The notes beneath the pieces are model-generated. The model ran no database searches and had not been told where the DNA came from. It saw only the letters and a list, made by a program, of their open reading frames with translations. This document shows, one piece after another, positions 1 to 64,000 of a DNA stretch of 64,000 nucleotides. Every line of letters begins with the position of its first letter. The first letter of the stretch is position 1. Origin of the DNA: Thermoproteota archaeon. Lineage in GTDB: Archaea > Thermoproteota > Thermoprotei_A > Sulfolobales > Ignisphaeraceae. The position numbers were made by a program, and so were the translations under genes. The stretch is taken from the NCBI GenBank assembly GCA_030550585.1, contig JAUQPB010000001.1:288001-352000 (forward strand), read 5' to 3'.

Positions 1-497
1 AATAGATCTCTTGGAATATCCACGACAACAGGACCTGATCTTCCGGTTAACGCTATACGGATGGCGTTTCTAACCCATTTAGGTATATCCTCAGCGTTTC
101 TCACTTGAACAACAAACTTCGTTATATTGGCTACAACACCTGGTATATCAGCCTCTTGAAACGATAGCTTACCCAAAGCTGATCGAGGTACTTGACCAGT
201 AATTGCAATAACTGGTGAATTATCCCAATATGCTGTTGCAAGACCTGTTACAAGATTTAACGCACCTGGACCCGATGTTGCTGTACAAAATCCTGGTCTT
301 CCAGATGCTCTTGCAAACCCATCTGCTGCATGCGCTGCCCCCTGCTCATGCCTCATAAGAATAACTCTTATGTCATTGTTGGCCACATACTCTACCAATG
401 CATCATAGAATGCCATATTGGATAGTCCTGGTATTCCAAAGATTACCTTTACTCCCTCTCTCTTCAGAGTCTCAGCTAGAAGCTTTGAACCCTTCAT
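1..497 (-). CDS. ilvB: Acetolactate synthase large subunit, N-terminal part (runs off window start)
   Basis: Manual translation from ATG at 497: MKGSKLLAETLKREGVKVIFGIPG...MRHEQGAAHAADGFARASGRPG...TSGPG, a TPP-enzyme N-domain; divergent from leuA. Confidence 0.92.
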   Translation of the reverse strand, partial: MKGSKLLAETLKREGVKVIFGIPGLSNMAFYDALVEYVANNDIRVILMRHEQGAAHAADGFARASGRPGFCTATSGPGALNLVTGLATAYWDNSPVIAITGQVPRSALGKLSFQEADIPGVVANITKFVVQVRNAEDIPKWVRNAIRIALTGRSGPVVVDIPRDL

Positions 498-764
498 AGA
501 AATCACCTTATTAGAATCTTGATTGAGCCTTGTCCTACTGTTAACATGCTTACTTGGAATTCTGCGTTTTTATAATATTTTTCATAAGTCTTTTCTCCAC
601 TCAGCTGACTTGGAGTTCCATCACCTTCACCTCACGCAAATTGTGTATCTAGCTATTTTTGTATGAGCAGGTTTTTAAATCTTTTAGCTACTTAAACAGG
701 TTTAATGGTGCATAATAGCTTATATACCCTCTCATTCCTCTTTTATTATAGCTAAATAGAAATA

Positions 765-1952
765 TTGGGAGGTGTGCTTATTGCTCCAACTCAAAACAGT
801 TTAGACTACATCCGAAAAAGAGCTGAAAATAGAGTTGTTAGACTGCTAGACACCACATTGAGAGACGGAGAGCAGATGCCTGGAATTTCTCTGACAGTAC
901 ATCAAAAAATTGAAATAGCTTTGGCTCTAAATGAGTTGGGTGTGGATTCGATAGAGGCAGGCTTTCCAATTACTAGCGAAGGAGAGTTCAAAGCGGTAAA
1001 GATGATAGCTAAAGAAGTTAGAGGCTCTGAGGTTATAGCACTTGCAAGAGCAAATAAGCAGGATATAGATAAGGTCATAGAGGCTGAGGCTCCGGCTGTT
1101 CACACATTCATTGCCACCTCTGATCTCCATATGAGATACAAGCTTAAGATGACCCCTGACCAGGTTATCGAGAGAGCTGTTTCAGCTGTTGAATATGCTA
1201 AGAGTCATGGACTGGTAGTAGAGTTTAGTGCTGAAGATGCGACCAGGTCCGATGTACAGTTCTTGGCGAAGGTGTTTCAAGCTGTTGTTGATGCTGGAGC
1301 GGATAGAATAGACATTGCAGACACAGTTGGCGTTGCGTATCCAAGTTATATGGCGTTTCTAGTATCATACATCAGATCTAATGTCAAGGGAAACTATATA
1401 CTGAGTGTCCACTGTCATGACGATTTTGGTATGGCTGTTGCAAACAGTGTGACAGCCATTGAAAATGGGGCTGACCAGGTCCACGTCACAATGCTTGGAG
1501 TAGGTGAAAGAGCTGGAAATGCTGCATTAGAAGAGGTGGCATCTGCATTAGCATTTCTATATGGCTACAAGCTTAGAATAGACTTCAGTAAAATAAATAA
1601 GGTAGCAAAGATCGTGGCTAATCACTTTGGATTGGTTATACCGCCAAACAAAGCCATTGTAGGGGCAAACGCGTTTGCACACGAGTCGGGAATTCATGTT
1701 CATGGCGTTTTAAGCCACCCTCTAACATATGAGCCTATAGACCCCTCTGCTGTTGGTGCTGAGAGGAGAATTGTTATAGGCAAGCATAGTGGGAGACATG
1801 CGATAGAATATGTCATCAAGCAAATGGGTTTAGAGCCTAGAGAAGATGCTGTCAAAAGGATCTTGGATAGGGTGAAGAGTTTGGCAGACCAAGGAGTTAA
1901 AATCTCCTGGGATACAGTGATAAAGCTTGTAAAAGAGGAGTATGGGGTTTAA
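765..1952 (+). CDS. leuA: 2-isopropylmalate synthase family (short form without C-terminal regulatory domain)
   Basis: DTTLRDGEQ, HCHDD, GERAGN and HESGIH motifs; adjacent to leuB and ilvB. Confidence 0.85.
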   Translation: MGGVLIAPTQNSLDYIRKRAENRVVRLLDTTLRDGEQMPGISLTVHQKIEIALALNELGVDSIEAGFPITSEGEFKAVKMIAKEVRGSEVIALARANKQDIDKVIEAEAPAVHTFIATSDLHMRYKLKMTPDQVIERAVSAVEYAKSHGLVVEFSAEDATRSDVQFLAKVFQAVVDAGADRIDIADTVGVAYPSYMAFLVSYIRSNVKGNYILSVHCHDDFGMAVANSVTAIENGADQVHVTMLGVGERAGNAALEEVASALAFLYGYKLRIDFSKINKVAKIVANHFGLVIPPNKAIVGANAFAHESGIHVHGVLSHPLTYEPIDPSAVGAERRIVIGKHSGRHAIEYVIKQMGLEPREDAVKRILDRVKSLADQGVKISWDTVIKLVKEEYGV

Positions 1953-1955
1953 CAA

Positions 1956-2972
1956 GTGTTTAGGGTAGCGGTTATAGAGGGAGATGGTATAGGTCCTGAG
2001 ATAATCGATGCTACTTTCAAGGTCTTGGCAAAACTTGTTGCCAAATACAGACTTGAAATAGAGTTTGTAAAGGTTGAGGCAGGAGATAACGCTGTTAGAA
2101 AGTATGGGGTTGCTGTTCCGGAAGAGTCTTGGAAAACAATAAAGGGTTGTGACGCCATTTTAAAGGGTCCTGTAGGAGAGTCTGCAGGCGATGTTGTTGT
2201 CAAGATTAGAAGAGGTTTGGATCTCTACGCCAATATAAGACCTTCGAAGGCTCTACCCGGTGTAAAGGCTTTGAAACCAAATATAGATCTTGTTATAGTT
2301 AGGGAAAATACAGAAGACGTTTACGTAAGAGCCGAGTATGTATTACCAGAAGATGTCTCTATAGCCATTCGTGTTATAAGTCGAAAAGCCTCTCAGAGAA
2401 TTGCTAGAAAGGCATTTGAAATAGCCAAGGGTAGGAGAAAGAAAGTTACTGTTGTCCATAAAGCAAATGTTTTAACGGTTACAGATGGCTTGTTCAAGTC
2501 AACTGTTTATGACGTTGGAAGAAGGGAGTTTCCGGATATTGAAATAGATGAGATGTATATTGATGCAGCTGTAATGGATATTGTTAGAAAACCTGAGAGA
2601 TTCGATGTAATTGTAACAACAAATCTATATGGGGATATCCTAAGCGATTTAGCTGCATATGTATCTGGCAGCATCGGCCTTGCAGCATCTGCTAACATAG
2701 GAGACGAAAAAGCTATGTTCGAGCCAATACATGGCGCGGCATTCGATATAGCTGGCAAGGGAATCGCAAACCCAACTGCAATGATGTTATCTGCTGCGTG
2801 GATGCTTAAATGGCTTGGGGAAAGGAGCAATAGTAGGAGCTATGTAGAGGCTGGAAAGGCCCTCGAAAAAGCAATTGAAGCTACATTAGCTGATGGAAAA
2901 ATCCTCACACCCGATCTTGGAGGTAGTGCAACAACAGCAGAATTTACAGAAGCTGTTATTTCGAGGCTTTAA
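1956..2972 (+). CDS. leuB: 3-isopropylmalate dehydrogenase (isocitrate/isopropylmalate DH family)
   Basis: GDGIGPE, RENTE, HKANV, NLYGDILSD and EPIHG motifs. Confidence 0.85.
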   Translation: MFRVAVIEGDGIGPEIIDATFKVLAKLVAKYRLEIEFVKVEAGDNAVRKYGVAVPEESWKTIKGCDAILKGPVGESAGDVVVKIRRGLDLYANIRPSKALPGVKALKPNIDLVIVRENTEDVYVRAEYVLPEDVSIAIRVISRKASQRIARKAFEIAKGRRKKVTVVHKANVLTVTDGLFKSTVYDVGRREFPDIEIDEMYIDAAVMDIVRKPERFDVIVTTNLYGDILSDLAAYVSGSIGLAASANIGDEKAMFEPIHGAAFDIAGKGIANPTAMMLSAAWMLKWLGERSNSRSYVEAGKALEKAIEATLADGKILTPDLGGSATTAEFTEAVISRL

Positions 2973-2977
2973 ACCAT

Positions 2978-3334
2978 TCAAAGAATCTCATTGTATCTCC
3001 TATAGAAACAACTAAAATTGCCTGTATGGCACATGGGTCCCATCGGCTTCACCAATACTAGTACCGCATCTTCATCACAATCAACTTTGACGTCAACAAC
3101 AATCTGGAGGTTTCCGCTGGTCTCCCCTTTCAGCCAAAGCTTTTTTCTAGAGGTTGACCATAGGTGGAGATAGCCTGTTGTAAGTGTTTTTATCAAAGCC
3201 TCTTTATTCATGAAGCCTACCGACAACACCTCCTTTGTTTTGTAATCCTGTATAACAGCTACTACAGTATTGTCCTCGTGTCTAAACCTCAGCCTGCTAG
3301 CTATCTTTTCCGCCTCTTCGGTGCTGAGCCTCAC
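2978..3334 (-). CDS. hisI: Phosphoribosyl-AMP cyclohydrolase
   Basis: SRKKLWLKGETSG, DCDED and CHTG..SCF motifs. Confidence 0.95.
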   Translation of the reverse strand: MRLSTEEAEKIASRLRFRHEDNTVVAVIQDYKTKEVLSVGFMNKEALIKTLTTGYLHLWSTSRKKLWLKGETSGNLQIVVDVKVDCDEDAVLVLVKPMGPMCHTGNFSCFYRRYNEIL

Positions 3335-3939
3335 GTTCTCAACCAGTTAAACACTGTTTTGAGAAACTCAGCCCCGTTTAAATGGCTTTTCTCTGGATGG
3401 AACTGAACAGCTATTACCCTATCTTTAAGTAGCATTGACGGGATTTTGACATCGCCATACTCACTTATAAAGCATATGCTATCAACTTCATTAGTGTGAG
3501 CCATATAGCTATGCATGAAATACATGTATTTACCGTCAACACCTTGGAATAATCTACATTTATCATTTCCAACAAACCTGATCTTGTCCCACCCAATACG
3601 AGGCAACTTTAGTTTTGTGGGAACCCTATCTACATAGCCTCTGAACCATCCGAGACCTTTGCTAGGCACCCCACCCTCCATGCTATATTCAAACATTATC
3701 TGCATACCTATGCATATGCCAAGAAATGCCATGCCGCTTTTCTTCATATCGTTTAGAACATCTGAATATTTTATGATATACCTTGAAACAGCTTTGAAGT
3801 TTCCAACACCTGGAAAAACAATTAGATCAACATTTCTTCTGGGCTCTACATCCACAAATACCTCGAATCCTGTTCTCCTCAATGCATTGGAAATGCTATA
3901 GAGATTTCCAACACCGTAATTAATAACAAGAGCCTTCAT
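3331..3939 (-). CDS. hisH: Imidazole glycerol phosphate synthase glutaminase subunit
   Basis: PGVG, GICIGMQ and QFHPEKS motifs. Confidence 0.95.
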   Translation of the reverse strand: MKALVINYGVGNLYSISNALRRTGFEVFVDVEPRRNVDLIVFPGVGNFKAVSRYIIKYSDVLNDMKKSGMAFLGICIGMQIMFEYSMEGGVPSKGLGWFRGYVDRVPTKLKLPRIGWDKIRFVGNDKCRLFQGVDGKYMYFMHSYMAHTNEVDSICFISEYGDVKIPSMLLKDRVIAVQFHPEKSHLNGAEFLKTVFNWLRT

Positions 3940-4220
3940 TTCTTCATCCTCTTCTCAAGTTCTGCACAAACATCTTCTAGAGAGACATTGTTTACAGCCA
4001 TAAGCACCATCATATGGTAGACCAAGTCAGCCAACTCCTCTACCAACCTCTTTCTATCCTCATATAAAGATGCTACTACAACCTCCACAGCCTCTTCACC
4101 AAGTTTTCTAGCCACATATCCCCTGCCCTTAGATGCAAGCTCGACTGTGTAGCTTCCCACAGGCCTCTTCTCTAACCTATCTAGCACAATCTTATATAGC
4201 CTTTCAAATGTTTCGCACAT
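3936..4220 (-). CDS. hisE: Phosphoribosyl-ATP diphosphatase
   Basis: SYT..L, KLGEEAVE and ELADLVYH motifs. Confidence 0.95.
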   Translation of the reverse strand: MCETFERLYKIVLDRLEKRPVGSYTVELASKGRGYVARKLGEEAVEVVVASLYEDRKRLVEELADLVYHMMVLMAVNNVSLEDVCAELEKRMKK

Positions 4221-5412
4221 GCCTCATCACAACACTTTTTGCATGCAGTTCAAAGCCCTCATATCTAGCTAATGTTTCAACAGCCTCTAAAACATTCTTA
4301 TCAATCTCCCTATCATCGAATAGAACTGCAACTGGCTTTAGAAAGTCGTAAACTGTTAGAGCTCCTCTAACCCTTGCCCATTTATTTGTCGGCAGAATGT
4401 GGTTTGGCCCAATATAATCTATTAGGGCTGGTGGTGAGTAGTTGTATGAGACTGCCCCGGCATTTCGAATTCTATTTAGAAGCTTGTCAGCGTCTCTTAC
4501 ATGGATTGATAGATGTTCTGGAGCAAACTCGTTAGCTATTTTCATAGCTTCATCAATTGAGTTGGCAACGTATATGTAGAAGCTGCCTTTAAGATCTCTG
4601 ACCAGCTCCTCAACAGCTTGGGCAACCCTACTCGAGGTTGTCAATAGAACAACTGGACTATCCATACCATGTTCTGCCTGAGCTGCCATATCCATGGCAA
4701 CCAACTTCGGGTCTGCGGACTCATCGGCAATGACAACAAGTTCTGTTGGCCCCTCAACACCATCAATCTCGACAACGTCTCTAACAAGAGCTTTTGCGGC
4801 TTGTACATATATGTTTCCAGGGCCAACAATTTTATCGACCTTCCTCACACTTTCTGTACCATATGCTAATGCCGCTATTATTTGTGCACCACCAACCCTG
4901 TATATATTCTCTACACCTATCAGCTGAGACACATATATAGTTGCAGGATCTATACAGCCGGTTTTATTTGGTGGCGACGCCACCGCTATTCTACTTACCC
5001 CTGCCACCTTTGCCGGAACACCAGCCATCAGAAGCGTTGATGGATATGACTTTCTCCCGCCTGGCACATATACACCAATGCTTTCAATTGGCTTCCATAT
5101 AATACCCATTCTAACCCCGCTTAATTGTATTTGGAAATCTTTTGGCTTAAACTCTTGATAGAAACGCATGAGGAGATCATATAATGTGTCTATGGCTCTT
5201 CTGACATCATTTTTAAGTTCCTCTAGACATTTGCTTCTAAGACTGGGGGTAAGCTCTACAGTATCGATATCTATACCGTCAAACCTCTTCGTATATTCTA
5301 TTAATGCTTTATCACCTCTGTTCCTAACATCATCAATTATCTGTTTAACGTAGTTCAGCACACTACTAATACTGTACTGGTTTTGCTGTGGGAGACCGTG
5401 TACAACTGTCAT
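4204..5412 (-). CDS. hisD: Histidinol dehydrogenase
   Basis: YVPGG, GPGNIYV, GPTE, QAEH, APEHL and NHILPT motifs. Confidence 0.95.
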
Positions 5413-6161
5413 ATTCTCACCTCAACACCTCTCTCATAGAGATATCTCTTAAGATCCATAATCCTTATAACACCATCGTGAAAAACGCCAGCGGCTAAAG
5501 CTGCATCAGCTTTGCCTGCTGTTAAAACCTCGTAGAAGTGCTCCATGCTCCCAGCCCCACCACTAGCTATGACAGGTATTGAGACGGCTTCTGAAACCCT
5601 CCTAGTCAACTCTATTTCATAGCCGATACGAGTTCCATCCCTGTCTATACTTGTTAAGAGTATTTCGCCTGCTCCAAGCCTCTCCACAGTCTTAGCCCAT
5701 TCTATCGCATCTAGACCAGTATCAACGGTAGCTGACTTCACAAAAACTATATATCTGCCCCCAATCTTTTTCGCATCTATTGCTACAACAATCGACTGAG
5801 AACCGAACTCATCACTAGCCACTTTAATCAAATCCGGGTTTTCAACAGCAGCTGTATTGATACTCACCTTATCGGCACCGCTTGAGAGAGCACTTGAAAT
5901 GTCGTCAAGCGATCTTATGCCTCCTCCAACTGTCAATGGTATGGATACCACGCTTGCCGTGTCTCTAACAACTCTAAACAGCGTTGCTCTATTCTCGAGA
6001 GAAGCTGAAATATCTAAGAAGACTATTTCGTCTGCACCCTCCTCCTCATATCTAGCAGCAAGCTCTACAGGATCGCCCTTATCTCTTAGATTGACGAAGT
6101 TAACTCCTTTAACAACTCTACCATTTTTAACATCTAGACATGGAATTATCCTCTTAATCAC
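5409..6161 (-). CDS. hisF: Imidazole glycerol phosphate synthase cyclase subunit
   Basis: [23 protein letters not shown] and ASGGAG motifs. Confidence 0.97.
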
Positions 6162-6742
6162 CTTAAAACACCCTTCAAACTCCTTACACCAGACCCAACA
6201 ATTCTTGTCGAGTCATATAACGCCATTCCAAGACCTTTGAAAACGGCTTCAACGACGTGATGATCATTGAAACCCCTTAGCTTGACAACATGAATTGTTA
6301 TACCAGCCCTCTTAGCTAGCGAATCTATAAAGTGCTGAACATTCTCAAGGGAAAGCCCGCCTATAGCCTCTCTCGAGAAGCTTAGATCTATAAATGCCCC
6401 ACCCCTACCAGAGATGTCAACAGCTATAAGAACTAGTGCGTCATCCATTGGCACGATCTGGTGGGAAAACCTCTTTATACCCACTCTATCACCTAGGCAC
6501 TTTTCTAGCGCACTCCCAATTACAATTGCAGAGTCCTCTACAATGTGATGGTCGTCAACACTCTTCTTTTCCTCGGCATAAACCTTTGCTCTAGAGTTCA
6601 TGTAGAGGAACATTGTTTCAAGCATATGGTTGAAGAATGGTATGGGTGTTGAAATCTCAATATCTCCTGGTTCATCTAGATTAAACTCAACAGCTATTTT
6701 AGTCTCTCTGGTTTCTCTATACTCTCTACACTCTCTAGACAA
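6158..6742 (-). CDS. hisB: Imidazoleglycerol-phosphate dehydratase
   Basis: [18 protein letters not shown] and [11 protein letters not shown] motifs. Confidence 0.95.
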
Positions 6743-7430
6743 CTTTCACACCCCATAACCTGCCATTATACAAGGCCATGCCAACAATGGTATAGTCTAT
6801 GCCAAAACTCTTCAGAGTCTGTAGATCGTGTATTGTTGAAACACCACCTGCATATTCCTTTAACCCCTTCACATAGCCTACAAATTCTCCTAGCCTCATA
6901 TCAACACCTTTTTCACTACCCTCATTCTCTATGTATGTAAATAAAACTCCTCTAACATCATAATTCCTGATCTCGTTCAATGCATCACCTAGCTTCATAG
7001 CCTCTTTGCTCCATCCACCTATTCTCACGATATAGTTGTTGTCATAATCCAAGGCTATAATCACTTTATCTCCTCCCACAGCCTCTAGTATTCTTTCGAA
7101 TTCTTTTCTAGCGGTAAAGAAAATTGTTGACACAACCACAGCTGAGGCCCCATACGACAAAAGAGTTGATGCTTTATCTACAGACCTTACACCACCTCCA
7201 ACCTGAATCCACTTAAAACCTATGCCGCATAACCCCTTTACAGTAGGTTCATTAGAGCCCGCACCTTCTGCTGCATCGAGATCGACAACATGCAGATATT
7301 CGTAGCCCGCTTCATATAGCTTAGTAGCGATTTTTAATGGATCTCCAAGAAAGAGACCAGTTCCCCTAACACCTCTAACTCTTTTAACAGCACTACCACC
7401 ACTCAAATCGATGCTTGGCATGACTATCAT
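6735..7430 (-). CDS. hisA: ProFAR isomerase
   Basis: PSIDL, HVVDLD, QVGGG and AGGV motifs; operon position. Confidence 0.93.
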   Translation of the reverse strand: MIVMPSIDLSGGSAVKRVRGVRGTGLFLGDPLKIATKLYEAGYEYLHVVDLDAAEGAGSNEPTVKGLCGIGFKWIQVGGGVRSVDKASTLLSYGASAVVVSTIFFTARKEFERILEAVGGDKVIIALDYDNNYIVRIGGWSKEAMKLGDALNEIRNYDVRGVLFTYIENEGSEKGVDMRLGEFVGYVKGLKEYAGGVSTIHDLQTLKSFGIDYTIVGMALYNGRLWGVKVV

Positions 7431-8293
7431 CTAATCACCTTTTCAATGTCTACTACCACTATATCCCTAGCACCAAGATCTAGCACCTTTGACACAACCT
7501 CTGGAATCTCATCCTCGTTAACAACAGTTATAACCTCCCACACATTACCCTTGCTCAACCGCGTAACAGCTGGTGCAAGCATTGCAGGCAAGACCTTCAA
7601 AACCTTGTCCAAGCTCTCATCAGGAACGTTCATGAATAGCATCTTCTTGTTCTTACCCTCTATAACCCCTCTGAACAATGTTACAACGAGTTTAATCATA
7701 TCGGCATCTTTACTTGACTTCCAGTCTCTCCTAGCGATAACAACCGCCTGAGTCTCTAGAACAACATCTATGGGCTCCAAACCATGTATTCTCAATGTGG
7801 TGCCAGTACTCATAACATCTATAACAGCATCAGCAGCTCCAAGATATGGCATAACCTCTGCCGCACCACTTATTTTAACTATCCTAGCTTTCAAATTCTT
7901 TGAATTTGCATATCTTAATGCAATGTTATAGTATTTTGTCGCTATTCTAATTTCTCTACCACTTTTAGCAATATCCTCCACACTTTCCACGCCCCAGCTC
8001 CGTGGAACCGCAAACACTATCTTTGCTTTTCCAAAATCTAACTCTAAAACCTCATCAACTTCAACACCACTTTCAACAACATAGTCATGCCCTGTTATAC
8101 CTATTGAGGCTCCGCCGCCTTCGATAATGTATGGAATGTCCTCTGGTCTCACCATTATAACCTCAACATTCTTCCAATTCGTTGGCACAATCAACGCCCT
8201 TTCATCAGCTGATAACAATTTAATTCCTGCGGCATTAAGCAATTCAATTACAGGTTGCTGTAGCCTCCCCTTATTTGGAATGGCTATTCTCAT
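7427..8293 (-). CDS. hisG: ATP phosphoribosyltransferase (long form)
   Basis: IAIPNKGRL, DIP, IATKY and STGTTL motifs; C-terminal regulatory domain. Confidence 0.96.
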   Translation of the reverse strand: MRIAIPNKGRLQQPVIELLNAAGIKLLSADERALIVPTNWKNVEVIMVRPEDIPYIIEGGGASIGITGHDYVVESGVEVDEVLELDFGKAKIVFAVPRSWGVESVEDIAKSGREIRIATKYYNIALRYANSKNLKARIVKISGAAEVMPYLGAADAVIDVMSTGTTLRIHGLEPIDVVLETQAVVIARRDWKSSKDADMIKLVVTLFRGVIEGKNKKMLFMNVPDESLDKVLKVLPAMLAPAVTRLSKGNVWEVITVVNEDEIPEVVSKVLDLGARDIVVVDIEKVIR

Positions 8294-9303
8294 GCAAGCT
8301 CCCTCAGCGACTCTATGAAGAGTTTAACCGAGTCTTCGTTTCCTATGCTAACTCTGTATAAGTCTTGTGCAATCCTCTTAATTGCTATACCAAACTTTTT
8401 TAGATGACTATCAAGCCTTCTATCATCCCTTATTAGCAGGAAGTTTGCATAGCTTCTATAAACCTTGAAGCCCATCCTCTTCAACTCCGAATACAGGTAA
8501 TCTCGAAGCTGCTTAATCTTCTCAATTATTTTTAAGTGGTAATCCAAATTCTCGAGAGCTGCTATGCCAGCTGCAAGAGATGGTGTTGGTATGTCGAATG
8601 GTGTTAAAACCTTTGTAACACTATCTATAACACTCTTGTCTGCTATTATATAGCCCAGCCTGAAGCCAGCTAGGCAAAATGCTTTGCTCATGCTTCGCAC
8701 AACAATAACATTTGGATACTCGTTTACATATCTAGCTACACTATATCCGCTAAACTCATAGTATGTCTCATCAACTATTACAAAACCCTTTGTGTTTAGT
8801 GCTATAGCCTCTAGGATTTTTCTATCCCCTTTTATAATAGCGTTTCCAGTTGGATTGTTTGGATCCACAAGCACAACTAGGTGTGCATTCTTTGCCAGTT
8901 CAATTAGAAGATTCATGTCAACTGTCCATTCATCATCATTTTCCTGCAGAGGTACTGTCACCATGTCTAGACCCATAAACCTGGCATAAACCTCTATCAT
9001 ACTGAAGGTGGGCTTGACAGAAAGTATTGCGTCGCCAGGGTCTGCAAGAGCCATGAAAAGCGTTCTCAAAGCGTTATCGGCACCTAGAAATGGATACACA
9101 TTGTCAATGCTTACTTTATTGTATTCTGCTAGCAAGAGCCTAAATCGATTAAACATGTGTAAATTTGGATAGTAATTACATTGACTTAATGTAGATGTAA
9201 CAGCTTTTATAATGTGTTCAGGAGGATTATATAAACACTCATTTAGATGCATTCTGTAGGGCTCTTCAGCCTCCTCATATCTATAGTTTTGAGATTCTAG
9301 CAC
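8290..9303 (-). CDS. hisC: Histidinol-phosphate aminotransferase
   Basis: LNE, PNNPTG, DETY and SMSKAF.LAG.RLG motifs; first gene of a hisCGABFDEHI operon (same order as Sulfolobus). Confidence 0.93.
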   Translation of the reverse strand: MLESQNYRYEEAEEPYRMHLNECLYNPPEHIIKAVTSTLSQCNYYPNLHMFNRFRLLLAEYNKVSIDNVYPFLGADNALRTLFMALADPGDAILSVKPTFSMIEVYARFMGLDMVTVPLQENDDEWTVDMNLLIELAKNAHLVVLVDPNNPTGNAIIKGDRKILEAIALNTKGFVIVDETYYEFSGYSVARYVNEYPNVIVVRSMSKAFCLAGFRLGYIIADKSVIDSVTKVLTPFDIPTPSLAAGIAALENLDYHLKIIEKIKQLRDYLYSELKRMGFKVYRSYANFLLIRDDRRLDSHLKKFGIAIKRIAQDLYRVSIGNEDSVKLFIESLRELA

Positions 9304-9469
9304 CCTCTTTTTTAGCCTTCCAATTACATCTATATATGCAATCTAAGATCCCTTCAATCAACTTTCTAACCAATAGTATTTGCCGCAATTTAAAAGCTTA
9401 TCACCATATCAGTTTTGATTAGAATAAAAGTATATATTTTTAGAAAGGTTATACATTTTCTGTGAGAAA

Positions 9470-9760
9470 ATGTCTTCTAAAGAACTATCACGTGAAGAAT
9501 TAATAGATATTATACTTGCTAACAACATGCTTGAACAATTTGTGGAGTGGCTTAGGCTAAGGGGTGTAGATAATGATATTATATCCCTAAGAGATATAGA
9601 CCGTAGATATTTATATGAATTTGCTATTGAGAAGAAACTGCTTATAGAGGGAGATGATGCTGGTCAGGATTATAAGGATGCTGATCAGGATTTTGAGGAT
9701 TTGTTGAAAAAGAAGATTGCACTAAGCTTAAAGCCCAGGAAAATCAGGAGAAAAACTTGA
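9470..9760 (+). CDS. Hypothetical protein (96 aa)
   Basis: ORF fills the intergenic gap, with a TATA-like element upstream; no motif recognised. Confidence 0.6.
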   Translation: MSSKELSREELIDIILANNMLEQFVEWLRLRGVDNDIISLRDIDRRYLYEFAIEKKLLIEGDDAGQDYKDADQDFEDLLKKKIALSLKPRKIRRKT

Positions 9761-9823
9761 ACTAGCCTCACCTCTTCTCAAGATCCTGTTTTTTAAATTA
9801 TAGCTAAATATTATCAAATAGTT

Positions 9824-10072
9824 TTATGTGCTCTTGTAGAACCTTGCATAATGTGCATATATATCACGAGGAACAATGGTAATGGCGTTTGTCGGGCATT
9901 TAACTATACATGCTCTACATCCAACACAGGCATCTGGGTTTACAGGCACAGATTTTTTGTTTATAATTGCAAATACCTTGTTGGGGCATGCCACATAACA
10001 CTGAGCACATCCAATACATTTTGATGTGTCTACCTGTACCTTGTAGCCTGGCAACCGCCTATACCTCAACAA
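9824..10072 (-). CDS. 2x[4Fe-4S] ferredoxin
   Basis: CIGCAQC...CP and CVGCRAC...CP motifs. Confidence 0.92.
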   Translation of the reverse strand: MLRYRRLPGYKVQVDTSKCIGCAQCYVACPNKVFAIINKKSVPVNPDACVGCRACIVKCPTNAITIVPRDIYAHYARFYKST

Positions 10073-10994
10073 TCTCGTATTCTATGTTTCCAAGGCCTTT
10101 TTTATAGGCAGCTTCTACTTGGATGTACGGATCTTTGCCGTGTATCACAAGGAATTTGTTGTCCCCCGGCTTTAAGCCAGCTTTCTCTCCTATTGATCCT
10201 GGTACAACAGGAGCGTTATTTATTAAATCGAGTGTTGCTTTCTCTAGTGCCACAATATCCTCTGATGCTAATATCCCTATATCTGGGACTATCGGGATAT
10301 CGGACCAAGGTGCACAATCACATGTTGGCTGGACATCAAGCACATAGTTAATGTGAAAAACCTTGTTCGGTTTGTTTAAGATCACTCCATGAACCGCATC
10401 AGCTAAGCCTTCTTGGAATGCTCTGCCAATCTGATCCTCCTTCTCCAGATTGTGTATAGCCGATCTTGTGTTGGGACCTGTGCACCCCATAGCAATATTC
10501 TTTATGGCCCCTCCGTAACCAGATGATGGATGCCCCTTCGAATGTGCAAAGTTTATCAGCACATCTGCGTAGTAAACAGCTGAGCCAACCTCTATCTCTG
10601 GCACCCTCAAAGGATTTGGTACACGAACCTTTATCAGATCTGTTTCCTTTATACCGGAAACAGGCAATGCAATTGCTCCTAGAGTCTCATAGTTGTAGCC
10701 ATTCTCTAGACCAACTAAGATATGCTTTAATCCCCACGTATCTGTAATGAATGGTATTCCACCAAGCTTTTTAACATAGTCAACCAATATCCTCACAAAT
10801 ATCGGTCTAATTGTTCTATACCCGCCATGATCCATATCACCTACATGAATCTTTATAGCTACTATGTATCCTGGTTGAATCATGTTTTTTAGTGTGCTAG
10901 CCTCTAGCAAGTTCATGAATCTATATGGCAGTGAAGCTGCTTTATCAAGTCTGTCGAGCTGTGCCTTGGCAAACAATACCTTTGATTTTGCCAC
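10059..10994 (-). CDS. DUF362-family Fe-S protein
   Basis: VAIKIHVG, H.KGH, GGAIKNIAMGC, CDC and D.VALEKA motifs; overlaps the ferredoxin gene. Confidence 0.8.
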   Translation of the reverse strand: MAKSKVLFAKAQLDRLDKAASLPYRFMNLLEASTLKNMIQPGYIVAIKIHVGDMDHGGYRTIRPIFVRILVDYVKKLGGIPFITDTWGLKHILVGLENGYNYETLGAIALPVSGIKETDLIKVRVPNPLRVPEIEVGSAVYYADVLINFAHSKGHPSSGYGGAIKNIAMGCTGPNTRSAIHNLEKEDQIGRAFQEGLADAVHGVILNKPNKVFHINYVLDVQPTCDCAPWSDIPIVPDIGILASEDIVALEKATLDLINNAPVVPGSIGEKAGLKPGDNKFLVIHGKDPYIQVEAAYKKGLGNIEYEIVEV

Positions 10995-11080
10995 GATTTA
11001 TCACCATAATATTGTAATTGTAATTGCTTGGAACAACAGTTTTGGATTTGCTCTTATAAATTTTTGGCCTATGAATTTCT

Positions 11081-13252
11081 CTAACCTCTATTTCTCATCT
11101 TCCTCGCTTCTTCAACTATTTTCTTCCCCCATCCATCGCCAAACAACCTAACCACAAGATGCTCTTTATTTATAACATCTTCAATATTTCTAATACCATT
11201 GTTTATCATGATCCTTGCCCTTACCCTGCCAACATATCGTATTTTGACAAGCTCTAGAGCATCTTCCTTTACGCCCTGTTCAACCCTCTCAACTAACTTG
11301 AAAAGCTCTTTCGAGTGTGATTGCATATTAAGTGTGTTCGCTATTACAGCAGCTGAGTATGCTAGCCACTCCCCATTTTCTTTAATTACCCTTAGATCCC
11401 CTGCCTCTATACCATATTTCTCGATTATCCTCCTTTCTGGAACCTCATTCACCCAATCAGTTAGTATCAGCCCTATTATGGCACCCCTCACCCAATCTAT
11501 CTTACGATCTGCAAACATCTGCTCTAGCTCTTCATCAGGCAACTGTTTGGATAGTGCATAGCTTTCTATCAAGTCGTAGTAGGCTTTTCTTGCACCTCTC
11601 CCGATATTAACATCGCTGAAGTCTGGTGTCATACCAATTAGCGAGAGGTAGTAAAGCTCTGAGGCCTTCTCGACTCTTCTAAGTCCCTCAACTATTATTG
11701 CTGCTGTTAACGGGTCTATATAGAGCATTGAGGTCACAGTCCCTAACTTGGTTGCCTCATATAAGCTGGTATTTGCAATCCTTCTGCTTCTAACCATATT
11801 GAGCTCCTCTAACAACTCTAAAATCTTAGATATCTTCTTACTGAGGATATCCCTGCCCATCTTCATAGCGGCAAAGGTATTGGAGAAGAAAACCATTATG
11901 TCATTCAACGTGCTGGCCTCTCCAGAGGCTATAACAGCTAGGACATGTCTTCTCAAAGCCGATTCGCTTAGCAATGTAGAGTTTATTGGTTCTGGAATAC
12001 CCCTTATGTAGTACTCAGCCTCCTTAACATTTCTAATATCCTTAGCCACGATAACAATCCCATAGGGGTCGTACTGGGGTCTCCCAGCTCTTCCAGCAAG
12101 CTGTTTATACTCTAAAACACTTATCTTTTCTCTTCTACCTCCACTATAGTAATAGGAGTTTATTATCACAACACGTGCAGGTAGGTTAACCCCCATTGCA
12201 AGTGTTGGTGTTGCAGACAGGTATTTAATTATCCTATCTCTGAAAGCTTTTTCAATAACTCTCCTTGCCTCGGGGGTCAAACCAGCATGATGATAAGAGA
12301 CACCACATCTTATTAGATGCTCAAGCTTCTCATATTCGAAGTCTGGAAGCTCTGTTTTCATTTCCTGGACTAGCAATTCCAGCCTCTTTTTATCATCACT
12401 ATTTAAGTAGTTGCATACAACATCCTTGTACTCTTCAGCCAGCTCTTCAACACCTTTCCTAGAATACTTGAACTCCAGAACATTGAACCCCTCCTTAACG
12501 GCTCTCTCAATCCAATACCGCGTAACATCATCGACCATTACAGGGGATCCGCCATTTAATTCCTTTGGAAAGAACATTACAAAAGAGCCGTCACCTGCTT
12601 TATATGTTGGCACCTCATATAGTTGCACTGGCCTCCAAGATGATTTGACAAGCTTGGCATTTAACCATGTTGCGATCTCATCAGGATTTCCAATGGTTGC
12701 TGAAAGCCCTATCACTTGAATTCCTAGGATCTTAGCCCTGGTCGCTATCATCTCAACTATATGCCCTCTACTTTCATCACCAAGCATATGAAGCTCGTCA
12801 ATGACTATCACACCCACATTCTTTATCCATGGTGGCCTCCTCCTCAGAATAGAGTCTAGCCTCTCATATGTTGCAACAATTATGTCGTATTGGCCAAGCC
12901 TCTTCACCTCCTCTTCAGTAACCTCGTAATCCCCCATCGATATAGCTACCTTCGCACCATATTTCTCCCAGAAGGAAAACTCTGTATATTTCTCGTAGGC
13001 AAGGGCCTTCAAAGGCGTTGTATATATACCCTTAAAACCATTCAAAAAAGCATTCACAAGAGCTATCTCGCCAATCAACGTCTTACCACTTGCCGTAGGA
13101 GCGCACACAACAATGTTACCTCCTCTTAGGAACCCCGTTTTCAAGGCCTCTACCTGGGGAGGTGTGAAACCCAAGTACCCCTTCTCCTTCAAACCATCAA
13201 TTATAATATCTCTAAGCACATTTCTATAATCATCTAATGTTGATGCTTCCAA
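11081..13252 (-). CDS. hel308: Ski2-like DNA helicase Hel308/Hjm
   Basis: PTASGKT, DELH, SAT, HHAGL and QLAGRAGR motifs; C-terminal HhH-like YVGRVRAR. Confidence 0.88.
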   Translation of the reverse strand: MEASTLDDYRNVLRDIIIDGLKEKGYLGFTPPQVEALKTGFLRGGNIVVCAPTASGKTLIGEIALVNAFLNGFKGIYTTPLKALAYEKYTEFSFWEKYGAKVAISMGDYEVTEEEVKRLGQYDIIVATYERLDSILRRRPPWIKNVGVIVIDELHMLGDESRGHIVEMIATRAKILGIQVIGLSATIGNPDEIATWLNAKLVKSSWRPVQLYEVPTYKAGDGSFVMFFPKELNGGSPVMVDDVTRYWIERAVKEGFNVLEFKYSRKGVEELAEEYKDVVCNYLNSDDKKRLELLVQEMKTELPDFEYEKLEHLIRCGVSYHHAGLTPEARRVIEKAFRDRIIKYLSATPTLAMGVNLPARVVIINSYYYSGGRREKISVLEYKQLAGRAGRPQYDPYGIVIVAKDIRNVKEAEYYIRGIPEPINSTLLSESALRRHVLAVIASGEASTLNDIMVFFSNTFAAMKMGRDILSKKISKILELLEELNMVRSRRIANTSLYEATKLGTVTSMLYIDPLTAAIIVEGLRRVEKASELYYLSLIGMTPDFSDVNIGRGARKAYYDLIESYALSKQLPDEELEQMFADRKIDWVRGAIIGLILTDWVNEVPERRIIEKYGIEAGDLRVIKENGEWLAYSAAVIANTLNMQSHSKELFKLVERVEQGVKEDALELVKIRYVGRVRARIMINNGIRNIEDVINKEHLVVRLFGDGWGKKIVEEARKMRNRG

Positions 13253-13375
13253 AACAAGTCCCTTTTAATGTCCAATAAATATACTTTTGATATCTGATAA
13301 ACTTATTAACTGTTCCTTATAAAAAGCTATCAAAATACTAAAATCATTGATCATTATATCAAGCGGATGTAGTGT

Positions 13376-14923
13376 ATGAGAATAGTATATAAGATTGTTG
13401 TTGTGTTGATGGCATTACTCGTAGCATCTTTTGCACTTATGTACTTTATTCATGTAGGATATGATCAAATAGGTTCTGAAATAGCTAGGGAATGGTGTAA
13501 CGAAAAAGGTTTGAATGTATTTAACGATGCTCTATGTATAGACGAGCTCAATTCAATGCATAGTATTATATCACAGGGTTTAACCTTGGCTCTATTCTTT
13601 TTTGTGATAGCATTAACTGTTATTAGCATGGAGTGGCGAACAGGAGCAGCTATACTTGCGGCCATGCCCCTGCTAATTCTTGGCATAGTCCCACCGCAGT
13701 ATCTGATAAACGCTGTTTCATGGGATCTCATACTATTTCTGATTGGATCGATGACCCTAAGCGGAATTTTGAGAGAGCTTGGAGTATTTCGATACCTGGC
13801 TCTAAGAATTGTAGAGGTCTCTAGGGACAGGCCTGTTGTTTTATTGGTTCTAATATCGCTTATGGCATTTATCCTATCTGCTGTTTTGGGTGAGGTAACA
13901 AGCATAATATATGTTACCATGCTTATACTTGAAATAGGTGCGATAATCCATCTAGACGTCACACCACTGATAGTACTATCTGTCTTGGCTACAAACACAG
14001 GCAGTGTTGCACTACCTATAGGCAATCCTATTGGCGTTTACCTCCTATTCAAAACAGGTATGAGTGTTACACAATTCATCAGAAATGCTTTTCCGCTTGC
14101 CATCATAGATCTTATGGTGCTGCTAATAGCCATAATGCTTATTGAGAAATCTATAGTGAGTGAATTGAAAAAGAGGCTGGGGGAATCAAAACATAGAATA
14201 GAGGCTTATATATCACACCATAGAATAGAGTTGGGCGACAACAACGTTGTGAATCACATGCCTAAAAGAATTATTCTAGGTTTGGTAATACTAAGCCTGT
14301 TTATATTAACAGTTGCTTTAAATGATTTTATTGTTGAGTCCTTGTCAAACATTTTCAGGACATACATAGAGCCACATGCCTTTCTATCCTTTATTCCGTA
14401 TATATACATAGTAGTAGCCTTGCTAACTGCTATCCCATTAGTCGAAGTTTCAAAGTTTGTTGAAAGGTCTGTTGAATGGCCTTCTCTACTCTTCTTCATA
14501 TTCCTGTTCATGTTTGGCTACATGCTTACATACACTGGTGTGATGGCCAAGCTTGCCTATGCTTTCTCACGTTTAAGCACTGTCCCAATAACACTTCTAT
14601 CTATAATGTTGTTTTCGTCAAGCCTACTCAGCTCTGTACTCGACAATCTCTCTGTCATAGTAGCGTTTACACCTATAGCAATGACCTTCAATAACATAGG
14701 GCTTATCGGTAATTCAATATACTTCGCATTGCTTTTTGGAGGTGTTTTTGGCGGAAACTACACACCTGTAGGGTCTACAGCTAACATAATTGCTGTTTCC
14801 CTAGCTGAAAAGAGAAAAATCAAGATCTCGTGGGGAAGGTGGCTCAGGATAGCCTTAATTACGACAACACTTCAAATTTTGGTTGCGCTTGCATGGCTCT
14901 ATATAATTAGCTATGTGCTATAG
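13376..14923 (+). CDS. ArsB/NhaD/SLC13-type ion transporter
   Basis: Polytopic membrane protein with TNTGS..LPIGNP, LDN and GGNYTPVGSTAN motifs. Confidence 0.85.
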   Translation: MRIVYKIVVVLMALLVASFALMYFIHVGYDQIGSEIAREWCNEKGLNVFNDALCIDELNSMHSIISQGLTLALFFFVIALTVISMEWRTGAAILAAMPLLILGIVPPQYLINAVSWDLILFLIGSMTLSGILRELGVFRYLALRIVEVSRDRPVVLLVLISLMAFILSAVLGEVTSIIYVTMLILEIGAIIHLDVTPLIVLSVLATNTGSVALPIGNPIGVYLLFKTGMSVTQFIRNAFPLAIIDLMVLLIAIMLIEKSIVSELKKRLGESKHRIEAYISHHRIELGDNNVVNHMPKRIILGLVILSLFILTVALNDFIVESLSNIFRTYIEPHAFLSFIPYIYIVVALLTAIPLVEVSKFVERSVEWPSLLFFIFLFMFGYMLTYTGVMAKLAYAFSRLSTVPITLLSIMLFSSSLLSSVLDNLSVIVAFTPIAMTFNNIGLIGNSIYFALLFGGVFGGNYTPVGSTANIIAVSLAEKRKIKISWGRWLRIALITTTLQILVALAWLYIISYVL

Positions 14924-15355
14924 GTGATAGTCTACAGCTTTTTGCTGTGCCTGCTGTGGTTGTGGTTGTTGTGGCGGCTGTACTGGTGGTGGCAACCCCA
15001 TTTCTCTTGAAAGTAGCGAGATTATTGGTAGGGTATAGCTGTAGACAGCCATTATTAGTGGATATGGTATACTGCCCTTCTGAAACTCTTCGCTAAGCAT
15101 TTTAGCCTCATCAGCATTTATAGGCGAGACCATTACAACCCCCTTCAAATCTATTGATGCCACTGGAGGGCTGCAGTCGATTTTTATCACAAAGCCAAAT
15201 ACATAGTTATTGTCTCTCTTCTCTGGCTTTCCAAACATTATATTCATGTTTATGTTTAGCTGTGGCACAGGCTCTAGACTGTATCTCTCTGCCCTCACAC
15301 TATCTATCCTAAAACCTAGATTGGGCAACACCTTCACCTCATCTACCACTTGCAA
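14918..15355 (-). CDS. Conserved archaeal protein, possibly SecB-like fold
   Basis: Predicted beta strands followed by a helix ending LLSREMGLPPP; P/Q-rich tail. Confidence 0.55.
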   Translation of the reverse strand: MQVVDEVKVLPNLGFRIDSVRAERYSLEPVPQLNINMNIMFGKPEKRDNNYVFGFVIKIDCSPPVASIDLKGVVMVSPINADEAKMLSEEFQKGSIPYPLIMAVYSYTLPIISLLSREMGLPPPVQPPQQPQPQQAQQKAVDYHL

Positions 15356-15680
15356 CTTCTTTGTTTCTCTGGTTAATAGGTATAAATGCTATTGCATAAA
15401 CATCTTCTCTCGGCGATTCAGCTCTTAAAACAATACCTTTGCTGATCTCGGTTCTCATTATCAGCTCGTTCAATGCTTTCACATCATTTACCTCCACATA
15501 GCTAGGAGAGCTACCACCACATATACTGTCGAAATACTTCTTCAATTCAATGTCACTAACAACATTGTTACATCCATTTAGGTAATTTGCTATTCTTCGC
15601 AATATCTCATTAACGTTCTTCCCATAGATTATATAAGCTTGGTACCTTGAAATAACATTATCGTCAACGATCATAAACAT
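15339..15680 (-). CDS. Hypothetical protein (113 aa)
   Basis: ATG start, overlaps the downstream ORF; GGATGAG upstream. Confidence 0.6.
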   Translation of the reverse strand: MFMIVDDNVISRYQAYIIYGKNVNEILRRIANYLNGCNNVVSDIELKKYFDSICGGSSPSYVEVNDVKALNELIMRTEISKGIVLRAESPREDVYAIAFIPINQRNKEVASGR

Positions 15681-15746
15681 CTCATCCTATAAAAAGCTTT
15701 TGTATAAAGATATAAAGCCTTTTGACAAACAAGTTATTATGAGACC

Positions 15747-16064
15747 ATGTCAGAAGACCTCAGTAAAAAGATGTTTGAAGTTCCTAGTGATATGCTAAAA
15801 GAAATCGAGGAATATGAAGAAAGCGTTCGGGGACGCAAATCTGGTAAAAAAGGGAGGTATCCAAGCAATGAAGATGTAGTGGAGGCTATAAAAGATGTGA
15901 CAGGAGGCGTTATCAACAGATTTAATATTGATGTGCTCTTCGACAACGTAAAACAGTATTTAGAGGAGCGCGGTTTTGATACCTCTGCCTTGAATGAAAC
16001 TAGGTTTTGGAGACTTGTATCAAATTTGGTTAAGAAAAACATTTTGAGGAGCGAACTTGAGTGA
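15747..16064 (+). CDS. Hypothetical protein, possible helical/winged-helix DNA-binding domain
   Basis: ATG ORF with helical, charged composition. Confidence 0.6.
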   Translation: MSEDLSKKMFEVPSDMLKEIEEYEESVRGRKSGKKGRYPSNEDVVEAIKDVTGGVINRFNIDVLFDNVKQYLEERGFDTSALNETRFWRLVSNLVKKNILRSELE

Positions 16065-16277
16065 GACGTCATATTGATTTACATAGTCGTTTTGCCAAGA
16101 GCTCAGAGGCCATGCATCCCCAAACGATTCGATTGGTGAGAAGACCTTGAAATCCGGCACTTTACCTAACCACAGCCTTTATTTAGCCAAGAGCGGGCTT
16201 TGTGTATCGAAGCAATGCACACCTTTATCAATTGGATCTGAATAAGCTTGAAACTTATGTGAATTGGTGAATTAATT

Positions 16278-16736
16278 TTGGGTATAGAGCTAGATGACTT
16301 GGATAAAGCAATTATAAACATGATTATAGAGGATTGCAGTAGGAGTATTAGAGATATTGCGAAAGCTGTTGGAAAATCGCCATCGCTTGTTTTGAAAAGA
16401 GTTAGAAGACTCTATGAGGCGGGACTGATAAAAAAATGTGAAGCATCTATAGACTATTCAAAGCTTGGGTATAACCTCATGGCGCTTATACTGTTTAAAG
16501 TTGATGGGCCACACATAGAGGATGTCGAGCGTGAGCTGGCTAGAGAACCAAGGGTCAGAGGAGTGTATGACATAACTGGGGAGTATGACATAGCCATTCT
16601 AGCTCTATTCAAAGATGTTAATGATCTGAATTCATTCATTAAACGAATCCTGAAGAGCCCATATATCAAAGAGAGTGTGACTAGCGTTATATTTAAAGCT
16701 ATCAAAGATGAGAAAAATATAGAGTACTTTAAGTGA
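16278..16736 (+). CDS. Lrp/AsnC family transcriptional regulator
   Basis: N-terminal LDDLDKAI HTH; ITGEYD in a RAM domain. Confidence 0.93.
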   Translation: MGIELDDLDKAIINMIIEDCSRSIRDIAKAVGKSPSLVLKRVRRLYEAGLIKKCEASIDYSKLGYNLMALILFKVDGPHIEDVERELAREPRVRGVYDITGEYDIAILALFKDVNDLNSFIKRILKSPYIKESVTSVIFKAIKDEKNIEYFK

Positions 16737-16783
16737 TGAATGTGGTGGGCTCTGATAGATGATGTCATGAATCCTCACTGATT
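16732..16783 (+). ncRNA. C/D-box guide sRNA
   Basis: C GTGATGA (16733-39), 12-nt guide, D' CTGA (16752-55), C' ATGATGT, 12-nt guide, D CTGA (16778-81). Confidence 0.85.
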
Positions 16784-16790
16784 TTTCACG

Positions 16791-19700
16791 GTGATCACCA
16801 TGAAAATTATCGATAGTGAGGAGGTTCTTCATAGCCTTGGATATGACTACATCAAAGAAGTCGAGCCTTCTATTGAACCGCCAACAACACACATAACTTT
16901 TAGTGCTCTTGTACCTGAATTCAAGGAACATGGCATTTGGCTTGCAGACAAGCCTCTCTATGAACATCAATACAAAGCTTTAGAATCTCTAATAAAGGGA
17001 GAGAATCTTGTTCTTATTTCTGGGACAGGCTCTGGCAAGACAGAGGTATGGTTTCTATACTTCTATAAGAAATTCAAAGAAGGTAAATTTAAGACAATAG
17101 CTGTTTATCCGACTCTTGCTCTTGCAAATGATCAGATCAATAGAATATCTACTTACTGTAAAGCAGTTGGTGCAAAGGTATTACAGCTTGATGCAGTTAG
17201 CAGAGATGAGATGGTAAAAAGATTTGGTGTTCAAGGCGTTAGAAAAGCTGTTGACGAAGCTGATATAGTTATTACCAACCCTGCTTTTCTCTTCCACGAA
17301 CTGAAAAAGTATTTGGTGAAGCCTCAGTCATCACTTCTCTACAGCCTATTTAAAAAAGTTGATATGATTGTATTCGACGAACTCGACTTCTATACCCCAA
17401 GAGGCATAGCACTAATTCTCGCTCTTATTGAAGTCCTTTCAGAAACAAGCGATGAGAAACCGCAAATAGTTGTTTTAACAGCCACGTTGGCTAATCCTGA
17501 TGAGATGTGCATGTATCTTAGAGAGAAGACTGGAAGAAGTTGTAGTGTTGTAGAGGGAAAGCCTTTTAGAGTTGAAAATAGGCTTTACATAGTCTTGGGA
17601 AAGGATCTACATAGCGCTTGGAGCAAGATAAGAGAGGCGAAAAACGTTATTGCGAAGAGAGATGTTCCAGATGATATAGTTAAGGCTTTAGAGGATTTTG
17701 ATTTATTTAGAAAGAACGCCTACAAGGTTCTTCAATTCCTTGAGGCGCTTGGAATACAAGTGCCCTCCATTTCTCTAAACATATATGAGATCCTATCAAA
17801 GTACTCTACAGACGATGGCGTTACACTTGTCTTCACAAAGAGCATTGCAAGAGCAGAGGAAATAGCAAAAGCTCTAAGGGAGGTTATAGGTGATAAGGTT
17901 GCCGCTCATCACCACCTAGTATCAAAGGATCTTAGAAAATCCATTGAGGATAGAGCTAGAAGAGGAGAGATAAAAATCATTGTAAGTCCAAGAACGCTTG
18001 TGCAAGGAATAGACATAGGAACTATTGTCAGAGTTGTGCACATAGGCCTACCAGAAAATGTCAGAGAATATCTTCAGAGAGAAGGTAGAAAAGGAAGGCG
18101 CAAAGAAATACCGTTTACAGAAACCATCGTAATACCATCTTCACGATGGGACTGGGAACTACTTTCTAAAGGGCTTCAAGCATTCGAGAAATGGCTTTCA
18201 CTACCCCTAGAAAAAGCTGTTATAAATCCTAGAAACAAATACATTGCATTATTTAAAGGCATTGCAAAGATTCTTTCACCTTGGTACAAATCTGAACTCA
18301 CACAAGAAGAGCATGAAACCTTGTCAAATGTTGGTGTCATTAGAAAAGATGGGTCTATAAACATTAGAAAAGCTCAATGGATTTGGGAGAGAATAAACTT
18401 CTACGAATTTGGACCGCCATACGGAATCAAAAGGTACATAGAGTATGAAGAGGGTTCTGTGAAACCTCTTGAACCTATAGGACATTGCGATCTAGTTGAA
18501 AGATTTCAGATCGGATGTTTGGATCCATCTGAAGATGCAATGGTTATCAAGATTGATGGTGGCAAGAGCTCAAGGATTGTGAGAAGCGTTGTTGAAAAAC
18601 CGTTATCGAAGATAAACATATTTTCTCATGATGCATTGGCAGAGGCTTTTGAGGAATACAAATATATTAAGATGAGGTGGGGAGAAGAGGCATCATTTCT
18701 AAGAGACATAGCAAGAGGCAAGCTACACAGCTACGTTCTAGCAATTGTATACACGCCTAGAAGTGGGTTTGGAGAGCTAAAGAAAATTCCAAATAGAGTT
18801 CTATGGCATTTGATATCAAGTAAGCCGAGAATAGCTAGAGCAGGTGATAGATACTTTGTAACTTATGATAGGAAGGTTATATATGTTCCTGTTAGCACAT
18901 TTGGAGAGTATAGAGATTTCACATATGGCATGCTCTTTGATGTTGACGACAGAGAGGATTCAACATTACTTAGAATGGGTTTGGCATATCTCATGATAGT
19001 TCTTAGAAGGGTGTTTGGAATACCGTTTGAAACTATTATGTATAGTGTTGAGAAGATTGGTGAGAAGAAATTCTTCTCTCTTCACGAGCCTGAAGCGGCG
19101 GGGCTTTTGGAAAACATTGATTGGATTAGTGTCAGAAAAGCTTTGGAGGAATATAAACCAGATGATCTTGATATTGTACTTCTATCACAACTAGATGAAA
19201 TAGCATACAGCGATTTGATTAACCTGGGAATAGACTTTACAGTATTGAAGGATGTTGCTATGAGGGTTGTCGACTATATCACATTGAAGAATAAAATGAG
19301 GGTTGTGTTCGGCGAAAAAAGAATTGCTGTTCCAAAGCCAAGTAGGGCACTCAGATACATTTCTTTAGAGGCGCTTTCTCTTATGCTGGAGGAGGAGCCG
19401 TTACCAAAGGTGCTAACAGGGTTGGCATACTTTGATGGAGAAGAGGAAAACGTTGTTGCTGACATATATATAAAGTATCCATTTACTCCTCCACCTAAGT
19501 CTCTGAGAGAATTTGAAGAAAGAGTTGAGGAAGCAGTATACTACTCCGACTTCAAATTGATAGTCTATGACAAAGAAACTCTGGCTAACGAATTGAAAAT
19601 GGCTAACCTAAAGAGGCTGGCTACAATAGTTAGGGAGAATAGCATTGAAGTTAGAGAAGAGATAACCAAGATAGGTATTAACGCTCCATCATTGCTGACA

Positions 19701-19907
19701 ATAGCTGAAGGTCTTAGCATTGAGGATCCCGCATTCCAAGATGCTATCTCAAAATTTCTAGAGGCATATAAAACACTCCATGAAGGGAAAGACAAGAATT
19801 TGATGGGGGTCTCTATGGATAAATTAAAGGATTTTGTAGCGGCGAGAACGAAAATTGTTTACTTAACACATCTAATTATTTCATCGATTAATCCTCCTTC
19901 ATTATGA
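16791..19907 (+). CDS. Large SF2 DEAD/DEAH-box helicase (Hrq1/MrfA/SftH-like) with C-terminal extension
   Basis: GTGSGKT, YPTLALANDQ, DELD, TAT, GIDIG and QREGRKGRR motifs. Confidence 0.85.
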   Translation: MITMKIIDSEEVLHSLGYDYIKEVEPSIEPPTTHITFSALVPEFKEHGIWLADKPLYEHQYKALESLIKGENLVLISGTGSGKTEVWFLYFYKKFKEGKFKTIAVYPTLALANDQINRISTYCKAVGAKVLQLDAVSRDEMVKRFGVQGVRKAVDEADIVITNPAFLFHELKKYLVKPQSSLLYSLFKKVDMIVFDELDFYTPRGIALILALIEVLSETSDEKPQIVVLTATLANPDEMCMYLREKTGRSCSVVEGKPFRVENRLYIVLGKDLHSAWSKIREAKNVIAKRDVPDDIVKALEDFDLFRKNAYKVLQFLEALGIQVPSISLNIYEILSKYSTDDGVTLVFTKSIARAEEIAKALREVIGDKVAAHHHLVSKDLRKSIEDRARRGEIKIIVSPRTLVQGIDIGTIVRVVHIGLPENVREYLQREGRKGRRKEIPFTETIVIPSSRWDWELLSKGLQAFEKWLSLPLEKAVINPRNKYIALFKGIAKILSPWYKSELTQEEHETLSNVGVIRKDGSINIRKAQWIWERINFYEFGPPYGIKRYIEYEEGSVKPLEPIGHCDLVERFQIGCLDPSEDAMVIKIDGGKSSRIVRSVVEKPLSKINIFSHDALAEAFEEYKYIKMRWGEEASFLRDIARGKLHSYVLAIVYTPRSGFGELKKIPNRVLWHLISSKPRIARAGDRYFVTYDRKVIYVPVSTFGEYRDFTYGMLFDVDDREDSTLLRMGLAYLMIVLRRVFGIPFETIMYSVEKIGEKKFFSLHEPEAAGLLENIDWISVRKALEEYKPDDLDIVLLSQLDEIAYSDLINLGIDFTVLKDVAMRVVDYITLKNKMRVVFGEKRIAVPKPSRALRYISLEALSLMLEEEPLPKVLTGLAYFDGEEENVVADIYIKYPFTPPPKSLREFEERVEEAVYYSDFKLIVYDKETLANELKMANLKRLATIVRENSIEVREEITKIGINAPSLLTIAEGLSIEDPAFQDAISKFLEAYKTLHEGKDKNLMGVSMDKLKDFVAARTKIVYLTHLIISSINPPSL

Positions 19908-19961
19908 CTAAAGTTTATTAGGCTTTTACATGTATTAGTCTAGTCTCGTATATCACTATGG

Positions 19962-20543
19962 GTGACGTTATTGAGCAAGACAGTTTCATTTAAGCGTCTA
20001 GACAGCTCTTCACCACACGGAATATACCTTTACAATTCTGAAACTGGTCTGTGGGAACTTCTAAGAAGCGATGGAAATGCTTTCGAACCCTTTGGAAACG
20101 GTGTTTATGTTATATACTTTGACAATGCTAAATGTTCTGCATGCAAAAGATACGACGAGATCTGGTATCCATTTGTCGAGAAATGGGTCAGGGAGAAAGG
20201 TAAGAACGTTAAATTTGTTATAGTGCTTTGCGAATGGTTTGCAAGAGAATGCAAATCCTCTGCAGCTGCAGAATCATTTAAAAAATTCGATGTTCATGCA
20301 TCACCCACAACAATTGTTCTATATGTTGACGACAGTAATACTATTAAATATCAGGAAAAGTATGAGGGGGTTATGTATGAGTTTGAACTTAAGCTCATTC
20401 TCGAAAACTTCGTTGAAAGAGCGCTCAAGGCTATGAAGGGAGAGAAGGTATCTCCGCCAATATCAAAAGAGAGTAGCAAATCTCTAGAGGATCTCATAAT
20501 GCAGATACTAAAGGCTTTGACTCTAGGCGAGAAGAAGGATTAG
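19962..20543 (+). CDS. Thioredoxin-fold protein
   Basis: CSAC motif, SPT cis-Pro-like motif, second CEWFAREC pair. Confidence 0.75.
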   Translation: MTLLSKTVSFKRLDSSSPHGIYLYNSETGLWELLRSDGNAFEPFGNGVYVIYFDNAKCSACKRYDEIWYPFVEKWVREKGKNVKFVIVLCEWFARECKSSAAAESFKKFDVHASPTTIVLYVDDSNTIKYQEKYEGVMYEFELKLILENFVERALKAMKGEKVSPPISKESSKSLEDLIMQILKALTLGEKKD

Positions 20544-21046
20544 TCTATATAGAACCCCTTCTCCATATCTTTTATAGTCTTCAATACTATGGCTGGACAA
20601 ACCCTTTTCACTCCATCTAACTCCCCAATCTCTTTATGTATCTTAGCCATCTCCTCTTCATCTCTAGCCCATATAACAGCCATTAACGGGTGGTCACCAG
20701 TTGTTAGCCACAGACCCTTTACATAGTCTCTGCTCTTTAAGTTCTCTATTACGCTAAACAGCTTATCGGGATCCACATCAATTCCTGTTAAAGAGATTGC
20801 TTTGAACCCTAGGCTTCGAGGATCAACAACAACTGTATACCTTTTTATAACTCTATTCTCAAGCTTTTTAACTCTTTTAATAACAGCCACATCGCTTAAT
20901 CCAATCTCTTTTGCAAGCTCAGTATAGGTTATCCTAGCATTTTCGGATAGTCGCTCAATTATCTTCTTATCTTTCTCATCAAACTCCTCGCTCATTTCCC
21001 TCAACACCCCTAATTTTGAATATTCCAATTCTCCATGGCTCCTCAT
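20540..21046 (-). CDS. Lrp/AsnC family regulator (LrpA-like; true start probably the ATG near 20995)
   Basis: DEKDKKII..L.ENAR HTH; TTGDH motif. Confidence 0.92.
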   Translation of the reverse strand: MRSHGELEYSKLGVLREMSEEFDEKDKKIIERLSENARITYTELAKEIGLSDVAVIKRVKKLENRVIKRYTVVVDPRSLGFKAISLTGIDVDPDKLFSVIENLKSRDYVKGLWLTTGDHPLMAVIWARDEEEMAKIHKEIGELDGVKRVCPAIVLKTIKDMEKGFYID

Positions 21047-21320
21047 ACTGCTCTGGCTCCAAAATTTTATCTAGATGTGCTTCTATGCCCAAGTCTTTAA
21101 GCACATATGCAAAGTCCTCAACCCAGTCATTTACACCACATGTGTAGCAAAAATGACCTTCAAATAGAACCCAAACCTCATCTCCTTCTATCTTTAGCAC
21201 CCTAGCGTTAGACTCTTTTCCTCTGTAGCTGTTATATATCTCTATAGCCTCCTTTAATAAATTGCTTAGATCCTTATTACCTATTCTAAATTTATTATTT
21301 TGAAACATTTTAACTTCCAA
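20979..21320 (-). CDS. Small CxxC protein, NifU/Nfu C-terminal-like
   Basis: VLKIEGDEVWVLFEGHFCYTCG resembles the Nfu motif V.V.L.GAC..C. Confidence 0.55.
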   Translation of the reverse strand: MEVKMFQNNKFRIGNKDLSNLLKEAIEIYNSYRGKESNARVLKIEGDEVWVLFEGHFCYTCGVNDWVEDFAYVLKDLGIEAHLDKILEPEQYEEPWRIGIFKIRGVEGNERGV

Positions 21321-21435
21321 AAAATTTTCCTTACACTACTTTTAGATTTTTCCGATTTGAATACTTCAAATGATATTTTCACCTAAGTAAAATAAGAGGC
21401 TGTAAGCAAGATGCTTTCGAGGAAAGATAAAATGC

Positions 21436-22644
21436 TTAGGACTCTCGAGCTAGTTTTTCAACACCTTCTCTCAATCTCTCAATATTGTCTAACAATCTAC
21501 CACTTCTAAACTCTATAACATCCACTACTTTGAACCCTGCTGACTGCAAAATGCTTGCAATCTTCTTTCCTGCTACAGCTCCCCAACCATAGTTAGAGAC
21601 TACAAGGATCTTTTTGTTCTTTGGAGTCTTGGCTATTAAAAGTTCTATCAAATACTTTGCATAGGGAAACACATCTGCATCATATGTCGCTGTGGCTAAT
21701 ATTACTGCTTCTGCATCTAGAAGATCTCCAAGCATATCACTTACGAGATCTCTATGCACATCTATGAACTTATAAATCTTAATTGTATTGAAGAACTTTG
21801 AGGCTTCACCAGCAATAGTGCTGGCCATCTCTTTTATGAAGCCGTACATCGATGTGTACACAATCACAAGCTTTCCTTTAACATTTTTCCTGCTTGACCA
21901 AGCTTTGTATAGTTCAACAATTTTCTGGGAATTTCTCCACAAGGGTCCATGCGCTGGTGCAACAATTTTTGTTCTCTCGATAACCTCTCCAAGTTTCTGT
22001 AGCGCTTTACTAACCCAGTCTATGTAATGACCTATTATGTCTGCAAAATACTTTTGTGCATACCATAGAAATCTTTCCTGTTCCTCTCTTGGCATATCGT
22101 CGAAGAAGATCGAGGATGGTATTCCAAATGATCCGAAAGCATCGCACGTGAATAACACCTCGTTGTTATAGAGGCTAGCTATTGTATCGGGCCAGTGAAG
22201 CCATGGAATATGGTAAAACTTTATTGTGCTACTACCAACCTTCATCTCTGTTTCAGATGCAACTGGATAAAAGTTTACGTCAAAGCCGTAGAAACTCTTT
22301 ATCAAATCCCTTACAAGGGGGTGCCCAACGATCTTCGCTTTACTGCTTAGGTGGGGTATCAACTGCTTTAGCGAGCCGCTATGATCAGGTTCCATATGAT
22401 GTACAATAAGGTATTCGATATCCTTTAAATCAACAAATTTTCTTAGCTCTTCTAAGAACATCTCTCCATAGATATGCTTCCATCCATCAACAAGTATTGT
22501 CGTATCTTGCTCTAGTATTAGATAGGCATTGTATGTAACCCCCTCTGGTATCTCCCACAAAGATTCGAAATACCGTGTCTCATCATCTTGAAGCTGAAGC
22601 AAAACAATATTGTCCTTAATCTTATTGCTGTAGGTTCTAACCAT
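21436..22644 (-). CDS. fprA: Flavodiiron protein (class A)
   Basis: HMEPDH, LHWPD, CDAFG and PAHG diiron ligands; flavodoxin SMYG and YGWG motifs. Confidence 0.93.
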   Translation of the reverse strand: MVRTYSNKIKDNIVLLQLQDDETRYFESLWEIPEGVTYNAYLILEQDTTILVDGWKHIYGEMFLEELRKFVDLKDIEYLIVHHMEPDHSGSLKQLIPHLSSKAKIVGHPLVRDLIKSFYGFDVNFYPVASETEMKVGSSTIKFYHIPWLHWPDTIASLYNNEVLFTCDAFGSFGIPSSIFFDDMPREEQERFLWYAQKYFADIIGHYIDWVSKALQKLGEVIERTKIVAPAHGPLWRNSQKIVELYKAWSSRKNVKGKLVIVYTSMYGFIKEMASTIAGEASKFFNTIKIYKFIDVHRDLVSDMLGDLLDAEAVILATATYDADVFPYAKYLIELLIAKTPKNKKILVVSNYGWGAVAGKKIASILQSAGFKVVDVIEFRSGRLLDNIERLREGVEKLARES

Positions 22645-22685
22645 AGTTCAACCCCAGCATCTATTCAATTTATAGATGCCAACGA

Positions 22686-22706
22686 TTAAGTGTTTAACGC
22701 ACTTAA
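22686..22706. promoter_or_regulatory. Palindromic operator candidate upstream of fprA
   Basis: TTAAGTG-N7-CACTTAA perfect 7-bp inverted repeat in the fprA/CDF divergent intergenic region. Confidence 0.5.
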
Positions 22707-22845
22707 AAGTTTATCAATTGACACCATACATGTTCAAAAACTGACAGATTTAGAGTGTATATCAAGCTTATAATCCAAATCCATACTGTATACTTTAAAA
22801 TACTTACTATACTTTGGATATACCTTGGAGGTGGCACTCTAAGAA

Positions 22846-23736
22846 ATGTATCATGTATATGCATCGTTCATTATCAATATTGTAACTTTGATCTTAAAAA
22901 TATTTGGCTTTATTGGAACGAACTCAGCCTCGCTCATAGCTGATATAATAAATGATTGTGGCGATACAATTGGGTTGGGACTGATAATTTTTGGTGTGAT
23001 GCTTGCAAATAGAAAGCGAAGCACAATTGCGTATCCTTTTGGGATGAGTAGAGCGCTCTATGTCATAGGCTTAATATCTACATCAATTATAGGCGGTTTT
23101 CTATTTGCAACATCATTTATAAACTCTATCTACGCTTTCACAACCCATAGAACAATAAACTCTAGCCTCAGATCAGTAACACTTGTTTTAATTGCCCTGA
23201 TACTAAACAGTCTTAATATCATATTCATATCTAGAACTAAGAAAAGCTTCGATATTGCAACAACAGTTACCCTTCTGGATGGTTTTGCCGATGTAGGTGG
23301 TAATGTAATAGCGTTTATATCCATCGCCATAGCAAATCCTGTTATTGATTCGATTGGAAGCTTTGTCATAACCATAATAGTCTTGATATCGTCTATAGCG
23401 GCTAGCTACAAATACTACTTGATGTTAATAGGTAGAGCGCCGCCCAAAGAAGAGATGCTGAAAATGGTTAATGCAACTTTATCTGTTTCTGGCGTATTGG
23501 ATGTCAATGAATTGAGGGCTGTTATGCTAACAGAGGATGAGTATCTAGTTATTCTCGAAGTTGAGGTAGAGGAAGAGATCAAAATAAAAGATACGGAGAC
23601 CTTCAGTAAACAAATAGAGACGGAAATTCGAAGAGCTGTTCCAAAAGCAAAGCATATAGTCATAGAATTTGTGCCCAAAAGAAAAGAGCCTCCAACATAC
23701 AAAAAGATATTAGAAGAAATAAAAGGCTTGAGATAG
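22846..23736 (+). CDS. Cation diffusion facilitator (CDF) transporter
   Basis: SASLIAD, YPFG and DSIGS motifs, about 6 TM segments, cytoplasmic C-terminal domain. Confidence 0.88.
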   Translation: MYHVYASFIINIVTLILKIFGFIGTNSASLIADIINDCGDTIGLGLIIFGVMLANRKRSTIAYPFGMSRALYVIGLISTSIIGGFLFATSFINSIYAFTTHRTINSSLRSVTLVLIALILNSLNIIFISRTKKSFDIATTVTLLDGFADVGGNVIAFISIAIANPVIDSIGSFVITIIVLISSIAASYKYYLMLIGRAPPKEEMLKMVNATLSVSGVLDVNELRAVMLTEDEYLVILEVEVEEEIKIKDTETFSKQIETEIRRAVPKAKHIVIEFVPKRKEPPTYKKILEEIKGLR

Positions 23737-24048
23737 TGCTATAAATCTAGACAGAGTCCTTTATTCCACATAGAAGATTGGATATGCCATGGCTATGACA
23801 ACAGCAATTAAATGTAGATAAATAGAAAACAACTCAAACAGTTCCCATCTTATAACATCATCTAGCTACACTATAGAAAACATCTTTGCGGCATCCTCCA
23901 CACTTGCACCCTTGTGTATAATCTCTCTAAGCGCCTTAACCAACCTCTCAGGATCTTTTGACTTAAAGATTTTTCTACCAAAAGCGATTCCAGACAGCCC
24001 AGCTTCCACAGCTATTTTCGCCAACTTTAAAACGTCAATTGGAGATGC

Positions 24049-24200
24049 GGGTTCACCTCTTTATATGTTTGTATATGTTTTTATATAAGTGGTCATCGGC
24101 TCATCTCTGTTTGGGGTGGTCTGTCGGGTTTCATCCTTCATCCCACCCCCGTTGGGGGAAGACCCAGCGCTTCCCCACATCCCCCGTAGGTAGATGTTTA
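24049..24200 (-). ncRNA. Putative TnpB omega RNA (reRNA) scaffold
   Basis: GC-rich hairpins overlapping the tnpB 3' end (24155-61/24170-76 and 24113-19/24143-49), next to the right end; boundaries approximate. Confidence 0.65.
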
Positions 24201-25290
24201 TTGCTCCAACAAAATCTCTGTCTCTTTTGAATCCGCATTTCCTGCAGATTGCTAACCTATGTATGTAGTTTAACTTTGTGCCGCACCTTGGGCATGTAGA
24301 TGAGGTGTTCCTAGGGTCTACCACAATTACTGGGACGTTGTACTCAATTGCTTTTGACATAACTGCATGCTGAAGTCTTCTATAAGCAAATAGCGTTAGC
24401 TTCCACCTAACACCACTGCTTTTGCCATTAATAGAGTTCCTCAAGTGCTCTAAATCCTCTAGTACAACTGCGTGTCCTCTTCTATATGCTTTAACTACAA
24501 CCTCCTTTGCAAGCTTCCAGCAGAAATCGTTGATGATGTTCCTAGCTTTTCTATGAAGAGCTCTAACCCTGTTTAGAATCCTATCGTTGTATCTCCACCT
24601 CTTAGAATATCTCTTCTGAATCTCTTCAGCTCTAGCCCTCTTGCTCAATGCCTCGACAAATCTTGTTCTATACCTTCTAGCTTCAGAGCCATCAAATGTT
24701 GTAACAGTTCTCAGATTCACATCAACTGCTGTTAAACCTCTTGGAACATATGGATTATACTTAACCTCGAATACTATGCTGACAAATAGCTTTTTGTTTT
24801 CATACTTTACATGAACCTCCTTCCACTTTAAATTCCTGAACCTCTCGATGTACTCTCTCCTGTGCTTCAGCCTCAGTGCATACTGCTTGTTTCTCAAAAC
24901 AACTTTGACAACTCCTTTGTCTAGCTCAACTCTTGCATCCTGGTAGTCTAGCCTAGCAGATAGTTTTCTGACACTTGGCTTGTCGCCATTGCTGTTTTTA
25001 GCGGCTTTAACCAAGGCTAGCGCATAGCTGTATATGTTTCTAGCCACATGCGCTCTAAAACCATGTTCTCTAAGCATTTGGTAAAACAATTGATGCAACT
25101 GGCTTTTCTTTGGAAGCCCATCAAAATCCCATAGAGCGTCTACAACCTTTTGCAGAGCATACCTATATATCGTTAAATCCCGCAGCAAGTCGCTAGCATT
25201 CCCTTCGACAACCTCAGCCTCTGCCTTAAAAGCTTTGTAGTATGTACCCTCAGGCATCCACCTACCGATTAGGCGGATAGACGCCTTCAT
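24061..25290 (-). CDS. tnpB: RNA-guided endonuclease TnpB
   Basis: RuvC-I AVDVN, RuvC-II VLEDL, Zn finger CPRCG/CRKCG, RuvC-III DRDFVGAINI; catalytic D/E/D intact. Confidence 0.95.
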   Translation of the reverse strand: MKASIRLIGRWMPEGTYYKAFKAEAEVVEGNASDLLRDLTIYRYALQKVVDALWDFDGLPKKSQLHQLFYQMLREHGFRAHVARNIYSYALALVKAAKNSNGDKPSVRKLSARLDYQDARVELDKGVVKVVLRNKQYALRLKHRREYIERFRNLKWKEVHVKYENKKLFVSIVFEVKYNPYVPRGLTAVDVNLRTVTTFDGSEARRYRTRFVEALSKRARAEEIQKRYSKRWRYNDRILNRVRALHRKARNIINDFCWKLAKEVVVKAYRRGHAVVLEDLEHLRNSINGKSSGVRWKLTLFAYRRLQHAVMSKAIEYNVPVIVVDPRNTSSTCPRCGTKLNYIHRLAICRKCGFKRDRDFVGAINIYLRGMWGSAGSSPNGGGMKDETRQTTPNRDEPMTTYIKTYTNI

Positions 25291-25295
25291 CGGTA

Positions 25296-25361
25296 CTCAC
25301 AACATTAGTTATTCAGAGTGCAAATTTATAAGCTTTTACACTCTACAGTTTATGTGGTGAG
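25296..25361. promoter_or_regulatory. Symmetric bidirectional promoter with nested inverted repeats
   Basis: Central TTTATAA (25325-31) flanked by AGAGTGCAAA/TTTACACTCT and CTCACAACAT/ATGTGGTGAG, each a 9/10 inverted match. Confidence 0.65.
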
Positions 25362-25365
25362 AGCT

Positions 25366-25509
25366 ATGGTCTCGATATACGTATTTGAGGCAAAAATTGT
25401 AAAGACCATGAGGAAATACCTGATATACCCACCAAAAGAATACCAAGAAAAGCTAAAGAAGCTACACGGAAAGAAAGTCAAGGTAGTGGTAATAGAAGAA
25501 AGCGATTAA
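25366..25509 (+). CDS. Small basic AbrB/DUF2080-like protein (47 aa) inside the TnpB element
   Basis: ATG at 25366 preceded by GGTGA; MVSIYVFEAKIVKTMRKYLIYPPKEYQEKLKKLHGKKVKVVVIEESD fits a swapped-hairpin pattern. Confidence 0.65.
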   Translation: MVSIYVFEAKIVKTMRKYLIYPPKEYQEKLKKLHGKKVKVVVIEESD

Positions 25510-26295
25510 AAACAATCAGATGGGAACATAAGCTAAGCCACGAAGAGCATATGCTTTTATATGCAGTCATATAAATTTTGCTACGGCTTCTCCTCCGGCT
25601 AAGACTATTGGTGTATTTGCTGATACTTTAACTACCTCCATCATAAACTTCGGGTCTGGAGGCAGATACGCTTTAACTATATCAGCACCAAGTTCTATAG
25701 CAATTCTCATAGCCCTTAGCACACCCTCTGGATCATCGAAACTCTTGAACCTATCTAAAGATGGGAATACCTCTACTGCACATGGAATTCCAAATCTGTC
25801 AGCTGAATCGCAAACCCTGCTCACCACCTCAATACTTGTTGACTCATATTTTCCACCAACATATAAGGATGCTATAACAGCATCGGCGCCCAGAGAAACA
25901 GCTGTTTCAACACTATAGGTATGTGCTTCAATTAACCCCCTATCCCTATTAAATAGTGAAAGAGCTGTGACCCTAGCCATAATCCCTACCCTGCCAGCAA
26001 TTTCTTTATAGACCTTTTTAATAATACCTGGTTGAAGAATGAGTGCATCAGCACCCCCTCTAACAACTGTTTTCACAATGCTAAGAATATCCTCGAGTCC
26101 CTCAACTATTCCATAGCCTCCATGGTCAAGCGCCACTATAAGAGCTTTTTCTGTATCGGGATTCAGTATCCTATACAACCTTACATATTTGCCTATGTGC
26201 ATGTCTGAGAGCCCTCTAGCATGTTACAAAAGATCAAAAGTAGTTTAGATCCAAGATGTAGGTATGCCAGCAACAGAATATATAAATTGGTGGTT

Positions 26296-26372
26296 TGGCG
26301 CCGCGGCCGGGATTTGAACCCGGGTCACGGGCTCGACAGGCCCGCATACTAGCCGGGCTATACTACCGCGGC
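26296..26372 (-). tRNA. tRNA-Asp(GTC), CCA encoded
   Basis: GCCGCGG acceptor stem, anticodon loop CT-GTC-GA, GTTCAAATC T-loop, ends GCCA; TATA-like element at 26400-06. Confidence 0.97.
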
Positions 26373-26454
26373 ACTAATCCTTGTTGTTATCGTTTTAGGC
26401 TTAAAAGTTTTTATTGAAAAGATTTTGAATTAAAGCAATCTTTGGTTAAGATCC

Positions 26455-27450
26455 ATGAGCGTTATTGTAGTTTCTGACTGGGACGCCGATGGAATTGTAT
26501 CTGCAGCTGAAATAGTTTATTCCCAGGAAACAGCTGGTCTCTATCCTATCAAGACCAAGACTAAAGTATATACATATCCGTCAACACCAAAAACAATTCT
26601 TTCTCTCCTAGAGAGTATAGATAGCTTTAAATCTCAAAACAAAAACTATGTGGTTATTCTTGATATAGCCTTTAACGCAAATGTTGATAAGTTCTTAGCA
26701 CATTTAAAGAACTTGGATAGCTATATTGTTTATGTGGATCACCACCTATCTACACACATTCACTATAAAGATATTGAGAAAAAGGTTAACGAACTTATTG
26801 TTGGAAAATCACCGGTAGCACTACTTGTCTACACATTTCTGAGATCTCTTGGGATCAGGCTTACGCCAAGAATAGAAAGTTTTGTCAATGTCGTTTCCGC
26901 TATTGAGGGCGGTAAAAAATATGGGAACGAGAAGTTAATTAAAATGCTTGTAGACATAACAAAGTATATATCGGCCACCAAAAACAAGGAGTTGTGGGAA
27001 AAGTTTGTTAGATGGATTAGTTCGCCTCTACCCCATGTAGCAATACCGTTTCAGGTAAATGATTACATAAATGCTTATATAGATAAAAGTAAGCCTCTAT
27101 GCAATGAGAAGGAAATAGCTGAAGAACTTGCTATAAGCTCCACTAGGGTGTTTAACTATAGAGTTGCAAGAATAAAGTCTCTACCAAAACAATGTAGATT
27201 CTCTGCTATAGTATCATCATTATACCGGCTATTGAAAAGCCCAACTATTGTTTATAATGAGGAGAAAAAGCTGGTGGCAATAAAGACTAGAGACGATAAA
27301 GCATTTACAATATCGATGAGCTTGTACAAACAGGGTTATGCCGAAGATGTTACAGGACATGAAAGACTGGCAATAGCCAAGCTGAAAAATGATATTGACT
27401 ATAATACCCTCTTAGCAGCTCTCAGAAGGATCCTAATAGAAGTTGGATAG
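26455..27450 (+). CDS. DHH-family phosphoesterase
   Basis: DWDADG, LD and DHH motifs; degenerate DHHA1 (TGHE). Confidence 0.75.
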   Translation: MSVIVVSDWDADGIVSAAEIVYSQETAGLYPIKTKTKVYTYPSTPKTILSLLESIDSFKSQNKNYVVILDIAFNANVDKFLAHLKNLDSYIVYVDHHLSTHIHYKDIEKKVNELIVGKSPVALLVYTFLRSLGIRLTPRIESFVNVVSAIEGGKKYGNEKLIKMLVDITKYISATKNKELWEKFVRWISSPLPHVAIPFQVNDYINAYIDKSKPLCNEKEIAEELAISSTRVFNYRVARIKSLPKQCRFSAIVSSLYRLLKSPTIVYNEEKKLVAIKTRDDKAFTISMSLYKQGYAEDVTGHERLAIAKLKNDIDYNTLLAALRRILIEVG

Positions 27451-27456
27451 TCTTAA

Positions 27457-27569
27457 TGGGCCCGCCGGGATTCGAACCCGGGACCACGGGGATCTCCGCC
27501 TAGAGGTCCCGAGTCGGGCACGGATAATTCCGTGTACCCCGCATCCTAGCCAAGCTAGACTACGGGCCC
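27457..27569 (-). tRNA. tRNA-Pro(CGG) with two introns (32/33: 27513-27535; 37/38: 27493-27507)
   Basis: Cloverleaf with a 45-nt insert between CGGGG and CCCCG; removing 23+15 nt at BHB-like motifs gives the loop TT-CGG-GT. Confidence 0.9.
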
Positions 27570-27746
27570 AACCAAACTATTCGAGATATAGCAATAAAAG
27601 TGTTTTTCACCATAAACACATTGCTACTATTTTATGGTGCCTCTTTGTGTACACCTTTTAGCATTGACAATTCAAATAATTTATTCATTAAAATATAAAA
27701 TTGTTTTAACCCTATTAGCTATCTGACTAGAGATTGGGTGAGATAA

Positions 27747-28154
27747 TTGGCTAAGAGGAGAAGCAAGTGGCGTAGAACAACTGCAATTATGAAAAAGCTG
27801 ATGCAAGAGGCTAGAAGAACTAGGGCTTATCAGAGTCTCCAGCAGTGTCCTGTGTGTGGAGATCCACATGGCCTCTCAATAGAGATAAAACAAGATAAAA
27901 ACAGTGGAAGGAAAAGTGCCTATGTGAGGTGTTCGTCATGCAAATTCGAGTACCACTTTGACACAATACCATCTATAGCAGACGAATTCTGGGTTTATTC
28001 AAAGCTGCTAGACATGGTCTACTCAGGAACTATCAAACCTATCCAGCCCAAGCCAGCTGAAGTTGCTGAATCCTCTGAACCTGCTGAGGAGCTTCACGTA
28101 GAGACCGAGGAAAATGAGGAGTTATCAAATATCGAGGTAGTTGAAGAAGAGTAA
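27747..28154 (+). CDS. elf1: Transcription elongation factor Elf1 homolog
   Basis: Basic N-terminus, CPVC...CSSC Zn ribbon, WVYSKLLD helix, acidic tail. Confidence 0.8.
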   Translation: MAKRRSKWRRTTAIMKKLMQEARRTRAYQSLQQCPVCGDPHGLSIEIKQDKNSGRKSAYVRCSSCKFEYHFDTIPSIADEFWVYSKLLDMVYSGTIKPIQPKPAEVAESSEPAEELHVETEENEELSNIEVVEEE

Positions 28155-29212
28155 AATGTTAACAGTTCTAGGTAGTTCGTCCCAAACAAAGAATCGAATA
28201 CATTTAAAGCAACCTTTACTGCTGACCATACATTTATTTTGTGAAGAGCACTAACCTCAACCACACTACTATATCCCATGTTCTCTACAATTTTTCTACG
28301 ACTTTCCAACAAATTCTTATCAACCTTATCGATTTTGTTGAATACGATAATTATTCTATCCCTCCCAACCAAACTTTCAACAGTTGTCAAGACCGTTAAT
28401 TGTTGTTCGAAGGTGTAATAAGAGTCTGGAGAGGGATCCATAAAGTATAGCACAACAGATTTTAGATTCCTTAACGCTGCAACAGCTCTCTTCTCAATTT
28501 CATTCATCTCATCAAGGGGTCTATCCAAAATGCCTGGCGTGTCCATGATTTGTATAACCAGCTCTCCAAGCTTTATATGACCCATTATAACGTTTTTAGT
28601 TGTGAAGGGATATGGCGATGTAAGCGGCTTTGCCGTTGAGACTGCCTTGACGAATGTTGACTTGCCAACTTGTGGCATACCAGCAACTATTATTAGAGGT
28701 TTGCTGAAGTCTATACAGGGGGTGTTTTTAGCGACATAAGATATGTCTTTCGTTATGCTAACCAGTTTGAGTTTTCTCTTTATGATGGAGACAACCCTGC
28801 CGACAAATTCTTGTGATATTTTCTTTGCGTCTGAACCGCTATTCAAAATCTTTTCACGGTAGCTTTTCCACATGCTAGATATTATTTTTACTGTGAGCGA
28901 GGCTTGTTTTCTCAGCTCATCGTAGTTTCCTTGTGTAGCTATATCAATTAACTCGGCATAGAAAGGCTCGAGGCTCTCCTTTGGTGGTAGCCTAGCTATT
29001 TTGCCAACTGTTGTTGCAACATATTGAAAAACTTTTTCGGACTTTAGCATGTATCGAAATGCTCTTCTCTTTTCCGGAGGCTTCATTGCTATAGATCTTG
29101 GTATGTTGACATCCTCTACATAGATCTCTAGAATCCTCTTTCTAATAGAATCAAGCGTCTGTGGCTCGATGTTTATATAGTCTGATAAACACTTTACAGC
29201 TTCTTCCTCCAT
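28094..29212 (-). CDS. NOG1-family GTPase
   Basis: GMPQVGKS, YPFTT, DTPGILDRP..EMNEIE and NKID motifs. Confidence 0.92.
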   Translation of the reverse strand: MEEEAVKCLSDYINIEPQTLDSIRKRILEIYVEDVNIPRSIAMKPPEKRRAFRYMLKSEKVFQYVATTVGKIARLPPKESLEPFYAELIDIATQGNYDELRKQASLTVKIISSMWKSYREKILNSGSDAKKISQEFVGRVVSIIKRKLKLVSITKDISYVAKNTPCIDFSKPLIIVAGMPQVGKSTFVKAVSTAKPLTSPYPFTTKNVIMGHIKLGELVIQIMDTPGILDRPLDEMNEIEKRAVAALRNLKSVVLYFMDPSPDSYYTFEQQLTVLTTVESLVGRDRIIIVFNKIDKVDKNLLESRRKIVENMGYSSVVEVSALHKINVWSAVKVALNVFDSLFGTNYLELLTFYSSSTTSIFDNSSFSSVST

Positions 29213-29228
29213 CTCTTCTTAGCACCAT

Positions 29229-29284
29229 GATCAGAGGTGGTGGTCATGTCACTAGATCCTCTCCGCGGAGCTCTCTCATCATCT
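29229..29284 (-). ncRNA. C/D-box guide sRNA (candidate)
   Basis: C ATGATGA (29282-76) and D CTGA (29234-31) with GC-rich guides GAGAGCTCCG and TGACCACCACCT; internal boxes degenerate. Confidence 0.65.
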
Positions 29285-29332
29285 ACTTCTTTTCTATATA
29301 GATTATTATACTTAGGTTAAAGCTAAATTAGT

Positions 29333-30169
29333 TTATTGCCTGCACTTCGAGAGTATAATGTTTGTTGAGTTAATTGGAGAATAGCCTGCCTCACCAGATA
29401 AATCAACTAAAACCTTGTAGAGACACCACCCCGCTTTGCTAGCTAGTCTTACTAGCTCGTCAACGCTATAAACATGTAGCTCAAAATGGGAATTCCCTAA
29501 GAATTTGAGGTCACTTCCATTTCTTCTATAGAAATCTTGTTTTATGAGAACATTGCCTGTTGCAGGGTTGTATAAAGTCTTTTCAAGTACCACAATATCA
29601 TCGTATTCCAAAGCTCTTTTCATAATTCCACAGAAATATTGGGATAGAGACAAATACTCCTTGTTTATAGCATCAGCAATTATGAGTACAGCTCTATCTG
29701 ATGACACCTCATATGCCATTGAAAGTATTTTAGCATCTGTTTCCTCGTCATAGTATCCCAATACCGAGGACCACACAAATATTATCGATGTGAACGGTTT
29801 GTATTTCTCCACGCATTTGCTAAGCTCCCTAGCATCGCAAAGCAAGAACGTTGCTTTGTCTCTTAAACCCTTTTCGTCAGCTCTTTTACTAGCTATATCA
29901 ATGTATATAGGCGATATGTCGATACCAACTACATCAAAGCCCATTTCAGCAAGCGGGATGGACACCCTACCTGTTCCGCAGCCCACATCAAGTATCCTAC
30001 CCTTGTCAAATCCAAGCATATACAGCTGTTTGGCTATGCCCTTAGCTATTCTCCTACCCCTTAACATCATCGGTCTCGAATCCATTACAAACCTAAATAG
30101 CTCTCCTTTCTCGATGAAATACTTGTATATCATCTCATCACTATTCAATTTCAATGAACTCTGCCCCAT
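29333..30169 (-). CDS. Class I SAM-dependent methyltransferase
   Basis: [14 protein letters not shown] and CDAR motifs. Confidence 0.9.
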
Positions 30170-30281
30170 AGTTAATGCTAGTTTAAAAGCCTAATAAAAA
30201 TATGTATCTCAGCGAGAATTGCAATGAAGCTAAGCTAAATGCCTATTCGCTAGCGCCATAAACTGTTCAAGATGGTGAATC

Positions 30282-32357
30282 ATGGGGAGAAGAATTTTTT
30301 GGCCAAAAACCAAAAAATTTTATTGGTGCCCTAACTGCAACGTACCCCTTCTGGAGCCTGTATGCCCTATATGCAAGTCAAGAACTATAAGGATACCTCT
30401 TTCAGATCCCGGTGATGCGAGACTAGCATTCGACAGAGACTATACACTGCTTCGAAAAGCCTATAGAAATGAGTTCCATACTGAGAAAGGGGTTGACTCT
30501 CTCCTAGGAAACTCTGTTATGCTGTTGAACAAGGCTCCATACTATGATGAGATGAAGGAGGTTTATGTTGATGGTGTTCAAATAGGGCGACTTTATTACG
30601 AGCCTTTTCTCAGAACATGGAGATTCCGACTTTCTAAGGTAGGTGCACTACGGGTTCTAAGCGTAGACCCTGATATAGTTGAGAAAGTTGTTGTGGATAA
30701 GACAAGGTATAGCCCATTAGACGTTATACGTATTGATAAAGATATTGAGAGATACAAACAGGTTTTGTTGATTAGAAGAAACGGCGATGTAGTAGGATTG
30801 GCCTATTCTAAAGGAAAGGGAAAACTAATGGTGCATAGTTGGTGGGGAGAGGGAAAAGTGTTCAACGGCTTTGAAACAAAATCTACTCTAACCGATGTTA
30901 TGAAGGTCAACGAAGAACATCTAAACATAGTTGAAGCCCGATCCCAAAAAGTCATTGCATTAACTGTCGAAAGAATGGGCAAACCTGTTGTGGTTTCTTT
31001 TAGTGGTGGAAAGGATAGTATGGTGGCATTGCATTTAACGGTAAACCTTGGACTTGAACCTGTTGTACTGTTTAACAATACTGGAATCGAACTTCCAGAA
31101 ACATATGAGACCGTGCACAAGGTTGTTGAAGACTTTGGCCTAAAATTAGTTGAGGCATCAGCAGAAAACAGATTTTGGAGTGCTGTGTACAATTTCGGTG
31201 TTCCAGGACGTGACTACAGGTGGTGTTGCAAAATATGTAAGCTTGCACCACTTGCTAGAACAGTCAAAAGCTCTTGGCCTGGTGGAGCCCTAAACATTGT
31301 TGGGCAAAGAGCTTTTGAATCTATTGATAGAGCGAGAAGCCCCATGCTGTGGAGATTGAGATGGGCGCCACAAATGCTCAATCTATCACCTATAAATGAC
31401 TGGTCCCAGTTTGAGGTCTGGCTCTATATCCAAAAACATAAACTCTATGCTAATCCACTCTATTTCATGGGATATGAAAGGATAGGGTGCTTTATGTGTC
31501 CTGCATCAACACTAGCTGAACTAGAGCTTGTTTCTCAAACCCATCCAGATCTCTGGACAAAATGGCTTGAGGTATTAGATTATTGGAGACGGAGACTAGA
31601 TTTGCCAAGAGAGTGGATAGAATATGGGTTATGGAGATGGAATGCACCTGCAAGATACAGAACAATGATGGCTAAGAGACTTGGAATAGAAGACAGAATA
31701 GATAATTGGAAAAAGTCTTTTAATAGCATGACAAATCCAAGGATATCCAACATTAAAAGGGATGGGAACAGAATAGTAATAGACTTTGGCACGCCAATAG
31801 ATAAAAGATTTATTGAATATCAGTACACAGTGATAAATCCAGTAAATGTTTATACCGATAAAGATGGTATAACTATTGAGTGGTTTGATGGAAAGGCCAA
31901 GGTCTATGATAACAAGATTCTATTTGAGTTTAATAATGAGAAAGGTGTAGAAAGACTCGTAGATTTGCTAAAGCTGTTATATAGATGGAACATTTGTGCA
32001 GGGTGCAAATCCTGTGAAGCTAATTGCCCCACCCAAGCAATACAAGTTGTGGAAATGGATGGTAGAACTGTTCCGGTAGTCAAAAACAAGAATAAGTGCA
32101 TAAGATGTAAATTCTGTGTGTATAACTGCCCTGTTGCAGAGGTTTATGTTGAGCACGTTATTACACCTCTAATATTTGATGATGCTGAAGCTTGGAGGAG
32201 GCCGAGCAGAGAACATCACAATGAGGTGCTCAAAAAAATTAAGAGCTTTGTTAAAGCTACTCTCAATATCTCATCAATGTCCATGCCAAGCAGCGCCAAC
32301 AAGAATAGACAGGACTATACCCTGTCAACAACACTAAACGAGTTCTTTTCATATTGA
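30282..32357 (+). CDS. PAPS-reductase-domain protein with N-terminal Zn ribbon and C-terminal 2x[4Fe-4S]
   Basis: CPNC..CPIC, SFSGGKDS, WCCKICK, RIGCFMCP and two CxxCxxCxxxCP motifs. Confidence 0.85.
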   Translation: MGRRIFWPKTKKFYWCPNCNVPLLEPVCPICKSRTIRIPLSDPGDARLAFDRDYTLLRKAYRNEFHTEKGVDSLLGNSVMLLNKAPYYDEMKEVYVDGVQIGRLYYEPFLRTWRFRLSKVGALRVLSVDPDIVEKVVVDKTRYSPLDVIRIDKDIERYKQVLLIRRNGDVVGLAYSKGKGKLMVHSWWGEGKVFNGFETKSTLTDVMKVNEEHLNIVEARSQKVIALTVERMGKPVVVSFSGGKDSMVALHLTVNLGLEPVVLFNNTGIELPETYETVHKVVEDFGLKLVEASAENRFWSAVYNFGVPGRDYRWCCKICKLAPLARTVKSSWPGGALNIVGQRAFESIDRARSPMLWRLRWAPQMLNLSPINDWSQFEVWLYIQKHKLYANPLYFMGYERIGCFMCPASTLAELELVSQTHPDLWTKWLEVLDYWRRRLDLPREWIEYGLWRWNAPARYRTMMAKRLGIEDRIDNWKKSFNSMTNPRISNIKRDGNRIVIDFGTPIDKRFIEYQYTVINPVNVYTDKDGITIEWFDGKAKVYDNKILFEFNNEKGVERLVDLLKLLYRWNICAGCKSCEANCPTQAIQVVEMDGRTVPVVKNKNKCIRCKFCVYNCPVAEVYVEHVITPLIFDDAEAWRRPSREHHNEVLKKIKSFVKATLNISSMSMPSSANKNRQDYTLSTTLNEFFSY

Positions 32358-32372
32358 CAAAGGTAAGATCCT

Positions 32373-32936
32373 ATGAAACCTTCCCAAAAATTTTTGGAGG
32401 AGGCAAGTAAAAGGGTAGAGCCTTTATATGCTCAAGGATTTTTCTATGTATCTCTAAACTACATATCATACTACATTGTATTTGACTATGATGATCCCCT
32501 CGGATACTATGATACCATAGTTAGAAATCCAGAACTTTTTGACGAGGAGGTTGCAAAACTTTCAGCAAATATGCAACAGTTCCTAGATGCTGAAATTGTT
32601 AAGGTAAATAATGTGAGGGTTTCTCCAAGGGTTGTCATGCTAGATATTGGGTTTAGAAAAAGTAGGAAAAACCCATATATAGTTTTCTTGATAAGGTTTC
32701 GAGCTCCTATAAGAAAAGGGTTGAACACATATGAGAATGTGTATGAGAGTGAAACAGCAGAATATGACTATGTGGCTTACTGGGTTTTTCCACCAGGTTC
32801 GAAGATTTTGAATGTAAGATTTGGCGAAGGGGGAGAGAAGTGGGACGTTGTAGGAGACAACGTCTTGGCTATATATGGTTGGAAAGGAATGAAAACTAGT
32901 GGCTATGAGTACATAGAGTTCGAGATTACGGATTAG
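32373..32936 (+). CDS. Hypothetical protein (187 aa)
   Basis: ATG ORF in a co-directional gene run. Confidence 0.7.
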   Translation: MKPSQKFLEEASKRVEPLYAQGFFYVSLNYISYYIVFDYDDPLGYYDTIVRNPELFDEEVAKLSANMQQFLDAEIVKVNNVRVSPRVVMLDIGFRKSRKNPYIVFLIRFRAPIRKGLNTYENVYESETAEYDYVAYWVFPPGSKILNVRFGEGGEKWDVVGDNVLAIYGWKGMKTSGYEYIEFEITD

Positions 32937-32940
32937 CAAG

Positions 32941-33690
32941 ATGATGACAATGAATTCAACACAATCAGAGATTATAAGGAAGATTATACATACAATATTC
33001 ACACTTTTGTTGTTAATACCTCTTTCTACCCCTTATAAGAGTTTGTTTGGCAATATGCTTAGCGTATTCCGAAATATAGACCCAACACTACTAACATACT
33101 CTATACTCCTTTTTGTGTCGGCATTCATCAATACCATTCAAATAAAAATGCCTTATATGCGCATGCCTATACTTAGTATATTTAGAGAATACAGAAAAAA
33201 GATATTGGAATACATATCATCATCGCAGCTTAACATCCCATTAGGTGAAATTGTCAAAGAGTTAGATAGGATTTTTAGTAGATATGAGGATCATTTAACC
33301 AGTTTTATTGATAGAATTGAGAGGGATTATGAAAAAAGATATGGATATGTTAGCGTAACATTTGCTTTAATATCAATATTTCTAAGCTATGCTCTATTTG
33401 GAGATGATGCCTATGTGGGGATACTGGCACTAGCAATAACAGATAGTGTTACCTCTATTGTGACAATACTCGACAGAAGAGGCAGAAAAGTTTTTAAGCA
33501 TACAGTAAAATCTTATGCAATTGCGTTTCTCGTATTTGCCTTCTTCTTGGTTCTTGCAACAAAAAATGTTCTCGTGTCAATGCTGATTTCTATGATAGCT
33601 GTAGTTACAGAGATGTTTAGCCCTGAAGATAATTTGACTATCCCATTGATAACAACACTTGCATTCTCTGCTCTAAGAGGGTTTTCTTGA
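32941..33690 (+). CDS. Dolichol kinase / CTP-transferase-like membrane protein
   Basis: EIIRKIIH, D..TSIV and EDNLTIPL motifs. Confidence 0.7.
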   Translation: MMTMNSTQSEIIRKIIHTIFTLLLLIPLSTPYKSLFGNMLSVFRNIDPTLLTYSILLFVSAFINTIQIKMPYMRMPILSIFREYRKKILEYISSSQLNIPLGEIVKELDRIFSRYEDHLTSFIDRIERDYEKRYGYVSVTFALISIFLSYALFGDDAYVGILALAITDSVTSIVTILDRRGRKVFKHTVKSYAIAFLVFAFFLVLATKNVLVSMLISMIAVVTEMFSPEDNLTIPLITTLAFSALRGFS

Positions 33691-33739
33691 CCTAAGTTTT
33701 TAAATCTCCCTCAGCTAATATCAGAGCGTGTGAAGATCT

Positions 33740-34090
33740 ATGAGCGACAAGCAGTCTTCGCAACAAGAGGTAATTGATATAGAGTACTTCAAGAAAATTG
33801 ATCTTAGAGTAGGTGTTGTAAAGCATGCAGAGAAGGTGCCTGGAGCTAAAAAGCTACTAAGATTGTTAGTTGACATAGGCTCGGAAACCCGACAGATAAT
33901 TGCTGGCTTAGCTGAGTGGTATAAACCAGAGGATCTCATAGGAAAGCAGGTAATTATTGTAGCTAATCTAAAGCCTAAGAAAATCATGAATTATGAGAGC
34001 CAAGGAATGTTGCTAGCTACATGCGATGGAGATAAACCATTGCTAGCTACTGTAGATGGTACAGCAAAACCCGGTTCAAAGCTCTGTTAA
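33740..34090 (+). CDS. tRNA-binding domain protein (MetRS C-terminal/Trbp111/CsaA-like)
   Basis: F.KIDLRVG, RQIIAG, NLKP and SQGMLLA motifs. Confidence 0.9.
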   Translation: MSDKQSSQQEVIDIEYFKKIDLRVGVVKHAEKVPGAKKLLRLLVDIGSETRQIIAGLAEWYKPEDLIGKQVIIVANLKPKKIMNYESQGMLLATCDGDKPLLATVDGTAKPGSKLC

Positions 34091-34162
34091 CATTCAATGC
34101 AATGCTTAAAATCTATATTAATTATTTAACCCATTTTTAAGAGTTTATCTCCTAACTCTGCG

Positions 34163-37138
34163 TTGGGGGTGGTAACATTATCTAGTACACCAAATCTCAA
34201 GGGCAGGTATGAACCTACAAAAGTTGAGCAGTGGGTTTTAGATTTTTGGAGGCTAAACAGTATTTATGATAAGGTTAAGAATGAAAGTTGCTCCCAGAAT
34301 GCACCACTGTTCAGATTCTTAGAGGGACCACCAACAGCTAATGGCTTTATGCATGTCGGTCATGCAAGAGGGAGGACATTCAAAGATATTGTTTTGAGAT
34401 ACAGTAGAATGCATGGTTATTGTGTATGGGATCAGGCTGGCTGGGATACACAGGGATTGCCTGTAGAACTCGAGGTTGAGAAAAACCTCAAGTTCAAGTC
34501 AAAAAAAGACATAGAGATGTATGGTATAGACAAGTTTATCCAAGAATGCCAGAAACTTGTTGATTACTATATTAGCCACTGGCGCAAAGCCAGCGAGCGC
34601 TTAGGGCTATGGCTAGACTACGATAATGCCTATGAGACTAGACATCCAAGGTATGTAGAAACTGTGTGGAGGTTTCTTAAACACAGTTGGGAAAGGGGGC
34701 TTCTCTACGAGGACTATAGAGTAATACCCGTATGCCCAAGATGTGAAACGGCTTTGAGCTCACATGAAGTTGCATTGGGTTATAAGCTCGTCAAAGACCC
34801 CAGTCTCTATTTTAAGATTAAGCTAGTTGATGATAATGTATACCTCGTTGCATGGACAACCACACCATGGACTATAATAGCCAACGAGGCCTTGGCAGTC
34901 CATCCAAACGAAAAGTACGTTAAAATAAGGGTTGGAAACGAGTACTGGATAGTCGCAGAAAAAAGACTAAAACCATTTGTAGACGAGGTTAAGATAAGCG
35001 ATTTTGAAGTTATTGAAACATTTCCTGGATCAATGCTATTCAATAAGAAGTATGTTCATCCATTGTTAGAGGAGGTGCCTGCACATAAACTCCATGAGCC
35101 ATCAAACCACAAGGTCTTGATAGCTGAATGGGTTAGTATGGAAGATGGTACAGGAATAGTACACATAGCACCTGCTCACGGTCCAGAAGATTATGAGCTT
35201 GGTAAAAAATATGGTCTTATTGTTTTCAAACCAATTCAAAAGAATGGTTTGTTCACTGAGGAGGCTGGGAAGTATAGTGGGAAGTGGTTCAAGGATGTAA
35301 ATAAGGATGTTATAGAGGATCTACGAAGAAAAGGTCTTCTTGTCTATGCTGGTGAGATAGAACATGAATATCCGCATTGCTGGCGATGTGAAACACCATT
35401 AATGTACTATGCTGATAGACAATGGTTCTTAAGAATAGACCCTATAAAGAATGCAATGATGGATGAAAACAGAAAGGTTGTGTGGCATCCAGACTGGGCT
35501 GGAAAGAGGTTTGAGGATTGGATAGCCAATGCTAGAGATTGGTGCATATCGAGAGAGAGGTATTGGGGAACCCCCCTACCCGTGTGGACATGCTCAAAAT
35601 GCGGTTATAGAATAGCCGTGGGAAGCATTGAAGAGTTAGAGAAGCTTAGTGGAACTAAGGTCATAGATGTTCACAGGCCTTGGATAGACAAAATCGTTTT
35701 GAAATGTCCAAAATGCGGAGCAGAGATGTATAGAGAGCCTTTTGTTGTTGATGTCTGGATGGACAGCGGAATGGCCCATACAGCAGCACTTAATCAAATA
35801 GGTAAGTATGACATGTTTAAAAAACTGTTCCCCTACGACTGGATCACGGAGGCGATAGACCAGACAAGAGGATGGTTCTACACACTCTTATTTACATCTG
35901 TTTCGCTATATGGTGCAACACCCTATAAAAAGGTTCTATGCCAAGGTCATGTCCTAGACAAATATGGGAAGAAGATGAGTAAGAGTAGAGGAAATGTGAT
36001 TTGGGCTCTAGATTTTATGGAAAAGAAGGGGGCAGATATATTAAGGCTTTATCTAACATCGAAAGCTGCTCCATGGGATAACATTAATTTTGATCCTGAT
36101 GAAACTGAAGATATAAGGTCGGTTCTGAATATACTATGGAATGCAACCAACTTTGCTGATACGTATATGTCGCTAGATAAATGGAATGCTGACAGCCTCT
36201 ACGAAGATATCAAATATCTGATGCCTGAAGACCATTGGATACTGTACGAGGTTAGCAATCTAATAAATGTTGTGGAGAAAGCTGTTGAAGAAAATGATTT
36301 GCATATAGCTTCAAGAGCTATTCTAAACTTCATCACAGAAACCCTTAGTCATCGCTATATAACTATTATAAGGCCTAGGGTATGGATTGAGGGAGAGGCA
36401 AAGGAGAAGAAGGCAGCATATGCAACACTGTTTTTAGCTCTTTCAACTCTATACAAAATCCTAGCACCTTTTGCGCCATTCATTTCAGAATACCTATATC
36501 AAGCATTTACAAGAAAATATGGCAGTAGGATTTCTAAGGAAAGTGTTCACTTAGAAAAATGGCCTAAACTGGACATCGAAATAGATAAAAACCTGTGGAA
36601 TGCTGTCAACAACATGTTTACAATAGCTGATGAAATTCTTGCATTACGTGCCAAACATAATGTAAAGAGAAGATGGCCTCTGAGGAAGGTTTGGATAAGG
36701 GTTAGCAACAATGAAGAATATGCTTTAGTGAATAAAGTGAAGCATATAATTCAAATATATGCGAATATAAAGGAGCTTGAAGTTGGAGACAACACACTTC
36801 GCATTGATCCAAAAGCTGTTAAGGTGTGTGAAAAGCCATATGAAACATTCATGGATATCACATTAGATGAAGATACTATTCTCGAAGGCTTGGCAAGAGA
36901 CTTCATTAGAAGAGTGCAGATGTATAGAAAAGAGCTTAATCTACCTGTAGACCATGTAATACAAGAAATTGTTGTCTACTCTCCATCAGAGATGATTGTC
37001 AAGGCCATAGAAAAACATAGCAAATATATCGCAAATGAGGTAAGAGCGGCCACGCTAACAATATCGTCTACAAAACCTGAGGGTGCAATCCATTGGAGTA
37101 TAGAAGAAAATGATATATATGTTGTTGTAAAGACATAG
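34163..37138 (+). CDS. ileS: Isoleucine--tRNA ligase
   Basis: EGPPTANG.MHVGH, WTTTPWT, GTGIVH, DQTRGWF and KMSKS motifs. Confidence 0.97.
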   Translation: MGVVTLSSTPNLKGRYEPTKVEQWVLDFWRLNSIYDKVKNESCSQNAPLFRFLEGPPTANGFMHVGHARGRTFKDIVLRYSRMHGYCVWDQAGWDTQGLPVELEVEKNLKFKSKKDIEMYGIDKFIQECQKLVDYYISHWRKASERLGLWLDYDNAYETRHPRYVETVWRFLKHSWERGLLYEDYRVIPVCPRCETALSSHEVALGYKLVKDPSLYFKIKLVDDNVYLVAWTTTPWTIIANEALAVHPNEKYVKIRVGNEYWIVAEKRLKPFVDEVKISDFEVIETFPGSMLFNKKYVHPLLEEVPAHKLHEPSNHKVLIAEWVSMEDGTGIVHIAPAHGPEDYELGKKYGLIVFKPIQKNGLFTEEAGKYSGKWFKDVNKDVIEDLRRKGLLVYAGEIEHEYPHCWRCETPLMYYADRQWFLRIDPIKNAMMDENRKVVWHPDWAGKRFEDWIANARDWCISRERYWGTPLPVWTCSKCGYRIAVGSIEELEKLSGTKVIDVHRPWIDKIVLKCPKCGAEMYREPFVVDVWMDSGMAHTAALNQIGKYDMFKKLFPYDWITEAIDQTRGWFYTLLFTSVSLYGATPYKKVLCQGHVLDKYGKKMSKSRGNVIWALDFMEKKGADILRLYLTSKAAPWDNINFDPDETEDIRSVLNILWNATNFADTYMSLDKWNADSLYEDIKYLMPEDHWILYEVSNLINVVEKAVEENDLHIASRAILNFITETLSHRYITIIRPRVWIEGEAKEKKAAYATLFLALSTLYKILAPFAPFISEYLYQAFTRKYGSRISKESVHLEKWPKLDIEIDKNLWNAVNNMFTIADEILALRAKHNVKRRWPLRKVWIRVSNNEEYALVNKVKHIIQIYANIKELEVGDNTLRIDPKAVKVCEKPYETFMDITLDEDTILEGLARDFIRRVQMYRKELNLPVDHVIQEIVVYSPSEMIVKAIEKHSKYIANEVRAATLTISSTKPEGAIHWSIEENDIYVVVKT

Positions 37139-37158
37139 ATTCGGTGGCACACTAGACA

Positions 37159-37692
37159 ATGAAGATCTATAAAATGCCTGATGAACTGAGAAAAAGACTT
37201 TCATCTCCTCAATTATTTAATAAAAATCTCATTGTTTTGAAGGGGCCTAGAGAATATGTTGCTACTATACTCAAATCCATTTTTTATGACAAATTACAAG
37301 ATGTTTATGTGGTAGGAGACTACACTTGTGAAACATTTCTACTCTATGTAGGCATACCAAGAATGTGTATAATAGATGGAAATATCATGAGAAAACCGCA
37401 TAAGCCAGAACACATGCTAAATTATTTTGAACATATTACTAGATGCTATAATCCAAGAGGTTCAATATCCATTGATTGTATAAATGCTATCAAAGGCTCC
37501 ATGGAAAAGCCAAGAAGCCTTATAATAGTAGATGGTGAAGAGGATCTACTTGCCTTGTTTTTACAAACAAACCTTCTAAAAGGCTATGTAGCCTATGGCT
37601 TACCCAACGAAGGTGTTGCTATAGCTGATGTTACATACTCAAACGTAGGAGCGATAAACATATTCTCCGAATTTCAACTTTATGAAACATAG
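37159..37692 (+). CDS. GTP-dependent dephospho-CoA kinase (DUF359)
   Basis: VGD, IIDG, NPRG.I, DGEEDLL and YG.P.EG motifs. Confidence 0.85.
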   Translation: MKIYKMPDELRKRLSSPQLFNKNLIVLKGPREYVATILKSIFYDKLQDVYVVGDYTCETFLLYVGIPRMCIIDGNIMRKPHKPEHMLNYFEHITRCYNPRGSISIDCINAIKGSMEKPRSLIIVDGEEDLLALFLQTNLLKGYVAYGLPNEGVAIADVTYSNVGAINIFSEFQLYET

Positions 37693-37717
37693 TTTTGCGT
37701 AGAGAGGACAAAAATTT

Positions 37718-38383
37718 ATGGCAAATTATAGTGATGTTTTAATAGGTTTTATAGAGAGATTTAAGATAAGTGTAAGCCACATTGACGAACTTTGCTATGA
37801 ATTTTATGCACTATTCAAAGACGACGCCATTTCAATTGCAATAGAGAGACCTAGCTGCTCAAGAATTGTCATAGTAGGGAAGGATTTTGAGGTGAGGGTG
37901 TATATGTCGCCAAGTGGTGAAGGAACCTTGGCAACATTTGTCAACGCCAAAAACGATATTCAAATTGTTGTAGGTAATTTAAAAAAGTTCTTGACATCCC
38001 TCAACAAAATCCTGCTATCTCTATCAAACATTGTAGAAGAGCCTACAATTATACTTCGAATGATTATAACACTAAAGTCCGAGACTGTAGCTCATATACT
38101 ACAGATTTTTAAGGATTTGGGAATGGTTGTAGAAGCCATTGATAAAAAACTCATAAACGATTTTAATGTGACAATTATTAAAGGTTTCTATATAGGGAAG
38201 AATCTAAGAAGGCATCAAGCAACAGTATCTATGATAACAAATGAGAGAACTGAAATTGGTATAACCATAGAATCAAAAGTACAGCCAGAGATTTTATACA
38301 GAGATAATGTGTTTCGTGAATTAATTGTAGAACTGTACAACGCGTTGACACATTTTGGAGAATTGCTATCAAACAAAGGTTAG
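37718..38383 (+). CDS. Hypothetical protein (221 aa)
   Basis: Long ATG ORF; no motif recognised. Confidence 0.65.
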   Translation: MANYSDVLIGFIERFKISVSHIDELCYEFYALFKDDAISIAIERPSCSRIVIVGKDFEVRVYMSPSGEGTLATFVNAKNDIQIVVGNLKKFLTSLNKILLSLSNIVEEPTIILRMIITLKSETVAHILQIFKDLGMVVEAIDKKLINDFNVTIIKGFYIGKNLRRHQATVSMITNERTEIGITIESKVQPEILYRDNVFRELIVELYNALTHFGELLSNKG

Positions 38384-38561
38384 TTTCTCAACAATTTCTA
38401 GACACCTTCACAACGAGAATTGTGCCCAAAGGCTTCACACCAACAAATTTGATTTAACATAGTTGTTTTGCTAAACATCGTTTTAAATTCATCGTGAAAA
38501 TGCTTATATATCCCTAGTCACCATAGAGACGATGCTCACAATATTTTATGTGTGAAATGGA

Positions 38562-38960
38562 ATGCATGAATGGGCTTTGGCAGAATCCATTATTTTGACG
38601 CTTGTGGAGAAGGCTAAAAGCGAGAACAAAAACGTTATTGAAAGTGTGGAAATAGTTGTTGGGGAACTGCAGGGAATAGATATTGAGGTTTTTGAGTTTG
38701 CTCTTAATGAATTGAGGAATCTTGCAAAAGAGGAGAACAACATTATTATAAAGAATTTTAGAATTGTTGAGGAGAAGGCAAGTTTTAGATGCAATAGATG
38801 TGGTTATGTCTGGAAGCTAGACGACACAAGCCTAAGTGCTGAGGCTAGAGAATCCATACATTTTATACCTGAGGCTGCACATGGGTTTATACAATGTCCT
38901 AAATGCGGTTCTCATGATTTTGAAATAGTTAGTGGGAGAGGGGTTTATATAAGGTTATGA
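38562..38960 (+). CDS. hypA: Hydrogenase nickel insertion protein HypA
   Basis: MHE N-terminus, CNRC/CPKC, SGRG; HFIPE insertion as in Thermococcales-type HypA. Confidence 0.95.
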   Translation: MHEWALAESIILTLVEKAKSENKNVIESVEIVVGELQGIDIEVFEFALNELRNLAKEENNIIIKNFRIVEEKASFRCNRCGYVWKLDDTSLSAEARESIHFIPEAAHGFIQCPKCGSHDFEIVSGRGVYIRL

Positions 38961-39737
38961 GTGGTGGTTGATATGGCAATAGATCCTAGGGCAGCTGCTA
39001 TAAAGAAGAATTTAGAGAAATTTGATGCTTTTGTTGCTGTAATGAGTTCTAAGGGTGGAGTTGGAAAAACATTTTCAGTAGCTATACTAGCCTACATACT
39101 AGCAAATAATTATGATGTTTCTGTCTCTCTGCTGGACATGGATTTAACAAACCCAACTCTTCACATGGTTCTAGGTCTAGATATGAAAAGTGTTAAAATA
39201 GAGGAAGAGAAGGGTATAAGACCATTCAAAGTTTCCGCAAAGATGGAGTTAATGACCATGGCGTACTTTGTACAGGAATCTTCTATACCTCTTAGAGGAA
39301 AAGAGATTGAGAATGCTGTTAGAGAGATCCTCTCAATAACTAAATGGAATGGCAATATACTTCTCGTTGACATGCCACCAGGGTTCTCAGATTCTCATCT
39401 CGAATTCCTCAGATTATTTACATTATCTAAGACACTGATAATCCTAGTTACAACACCACAGCTGTTAGCACTCAAATCTGTAGAAAAACTTGCAATCAGT
39501 TTACTACAAGAGAGAGCTCCTGTTGCCGGCATCATGGGTAATATGTGCATGGATGTGTCCGAGGACGAGAAAATACGCAAAACGGCGACACAACTCAACT
39601 TAGATTATCTTGGCTGCATACCATATATAGCTGGTATTGAGAACTACTATGGATCTAGGCTGGCCGAAATAATACATCGTATTGAACCATCAATTAAAAA
39701 AGCTGTAGAGGTTATTGTCAAGCGTGGTAAAAGATGA
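38961..39737 (+). CDS. Mrp/NBP35-family ATPase (likely ATP-type HypB)
   Basis: SKGGVGKT, DMPPG and VTTP motifs; lies between hypA and the maturation protease. Confidence 0.85.
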   Translation: MVVDMAIDPRAAAIKKNLEKFDAFVAVMSSKGGVGKTFSVAILAYILANNYDVSVSLLDMDLTNPTLHMVLGLDMKSVKIEEEKGIRPFKVSAKMELMTMAYFVQESSIPLRGKEIENAVREILSITKWNGNILLVDMPPGFSDSHLEFLRLFTLSKTLIILVTTPQLLALKSVEKLAISLLQERAPVAGIMGNMCMDVSEDEKIRKTATQLNLDYLGCIPYIAGIENYYGSRLAEIIHRIEPSIKKAVEVIVKRGKR

Positions 39738-40228
39738 TAAAAAAGCTTAGTATTGGAGATGCTTGTGAGTTTCTACGCAATATAATGTCATCTAAGTATT
39801 TGTTGGTGTGCATAGGAACATTTCTAAGGGGGGACGACAGGGCTTGTTTAGAGTTTTGCAACCTTCTTAAAAAATACGGCATCTATGATAGCATTGTTGA
39901 ATGTGAATTTGGCTTAGAGAATTGTGTGTATGAAATTAAGGAGAGGAATTCTAATAATATTGCTATTTGCGATGCTGCAATCTCAGATTCTATTGAACCT
40001 GGGTATATTGTTTCACTAGATTTGGAGGATGTTAATGAGGATGTTGTTTTTGTGTCAACACATTCAATCCCATTATCACTCTCAATAGAATTGCTTAGAG
40101 AGAACATTTCTAGGGGTGACATTAAGCTCTTTGGTATTGTTGTAGAGAACCTCGATTTTGGAACAGAGCTAAGTCCTGTGGTTTCAAAAACTATCAATGA
40201 AATTATAGAATGTTTAGCAAAATCCTAG
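39734..40228 (+). CDS. hycI: Hydrogenase maturation protease (HycI-like)
   Basis: IG..LRGDD, DAA, STH.IPL and LS..V motifs. Confidence 0.82.
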   Translation: MIKKLSIGDACEFLRNIMSSKYLLVCIGTFLRGDDRACLEFCNLLKKYGIYDSIVECEFGLENCVYEIKERNSNNIAICDAAISDSIEPGYIVSLDLEDVNEDVVFVSTHSIPLSLSIELLRENISRGDIKLFGIVVENLDFGTELSPVVSKTINEIIECLAKS

Positions 40229-40245
40229 GTAATTTTACACCAATC

Positions 40246-41409
40246 TTAAAATAGCTTGTATAGTTCTAGTAAAATGTTTATCAACATCTTTTCATGTTTA
40301 TCGAAATACTCTAGGTTTTTTACTTCGAATTCAATAGTTCGATGCCTTGTCAATAGACTTATAATACGACCGTAAATTGAATTAGAAATGGTTTCCCACA
40401 AAAGCTTCTTTATGTAGTATTGTCTTCTAAGCTCTTTAGCCATGTTGTATAAACTATTCACAGCTTTTCTATCCTCTCTAATGACCAAATCTGGCAACAT
40501 TTTTGATGTAGAAGATATTGCATATAGACCTCCTCCACTAATGCTCTTTACCATAGCTACTGCATCTCCTATACAAATACTTTTGTCTTTTTTACTAAAG
40601 AATTCAATTGGATAGCCTATTAGCACGTTACCCCCATAGAAACCGCTGGTGTGCTCTTTTACATCAAACCCAACCACGTTGCTGAAGAATTTGACAACCT
40701 TTGTGTATATAGCTAGTGATGGAAATCCCTCACCAGCATAGCCTATAACAGCCTTTCCATCGCTGAATGGCACAAGCCATGCAAACCCATATCCAAATAT
40801 ATGCGGATCTATGTAAACATATAGAGTGTGTTCATCGGGCAAGGCCCCTCTTATAACATAATCCCTTTGAATTGCATGCAAGGAAGTAGAAAAGGATTTG
40901 CATCCAATTTTTGCTGAAAGCGTACCAGGATAGCCTTCAGCTACAACAACCTTGTCAAAGAGTTGTCTTTTAGCCGTAGCATTATTTCGATCATAAATCT
41001 CCACCTCAGCGCCGGCAGATTCTTCATTAATTTCTAAGACCGTTGACAGGGGATTTATTGACACGCCCAAATCTTTTATGTGTTGAATCAATGCAATTTC
41101 ATGTGCATATCTATCGATTTTATAGGCAACAAATCCTCTAAAACGAATATTGATTTGCGAGATCTTTCCATGTATACCGAGATAGAAGGCAACGTTATTG
41201 TATCTGCCGACGACAAAGTTGTTTGCATATGGCATATTCTCCAATGTGAGCCTTGATACAATACCTGTGCAATGCGCTCTTGGAAAGCTATCTCTTCTTT
41301 CAAATATGGTAACATTAACACCTTTTGTTATTAAATGATATGCTGAGAGCAAACCTGAAATTCCTGCTCCAATAACAGCTACATCCATTAAAATCATCTC
41401 TGTCAACAT
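40246..41409 (-). CDS. FAD-dependent oxidoreductase, geranylgeranyl reductase-like
   Basis: GAGISG, CTG, FAWLVP and GDA..VK..SGGG motifs. Confidence 0.82.
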   Translation of the reverse strand: MLTEMILMDVAVIGAGISGLLSAYHLITKGVNVTIFERRDSFPRAHCTGIVSRLTLENMPYANNFVVGRYNNVAFYLGIHGKISQINIRFRGFVAYKIDRYAHEIALIQHIKDLGVSINPLSTVLEINEESAGAEVEIYDRNNATAKRQLFDKVVVAEGYPGTLSAKIGCKSFSTSLHAIQRDYVIRGALPDEHTLYVYIDPHIFGYGFAWLVPFSDGKAVIGYAGEGFPSLAIYTKVVKFFSNVVGFDVKEHTSGFYGGNVLIGYPIEFFSKKDKSICIGDAVAMVKSISGGGLYAISSTSKMLPDLVIREDRKAVNSLYNMAKELRRQYYIKKLLWETISNSIYGRIISLLTRHRTIEFEVKNLEYFDKHEKMLINILLELYKLF

Positions 41410-41584
41410 TTTCGTTTTAAACCAGAGATAAGAGGTTAAGAGGTTTAGCTTTATTCTATTGCAACCCCAATCGATTTAATAGCAACAATTATATTACAGA
41501 TTAAAGTAACTTTCATTACAATATTTCAAGTAATAAATAAATTATACTATGCAATGCTAGAAACAGTATTCGAGGGATTGGTAT

Positions 41585-43315
41585 ATGAAGATAATTGATA
41601 TGGTATCAACCTTAGCCAACAACTTTTCCATTATTGAAATGAAAGAGGTTGTAGCTACCCTAGCTAAGTTCCACAGGATACAGGGATCCGATGAACTTAG
41701 ATACGCTGCAGAGTATATCTATAACACCTTGAGACAGCTCAGCACATTTGATGTAAGAAAACATGTTTTTTCATATGGAGAATCCTATGGTTTACACGAC
41801 CCAGTTGCAGGGTGGAATTTAAGTAAATGCGAAGCTGAAGTCATAGAGCCTACACATATACTTCTCTCATCATTTCTCTACACCAAAAATTGTGCTGTTG
41901 CCCATTCCCCACCAGGCACTGTGGAAGGCGAAGTAATATACGTGGGCAAAGGCGATAATGAATCTCTATTGAATGAGGATAAAGTAAGAAACAAGATTGT
42001 TCTAAGCTATGGCAATCCATATATTGTCTACACAAGATTTTCAAAAGCTGGAGCCATAGGGTTCTTATTCTACAAGAGAGGTATCAACGACTCGGCTACT
42101 CCCTACCTATCACTTTTTCTTACACCAGCCGAGGCATCAAATTATACGGCCCCTGCTGTTGCCATACCGAGAAAAAATGCTAACAAGATTCTGTCTTATT
42201 TAGAGAGGGGAGAGAAAGTTGTTGTGAGAATAGATGTCGAATCTAAGTTTGTATCAAATGCTGACATTGTTGTGGTAGAGGCATCACTCAACGATAATGA
42301 TTACGCCGAGGAGATGCATATATTTGCTCATTATTGCCACCCCAGTCATGAGATAAACGACAATGTAAGTGGAGCAGCAACACTAATAGAAACAGTTTTA
42401 TCTTTAGACAGGCTGATTTCCAAGGGCTACATAAAGCACATTGCTAAAAAAGGCATATCTTTTTTATGGTTCCCAGAATACTATGGTACATTACCATTTC
42501 TTATGAAGAGGGTTCTTGATGAGAAAAAATACATCTCTTTTGGAATAAATCTAGATATGATTGGCGAAAAACAAGAAATAACTAAATCGACTCTGAACCT
42601 CGTACTCCCACCCTACTTCATCTCGAATCCCGTATACGAATCGCTCATAACAAAGATACTAATTGATGTGCTATCAACAAACAACCCATCCTTCAACAAA
42701 GTGGCTAATATCATTAGATACAGATTCGATATACTACCATACGAAGGTGGTAGCGATCATGACATATACCTGCAATTCTCAATACCATCAGTCATGCTAA
42801 ACCAATGGCCTGACATATATTATCATACAGACGAGGACGATATACACAAATTAGATTTTGAAATTGCTAAAGCAATTGGAACTTCGATAGGCGTTTTCTC
42901 GTGGATAGTACTAGCCGATCTACCAAAAGAATCTTTTCTTGACGCGTATAAAAGTTTCAGAAATGGGTATAGCAGACTCAAGCTATGTGACACAAATAGC
43001 AATTTGCAAGTCGAAAGCTTTGGGGACAATCATAATGAAAAATATGTGTATGTAGGACCTAAGGGTGTCCTAAGCCTAAGATATATAATGCGAAGACTTC
43101 ACAACAAGCTTGAAGAAATAATGAAGCTGACAGAAGACGATTTTACAAACTTCTTGCTCACAAGATACATACCGTTACTACTTATGATCAAACCACGTAC
43201 TATAGATGAAATAAGAGAAGGTATTTGGAATGAATACTGCAAAGACGTTGACCCTAGAACACTATGGAAGATAATCAATATATTAAAAGAGTTGAATCTT
43301 GTGAAGCCTATTTGA
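41585..43315 (+). CDS. M28-like metallopeptidase with PA domain (DUF4910-like)
   Basis: HYCHP, NDNVSG, PE, LDMIG, GSDH and YHT motifs. Confidence 0.8.
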   Translation: MKIIDMVSTLANNFSIIEMKEVVATLAKFHRIQGSDELRYAAEYIYNTLRQLSTFDVRKHVFSYGESYGLHDPVAGWNLSKCEAEVIEPTHILLSSFLYTKNCAVAHSPPGTVEGEVIYVGKGDNESLLNEDKVRNKIVLSYGNPYIVYTRFSKAGAIGFLFYKRGINDSATPYLSLFLTPAEASNYTAPAVAIPRKNANKILSYLERGEKVVVRIDVESKFVSNADIVVVEASLNDNDYAEEMHIFAHYCHPSHEINDNVSGAATLIETVLSLDRLISKGYIKHIAKKGISFLWFPEYYGTLPFLMKRVLDEKKYISFGINLDMIGEKQEITKSTLNLVLPPYFISNPVYESLITKILIDVLSTNNPSFNKVANIIRYRFDILPYEGGSDHDIYLQFSIPSVMLNQWPDIYYHTDEDDIHKLDFEIAKAIGTSIGVFSWIVLADLPKESFLDAYKSFRNGYSRLKLCDTNSNLQVESFGDNHNEKYVYVGPKGVLSLRYIMRRLHNKLEEIMKLTEDDFTNFLLTRYIPLLLMIKPRTIDEIREGIWNEYCKDVDPRTLWKIINILKELNLVKPI

Positions 43316-43423
43316 TATGTGAAGGATTGTTGCAGATCATTTTCTCTTTAATTTTCAAGATGAATTAGAGGCAAACACCTTAATTAAGATGTTGCTCTTC
43401 ATTGTAATCTGATATCACTAGCT

Positions 43424-44167
43424 CTAGGAAATGCTGCCACATACAGGGCAACGTGGATTGCGCTTGATTTCTATGCTTCTAAACTCCATTGAGTAGAGAT
43501 CTACTATCAGAAGTCTGCCGTAGAGAGGGTGACCAGTATTTGTAATGAGTTTTATTGCTTCGGCTGCTTGTAGAGCTCCTAAAACACCTGGCGTAACACC
43601 TATAACAGGCAGAGGATTTCTAACATCGCTTCTTCTGGTCTGTCTTAGAGGTCTTATGCAGTATAGACACGGTGTTTTGCCCGGTATTATTGTTGTGATT
43701 TGTCCATACCATCCCTCTACCCCTGCATGAATCATTGGTTTTCCGTACTTGACGCAAAGCTCATTTAAGAGAAGCCTGTCATCCCAGTTATCCAATGCAT
43801 CTACAACTACATCAGCTATTTTCACAATTTTCTCTCCGAATTCTCTGTCAAATGCTCTATTGTAACACTCCACTTGTATTTTAGGATAGATTTCTTTAAT
43901 TTTCTCACATGCCACCATAGCCTTGGGTTTTCCAATATCAGAATCTTTATATAGAATCTGTCTATTGAGATTGGATAACTCTACATACTCCCTGTCAACA
44001 ACTATTAGTCTACCAACACCTGCATAGGCTAGATATGTTAGCACTGCCGAGCCAAGTCCGCCAGCACCAACAACTAAAACAGTTGCATTTTTCAGCTTCT
44101 CCTGCCCCTCTACACCAAGCAGTCTTATCTGCCTATCATATCTAGAAATCTCGTATTCGTCTAACAT
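43424..44167 (-). CDS. moeB: ThiF/MoeB/UbaA E1-like adenylyltransferase
   Basis: RYDRQ, GAGGLG, SNLNRQ, CLYC and CPVC motifs. Confidence 0.9.
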   Translation of the reverse strand: MLDEYEISRYDRQIRLLGVEGQEKLKNATVLVVGAGGLGSAVLTYLAYAGVGRLIVVDREYVELSNLNRQILYKDSDIGKPKAMVACEKIKEIYPKIQVECYNRAFDREFGEKIVKIADVVVDALDNWDDRLLLNELCVKYGKPMIHAGVEGWYGQITTIIPGKTPCLYCIRPLRQTRRSDVRNPLPVIGVTPGVLGALQAAEAIKLITNTGHPLYGRLLIVDLYSMEFRSIEIKRNPRCPVCGSIS

Positions 44168-44287
44168 ATTTTCACAGCCCGTTGTTCACAAACCTTTCTA
44201 CAGAGGTATTTGGTTTGTTATTCATCATAGCTTAAATTTTTATTACGTTTCAACAAAAATTGAAATGCTGTGTCTATGTGATAGTAC

Positions 44288-45886
44288 ATGATTTTTGTTG
44301 GGACCCTTGAAATAGTATTTAATAAGCCTTTAAGTAATGAAATGCTCAAGGATGTTGAAAATCTAGTTGAATTTCTCAATAGAGACTATCTTAAGAGGGG
44401 GGCTAAGAGACCAGAAGATGCTGCAACAATAAAAGAGTATAGCATATCATCAAATATTATATCAATGAGAATAGAGACGGGCAGTAGGGTTAGACCAGAC
44501 GAGGCCTCGCTTCGTATAAAAAACGCTTTTGCAAATAATCTAGGGCCTAAGTACAAGATCGGCGTTCGCGACATTATTTTAAAGAATGTTAAAATAGTTA
44601 TAGAAGGTAAGATTAGCATATCATTGAAGTTACCATTCATTCGAAATATTAGTGTAGAAGGAGACAAGAGTGTAATTGAGCTTTCAGAACTTCATGAAGA
44701 AGATTTGAAGAAGCCTCTGTTTCTGCGTCTACTCAGATTAATAGAGGAGAAGGAGAAAAGAATAAAGTGGGGTGGTAAAGCTGAGCACTGGATTCTTATA
44801 AAAAGCAGTGGTGCCAAGATTGAAAAGCCGGTAGTTGAGGATCCAAATAAGATCTTAGAGGACATCGGATGGATAAAGAGAATGAGCATAGGACAGTGGC
44901 TCTATACACCACCAATAACACATCTTCTAAATGCTCTCAAAAAACTGTTTTTAGATGAGGTTGTAAAACCGCTGGGCTTTCAGGAGGCAGTATTTCCAAA
45001 GATGTATCCACTTGAAGTTGGCTTGAAAACAGGCCACTTAAGAGGTGTTATAAACTCTATGGTGTTTGCTTCATTGCCAAGAAGCTATGATATTTCGGAA
45101 TATGAAGAGCTTATAGACAGTATGTATGTAATGGATGAGGTTGAGCCTCAAGAACTCCAAAAATATTTGAGACCCCCATCCTACTTTCTATGTTTTGCTC
45201 AATGCGAGCCGTTCTACTGGTTTTTCGAGAATGAAATAGTTGATGACTCGATCCTACCAGTGAAATGGTTTGATATGAGCGGACCGTCATTTAGATGGGA
45301 ATCTGGAGGAATACATGGTATTGAGAGAGTTATAGAGTTTCATAGAATAGAGATTGTGTGGCTAGGCAAACCAGAGCAGGTTATAGACATTAGGAACAAG
45401 CTTTTAGAAAACTATGAGAAGTTCATGGACAAGGTCCTAGATCTAGAATGGAGAATGGCGTGGGTAACACCATGGTTCTATGAGCAGAGCGGTGTTGTAG
45501 AGGAGGAGCAGAGAGAGATAAACATCAATGTGCCAGGAACTATAGACTTTGAGGCATGGCTTCCATACAAGGGGCCTAGAGAAGACAATAAAAATTGGCT
45601 TGAGATAGGAAATATCTCTATTCACGGCACAAAATTCACAGAGCCTTTTAGAATAAAGCATAACAAAGGCGAGACACTCTGGACTGGTTGCTCTGGCTTT
45701 GGAAGTGAAAGATGGCTTCTAGCATTGCTAGCGCAAAAAGGTTTTGACATTGATAAATGGCCTAAAAAATTTGTAGAATATGTCAAAGAAACCCCATTTC
45801 CACAATCAATATATACTGTAAGCTATCCAAAAACAAAAGAGGGGAAGCAACTTCTAGAGAAGATAATATCTCAATTCAAATGGTGA
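44288..45886 (+). CDS. serS: Type-2 (methanogen-type) serine--tRNA ligase
   Basis: N-domain LKRGA...GSRVR...LGPKYKIGVR; AQCEPF, RWESGG..GIERV.EFHRIE and WTGCSG (Zn-ligand Cys/Glu/Cys). Confidence 0.88.
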   Translation: MIFVGTLEIVFNKPLSNEMLKDVENLVEFLNRDYLKRGAKRPEDAATIKEYSISSNIISMRIETGSRVRPDEASLRIKNAFANNLGPKYKIGVRDIILKNVKIVIEGKISISLKLPFIRNISVEGDKSVIELSELHEEDLKKPLFLRLLRLIEEKEKRIKWGGKAEHWILIKSSGAKIEKPVVEDPNKILEDIGWIKRMSIGQWLYTPPITHLLNALKKLFLDEVVKPLGFQEAVFPKMYPLEVGLKTGHLRGVINSMVFASLPRSYDISEYEELIDSMYVMDEVEPQELQKYLRPPSYFLCFAQCEPFYWFFENEIVDDSILPVKWFDMSGPSFRWESGGIHGIERVIEFHRIEIVWLGKPEQVIDIRNKLLENYEKFMDKVLDLEWRMAWVTPWFYEQSGVVEEEQREININVPGTIDFEAWLPYKGPREDNKNWLEIGNISIHGTKFTEPFRIKHNKGETLWTGCSGFGSERWLLALLAQKGFDIDKWPKKFVEYVKETPFPQSIYTVSYPKTKEGKQLLEKIISQFKW

Positions 45887-45893
45887 TTAAAAC

Positions 45894-46574
45894 ATGGGCT
45901 TACTATATCAAGAAGCTGTAAAGAGACCGTTGCTGCAGATAGCATTAGATCTTATAGATTTGAATACAGCTATAGATATCGCCACAAAGTCTGTGAATGC
46001 CGATGTTGATATCGTAGAGATTGGAACTCCGCTGGTAAAATCCTTTGGATTGTATGCTCTACGAGAGATAAGGAAGATTGCAAAAGATAAAATTGTTTTA
46101 GCAGATCTGAAGACTGTTGATGCTATGGCCCTTGAATTCAATCCATATGCAAATGAAGGTGCCAATGCTGTTACAATTCTTGGAATCGTAGAAGATGATA
46201 TAATAAAAGATGCTGTAGAGCTTTGTAAGAGCCTCGGAGTAGATCTAGTTGTTGATTTAATATATGTTCAAAACCCTGTTGATAGGGCATTTAGGCTGGC
46301 AAGCTATGGAGTGAATATAGTTAATCTACATATAGGAGTTGATGTACAGAGAAAAAGAGGTTTGTCTGCAAGGCAATTACTACATGAGGTAGAGGAAATA
46401 TCCCAAAGCGATATCATAGTGTCTGTAGCGGGCGGTATAAAGCATGTTGATATAGATACATTTATTCAAAGCGGTGCAAAAATAATAGTGATGGGTTCTG
46501 CGCTAACGAAAAGTCCTGATCCGTATGAGGCTACTAAGAAAGCTGTTGAAATAATTAGACGGCGATATACATAG
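45894..46574 (+). CDS. 3-hexulose-6-phosphate synthase (HUMPS/OMPDC family)
   Basis: LQIALD, EIGTP, DLKTVD, HIGVDVQ and VAGGI motifs. Confidence 0.85.
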   Translation: MGLLYQEAVKRPLLQIALDLIDLNTAIDIATKSVNADVDIVEIGTPLVKSFGLYALREIRKIAKDKIVLADLKTVDAMALEFNPYANEGANAVTILGIVEDDIIKDAVELCKSLGVDLVVDLIYVQNPVDRAFRLASYGVNIVNLHIGVDVQRKRGLSARQLLHEVEEISQSDIIVSVAGGIKHVDIDTFIQSGAKIIVMGSALTKSPDPYEATKKAVEIIRRRYT

Positions 46575-46626
46575 TGTTATAACGGTTAAGGTATTAATTC
46601 AATAAAGTCTTTAACTATCTTTATAG

Positions 46627-46983
46627 GTGATGAAGCTGTCGATAAATGCAGATGAGATGAAAAAGAAGATAATAGATATTTTGAGAAATATTTACGACCC
46701 AGAAATACCAATTAATGTTTACGACCTTGGACTAGTCTATTCGATAAACATTGACGGGAATAAAATAGATGTTATAGTAGGTCTAACATCTCCGTTTTGC
46801 CCAGTAGCACATCTCGTTGCTAAACAGGTTGAGGATGCTTTAAAGGATGCGTTTCCAGATAAAGAAGTTCATGTTAAATTGGATCTTGAGAGAGTTTGGG
46901 ATCCTTCAATGATGACTGAAGAGGGGAAGAAACTATTTAAGATATTGTATGGTTATGACCCTTCTGAGCTCATTCAAAAGTAG
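46627..46983 (+). CDS. DUF59/SufT-type metal-sulfur cluster assembly factor
   Basis: DPEIPINVYDLGLVY and LTSPFCP motifs. Confidence 0.92.
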   Translation: MMKLSINADEMKKKIIDILRNIYDPEIPINVYDLGLVYSINIDGNKIDVIVGLTSPFCPVAHLVAKQVEDALKDAFPDKEVHVKLDLERVWDPSMMTEEGKKLFKILYGYDPSELIQK

Positions 46984-47039
46984 CATTAACGTTTTTATTA
47001 GAGCTATAGCTATAGAGATTCTTGTGCAAGGTGCTAAAA

Positions 47040-47642
47040 ATGTCCTATGAAAGATTAGTAACGGGGGCAACAGCTGTTGGCATCAAGACTGATTCTGGTG
47101 TGGTTCTAGGAGCTGAAAGAAGAATTAGCTATGGAGGATACATTGTCAGCAGAGCAGGTAAAAAGGTCTTTAGAATAGGGGATAGAATGGCCATGGCTGC
47201 CGCTGGCCTTGTCGGCGATATGCAGACATTGCATAGAATATTAAATGCTGAGATAATGTACAGAGAGTTGATTACATCATCTAAAATGAGTGTTAGAGCT
47301 GCCGCCAAGCTTCTTTCAGCAATTTTATACAGCTATAAGCTAATGCCATTTATATCTGAAATAATTTTTGGAGGACATGACGAAAATGGTTATCATCTCT
47401 ATGTTCTAGATCCTGTAGGCTCTGTAATCGAAGACGACTATGCTGCTGTGGGAACAGGAGCACCAATATCTATAGGCATAATAGAAGCTGAATACAAGAA
47501 GGAACTAAGCATAGAGAACGCAATGGAGCTTGCAATTAAAGCTATAAAAGCTGCTATATCAAGAGATGCTGTCTCCGGCGACGGCATTGATGTTATTGCT
47601 ATAACGAAGAACGGTTTTGTGGAGAAGAGTATAACTCTATAA
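47040..47642 (+). CDS. psmB: Proteasome beta subunit (probably non-catalytic)
   Basis: TG-ATAVG, AERR, GLVGD, DPVGS and RDAVSG motifs; ATG at 47040. Confidence 0.92.
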   Translation: MSYERLVTGATAVGIKTDSGVVLGAERRISYGGYIVSRAGKKVFRIGDRMAMAAAGLVGDMQTLHRILNAEIMYRELITSSKMSVRAAAKLLSAILYSYKLMPFISEIIFGGHDENGYHLYVLDPVGSVIEDDYAAVGTGAPISIGIIEAEYKKELSIENAMELAIKAIKAAISRDAVSGDGIDVIAITKNGFVEKSITL

Positions 47643-47656
47643 CGCTGAGAATAGTA

Positions 47657-48313
47657 ATGAAATTCCTGATAGAAAATGCTAAAAGAGCGCAGACTTTTCT
47701 AAGCTCACGTATCTGCATAACTTCTTTGGGTACTGATATAAATAATGTGAATGTTGTTGGAGGAGCTGATGTTAGCTACAAAAAAGATTGGGGCTGCGCA
47801 ACAGCTGTAGCATATAACATTAAAAGTGATAGCATTTTATCATATGCAACATATTGTGACAAGGTTTCTATACCCTATATACCAGGTTTCCTAGCTTTTA
47901 GAGAGGCCCCTCTAATAATCAAGGCTCTAAATAAATTACTGAACAAAGTTCACATAGAGGTTCTATTCATTAATGGTCATGGTCTCGCCCACCCAAGAAA
48001 ATTTGGCATAGCCTCGCACATAGGCCTGATCTTCAACATGCCTTCAATTGGTATAGCAAAGAATTTGCTCTATGGAGACATAGTTTTGCGTGATAATAGA
48101 GAGGCTATAGTTGTCGAGAACACCGTTGTTGGCTATGTTCTTGTCATCAACTCGCACAGGATATATGTAACCATAGGCCATAGAATAACAGCTGATGAAG
48201 CGGCGAGCCTTGCTATGAGGACATGGAAAAAGGGTTATGCGTTACCTGAACCAATAAGATTAGCAGATGAAATATCGCGAAAAGAGGTTAAAAAATCAGC
48301 AGCAAATCTTTGA
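47657..48313 (+). CDS. nfi: Endonuclease V
   Basis: GADVSY, PYIPGFLAFRE, GHG.AHPR, GIAK and PEPIRLAD motifs. Confidence 0.92.
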   Translation: MKFLIENAKRAQTFLSSRICITSLGTDINNVNVVGGADVSYKKDWGCATAVAYNIKSDSILSYATYCDKVSIPYIPGFLAFREAPLIIKALNKLLNKVHIEVLFINGHGLAHPRKFGIASHIGLIFNMPSIGIAKNLLYGDIVLRDNREAIVVENTVVGYVLVINSHRIYVTIGHRITADEAASLAMRTWKKGYALPEPIRLADEISRKEVKKSAANL

Positions 48314-50284
48314 ACCCATGTCTTCGCTTGCCTCATAACCTTTAAAACTATTCACAAGATCCCTTGCTTCAGGGCTGGCCAGCACCTCAATAAATCTCTG
48401 TATAAACTCTTTTTCCATACTTCTAGCATTTATTGCAAAGTCGTAGAGCTCCCAAGTCAGTGGTATATAGTCTAGGCCATAGCTTTTAGCTGCATACTCA
48501 CTGCAAATACCAACATCAGCTCTATTCTGGGCAATTGCAGCTGCCACACCACTATGTGTAGAAACCTCATACCAATATCCATTAACCCTTCTAGTTAAAT
48601 CATTGAAGCTTAGCCCAAGCTGCTTAGAAAGATCCATAAACAGTTTGTCGATGTAGGCCCTTGTTCCAGAGCCCCTATTCCTATTGACAAACCTTATATC
48701 ATCTCTTAGCACATCATCAAATCCTTTAATGTTTTTAGGGTTACCCTTTCTAAACGCTAATACCAATCTTCTTTTGTAACCCCTTATCAGAACTGCACTA
48801 CTCTTTAATTTTTCATCGTTTTTTATGAACGGTACATTGTATTCGCCGGAGACATGGTCGAAAAGATGGATTGGTGCAATATCTATGTAGCCTTTTCTGA
48901 GGAGATCAAGCCCCTTATAAGACCCTATAAAACTCAGAGAAGTTTTTTGAATTAAATTGAATCTAGATAGCAATATAGTTAACAATATATCGTGGCTCCC
49001 GGCTATTACAGCCTCCTTATCCCTTTCACCAACTGGTATAACCTCTATTTCTTCCCCCTCTTCAATATAGTCCTTTTCCTCTCTCAACACAGCTATACCA
49101 TCTGCTTTTAACAATGATGAGACGCTGCCTGAGGAAGACGATAACAGAATTGCGTATCTTCTTCCGCCAACAAAACTTAGAATCACTGGGGCATACCATG
49201 TTCTTCCAATGTCTTTTCTCACCTTGAATGTTGTCAAGGCCTTGACGAACTTGATTGTTGGTTCCAAACCTTCAAGTCTTTCCAAGACGGGTCTAAGAAA
49301 TGTTGCCGCAATTGTGAGCGCTGAGAGTGGGAAACCTGGTAAGCCAAATAAGAGCTTGCCCTCTCTTGTTACAGCTACAACCGTCGGTTTTCCAGGTTTT
49401 ACCTTAAGTCCGTGAACAATTATTTCCCCTAGCTTCTCAAATACCTTGTAGGTCACATCTTCTTCGCCTGCTGAAGTCCCTCCTGATGTAACAATAACAT
49501 CGTATTTGCCTATCAAACTGCCTAGCACTGCATACACATCGTCTTCGTTATCAGGTAATATGCCATGGTATTCAGCTTCAACACCAATAGACTGCAGATA
49601 AGATGTTACTGCATAGCCATTACTATCATAGATTTTTCCTATGGCCAGATCCTTTCCGGGTGATTCCAATTCATTGCCAATAGATACAACAGCGACTTTA
49701 GGCTTTCTATATACCTTCACATGCTTAATTCCCAAAGCGGCTAAAACCCCTATCTCTAGATATGAGAGCCTCGAGCCTCTATGTAACACTATCTCGCCAA
49801 GTGCTATATCGCTTCCTGCATATGATATGTTTTCCCCTGGGAAAATACCCCTGTATATTGTTACCTCATCGTTTTCCCTATCTACGTACTCCTCCATTAC
49901 AATACCATCTGCACCCCTAGGCACAATCGCACCAGTATCTATAGCAACTGCAACCCCCTCACCAATTTCTATTGATGGGGCCTCACCTATAGAGATTTTA
50001 CCAATAACCTTTAACTTTACTGGGTGGAGCTCATCAGCTCCTTCCACAGATTTTATGGAGACCGCATATCCGTCGACTTCAGATCTATCAAAAGGTGGAT
50101 AGTCTATTGGAGCAAGAATGTCTTCAGCCAACACCCTGTTATAGGCATAAGATATATCTACAGTTTCTATACCAAGAGGCTTCAACAAGTTCAGTTTTTC
50201 AAGTCTTGAAATAGCATCCTCTATAGACAGCAAAGTGTGGAATATCTTTCTTTTTTTATAACCCTTCACAGTATTTTCACCCAT
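48296..50284 (-). CDS. moeA: Molybdopterin molybdenumtransferase MoeA fused to a PBP domain
   Basis: PPFDRS.VDGYA, SGGTSAG and KPGKPT motifs; C-terminal GSHD...NRNRGSGTR. Confidence 0.93.
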   Translation of the reverse strand: MGENTVKGYKKRKIFHTLLSIEDAISRLEKLNLLKPLGIETVDISYAYNRVLAEDILAPIDYPPFDRSEVDGYAVSIKSVEGADELHPVKLKVIGKISIGEAPSIEIGEGVAVAIDTGAIVPRGADGIVMEEYVDRENDEVTIYRGIFPGENISYAGSDIALGEIVLHRGSRLSYLEIGVLAALGIKHVKVYRKPKVAVVSIGNELESPGKDLAIGKIYDSNGYAVTSYLQSIGVEAEYHGILPDNEDDVYAVLGSLIGKYDVIVTSGGTSAGEEDVTYKVFEKLGEIIVHGLKVKPGKPTVVAVTREGKLLFGLPGFPLSALTIAATFLRPVLERLEGLEPTIKFVKALTTFKVRKDIGRTWYAPVILSFVGGRRYAILLSSSSGSVSSLLKADGIAVLREEKDYIEEGEEIEVIPVGERDKEAVIAGSHDILLTILLSRFNLIQKTSLSFIGSYKGLDLLRKGYIDIAPIHLFDHVSGEYNVPFIKNDEKLKSSAVLIRGYKRRLVLAFRKGNPKNIKGFDDVLRDDIRFVNRNRGSGTRAYIDKLFMDLSKQLGLSFNDLTRRVNGYWYEVSTHSGVAAAIAQNRADVGICSEYAAKSYGLDYIPLTWELYDFAINARSMEKEFIQRFIEVLASPEARDLVNSFKGYEASEDMGSKICC

Positions 50285-51483
50285 ATCTTATCACCCCTAT
50301 CAAAACCTTCAACATTTCTGGGAACAGCAAATAACGCATTTGAAATGAGTAGCGATTTTAGTACTCCAGAGCCGTGGAGAAGCACAGGCTCAGTACATAG
50401 CTCATCTCCACATCTAAATATTCTTGCTCTAACAAATGTATCGTATCCTATAGATCCACTCACCTTCTTTGTTACTAGGGCTGGAACCTCGACAAACATT
50501 TCATCGCTTATTCCTAGTGCTTTGAATAGAAAGTTGAGTACCACAACGTTCAAAGCTATATATGCAGCCACTGGAAAGCCTGATAGAAGGAAAACAGGTT
50601 TATTCTCTATAACAACTATAGATGTTGGTCTACCAGGCTTCATAGCAAGTCCTCTCGCGATTATTATCGGATTTTTGTCAATGTTGATAACAGCATTAAA
50701 GGTTTTGTCATGGTCGCTAGGACCTGTGCCGCCAGTAATTACCAAGATTTGATTTTCGTTAAGGGCCTTTAGCACCGCCTCTTTTATTTGCTTTTCATCA
50801 TCTTTGATAATGCCATACCATTTGGTGTTTATAAAACGATATTCTGAGAGTGCGGCTCGTATAAGTATCGAGGTTGAGTCGAGTATAAAGCCCTCTTCAT
50901 ATGCTCTAATACCATATGTTGGTTCCACAACCTCAGAGCCTGTTGCAATAACTCCTATAGAGATCTTTTCGAAAACCCTTATCCTTGTTATTCCGAGGGC
51001 CGAGAATATTGCTACATGCACTGGTTTTATTATTTCTCCTTTCGATGCTATCTTCTCTCCTGCTTTAATATCTTCTCCTCTTCTAGAAACATTAGCATAT
51101 TTTGACAGTGGTCTTGTCACATAAATTGTGTTGCTATCCCTTATAACATCCTCTATCATTACTACAGCATCAGCTCCTATAGGCATTTTCTGTCCTGTAA
51201 CAACAGGTATCGCTTCATCACATGAGTTTAGAGCGTCGCCAAACTGTATTTTCAATGGAATTGGATTGTTTGGGGATGCTGATGACACAGCCCCGCTACA
51301 TATTGCATAACCGTCAACAGCACTTCTATCAAATAGCGGAAGGTCTATAGGTGCATAAACATCTTCGGCTAGTACCATACCAACGGCATTATCCAATTCA
51401 ACTTCTGCAAAACCTAACTCTAACTTAACATGCTGTAATAGCGATTTCAATGCTTCTTCAATAGGCTTATAATGGTATATCAT
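50266..51483 (-). CDS. moeA: Molybdopterin molybdenumtransferase MoeA
   Basis: FDRSAVDGYA, TGSE, TGGTG and KPGRP motifs. Confidence 0.92.
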   Translation of the reverse strand: MIYHYKPIEEALKSLLQHVKLELGFAEVELDNAVGMVLAEDVYAPIDLPLFDRSAVDGYAICSGAVSSASPNNPIPLKIQFGDALNSCDEAIPVVTGQKMPIGADAVVMIEDVIRDSNTIYVTRPLSKYANVSRRGEDIKAGEKIASKGEIIKPVHVAIFSALGITRIRVFEKISIGVIATGSEVVEPTYGIRAYEEGFILDSTSILIRAALSEYRFINTKWYGIIKDDEKQIKEAVLKALNENQILVITGGTGPSDHDKTFNAVINIDKNPIIIARGLAMKPGRPTSIVVIENKPVFLLSGFPVAAYIALNVVVLNFLFKALGISDEMFVEVPALVTKKVSGSIGYDTFVRARIFRCGDELCTEPVLLHGSGVLKSLLISNALFAVPRNVEGFDRGDKIWVKIL

Positions 51484-51576
51484 ACCATCATTCCAGAGGG
51501 GCTATGATCAAATCAAAAACAGATTCCTATGCAACCAATATAAGTTTATTTTTGGATAAACTTGGATTATATAGTT

Positions 51577-51628
51577 AAATGATGATGTAGCTGAGCTCTG
51601 AATAGTGATGTACCCGGATTGTCTGACA
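51577..51628 (+). ncRNA. C/D-box guide sRNA
   Basis: C ATGATGA (51579-85), guide TGTAGCTGAGCT, D' CTGA (51598-601), C' GTGATGT, guide ACCCGGATTGT, D CTGA (51623-26). Confidence 0.88.
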
Positions 51629-51644
51629 CATTCATTTACCCGCA

Positions 51645-52331
51645 TCAGCTTTTTTTGTAGTAACTGCACAAGTCTCTTAACACACACTCATTACATAGAG
51701 GTTTCCTAGCCTTACAAACCCTCCTTCCATGCTCTATCAACAAAATGTGCAATTTCATTAAAATGTCAACATCATTATGAGTTTCTGAGACGATCTTCTT
51801 TCTTATACTCTCATAACCCTCATTTTCAAGCGCTAGACCAATTCGTGTTAAAACCCTTTTGATGTGAGTATCTATGGGAAATGTCGGTTTTCTTAGCACA
51901 GCTAATAAATACACATCAGCTGTTTTAGGCCCTACACCACGTATTTGCATCAGAATTTTTCGCGCTTCATCAACATCTAGCATGTGGAGCTTGTTAACAA
52001 TGCCTTCATCGCTCTTGAACCACTTAGCTAATTCATATATTGTTTCTGCCCTTCTCTTGGCAATCCCGGCAACCTTAATAGCATTTATAATAGTCTCAAC
52101 TGGGGTTCGAAGAACCCTTTCCGGTTCTATTATGCCGCCAAGATCCCTTCTCAAATTGTTTAAAGCACGCATAGCATTTCTATCACTTGTATTCTGACTC
52201 AAAACGATCCCAATCAAAATCTCAAAGTGGTTTACCTGATTATCCTTGGAAATCATATGCAAAACGATATATTCATCCTTGTTCGGTCTATAGACACTCT
52301 CTAATCTTTTTAAAATCTCGTATAAATTCAT
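51645..52331 (-). CDS. nth: Endonuclease III
   Basis: LSQNT, HhH GVGPKTA, DTH and C-x6-C-x2-C-x5-C motifs. Confidence 0.93.
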   Translation of the reverse strand: MNLYEILKRLESVYRPNKDEYIVLHMISKDNQVNHFEILIGIVLSQNTSDRNAMRALNNLRRDLGGIIEPERVLRTPVETIINAIKVAGIAKRRAETIYELAKWFKSDEGIVNKLHMLDVDEARKILMQIRGVGPKTADVYLLAVLRKPTFPIDTHIKRVLTRIGLALENEGYESIRKKIVSETHNDVDILMKLHILLIEHGRRVCKARKPLCNECVLRDLCSYYKKS

Positions 52332-52400
52332 GCCCTAGACACAAAACCTTTTAGTAGTTAAAGGATATAAATATGTTATATGCTATGAATACTGTAGAAA

Positions 52401-53561
52401 TTGGCTGGACACGTATTAGAAGCTAATATATTTTTAGCGGAAACTCGGTATGCGAGGATAAAAAATATGTCTAGGCAAACGATGTCAGTAGCTATAGTGA
52501 TTCCAACTTATAACGAAGTCGAAAATATAGGCATTCTGCTTGGGGAGATAAAAAAGAATGTTCCCACAGATGTTGATTATGAGATAGTGGTTGTCGATGA
52601 TAATAGTCCTGATGGTACATGGAAAAAGGCTGTTGAACTGCTTGAAAATAACATATTTGTTGTTAGAAGGATTGGTTTAAAAGGTCTTTCAACGGCTGTT
52701 ATAGATGGCATAATTTTTTCTTCTAAGGACTATGCGCTTGTGCTCGATGCCGATTTGCAGCACCCACCAGAGTATATAAAAGATATGATTTCCGAGGCAC
52801 AGAAAACCAATGTTGATGTCGTAATCGGCTCAAGGTATACCAAGGGTGGGGGTGTTGCTGGTTGGTCAAAAACAAGGCTACTAATATCTAAGACGGCAAC
52901 ACTTATAGCGAAGCTGTTTCTGCCATCGGTACGAAGGATATCCGATCCGATGTCAGGTTTCTTCATGGTTAAGAGGAGAATTGTTTTAGAGAATCTATCG
53001 AAGTTAAACCCATATGGCTTCAAAATCCTTCTAGAGATTCTAGAACGATGTAATCCAAAAACCGTTTCTGAGGTGCCATACATCTTTAGACCGCGGATTT
53101 ATGGAAAGAGTAAACTTGGAGCAAAGACTATAATTCAATATATTCTCCATGTAATGAAATTAAGTGGGTGGAGGCCATTCAAATTTGTGTTAGTTGGTCT
53201 AGCAGGAATGGTTGTTAACCTAGGTGTGCTACAGCTAATTGGCTTCCTATCCCCGCTGCTCATAAATCAGCTATTTGCTGTAGGAAGTGCAATATCTATA
53301 GAAATTAGTGTTGTATTTAATTTTGTGCTCCATGAAGTGTGGACTTTTAGAGATAGGCGCTCAGGTAAGGCCATGGCCCGCCTTGCTCTATTTCATGTAT
53401 CATCTGCCCCAAGCGTTATTGTGCAATATCTTTCAGCTGTATCGATGAAATACGGCCTATCTATGAATCCTATTATAGCCCAGCTTATAGGGATTTTAAT
53501 TGGATTTCCATTCAATTATATATTTAGTGAGCTCGGCATATGGAAAAGAAAGTCGGTTTAG
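52401..53561 (+). CDS. GT2 polyprenol-phosphate mannosyltransferase with GtrA-like domain (true start likely downstream)
   Basis: PTYNE, DDNSPDGT, DADLQH and DPMSGF motifs; 4 C-terminal TM segments. Confidence 0.88.
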   Translation: MAGHVLEANIFLAETRYARIKNMSRQTMSVAIVIPTYNEVENIGILLGEIKKNVPTDVDYEIVVVDDNSPDGTWKKAVELLENNIFVVRRIGLKGLSTAVIDGIIFSSKDYALVLDADLQHPPEYIKDMISEAQKTNVDVVIGSRYTKGGGVAGWSKTRLLISKTATLIAKLFLPSVRRISDPMSGFFMVKRRIVLENLSKLNPYGFKILLEILERCNPKTVSEVPYIFRPRIYGKSKLGAKTIIQYILHVMKLSGWRPFKFVLVGLAGMVVNLGVLQLIGFLSPLLINQLFAVGSAISIEISVVFNFVLHEVWTFRDRRSGKAMARLALFHVSSAPSVIVQYLSAVSMKYGLSMNPIIAQLIGILIGFPFNYIFSELGIWKRKSV

Positions 53562-53562
53562 C

Positions 53563-54273
53563 TTAGTGACCTTCACAAAAACTTGGATATCGTTGCCTAA
53601 TAAGATTCTCACATTCTTCCAAATCTTTTATTGTATCTATAGACTTCCAAAGCACATCTCTATACACAAGTCCTTTTAATCTACCTTCCTTAGCCAAAAG
53701 CGGGAATGTTGTTGTCTCAATATCGCCTTTTTCAGGCAGGAAATCAAATATTTCAGGCTTCATCACATAGACCCCGCCATTTATTGTATACTCTATAATT
53801 GGCTTTTCAATAAATTCCTTAACATAGTTATTAACAACCTTCACAATACCATATGGACTTCTCATATAAACCAAAGCTATGCCAGCAACAGCTTTATCAT
53901 CTTTCACTACATCATTTATTAATGGTGTTGGATCCAAATCTGTGATTATATCGCCATTTATCACAAGAAACCACTCCTCATTTCTCAGAACAGACTCTGC
54001 ATTCTTTATTGCACCACCTGTACCAAGAGGTTCGTCCTCCATGACATAGGCCACATTAATCCCATATTTTTTACCACTTCCTATAACCTCTACAACCTTC
54101 TCCTTGGCGTGTCCGAGAAGCAACACAAAATCTTTAAACCCATATTTGCTCAGCCATTTAATATGCCATTCAAGAATAGGCCTTTTACACACCTCAACAA
54201 GTATTTTAGGCCTATCCTCCGTCAATGGCCTTAATCTCTTTCCAAGACCCCCTGCAAGTACTACTACCTTCAA
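53563..54273 (-). CDS. Sugar-phosphate nucleotidyltransferase
   Basis: LAGGLGKRLRPLT..RPK, EPLGTGG, NGD and EKP motifs. Confidence 0.92.
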   Translation of the reverse strand: MKVVVLAGGLGKRLRPLTEDRPKILVEVCKRPILEWHIKWLSKYGFKDFVLLLGHAKEKVVEVIGSGKKYGINVAYVMEDEPLGTGGAIKNAESVLRNEEWFLVINGDIITDLDPTPLINDVVKDDKAVAGIALVYMRSPYGIVKVVNNYVKEFIEKPIIEYTINGGVYVMKPEIFDFLPEKGDIETTTFPLLAKEGRLKGLVYRDVLWKSIDTIKDLEECENLIRQRYPSFCEGH

Positions 54274-54321
54274 GCTGTTTGCACCTCAAATCAACTTATA
54301 AGTTTTCAAAAAATAAACTTT

Positions 54322-54380
54322 ATTGATGTGCTCACGCTGGGTTAGCTGATCACCAATGATGATTTCACGGACCGTGTGAA
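54322..54380 (+). ncRNA. C/D-box sRNA candidate
   Basis: TTGATGT (54323-29), guide, CTGA (54346-49), ATGATGA (54356-62), guide, GTGA (54376-79). Confidence 0.55.
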
Positions 54381-54385
54381 CAACC

Positions 54386-54685
54386 TTGCAAAAGAATTAT
54401 AATACCAAAACGTATTGTGTTATATGTGGAAGAGAAATAGGGAGCAATGAAAAAAGTGTGAAATGTAGTGTATGTGGAGGTTTGATGCATGAGAATTGTA
54501 TTGATAGAGAGATTTTGGAAGACTCGGAGGGGAATATCATGTGCCCTTATGATGCTGCTCTAGCCGCTTTAGACTGGTTTGACGCTATTGTAACTGGGTA
54601 CCACGATTCTTTGAAGAGTGACAAAGATAAGTTGCGTGACATTGTTGAAAGGCTGAAGAATTATATATCACTATTGGAGGGCTAA
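54386..54685 (+). CDS. Small zinc-finger protein (C4-H-C2-D, PHD/RINGv-like) with C-terminal helices
   Basis: CVIC...CSVCGGLMHENC...CPYD. Confidence 0.7.
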   Translation: MQKNYNTKTYCVICGREIGSNEKSVKCSVCGGLMHENCIDREILEDSEGNIMCPYDAALAALDWFDAIVTGYHDSLKSDKDKLRDIVERLKNYISLLEG

Positions 54686-54699
54686 AAGAACATCATGCT

Positions 54700-55392
54700 T
54701 TAAACTTCCTTTAGAATGCCATCAATTAGAACGAATCTTCTATTCGTGTATTCTAGAACTCTTGCATCGTGGGAAACTATTAGGATTGTTGTTTGGAAAT
54801 CTCTATTGATTTTTGTGAAGAGCTCTAGGACCTTCTTGGCGTTTTCCCAATCTAGATTAGCTGTCGGTTCATCTGCTAGTAAAAGCGATGGCGTTACAAC
54901 AAGAGCTCTTGCAATAGCAACTCTTTGCTTCTCACCACCGCTTAAGAACCTGACTTTGGTTTTTATCTTATCGGTTAAACCCATGTAATTGAGGATATCG
55001 TTAATCAAAGCCTTTCTCTCTTCTTCTGGTACGCCAGATACCAAGAGAGGTAGCTCAATATTTTCATAAACTGTGAACTCCTCTATCAAACCATAATCTT
55101 GCGGAATAAAGCTGACAACACCTGTTCTAAGCTCTGCTAACCCCTCATCATCTAACATACTCAAGTTATAGCCCTCTATTATAACCTCTCCCATATCTGG
55201 CCTATCCAAGCCTGCCAAAATTTTTAGAAGTGTTGTTTTGCCTGCACCGCTAGGCCCATGTATGCCACCTACATCGCCTCTATACAGCGACATGTTAACC
55301 CCTTTGAGTATTGGTATTCTATTACCCATATAATTGTAATATTTCCACACGTTTCTCACTATGACTACGAGATCCTTCACATTTACCACCAC
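54700..55392 (-). CDS. ABC transporter ATPase (LolD/MacB-type)
   Basis: GPSGAGKT, LSGGEKQRVAIARAL, ADEPTANLD and SHD motifs. Confidence 0.93.
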   Translation of the reverse strand: MVVNVKDLVVIVRNVWKYYNYMGNRIPILKGVNMSLYRGDVGGIHGPSGAGKTTLLKILAGLDRPDMGEVIIEGYNLSMLDDEGLAELRTGVVSFIPQDYGLIEEFTVYENIELPLLVSGVPEEERKALINDILNYMGLTDKIKTKVRFLSGGEKQRVAIARALVVTPSLLLADEPTANLDWENAKKVLELFTKINRDFQTTILIVSHDARVLEYTNRRFVLIDGILKEV

Positions 55393-55781
55393 TAATAAAT
55401 TGAAAATAGGATAAATATGGTGATAATAACTGAGGTTATGAACAGTATTGTCAAGGCTATTGCATCTCTAGCTAAGATGCCATACACAATCATGAGTATA
55501 GATGTTCTCAAAGCTATAAATACCCAAATTGTAAACGCTATTCCACTCTTTCTCAACCCAACTATGCGAAAAGCTGTAATGAGCTGTGCAATATTTCCCT
55601 TATCAGATAATAATGTAGCTAATATTGCTAGAGATGATAGCGCAATTGAAACTGTTCTTGATATTACATCGCTATAAAACAGGAGATAGAATGCCAAGGT
55701 AAAGCTGTAAAGAAGAAGATATTTAAATCCATTACATATATAGGAGTATTTCACTCCCATCAACATTATTCTGTGATGCAT
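55392..55781 (-). CDS. Small 4-TM membrane protein, FtsX-like
   Basis: Hydrophobic; ITAFRIVGL resembles the FtsX coupling helix; overlaps its neighbours. Confidence 0.55.
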   Translation of the reverse strand: MHHRIMLMGVKYSYICNGFKYLLLYSFTLAFYLLFYSDVISRTVSIALSSLAILATLLSDKGNIAQLITAFRIVGLRKSGIAFTIWVFIALRTSILMIVYGILARDAIALTILFITSVIITIFILFSIY

Positions 55782-57343
55782 TTTGTGAACACCCCTTGAA
55801 TTTTTGACAGAGCCATTAGAACAAGCTTTTCTTGTTCACGGCCACTCAGCTCTTCTAAACTCCAGACATCGGCTAATAGATTGTAATTCCAAATACCGTT
55901 GATCTTCTCTCCATATATTTCAATGCTAACTATAGATGATAAGCCCTTCTTGTATATAAGCTCAATACGCATTTCAACCATGTTGTTGGTATCCTCCAAA
56001 ACTTCGAACTCTGATAGCGCAAAAAAGTCGTCTAAGGAAAAATCTTTTTCAAGCTCATTTCTAAACGTATTTACATCTATCTTGATAGTATGATTTAAAA
56101 CTATTGAGGGTTTTGATAGAACCTTGCTTCCTCTAACCTTGAGACCGGCAGAAGCTCTATACACAATAACCATGATTGATATGGCAGCGGATAGTAAATA
56201 TGATGCAGATGCCACACCAAAGATGTTCTCTACACCGCTTAAGGAAGCTACTATCAGAAGTGGGATATAGAAAACTAGGAGTATTGCAACCATAACTATA
56301 GCCAAAGAAGATGATAGCATACCATATGTGACACCAGATAGAGCCAACCTCTGAGAAATAAGTTTAATTCTCTCCGCCAAACCACCTGAAACAGTTATTG
56401 AGAAGACTAGGGAGAAAAGTGCTGAAAGAGCCAAACCGATGAAGGTTCTCGATGATGGAACTAGATTAGGGCTATAGATATGTATCTTGCCATTGGTTCT
56501 TATAGCAACCAAATCAAAGTGTTTTAAAAGCTTTGCAACATCTACATAGCTTGAATTCCTTGCTAGAAAAATTGTTTTAGCATTGCAGTCGGTGCTGCAT
56601 AAAGCCTCAATAACTTTTTCATTCTCTGGGAGTACGATGATGTCTGTTGGTGTAGCTACGAGTGGGGTACCCCCTATAGCACCTAGAGAATGAACTAAAT
56701 AGATACTTGGAAGAATCTCTACTCCAACAAAATTAGACAAATCCTCCTTTACCACGAAAAACCTCTGGCCATCTATGAAAATAGTGTTTAAGCCAATAGC
56801 TTTTTTATTATCAATAATAGCTGTATTGCCTTGCGATAAAAGCTTACAAATCTTGTCTATGTCTCCAACATAGATTTTTACATGCGAGCTGCAGTTAATG
56901 ACTAATGGCAATAGATAAATACTTTTATTGTCATGTTCTATAAACAAACCATTGTATATTTGCACTATTTTAATTGATTCTACTGGAATCCCTTTAACAT
57001 ACTCTGCACCCTGCTCATAGTTGTTAGAGATCATTAGAATATCATAGGTGTATGGTATGGAAGATGCTTCTATCTCGGATGAAGAGTATAGATATGTTGA
57101 TGTATAGGCTGTTGAAAATGATGTTAAAAGCAAGGAAATTATTATTAGGGCTAATTCGATGCTTCTAATAATATTGTAAAACATTATCTTGATTATTTTA
57201 TAAGCTGGAGACACTAGTCTAGGTACTACCAGCTCCTCTTCCTCTGAAACACCCTTTCTACTGGCTAAATATAGAGAAATCCCCCAAAGAATTAGTATTG
57301 ATGCAAACAAGATTATTATGATGATGTCTAATGTTAATGTCAC
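55766..57343 (-). CDS. FtsX/MacB-like permease with large extracytoplasmic domain
   Basis: TM segments, ~240-aa soluble domain, 3 TMs with an AERIKL...LSG coupling helix, soluble C-domain; GTG start overlaps the upstream TGA. Confidence 0.6.
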   Translation of the reverse strand: MTLTLDIIIIILFASILILWGISLYLASRKGVSEEEELVVPRLVSPAYKIIKIMFYNIIRSIELALIIISLLLTSFSTAYTSTYLYSSSEIEASSIPYTYDILMISNNYEQGAEYVKGIPVESIKIVQIYNGLFIEHDNKSIYLLPLVINCSSHVKIYVGDIDKICKLLSQGNTAIIDNKKAIGLNTIFIDGQRFFVVKEDLSNFVGVEILPSIYLVHSLGAIGGTPLVATPTDIIVLPENEKVIEALCSTDCNAKTIFLARNSSYVDVAKLLKHFDLVAIRTNGKIHIYSPNLVPSSRTFIGLALSALFSLVFSITVSGGLAERIKLISQRLALSGVTYGMLSSSLAIVMVAILLVFYIPLLIVASLSGVENIFGVASASYLLSAAISIMVIVYRASAGLKVRGSKVLSKPSIVLNHTIKIDVNTFRNELEKDFSLDDFFALSEFEVLEDTNNMVEMRIELIYKKGLSSIVSIEIYGEKINGIWNYNLLADVWSLEELSGREQEKLVLMALSKIQGVFTKCITE

Positions 57344-59076
57344 GGAGATGCAACACCTAGACTTATCAATATAATATTTGCAATGAGCGCTACTGCACAA
57401 CCTAACATAAATATTGTGGCTCCCACAATTAGCCTTTCATGAAATGTGGGACCAAATCTTACTACAATGCTTTTTACTATGTATGCTAATAGTATTTGGA
57501 ATCCTATGTCTGGCGGCAATGTTATCCCAACTAGAAATGGAAATAGAGCTAATCCGATGAATCTATTGAATATGATTATCAGGATAGAGATCAGCGATGC
57601 GAACAAGATTGTGCTTAGCGACTGCATTGCTAGCTTGCCTTGGTATACAGCTGCCATCCACACTGTTGTTGGTATCCACTTTGATAAAGGCATTTGAGGA
57701 GAGTTAAAGCCGTATATGCCTACAAGAAGGTTCCCATACGTATATGTTATGAAGCTTCCTATGGCGACTCCTAAGCAAAAATATTTTAGGGTTTCCATAG
57801 CATTTACTTTATTTAGTCTTGAATATCTAAGCAAATTCATTGTTGTTGCAGCTATTGTTTGGGGCATTGGAATGCCTGTGTAAGGGTCTAGAACAGCATA
57901 TAGCATAGTGTTACGCACGCCAAGTGAATACATCACTATTGTTACAAGAGGAAAAAGTGCTTGAGATCCTGTGCCAGATTCTCCAACAACTCTGAGATTA
58001 CCTATAATTAATATTAGATGGAGAAACAAGGCCAAGATTATTGCCAGAAAAACTATGTTATTAATGGGTTTAAGATAGACTGCGAAAACTGTTGCGATAA
58101 TTCCGAGGAATGCGATGTATGATAGTCCTATAGCAAATGCAACTCTTTCAGTACCGAATTTTAGGATTACTGAAAAACTCATAGCCAATTGAGTCCAATA
58201 CTTAATTAGATAATATAATAGAAAGGTTATAACAAATCCAACATTAATGCCTAGAACAATAGGGGAAACGCTAAATAGCATATCATCATATGTTTGAGAG
58301 GGAATTAGCGGAATAGAGAATAGCTTTATCGCTATTGGTATAAAAACAAGATATGTTAGAAAAGATCCCATGAAGAAGGATCTTAGTGATGAAAGTGGAA
58401 GCAGAAGAAATAATGCGAATACTATTGGGGTAAACGAGATTGCAAAAACAGAGCCTGGCAGAAACATTGATGTGACTGGCGTTAAATCTATGCTAAGTCC
58501 AGCGATAAAAAATGTCATTTGGGTTGCGAAACCGAGTGCAAAGATCAGTAAAAGGAATTTTCTGCCCACTTTAAACTCCTTCATCAGATTGGTGATAACA
58601 GCTGAAGCAGTGGCTATAGGATACTTTAGCCTTTCTTTATCTAGGAAATGGCTTCTCAGCGAATATGCTATAAAAGCTCCTCCAAGAGTTGATATAGCGA
58701 GTGTTATGTATATAGGAAGGGCGTTCAGATCTATAAAGCTTTTGCCATAATTAAAAAGGTACTTGGGCACATCAACATCGAATCCAAATGGCTTGAGCCT
58801 GAAGGCAACATTCTTTAGAAATCCATATGTTATATACATTCCAGATGTAAGTGTTGTTGTAATATCGATACCTATGGCTGTCGCAAATGATATTACAATG
58901 TCTCTTACACTATAATCCACGTTAAGTAATTTGAATATGAATAAGGATAGTATTGGAATCCACACTATTGATATCTCAGATGTTGTATATCCTGATACAG
59001 CATATGAGTAACTATTAACAAAGCTCGTGAAAGCCCCTATTAATATGCCGATTAAAGCTGGGTGTATTTTTCTCAT
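57340..59076 (-). CDS. OPT/YSL oligopeptide-transporter-like membrane protein
   Basis: About 16 hydrophobic segments; FLDKERLKYPIATA, RVVGESG and GITLPP motifs. Confidence 0.7.
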   Translation of the reverse strand: MRKIHPALIGILIGAFTSFVNSYSYAVSGYTTSEISIVWIPILSLFIFKLLNVDYSVRDIVISFATAIGIDITTTLTSGMYITYGFLKNVAFRLKPFGFDVDVPKYLFNYGKSFIDLNALPIYITLAISTLGGAFIAYSLRSHFLDKERLKYPIATASAVITNLMKEFKVGRKFLLLIFALGFATQMTFFIAGLSIDLTPVTSMFLPGSVFAISFTPIVFALFLLLPLSSLRSFFMGSFLTYLVFIPIAIKLFSIPLIPSQTYDDMLFSVSPIVLGINVGFVITFLLYYLIKYWTQLAMSFSVILKFGTERVAFAIGLSYIAFLGIIATVFAVYLKPINNIVFLAIILALFLHLILIIGNLRVVGESGTGSQALFPLVTIVMYSLGVRNTMLYAVLDPYTGIPMPQTIAATTMNLLRYSRLNKVNAMETLKYFCLGVAIGSFITYTYGNLLVGIYGFNSPQMPLSKWIPTTVWMAAVYQGKLAMQSLSTILFASLISILIIIFNRFIGLALFPFLVGITLPPDIGFQILLAYIVKSIVVRFGPTFHERLIVGATIFMLGCAVALIANIILISLGVASP

Positions 59077-59108
59077 GTTATCGCCTAGACACCAGACATT
59101 ATTAAACT

Positions 59109-59130
59109 ATAGGGGATTCATAGGGGATTC
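59109..59130. repeat. Perfect 11-bp tandem repeat ATAGGGGATTC x2
   Basis: 59109-59119 and 59120-59130, in a divergent promoter region. Confidence 0.8.
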
Positions 59131-59234
59131 GTTAATGTGCCGTTAGACTATTTAAGATGATGTTTTATTGATATTGTTTTGCGTAAAGATTATATATCTT
59201 TATGCGTCAAGAAATGGTTGTATGGTGCCAGACA

Positions 59235-59648
59235 ATGACACAGCAAATAGATAGAAATGCCATAGTTAAGAGAGCTACAGAGCTACTTAGAGGTGGCGCC
59301 ACTATGCTAGCTGAGGCGTGCCCCTTATGCAACTCGCCGTTATTCAAGCTTCCAAGTGGCGAGGTTGTATGTCCTATACATGGTAGGGTTATGCTTGTTA
59401 AAACCGAGGAGGAGGTTTCCGAAGCCAATGTACTGTCAACATTAACAGAACTCGAAAAAAGCATTACAAATAAGTTGAACATGTATGTCAATAAATTGAA
59501 GAGTAGCGAAGCGGAGTTTGAGGATGCTAGAAATGTTATTGCGTGGCTAGATGCTCTAGAAAGAATTGAAAAAATAAAAAGATTGCTCAGCAAAACAAAA
59601 CAGCTTGAGACACCGCAAACCAGCACCAGAAAAACAAGTAAAAAATGA
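59235..59648 (+). CDS. UPF0148 / Sjogren autoantigen p27-like Zn-ribbon protein
   Basis: LLRGGATMLAEACPLC.SPLF...CPIH; start probably at MTQQ. Confidence 0.85.
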   Translation: MTQQIDRNAIVKRATELLRGGATMLAEACPLCNSPLFKLPSGEVVCPIHGRVMLVKTEEEVSEANVLSTLTELEKSITNKLNMYVNKLKSSEAEFEDARNVIAWLDALERIEKIKRLLSKTKQLETPQTSTRKTSKK

Positions 59649-59810
59649 TGCAATACCATTACCTCCTCATATCCAAATTCCTATAAACTTTGGTATTAGC
59701 TTCTTTAAAACAAATCTCATTTACTCACAGTTTAGTTTGTAGAGTCTATAAAATCTTCTAATTAGGTAAAAGACTGATATCGATTATCGATAACAATAAG
59801 CATCAAAATA

Positions 59811-60230
59811 TTATTGAAAACAGAGCTTGGCGGTGCCATTGTAGCACCCTACTTCAGTGTCTACATCATCTGCTATTGTATTGTATACATCTTCAGGTAG
59901 CTTTGCAACACCTATGATATTGCATAGTATCATTCCAGTTACAACAACAGGATCTGGATCAACCATTAATATCGCCTTTGGAGCCAGCCCTTTTTTGCAA
60001 AGTGAGTATAGGACATAAACCCCCACGGTGCTTCCACGAAACCTTTTTACAACCAATATGGTGCTAGCAAGGCTCTTTCCTTTTGCTTTCAAATCTTGTG
60101 CTATTATCTTGCCACTTTCTCTATCAACATCTCCTAGAAATGATAGTGTATCTAGTTTGATTGTCTTACCAAATGCATTGCCCTTCCCAATAGTTATAAC
60201 ATTGCTTAGTTCTATACACCTATTATGCAT
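59811..60230 (-). CDS. AcnX small subunit (DUF126), phosphomevalonate dehydratase
   Basis: LSFLGDVD..SG and RGSTVG.YVLY motifs. Confidence 0.85.
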   Translation of the reverse strand: MHNRCIELSNVITIGKGNAFGKTIKLDTLSFLGDVDRESGKIIAQDLKAKGKSLASTILVVKRFRGSTVGVYVLYSLCKKGLAPKAILMVDPDPVVVTGMILCNIIGVAKLPEDVYNTIADDVDTEVGCYNGTAKLCFQ

Positions 60231-61405
60231 GGCTTTGCACCTGATAAGTTGTACAGATAGTGTATTGCTTTGCCATGGGGCGTATAAACCGATGTCATAT
60301 TTAATAGCCTCAGGTTTGAGACGATGGCACAGCTACCAGGCATAATCTCTACATTTATTTTGTGACGCTCTCTAATCTTGTTGATTATGTTGCTGATTTC
60401 GGCGCTCCTTATATTGAGGTTTGCTCCTACAGTCACAATTATCTTGCTTATTCCATGCTTTTTAAAGATGTTTATATATTCATCTCTAAGTAGCATCAGC
60501 ATCTCCTCTTGGGTGAGATGAGGACATCCGAGAAGCAGTACATCGCTTTTACACAACATGTTGTCAATGCTTTGGTAAAGCTCTTTCTCATCTATATGAA
60601 TTCTTTCAATACTAGAATCAATGACATAAGTATTTGGGGGTGTTATACCATCTAGTATAGCCATTGAAGCTGATGAAGTTGATGCAATTGATGCAAGCAT
60701 ATTTTTTAGAAGCAGATTGAGCATAGCCTCTTTTTCTATAGAGTATTTCGCTTTTATGTATGGAACACCTCTTGTTAATCTCCCAATGTGAAGGCCTAGA
60801 AGGCTTGCAAGGAGAATTGAATTAATGTTGAATTCGATGTTGATCTCTTCTGACGCAGTTCTATTTTCAATTCGATGCATGCCAGAGTCATATGTTTTGC
60901 CTATTAAAGCCGCCATCAGAGCTGTTATACCACTTTCTCTATTTGTGAATGCACCTAAAACGGAGTTGGCATATATTACAGCGCTTGATTCAGCCCAAGC
61001 AAGATGTTCTCCTATAGCTGGTTTTCTAAGTGTGTATGGTATGCATGTAAAGCTATTTGGATCAACCCCCATTTTTATAAGTGCTTCTGTTATTTGTATT
61101 TGCTTTCTATTCAACTCTTCATTATTATATAGAGATAGCCCGGCAAATGAGTAGGGATTGGCAGTTGTATATACCCTAGTTTTAGCGCCTTTTTGACTCA
61201 AATCCACTAGAAGCTCCAGACCTTCATCCCCTATATTAAAGTATGAAACGCCTGAGATGTGGGCATGTGCAATGTCTATTAGTCTTTCTGCTCCAAAAAC
61301 TTCACCAACTTTGACTATGATTTCTATAGCCTTCTTAGTTACTTCCCCAAATTCCCCGCTAAGCATCTTCTCCTCAATTCTATTCAAATACATTTCTGCC
61401 TTCAC
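60212..61405 (-). CDS. AcnX large subunit (DUF521), phosphomevalonate dehydratase
   Basis: AHISGVSY.NIG, TCIPY, WAESSA..YANSVLGA.TNRE, GCPH and SC motifs. Confidence 0.88.
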   Translation of the reverse strand: MKAEMYLNRIEEKMLSGEFGEVTKKAIEIIVKVGEVFGAERLIDIAHAHISGVSYFNIGDEGLELLVDLSQKGAKTRVYTTANPYSFAGLSLYNNEELNRKQIQITEALIKMGVDPNSFTCIPYTLRKPAIGEHLAWAESSAVIYANSVLGAFTNRESGITALMAALIGKTYDSGMHRIENRTASEEINIEFNINSILLASLLGLHIGRLTRGVPYIKAKYSIEKEAMLNLLLKNMLASIASTSSASMAILDGITPPNTYVIDSSIERIHIDEKELYQSIDNMLCKSDVLLLGCPHLTQEEMLMLLRDEYINIFKKHGISKIIVTVGANLNIRSAEISNIINKIRERHKINVEIMPGSCAIVSNLRLLNMTSVYTPHGKAIHYLYNLSGAKPCIIGV

Positions 61406-62703
61406 TCAATTTTTACATATTCAAAAAGTTTCTTATTTGCCGACACAGGTAATGTAAGGTCTAGACCAAGCTTGTCGCATATACCGTCTGGGGAAGACGG
61501 ATCTAATGTAGAGCACCTGCTTTTCTCGACAATTACTATGCTTTCTTTTCCTCTAAACCTTGTTGCCAAAGCCCATACAAGCTTGTCGAGAGAATCCACA
61601 TCCACATCATTATCTACAGCTATTGCCATCTTGGCGCTTGGATGGCCCGAAAAAGCGGCTAGGATAGCGTTTTTAGCATCTCCATCGGTGTTCTTAGCTA
61701 TGGACAGCACTATTATAAGCCATGAGCCAGCCGACTCTAGCAACCTCACTCTATACACTCTGGGAACAACATTGCTTACAGTTTGCCATATCATAGCCTC
61801 TCTATGGAAACTCTGCAACAGTTTGTGCTCCTTACCAGCAGGTAGTATCACATGGAAATACTCTTCAAGATTAACATACATGCCATCAATTGTTATCAAC
61901 GGTTCTTTTCTTCTAGCGTCATACAGATTCAAAAGATCGACAAATGGCCCTTCCTCAACAAACTGTGTTATCGATGCCCTTCCTTCTAGAACTAGAGCGG
62001 CTGAAGCAGGTACTGGAATTCCATACTTGGGTGTGTATACTATTGAAAAATCGCTTAAAATATTGGGGACTAGATCCAGCTCAAAAACCCCGAAAGGTGG
62101 GGAAGATGCGGCCATCAATTCAACAGCTGGATGCGCGCCAACAACAATGGCTACAGGCATTTCTTTTCCGCTTCTCCTATATTGATCATATATGTATCTT
62201 AGATGGCGGGGAACAATTCTAGCGACTACACTATTCTTTGTTACCAGCATTGTTCTGTGGATAGAGGCGTTACAGATGTTGTCTAGGCAGGCTATGTATA
62301 TTGCTGATGATAGGTATCTACCGCCATCTCCGGGATAAAACTTTATAAATGGTATCGAGGTTAAATCAACCTCTTTCACTGTTGAGTAATAGTTGTGGAA
62401 GTCCTTCTCCAAGGGTTTCACAGGTTTTGATAAAACCTCAACAAGTTTCTTGTAAGCAGCCTCATCATTTTCAACATTTAGAACCTTTCTATATAGCCTT
62501 GCCCTGCTGTTCAGTACATTGCCAACACATATATATTTAGATGACCTCACCTTGAATAGCACCACTTTTTCAGAAGGGTCCAAACGAGCAAGAAGCTTTG
62601 TAGGCTCTAACTCAAAGTCTATCTCTTTAGATGTGTGATCCTCTAACTCACTCTCATCAAGTCCTTTTATGAACGATCTCAACGACATTATTTCATGCCT
62701 CAA
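61402..62703 (-). CDS. UbiD-family decarboxylase (probable anhydromevalonate phosphate decarboxylase)
   Basis: DGGRY, NASIHR, EGPF and WALATR motifs; operon with AcnX. Confidence 0.87.
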   Translation of the reverse strand: MRHEIMSLRSFIKGLDESELEDHTSKEIDFELEPTKLLARLDPSEKVVLFKVRSSKYICVGNVLNSRARLYRKVLNVENDEAAYKKLVEVLSKPVKPLEKDFHNYYSTVKEVDLTSIPFIKFYPGDGGRYLSSAIYIACLDNICNASIHRTMLVTKNSVVARIVPRHLRYIYDQYRRSGKEMPVAIVVGAHPAVELMAASSPPFGVFELDLVPNILSDFSIVYTPKYGIPVPASAALVLEGRASITQFVEEGPFVDLLNLYDARRKEPLITIDGMYVNLEEYFHVILPAGKEHKLLQSFHREAMIWQTVSNVVPRVYRVRLLESAGSWLIIVLSIAKNTDGDAKNAILAAFSGHPSAKMAIAVDNDVDVDSLDKLVWALATRFRGKESIVIVEKSRCSTLDPSSPDGICDKLGLDLTLPVSANKKLFEYVKIE

Positions 62704-62840
62704 ATAAACTCTGAACGGGTTTATAGTTATAGGTATTAATGAAGAGGCTTAAGTGTATTGATATTCATAATACCATATTTTGGGCAATGATTTTCTGAAA
62801 CTGTTAACGGATTGAAAATATGCTGATACGAACTGGGTGA

Positions 62841-64000
62841 TCATATAACACATTTGACTATCTTTCCTTTGTCTGCAAACTCCTCGTTTAGCATAATCCT
62901 CCCTATAACAACTCCTCTAACATCCCCATCATACTCTGTTAGAATACAAAACTCTTTTTTGACGAGATCAACCGAATCTATTACCCCCATGCCCACCTCT
63001 TCCATCTTTTCATTTAGAAGCGCTACCAATGCTCCTCTCGCAAAAGATGGTTTAATTACGTAGATATTTTCATGACCCAATTGTAGGGAGTCTATTTTTG
63101 TATCGCTTTGCAATGCTAGGACAAGCACATCCTCGTACTTACTTGCCATGACGATGTCGATACCAAGCCTGCTTTTCAGCGCCTCAATCCCTTCCTGATA
63201 TGGGGGCCCATTAAATAGACAAGAGTCTAGAACGGCTATGTCATTAATATTAAAGCATCTCTTCTTTGCATTTCGAAGATACTGAGCATAGTTTACCTTC
63301 CTTAGTTGTCTTCTATCATCTCTACTCCTGCTCTTTACCACAGCTGGAGATGGAATGCAGTAGACCTTTGTCGCTGAGAACTTTGAAAATGTATCTGCAA
63401 AGGGTTTACAGAAAGAGTTGCCACCCATTATAGCTATTGATGCAGGTTTCACGCTCTTTATTAGCTGGATTTTAAACTGTATTGATGCCAAATCGCCAAA
63501 CCAGCCATCGGTGTTTACAATTATCAAATTTGCTCCCCTCTCCTCAGCAATGTTTATCAATTCAACTATAGATGCCATGATCCTTGCAATTGCTATGCCT
63601 GGAGACGGTGTTATAAACCCTATGAAGCGTTTTACATCGCCTGTTACTTCTCTTAGCCAAAGTACCTTTCTATCCATAATTTTCATTGCTATAAATCCTG
63701 GAGGAGCCAAGTCACATTGTCCGATATCAGCATCTATTATCGCGCTTTTCAATCCGTGCTCTATTCCCAGATTAGATAAGAGTGTGGCAAATGATGTTTT
63801 GCCGCTTTCGACAGGCCCTAAAACAACTACTCTCCCACCTCTATCAACAATTTCCTTGCCTATAGCCTCCCACACATCAATTGGTTCTTCGCCAGGTAGT
63901 GGCTCCTCTATACCACCACCTTCTCCAATAAATATGCTTAGATTAGCAACATCAATTGCTTTGATTCCATAGCTTCTATATCTGCTTATCCAAATTTCTT
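62841..64000 (-). CDS. Clp1/Grc3-family polynucleotide 5'-kinase (N-terminus beyond window)
   Basis: GPVESGKTS, DADIGQ, NTDGW and RSRDDRR motifs; frame stays open to the window end. Confidence 0.88.
   Translation of the reverse strand, partial: EIWISRYRSYGIKAIDVANLSIFIGEGGGIEEPLPGEEPIDVWEAIGKEIVDRGGRVVVLGPVESGKTSFATLLSNLGIEHGLKSAIIDADIGQCDLAPPGFIAMKIMDRKVLWLREVTGDVKRFIGFITPSPGIAIARIMASIVELINIAEERGANLIIVNTDGWFGDLASIQFKIQLIKSVKPASIAIMGGNSFCKPFADTFSKFSATKVYCIPSPAVVKSRSRDDRRQLRKVNYAQYLRNAKKRCFNINDIAVLDSCLFNGPPYQEGIEALKSRLGIDIVMASKYEDVLVLALQSDTKIDSLQLGHENIYVIKPSFARGALVALLNEKMEEVGMGVIDSVDLVKKEFCILTEYDGDVRGVVIGRIMLNEEFADKGKIVKCVI

Follow-up and report, generated by a model that had tools for sequence, protein, structure and literature searches.

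What allows a tnpB gene to spread in a genome that encodes no transposase for it, and what is the function of the 47-aa gene that stands head to head with it, in the place usually taken by tnpA? Cas12 descends from TnpB, itself a compact genome-editing enzyme. The locus that raises these questions lies in a window of 64,000 nucleotides (the whole stretch of DNA analyzed) from a Thermoproteota archaeon of the Ignisphaeraceae (contig JAUQPB010000001.1). A preliminary description of the window read it as a TnpA-less, IS607-like element that is mobilized in trans and carries an intact TnpB together with a divergent AbrB-like micro-protein, and considered it a possibly undescribed class. Judged by its sequence, the element is a non-autonomous insertion sequence of the IS607 family without a transposase of its own; its features are collected in Table 1.

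Table 1. Features of the element and of the gene that it interrupts (positions in the window)
Feature	Coordinates	Strand	Evidence
Whole element, 1,536 bp	24049..25584	(-), tnpB orientation	Limits common to 5 other copies; empty site
Left end GTAGCAAAATTTATATGACTGCATATAAAAGCATATG with subterminal TTTATATG/CATATAAA repeats	25548..25584	(-)	Same in relatives
Right end ...CTTATATAAAAACATATACAAACATATAAAGAGGTGAACCC with subterminal repeats	24049..24095	(-)	Near-identical in relatives
tnpB, 409 aa; RuvC D190/E278/D359 and zinc ribbon intact	24061..25290	(-)	ORF, Pfam, NCBIfam
47-aa basic protein gene, MVSIYVFEAK...VVVIEESD	25366..25509	(+)	ORF, conservation
Control region common to tnpB and the small ORF, 75 nt	25291..25365	.	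TATA box, dyad
Kink-turn-like hairpin, 5' end of tnpB mRNA	25236..25300	(-)	Folding, covariation
omegaRNA scaffold, reaching to the right end ...GGUGAACCC	24049..24190	(-)	Covariation, conserved terminus
Sequence directly beyond the right end, on its 3' side (GCATCTCCAATTGACG...), presumed guide portion of omegaRNA	24029..24048	(-)	Inferred
Interrupted aldolase gene, N-terminal part	25585..26202	(-)	NF005556 positions 2-207
Same aldolase gene, C-terminal part	23866..24048	(-)	NF005556 positions 217-264

Limits of the element and its kinship with IS607

The insertion splits a DhnA-type aldolase / ADH-synthase-like gene. Copy comparison gave 24049–25588 of the window as common to the other copies, an uninterrupted aldolase, i.e., the empty site, is present in the related genome G196, and a metagenome contig (run X1) joins 24049 to 25586, skipping exactly 1536 nt. 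Because the G196 aldolase and the X1 contig are both uninterrupted, the AGCC at 25585–25588 is target DNA; it lies outside the element, and therefore the element proper runs from 24049 to 25584 or, given an ambiguity of 1 nt, from 24050 to 25585. The preliminary description had recognized a real insertion, for which it gave 24049–25586. The empty site reads GAAGCC directly followed by GCATC and the occupied site GAAGCC[element]GCATC, with no target duplication, and the target GCC (25585–25587) directly abuts the left end. The element occurs in three copies in the source genome and in further copies at other sites in relatives, and a copy 86% identical to it was found in a genome of another family; one copy (C7) is an internally deleted mini-derivative that keeps both ends and has lost most of tnpB. 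Profile searches with PF00239 and PF01797 of the 99.9%-complete source genome gave no transposase match, and since no serine recombinase (PF00239) was found in the genome, any mobilization must take place in trans, as had been proposed.

The kinship with IS607 is read from the ends and from the TnpB phylogeny. The same left end is found in a TnpA-bearing locus (L213), in an AbrB-bearing one (L219) and in L037, and nearly the same right end in the TnpA-bearing loci L211, L213, and L214; the left end of L213 (AGCC followed by GTAGCAATGTTTATATGATTG...) and the right end of L211 (...CATATAAAAACATATACAAGTATATAAAGAGGCGAACCC) match those of the window. Classical terminal inverted repeats and target duplication are absent, and short subterminal repeats are present, as in IS607 elements. 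The repeats TTTATATG/CATATAAA described earlier do lie at 24060, 25556, and 25568. However, the 8-mer is found in both orientations at the left end, and in most relatives compared the repeats of one end are inverted with respect to those of the other. The number of TTTATATG 8-mers in the window is unremarkable (10 vs. 6.0 +/- 2.2 expected; 6 of 100 shuffles reach 10, not significant), and the end repeats carry weight because they are conserved in relatives, not through this count.

Among 80 fetched TnpB relatives, a serine-recombinase tnpA was found directly upstream in five cases (four full genes and one partial). In these relatives, whose TnpB is 49–51% identical to that of the window, tnpA occupies the place of the small ORF, and the window TnpB forms one clade with theirs (SH-aLRT 100). 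The IS607 relatives L211–L214, from other Thermoprotei genomes and of this same clade, have in common with the window element a nearly identical left end (GCC followed by GTAGCAA.TTTATATGA.TG) and right end (...CATATAAAGAGG.GAACCC); they also have the guide-RNA scaffold and the 5' hairpin, and no target duplication accompanies their insertion either. Unlike them, the window element lacks tnpA and harbors there a 47-aa gene that is divergent and has a promoter half of its own, measuring 1.5 kb compared to about 2.1 kb. A tnpA with matching ends, proposed as something to look for elsewhere in the genome, exists in L211–L214 and was not found in the source genome, and these TnpA-bearing sisters, together with a source genome in which no serine recombinase was found, support mobilization in trans. 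They surfaced only with sampling by TnpB; a search for related loci in genome contigs with TnpB as query returned only six loci, and IS607 elements selected by best Pfam score (L065–L094) were rejected as relatives, belonging to a different clade with the right end GGGACAAACGG. Other genes occupy the same slot: the sisters L219 and L220 carry a canonical AbrB/MazE gene there, oriented alike (PF04014, E 1.7e-11), whereas the sister L216 has a RHH-like gene. Since the slot holds AbrB/MazE or RHH-like genes in sisters, the 47-aa protein fills a slot of small DNA-binding proteins.

The nuclease, its RNA elements, and the small gene

TnpB matches NCBIfam NF040570 (guided_TnpB; 121.6 bits, cut-off 100) and Pfam PF07282 (E 1.4e-18; score 67.3 vs. 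a cut-off of 26.3). All 15 aligned relatives have D190, E278, and D359 unchanged, in agreement with the intact RuvC D/E/D described earlier; RuvC-II and RuvC-III can be aligned with solved Cas12f, the RuvC-III motif being RDRD with the invariant D359. The last ~40 codons of tnpB run through the guide-RNA scaffold, a structured RNA that overlaps the 3' end of the gene and stops at the right end, as expected of a TnpB guide RNA and as supported by covariation. The scaffold comprises two covarying stems (about 24113–24176), a GGGU loop that does not vary, and a pair of ACCC motifs with the potential for pseudoknot formation, and its terminus RAACCC is conserved across subfamilies. RNAalifold on a wide alignment (A3) gave one stem only, and for this reason the two stems were picked by eye and counted on a second alignment (A4), where 14 pairs are 90.3% paired, 12 of the 14 show compensatory changes, and none of 500 shuffles does equally well. 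Single-sequence folding of the scaffold gave a z-score of only -1.4, and a Rfam search of 23700–25900 at E up to 1 found no match. In the established TnpB model the guide is the flank beyond the right end; the corresponding flank differs in all six copies, and by analogy 24029–24048 is presumed to be the guide portion of the omegaRNA transcript.

The small ORF encodes a basic protein (pI 9.6) with an invariant core, YPPKEYQEKL..HG, and lies head to head with tnpB at 75 nt from ATG to ATG, in the position where sisters have tnpA, as the preliminary description had it. Judged by conservation and gene order, it is a real gene under strong purifying selection and linked to tnpB. Among five close copies pN/pS is at most 0.06 (pS 0.10–0.42 vs. 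pN 0–0.018). In more distant loci, the protein is 54–62% identical where TnpB is only about 30% identical. The earlier call for a search of the ORF and of its co-occurrence with tnpB was borne out: of the 351 genomes of the class, 101 contain homologues, tnpB adjoins the small ORF in 26 of 30 loci that were chosen through the small ORF, and the small ORF lies divergently upstream of tnpB in 67 of 80 loci that were chosen through TnpB. In 25 of 30 loci, by our reading, its ATG is preceded by GGTG. The family numbers 114 protein clusters, has no Pfam model, and is called "hypothetical" wherever a source names it; a search of 1.84 billion representatives gave 33 matches, all of them small proteins of the family except two repeat proteins (P0124 and P0140) judged spurious. 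The possibility that the ORF is a tnpA fragment was rejected, tblastn against 60 TnpA loci having given no match. The gene is found intact beside broken tnpB genes and in the mini-element that is missing most of tnpB, and stand-alone small ORFs occur at L023, at L032, and as a paralogue in the source genome itself.

Between the two genes lies a single TATA box (TTTATAAG, 25325–25332) flanked by the inverted arms AGAGTG (25315–25320) and CACTCT (25339–25344), with GGTGA (25356–25360) 5 nt ahead of the small ORF's ATG. Mirrored arms of at least 5 nt surround the TATA box in 15 of 28 loci and shorter ones in 13 of 28; the 28 loci are related to each other and the shuffle p per locus is mostly 0.02–0.17. 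The sequences of the arms differ between subfamilies. On the tnpB side, the first AUG falls inside the GAUGA strand (25291–25287) of a 5' hairpin with a MFE of -30.9 kcal/mol (z -4.55; 0 of 200 shuffles fold equally well). A kink-turn consists by consensus of a closing stem, a 3-nt bulge, tandem G.A/A.G pairs, and a second stem; the hairpin folds with a 5+3 asymmetric loop, and 29 of 37 relatives show the arrangement stem-GAUGA-RGG...CC-YGA-stem, in which the closing stem covaries. Its position over the start codon of tnpB suggests a second, translational layer of control.

Fold and role of the 47-aa protein

Neither Pfam nor NCBIfam yielded a family for the 47-aa protein of the window at an E of 1 or lower. 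PF04014 (SpoVT-AbrB) reached 2 of 27 relatives at E 0.0076–0.022, under the gathering cut-off, and hhalign against the source genome's own AbrB domains gave a probability of 25.9% (E 7e-4, 28 columns) in the expected strand-strand-helix-strand register. The monomer model (pLDDT 87) leaves both terminal strands unpaired. Its best structural match is the dimeric RIFT half-barrel 8jvq, at a Foldseek E of 1.3 (TM 0.54) that is far below significance; in a second look with VIA the same structure came out on top (Z 2.9, rmsd 2.7 A, 42 of 44 residues aligned). Foldseek gave nothing at E 0.001 or better, and every Z of the wide VIA search was below 3. None of the solved structures matched the protein by sequence, and profiles against PDB sequences gave nothing meaningful (best E 1.1 for A2 and 0.063, uL24, for A6). 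In the Protein Atlas the nearest named cluster, with PF04014 on 15% of its members, scored only 0.80. A relation to DUF2080 (PF09853, "transposon-encoded protein"), raised in the preliminary description, was not borne out, since neither the 47-aa protein nor a six-frame search of the genome gave a match at E up to 1. A complex prediction of TnpB with two copies of the protein, run without controls, scored 0.01. The signals from PF04014, hhalign, and the RIFT match, weak as they are in sequence and in model, all agree on an AbrB-like direction; AbrB membership is putative.

These data establish the limits of the element, its kinship with IS607, the existence of the small gene and its linkage to tnpB, the structure of the guide RNA, and the presence of canonical AbrB or RHH-like genes in the slot of sister elements; from them we infer the fold of the protein, that it binds DNA, where its operator lies, and in which sense it regulates. 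The best explanation is that the serine-recombinase tnpA of an IS607 element has been replaced by the divergent 47-aa gene while TnpB, the guide-RNA scaffold, and both ends were kept. The element inserted at ...GAAGCC^GCATC... in the aldolase gene without target duplication, and can move only when a matching TnpA, encoded nowhere in the source genome, is supplied in trans. For the 47-aa protein we give a probability of about one half to an AbrB-like regulator that acts on the bidirectional promoter of the element. It would be a small DNA-binding dimer with the cradle-loop fold of AbrB/MazE, and by occupying the dyad at the one TATA box used by both genes it would control how much nuclease, and how much of the protein itself, is made.

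The protein is conserved more than the putative operator arms, and therefore a conserved protein or RNA partner fits better than a sequence-specific operator. Such a partner could be TnpB or its RNP, which the 47-aa protein would bind and inhibit as an antitoxin-like brake on a self-targeting nuclease. The tight and ancient linkage with tnpB, a conservation that exceeds that of TnpB as well as that of the promoter arms, and a toxin-antitoxin-like model of RHH/MazE and TnpB set out in the text of Altae-Tran et al. (PNAS 2023, PMC10691335) argue for this reading, which we still hold to be unlikely. TnpA-bearing sisters do without the 47-aa protein, and because the gene persists beside broken or deleted tnpB and on its own, its role would not be restraint of TnpB only. 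AbrB-type antitoxins grip their toxin with a tail, but the 47-aa protein stops right after its last strand and has no toxin-gripping tail.

Somewhat less probable again is a transposition accessory that binds the subterminal repeats or the trans-acting TnpA and helps or blocks mobilization. The protein takes precisely the place of tnpA, and in this sample the two genes exclude each other (0 of 4 TnpA-bearing relatives have the small ORF); it is retained in the mini-element, where both ends survive and most of tnpB is gone, and elements with the small ORF outnumber TnpA-bearing ones (67 vs. 4–5 of 80). However, the end repeats are wholly different between subfamilies (TTTATATG, AAAGTAAT, and CTGTAAATA types) whereas the protein core is invariant, and the stand-alone copies sit away from any element end. 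The same excess of small-ORF elements would also be explained by a long shot, in which the 47-aa protein, more than a plain promoter repressor, forms with TnpB a self-sufficient selfish module that thrives without a resident transposase: the protein and the kink-turn would gate expression of the nuclease, and TnpB-driven cutting of empty sites followed by repair from a filled copy would spread the element through DNA-exchanging archaeal populations. This would account as well for multi-copy elements at different sites in genomes free of serine recombinases (G000 and G196) and for the protein being the most conserved part of the element.

That the 47-aa protein binds RNA, namely the 5' kink-turn-like hairpin or the guide-RNA scaffold, and controls TnpB translation or RNP assembly is improbable. 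A small, basic, and very conserved protein would suit this role, and the RNA motifs GAUGAGGG...CCYGA and AUGAAGGAUGAAACCCGA are likewise conserved, but hairpin and scaffold are equally present in TnpA- and AbrB-bearing sisters that have no 47-aa protein, and the normal binder of kink-turns in archaea is L7Ae. A very remote chance is left to a TnpB-only element of the IS200/IS605 type (Y1, single-strand; IS1341 kind) inserting 3' of AGCC, as an 8-bp hairpin possible at the left end (TTTATATG-ACTG-CATATAAA) and the AGCC that precedes this end, without being duplicated, in all 6 close copies and many distant ones might suggest, since that hairpin is not kept in L037 or L213, every transposase found beside TnpBs of the clade with these ends is a serine recombinase, the Y1-linked TnpBs of the class are only 23–29% identical and form a group apart, both junctions show CC like a serine-recombinase crossover core, and PF01797 finds no Y1 TnpA in the source genome.

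Relation to known TnpB systems

Pairings of small regulators with TnpB are already in print, and in view of the two reports concerned the undescribed class that had been considered possible is not supported. Altae-Tran et al. (PNAS 2023, PMC10691335) describe tnpB genes of archaea, both crenarchaeal and euryarchaeal, that form pairs with a tiny gene of the AbrB/MazE or RHH type and leave room for a guide RNA, and the sisters L219, L220, and L216 carry exactly the AbrB/MazE or RHH genes so described. In the clade RIIIr-4 of that report the RuvC-III Asp is replaced by His, the locus is non-mobile, tnpB lies "downstream" of the small gene, and the pair is read as toxin-antitoxin. By this text description, RIIIr-4 resembles the window element in the position of the small gene beside tnpB, whereas the latter has an invariant D359, is mobile, and has divergent genes, and its 47-aa protein is not recognizably AbrB by Pfam. 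The second report, a 2026 preprint on Arc (bioRxiv 10.64898/2026.09.24.754181), describes a RHH repressor encoded inside bacterial IS605-family elements that represses the element's own genes. Arc and the 47-aa protein are both small accessory proteins encoded in a TnpB-bearing insertion sequence, DNA binding being putative for the latter; at the shallow level of this comparison, the Arc system is bacterial, of the IS605 (Y1) kind and of RHH fold, whereas the window element is archaeal, IS607-derived, and probably of a different fold family. The means by which elements restrain their own TnpB are only beginning to be understood, with Arc in bacterial IS605 elements.

In hyperthermophilic archaea, one IS607 lineage has swapped the tnpA slot among four cargoes, i.e., a serine recombinase, a canonical AbrB, a RHH-like protein, and the unannotated 47-aa family (101 of 351 genomes searched). 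Nature thus supplies a set of control modules that can replace each other while nuclease and guide-RNA scaffold stay the same. The AGCC target motif, presumed guide position, and ends defined here make TnpB and transposition assays easy to set up. Absence of a transposase, mobilization in trans, and retention of tnpB and both ends are also known from the IS1341 group and from PATE/MITE-like derivatives. Those elements are defined by tnpB alone, whereas the window element possesses a second, selected gene, and it has given rise to a mini-derivative of its own, the internally deleted C7 copy.

Limits and family of the element

The TnpB element lies between two parts of a single DhnA-type aldolase gene, the upstream piece matching NF005556 positions 2–207 and the downstream piece positions 217–264, which makes it an insertion in this gene. 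The same genome harbors a second full copy on contig C3 (89% identical) and a third on contig C7 with an internal deletion; similarity among these copies begins and ends at window positions 24049 and 25588, limits that are common to three further copies in two other genomes. In a genome of the same genus (G196) the aldolase is unbroken, GGAGGAGAAGCA being joined to GCATCTCC, compared with GGAGGAGAAGCC, element and GCATCTCC in the window, and a contig of metagenome run X1 (a related strain with 12 differences per flank) joins 24049 straight to 25586, skipping exactly 1536 nt. From these empty sites it follows that AGCC is target DNA and that the element proper spans 24049–25584 without target duplication. 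AGCC stands 5' of the left end in 6/6 close copies and in many distant subfamilies, and the right end reads ...RAACCC throughout all subfamilies. The CC present at both junctions (AGCC/GT... and ...AACCC/, the slash marking the junction) would suit the crossover core of a serine recombinase.

Features of the element (window coordinates)
Feature	Position	Strand	Remarks
tnpB ORF, 409 aa	24061–25290	minus	matches PF07282 and NF040570
Kink-turn-like hairpin over first AUG of tnpB	25236–25300	minus	pattern in 29/37 relatives; z -4.55
Small ORF, 47 codons	25366–25509	plus	head to head with tnpB, 75 nt apart; basic product, pI 9.6

The tnpB product matches Cas12f1-like_TNB (PF07282) at E 1.4e-18 and the NCBIfam guided_TnpB model (NF040570) with 121.6 bits (cut-off 100), and its D190, E278 and D359 do not vary across 15 aligned relatives. 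Neither a serine recombinase (PF00239) nor a Y1 transposase (PF01797) was found in its own genome, which is 99.9% complete; over the class, 173 of 351 genomes have PF00239 and 54 have PF01797. The TnpBs beside the best-scoring of these transposases are just 23–33% identical to that of the window, and the IS607 elements among these have a different right end (GGGACAAACGG). Relatives were also sampled by TnpB, taking the first 80 rows with a match beginning by query residue 40 among 150 matches listed, with 36 more beyond the listing (own-genome rows, rows beginning later in TnpB and one contig-edge row were left out) and examining ~800 nt upstream of each. A small-protein homologue lies on the opposite strand in 67 of these 80 loci (A2 profile from the alignment of small-protein relatives, E up to 0.01), and 13 are without it, two of them too near a contig end to judge. 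A full serine recombinase stands directly upstream, in the orientation of tnpB, in four of the 80 loci and a partial one in another; other cargo was seen in three and no recognised gene in three. The TnpA-bearing elements have almost the ends of the window's element, as in L213 with the left end AAAGCC/GTAGCAATGTTTATATGATTGTATATG and L211 with the right end GATGAGCCGATGACAATTCATATAAAAACATATACAAGTATATAAAGAGGCGAACCC. In a tree rooted on other IS607 TnpBs (a quick search, with rows picked partly by their neighbours), all 18 small-ORF-linked TnpBs, the four TnpA-bearing ones and others form one clade (SH-aLRT 100), and within a 9-row subclade (SH-aLRT 98) the cargo switches between near neighbours. 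Because its TnpA-bearing relatives have near-identical ends and belong to the same TnpB clade, the element is a non-autonomous IS607-family derivative, which bears out the preliminary description of an IS607-like element lacking TnpA.

A genome from another family of the same order has a full copy (G120:C7:27013-28549, loci L058 and L125) that shares 86% DNA identity with the window's element, some of the locus reading N; this points to recent horizontal transfer between families. Two short stretches of the window's own genome that match the right end alone (G000:C3:236991-237052, which runs into a decayed guide-RNA-like stretch, and G000:C1:3715-3750) are probably remnants of older copies.

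The divergent small gene and its product

The small ORF is, judged by its substitution pattern and linkage, a real gene and a conserved partner of tnpB. Five copies that are 10–25% different in DNA encode proteins that are identical or changed by one residue (pS 0.10–0.42 vs pN 0–0.018). A word-indexed search gave 114 clusters of homologues of ~47 residues, those with a named source coming from Desulfurococcales, Vulcanisaeta, Ignisphaera and Thermoprotei, all annotated as hypothetical and without a Pfam domain; an exhaustive representative search gave 33 matches, two of them judged spurious. Matches occur in 101 of the 351 genomes of the class (58/202 high-quality genomes), with up to 14 per genome. 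Where the small ORF itself served to choose 30 loci, tnpB is divergent right upstream in 26, a contig edge intervenes in two, and tnpB is missing over 1.5 kb in two (L023, L032); GGTG precedes the ATG by 5–9 nt in 25 of the 30, as read by eye. The small protein is still 54–62% identical where TnpB is down to ~30%, and other subfamilies, all of 47–50 residues, lie beside TnpBs 35–39% identical to the window's. The ORF is also intact next to a broken tnpB (L016, L018, L033, L034, L039) and in the C7 mini-copy.

The nature of the protein is less easily read. The window's protein matched nothing in Pfam or NCBIfam at E up to 1, and DUF2080, which had been suggested for comparison, is absent. Two of 27 relatives matched PF04014 (MazE/AbrB) below threshold (E 0.0076–0.022); hhalign against the nine bona fide AbrB domains of the same genome gave a probability of 25.9% over 28 columns in a strand-strand-helix-strand register, and in the Atlas the nearest named cluster is PF04014 (score 0.80). 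AlphaFold monomer models (pLDDT 87) consist of a helix and a hairpin, the strand at each terminus being unpaired, and the best structural match of both models is 8jvq, a designed dimeric RIFT half-barrel (Foldseek E 1.3, TM 0.54; VIA vs 8jvq, Z 2.9, rmsd 2.7 Å, 42/44 residues aligned). These weak signals agree with each other, none being significant alone. The strongest argument is that of position in sister elements L219 (G111:C1), L220 (G111:C7) and L216 (G112:C77), which have the same ends and a cargo slot adjoining the left end, divergent from tnpB. That slot holds a canonical AbrB/MazE gene in L220 (PF04014, E 1.7e-11) and likewise in L219 by its KYQVTIPKIVREKL motif, and an RHH-like gene in L216 (PF01402 at E 0.083 only); all three carry an extra ORF of 80–89 aa between cargo and tnpB, co-directional, with the motif YWKRLGQ.ELLE and no Pfam family.

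The window's own genome also has a stand-alone paralogue of 49 aa (MSEVYVF...GIYIPKSVAEKMG...), flanked on both sides by membrane-protein genes and away from any tnpB (G000:C4:81809-81940; L221:1995-2141, minus strand). It gives the best PF04014 match, still below threshold (E 0.0076), and L023 and L032 are comparable solitary copies in other genomes. In L021 (G008:C4), the left-end position past the stop of the small ORF is taken by a right end of the same subfamily in reverse complement (GGGTTCGGGTCTGAATGATAC), which suggests two abutting copies or a rearranged element.

Putative control region and published TnpB pairs

The 75-nt spacer contains a single TATA box (TTTATAAG), ~34 nt from either start codon, between the inverted arms AGAGTG and CACTCT. 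Mirrored arms around a TATA-like core reach at least 5 nt in 15 of 28 loci and at least 6 nt in seven, with arm sequences that vary by subfamily; since the per-locus shuffle p is mostly 0.02–0.17 and the loci are related, the dyad is no more than suggestive. If a dimer of the small protein occupied it, TBP/TFB would be blocked and both genes switched off. Conservation of the small protein far exceeds that of the arms, and the protein persists where tnpB is dead or absent; both points cut against a simple operator model. It is unlikely that the protein instead binds TnpB as a brake, slightly less likely again that it is an accessory factor acting on the ends or on TnpA, and an RNA binder is the least probable.

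Repression from the dyad, which we infer as the function, would follow the shut-off logic reported for Arc in bacterial IS605 elements (bioRxiv 10.64898/2026.09.24.754181), and close to the same logic is discussed for archaeal RHH-TnpB pairs in PMC10691335. The element had been put forward as a possible new class, a view that is not supported: accessory mini-regulators within TnpB elements are already in print, and the element with its partner gene is a variant within this published kind. As described in PMC10691335, the archaeal RHH/MazE-TnpB clade has His in place of the RuvC-III Asp, is considered non-mobile, carries tnpB downstream of its small gene and is interpreted as a toxin-antitoxin pair, whereas the window's element has a canonical catalytic triad, is demonstrably mobile, has divergent genes and encodes a small protein outside the Pfam AbrB model. 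The overlap with the published systems may be larger than this comparison shows.

RNA features, a mini-copy and a nested element

The last ~140 nt to the right end are conserved past the tnpB stop codon and form a putative guide RNA scaffold with two stems rich in compensatory change: the 14 pairs are 90.3% paired, 12 of them changed on both sides, a level matched by 0/500 shuffles (slid controls, 39–63%). Folding of the single sequence gives nothing remarkable (z -1.4), and Rfam gave no match to the scaffold. A pseudoknot of the kind known from solved TnpB RNPs could arise from an invariant GGGU loop and two invariant ACCC motifs. The flank past the right end is different in each copy, as would be expected of a guide.

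The hairpin at the start of tnpB follows the pattern closing stem, GAUGA, RGG...stem-loop...CC, YGA, closing stem; the closing stem covaries, and TnpA- and AbrB-bearing sisters are included among the relatives that have it. Its MFE in the window is -30.9 kcal/mol, and 0/200 shuffles are as stable. It resembles the kink-turn consensus and, with the first AUG inside, may allow translational control by L7Ae or another binder. The C7 mini-copy (G000:C7:213962-214950) has lost TnpB residues ~94–273 in frame, RuvC-I included, and retains both ends, the small ORF, the 5' hairpin and the scaffold. A contig of metagenome run X5 has the same deletion joint (window 24462 to 25022), and because of this recurrence the mini-element itself seems to propagate.

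At L106 (G149:C1:13064-16420), an IS605-type element that brings along a Y1 tnpA and a tnpB of its own has inserted into a TnpB of the same family (60% identical), which breaks off at residue ~135; this is a transposon nested in a transposon.
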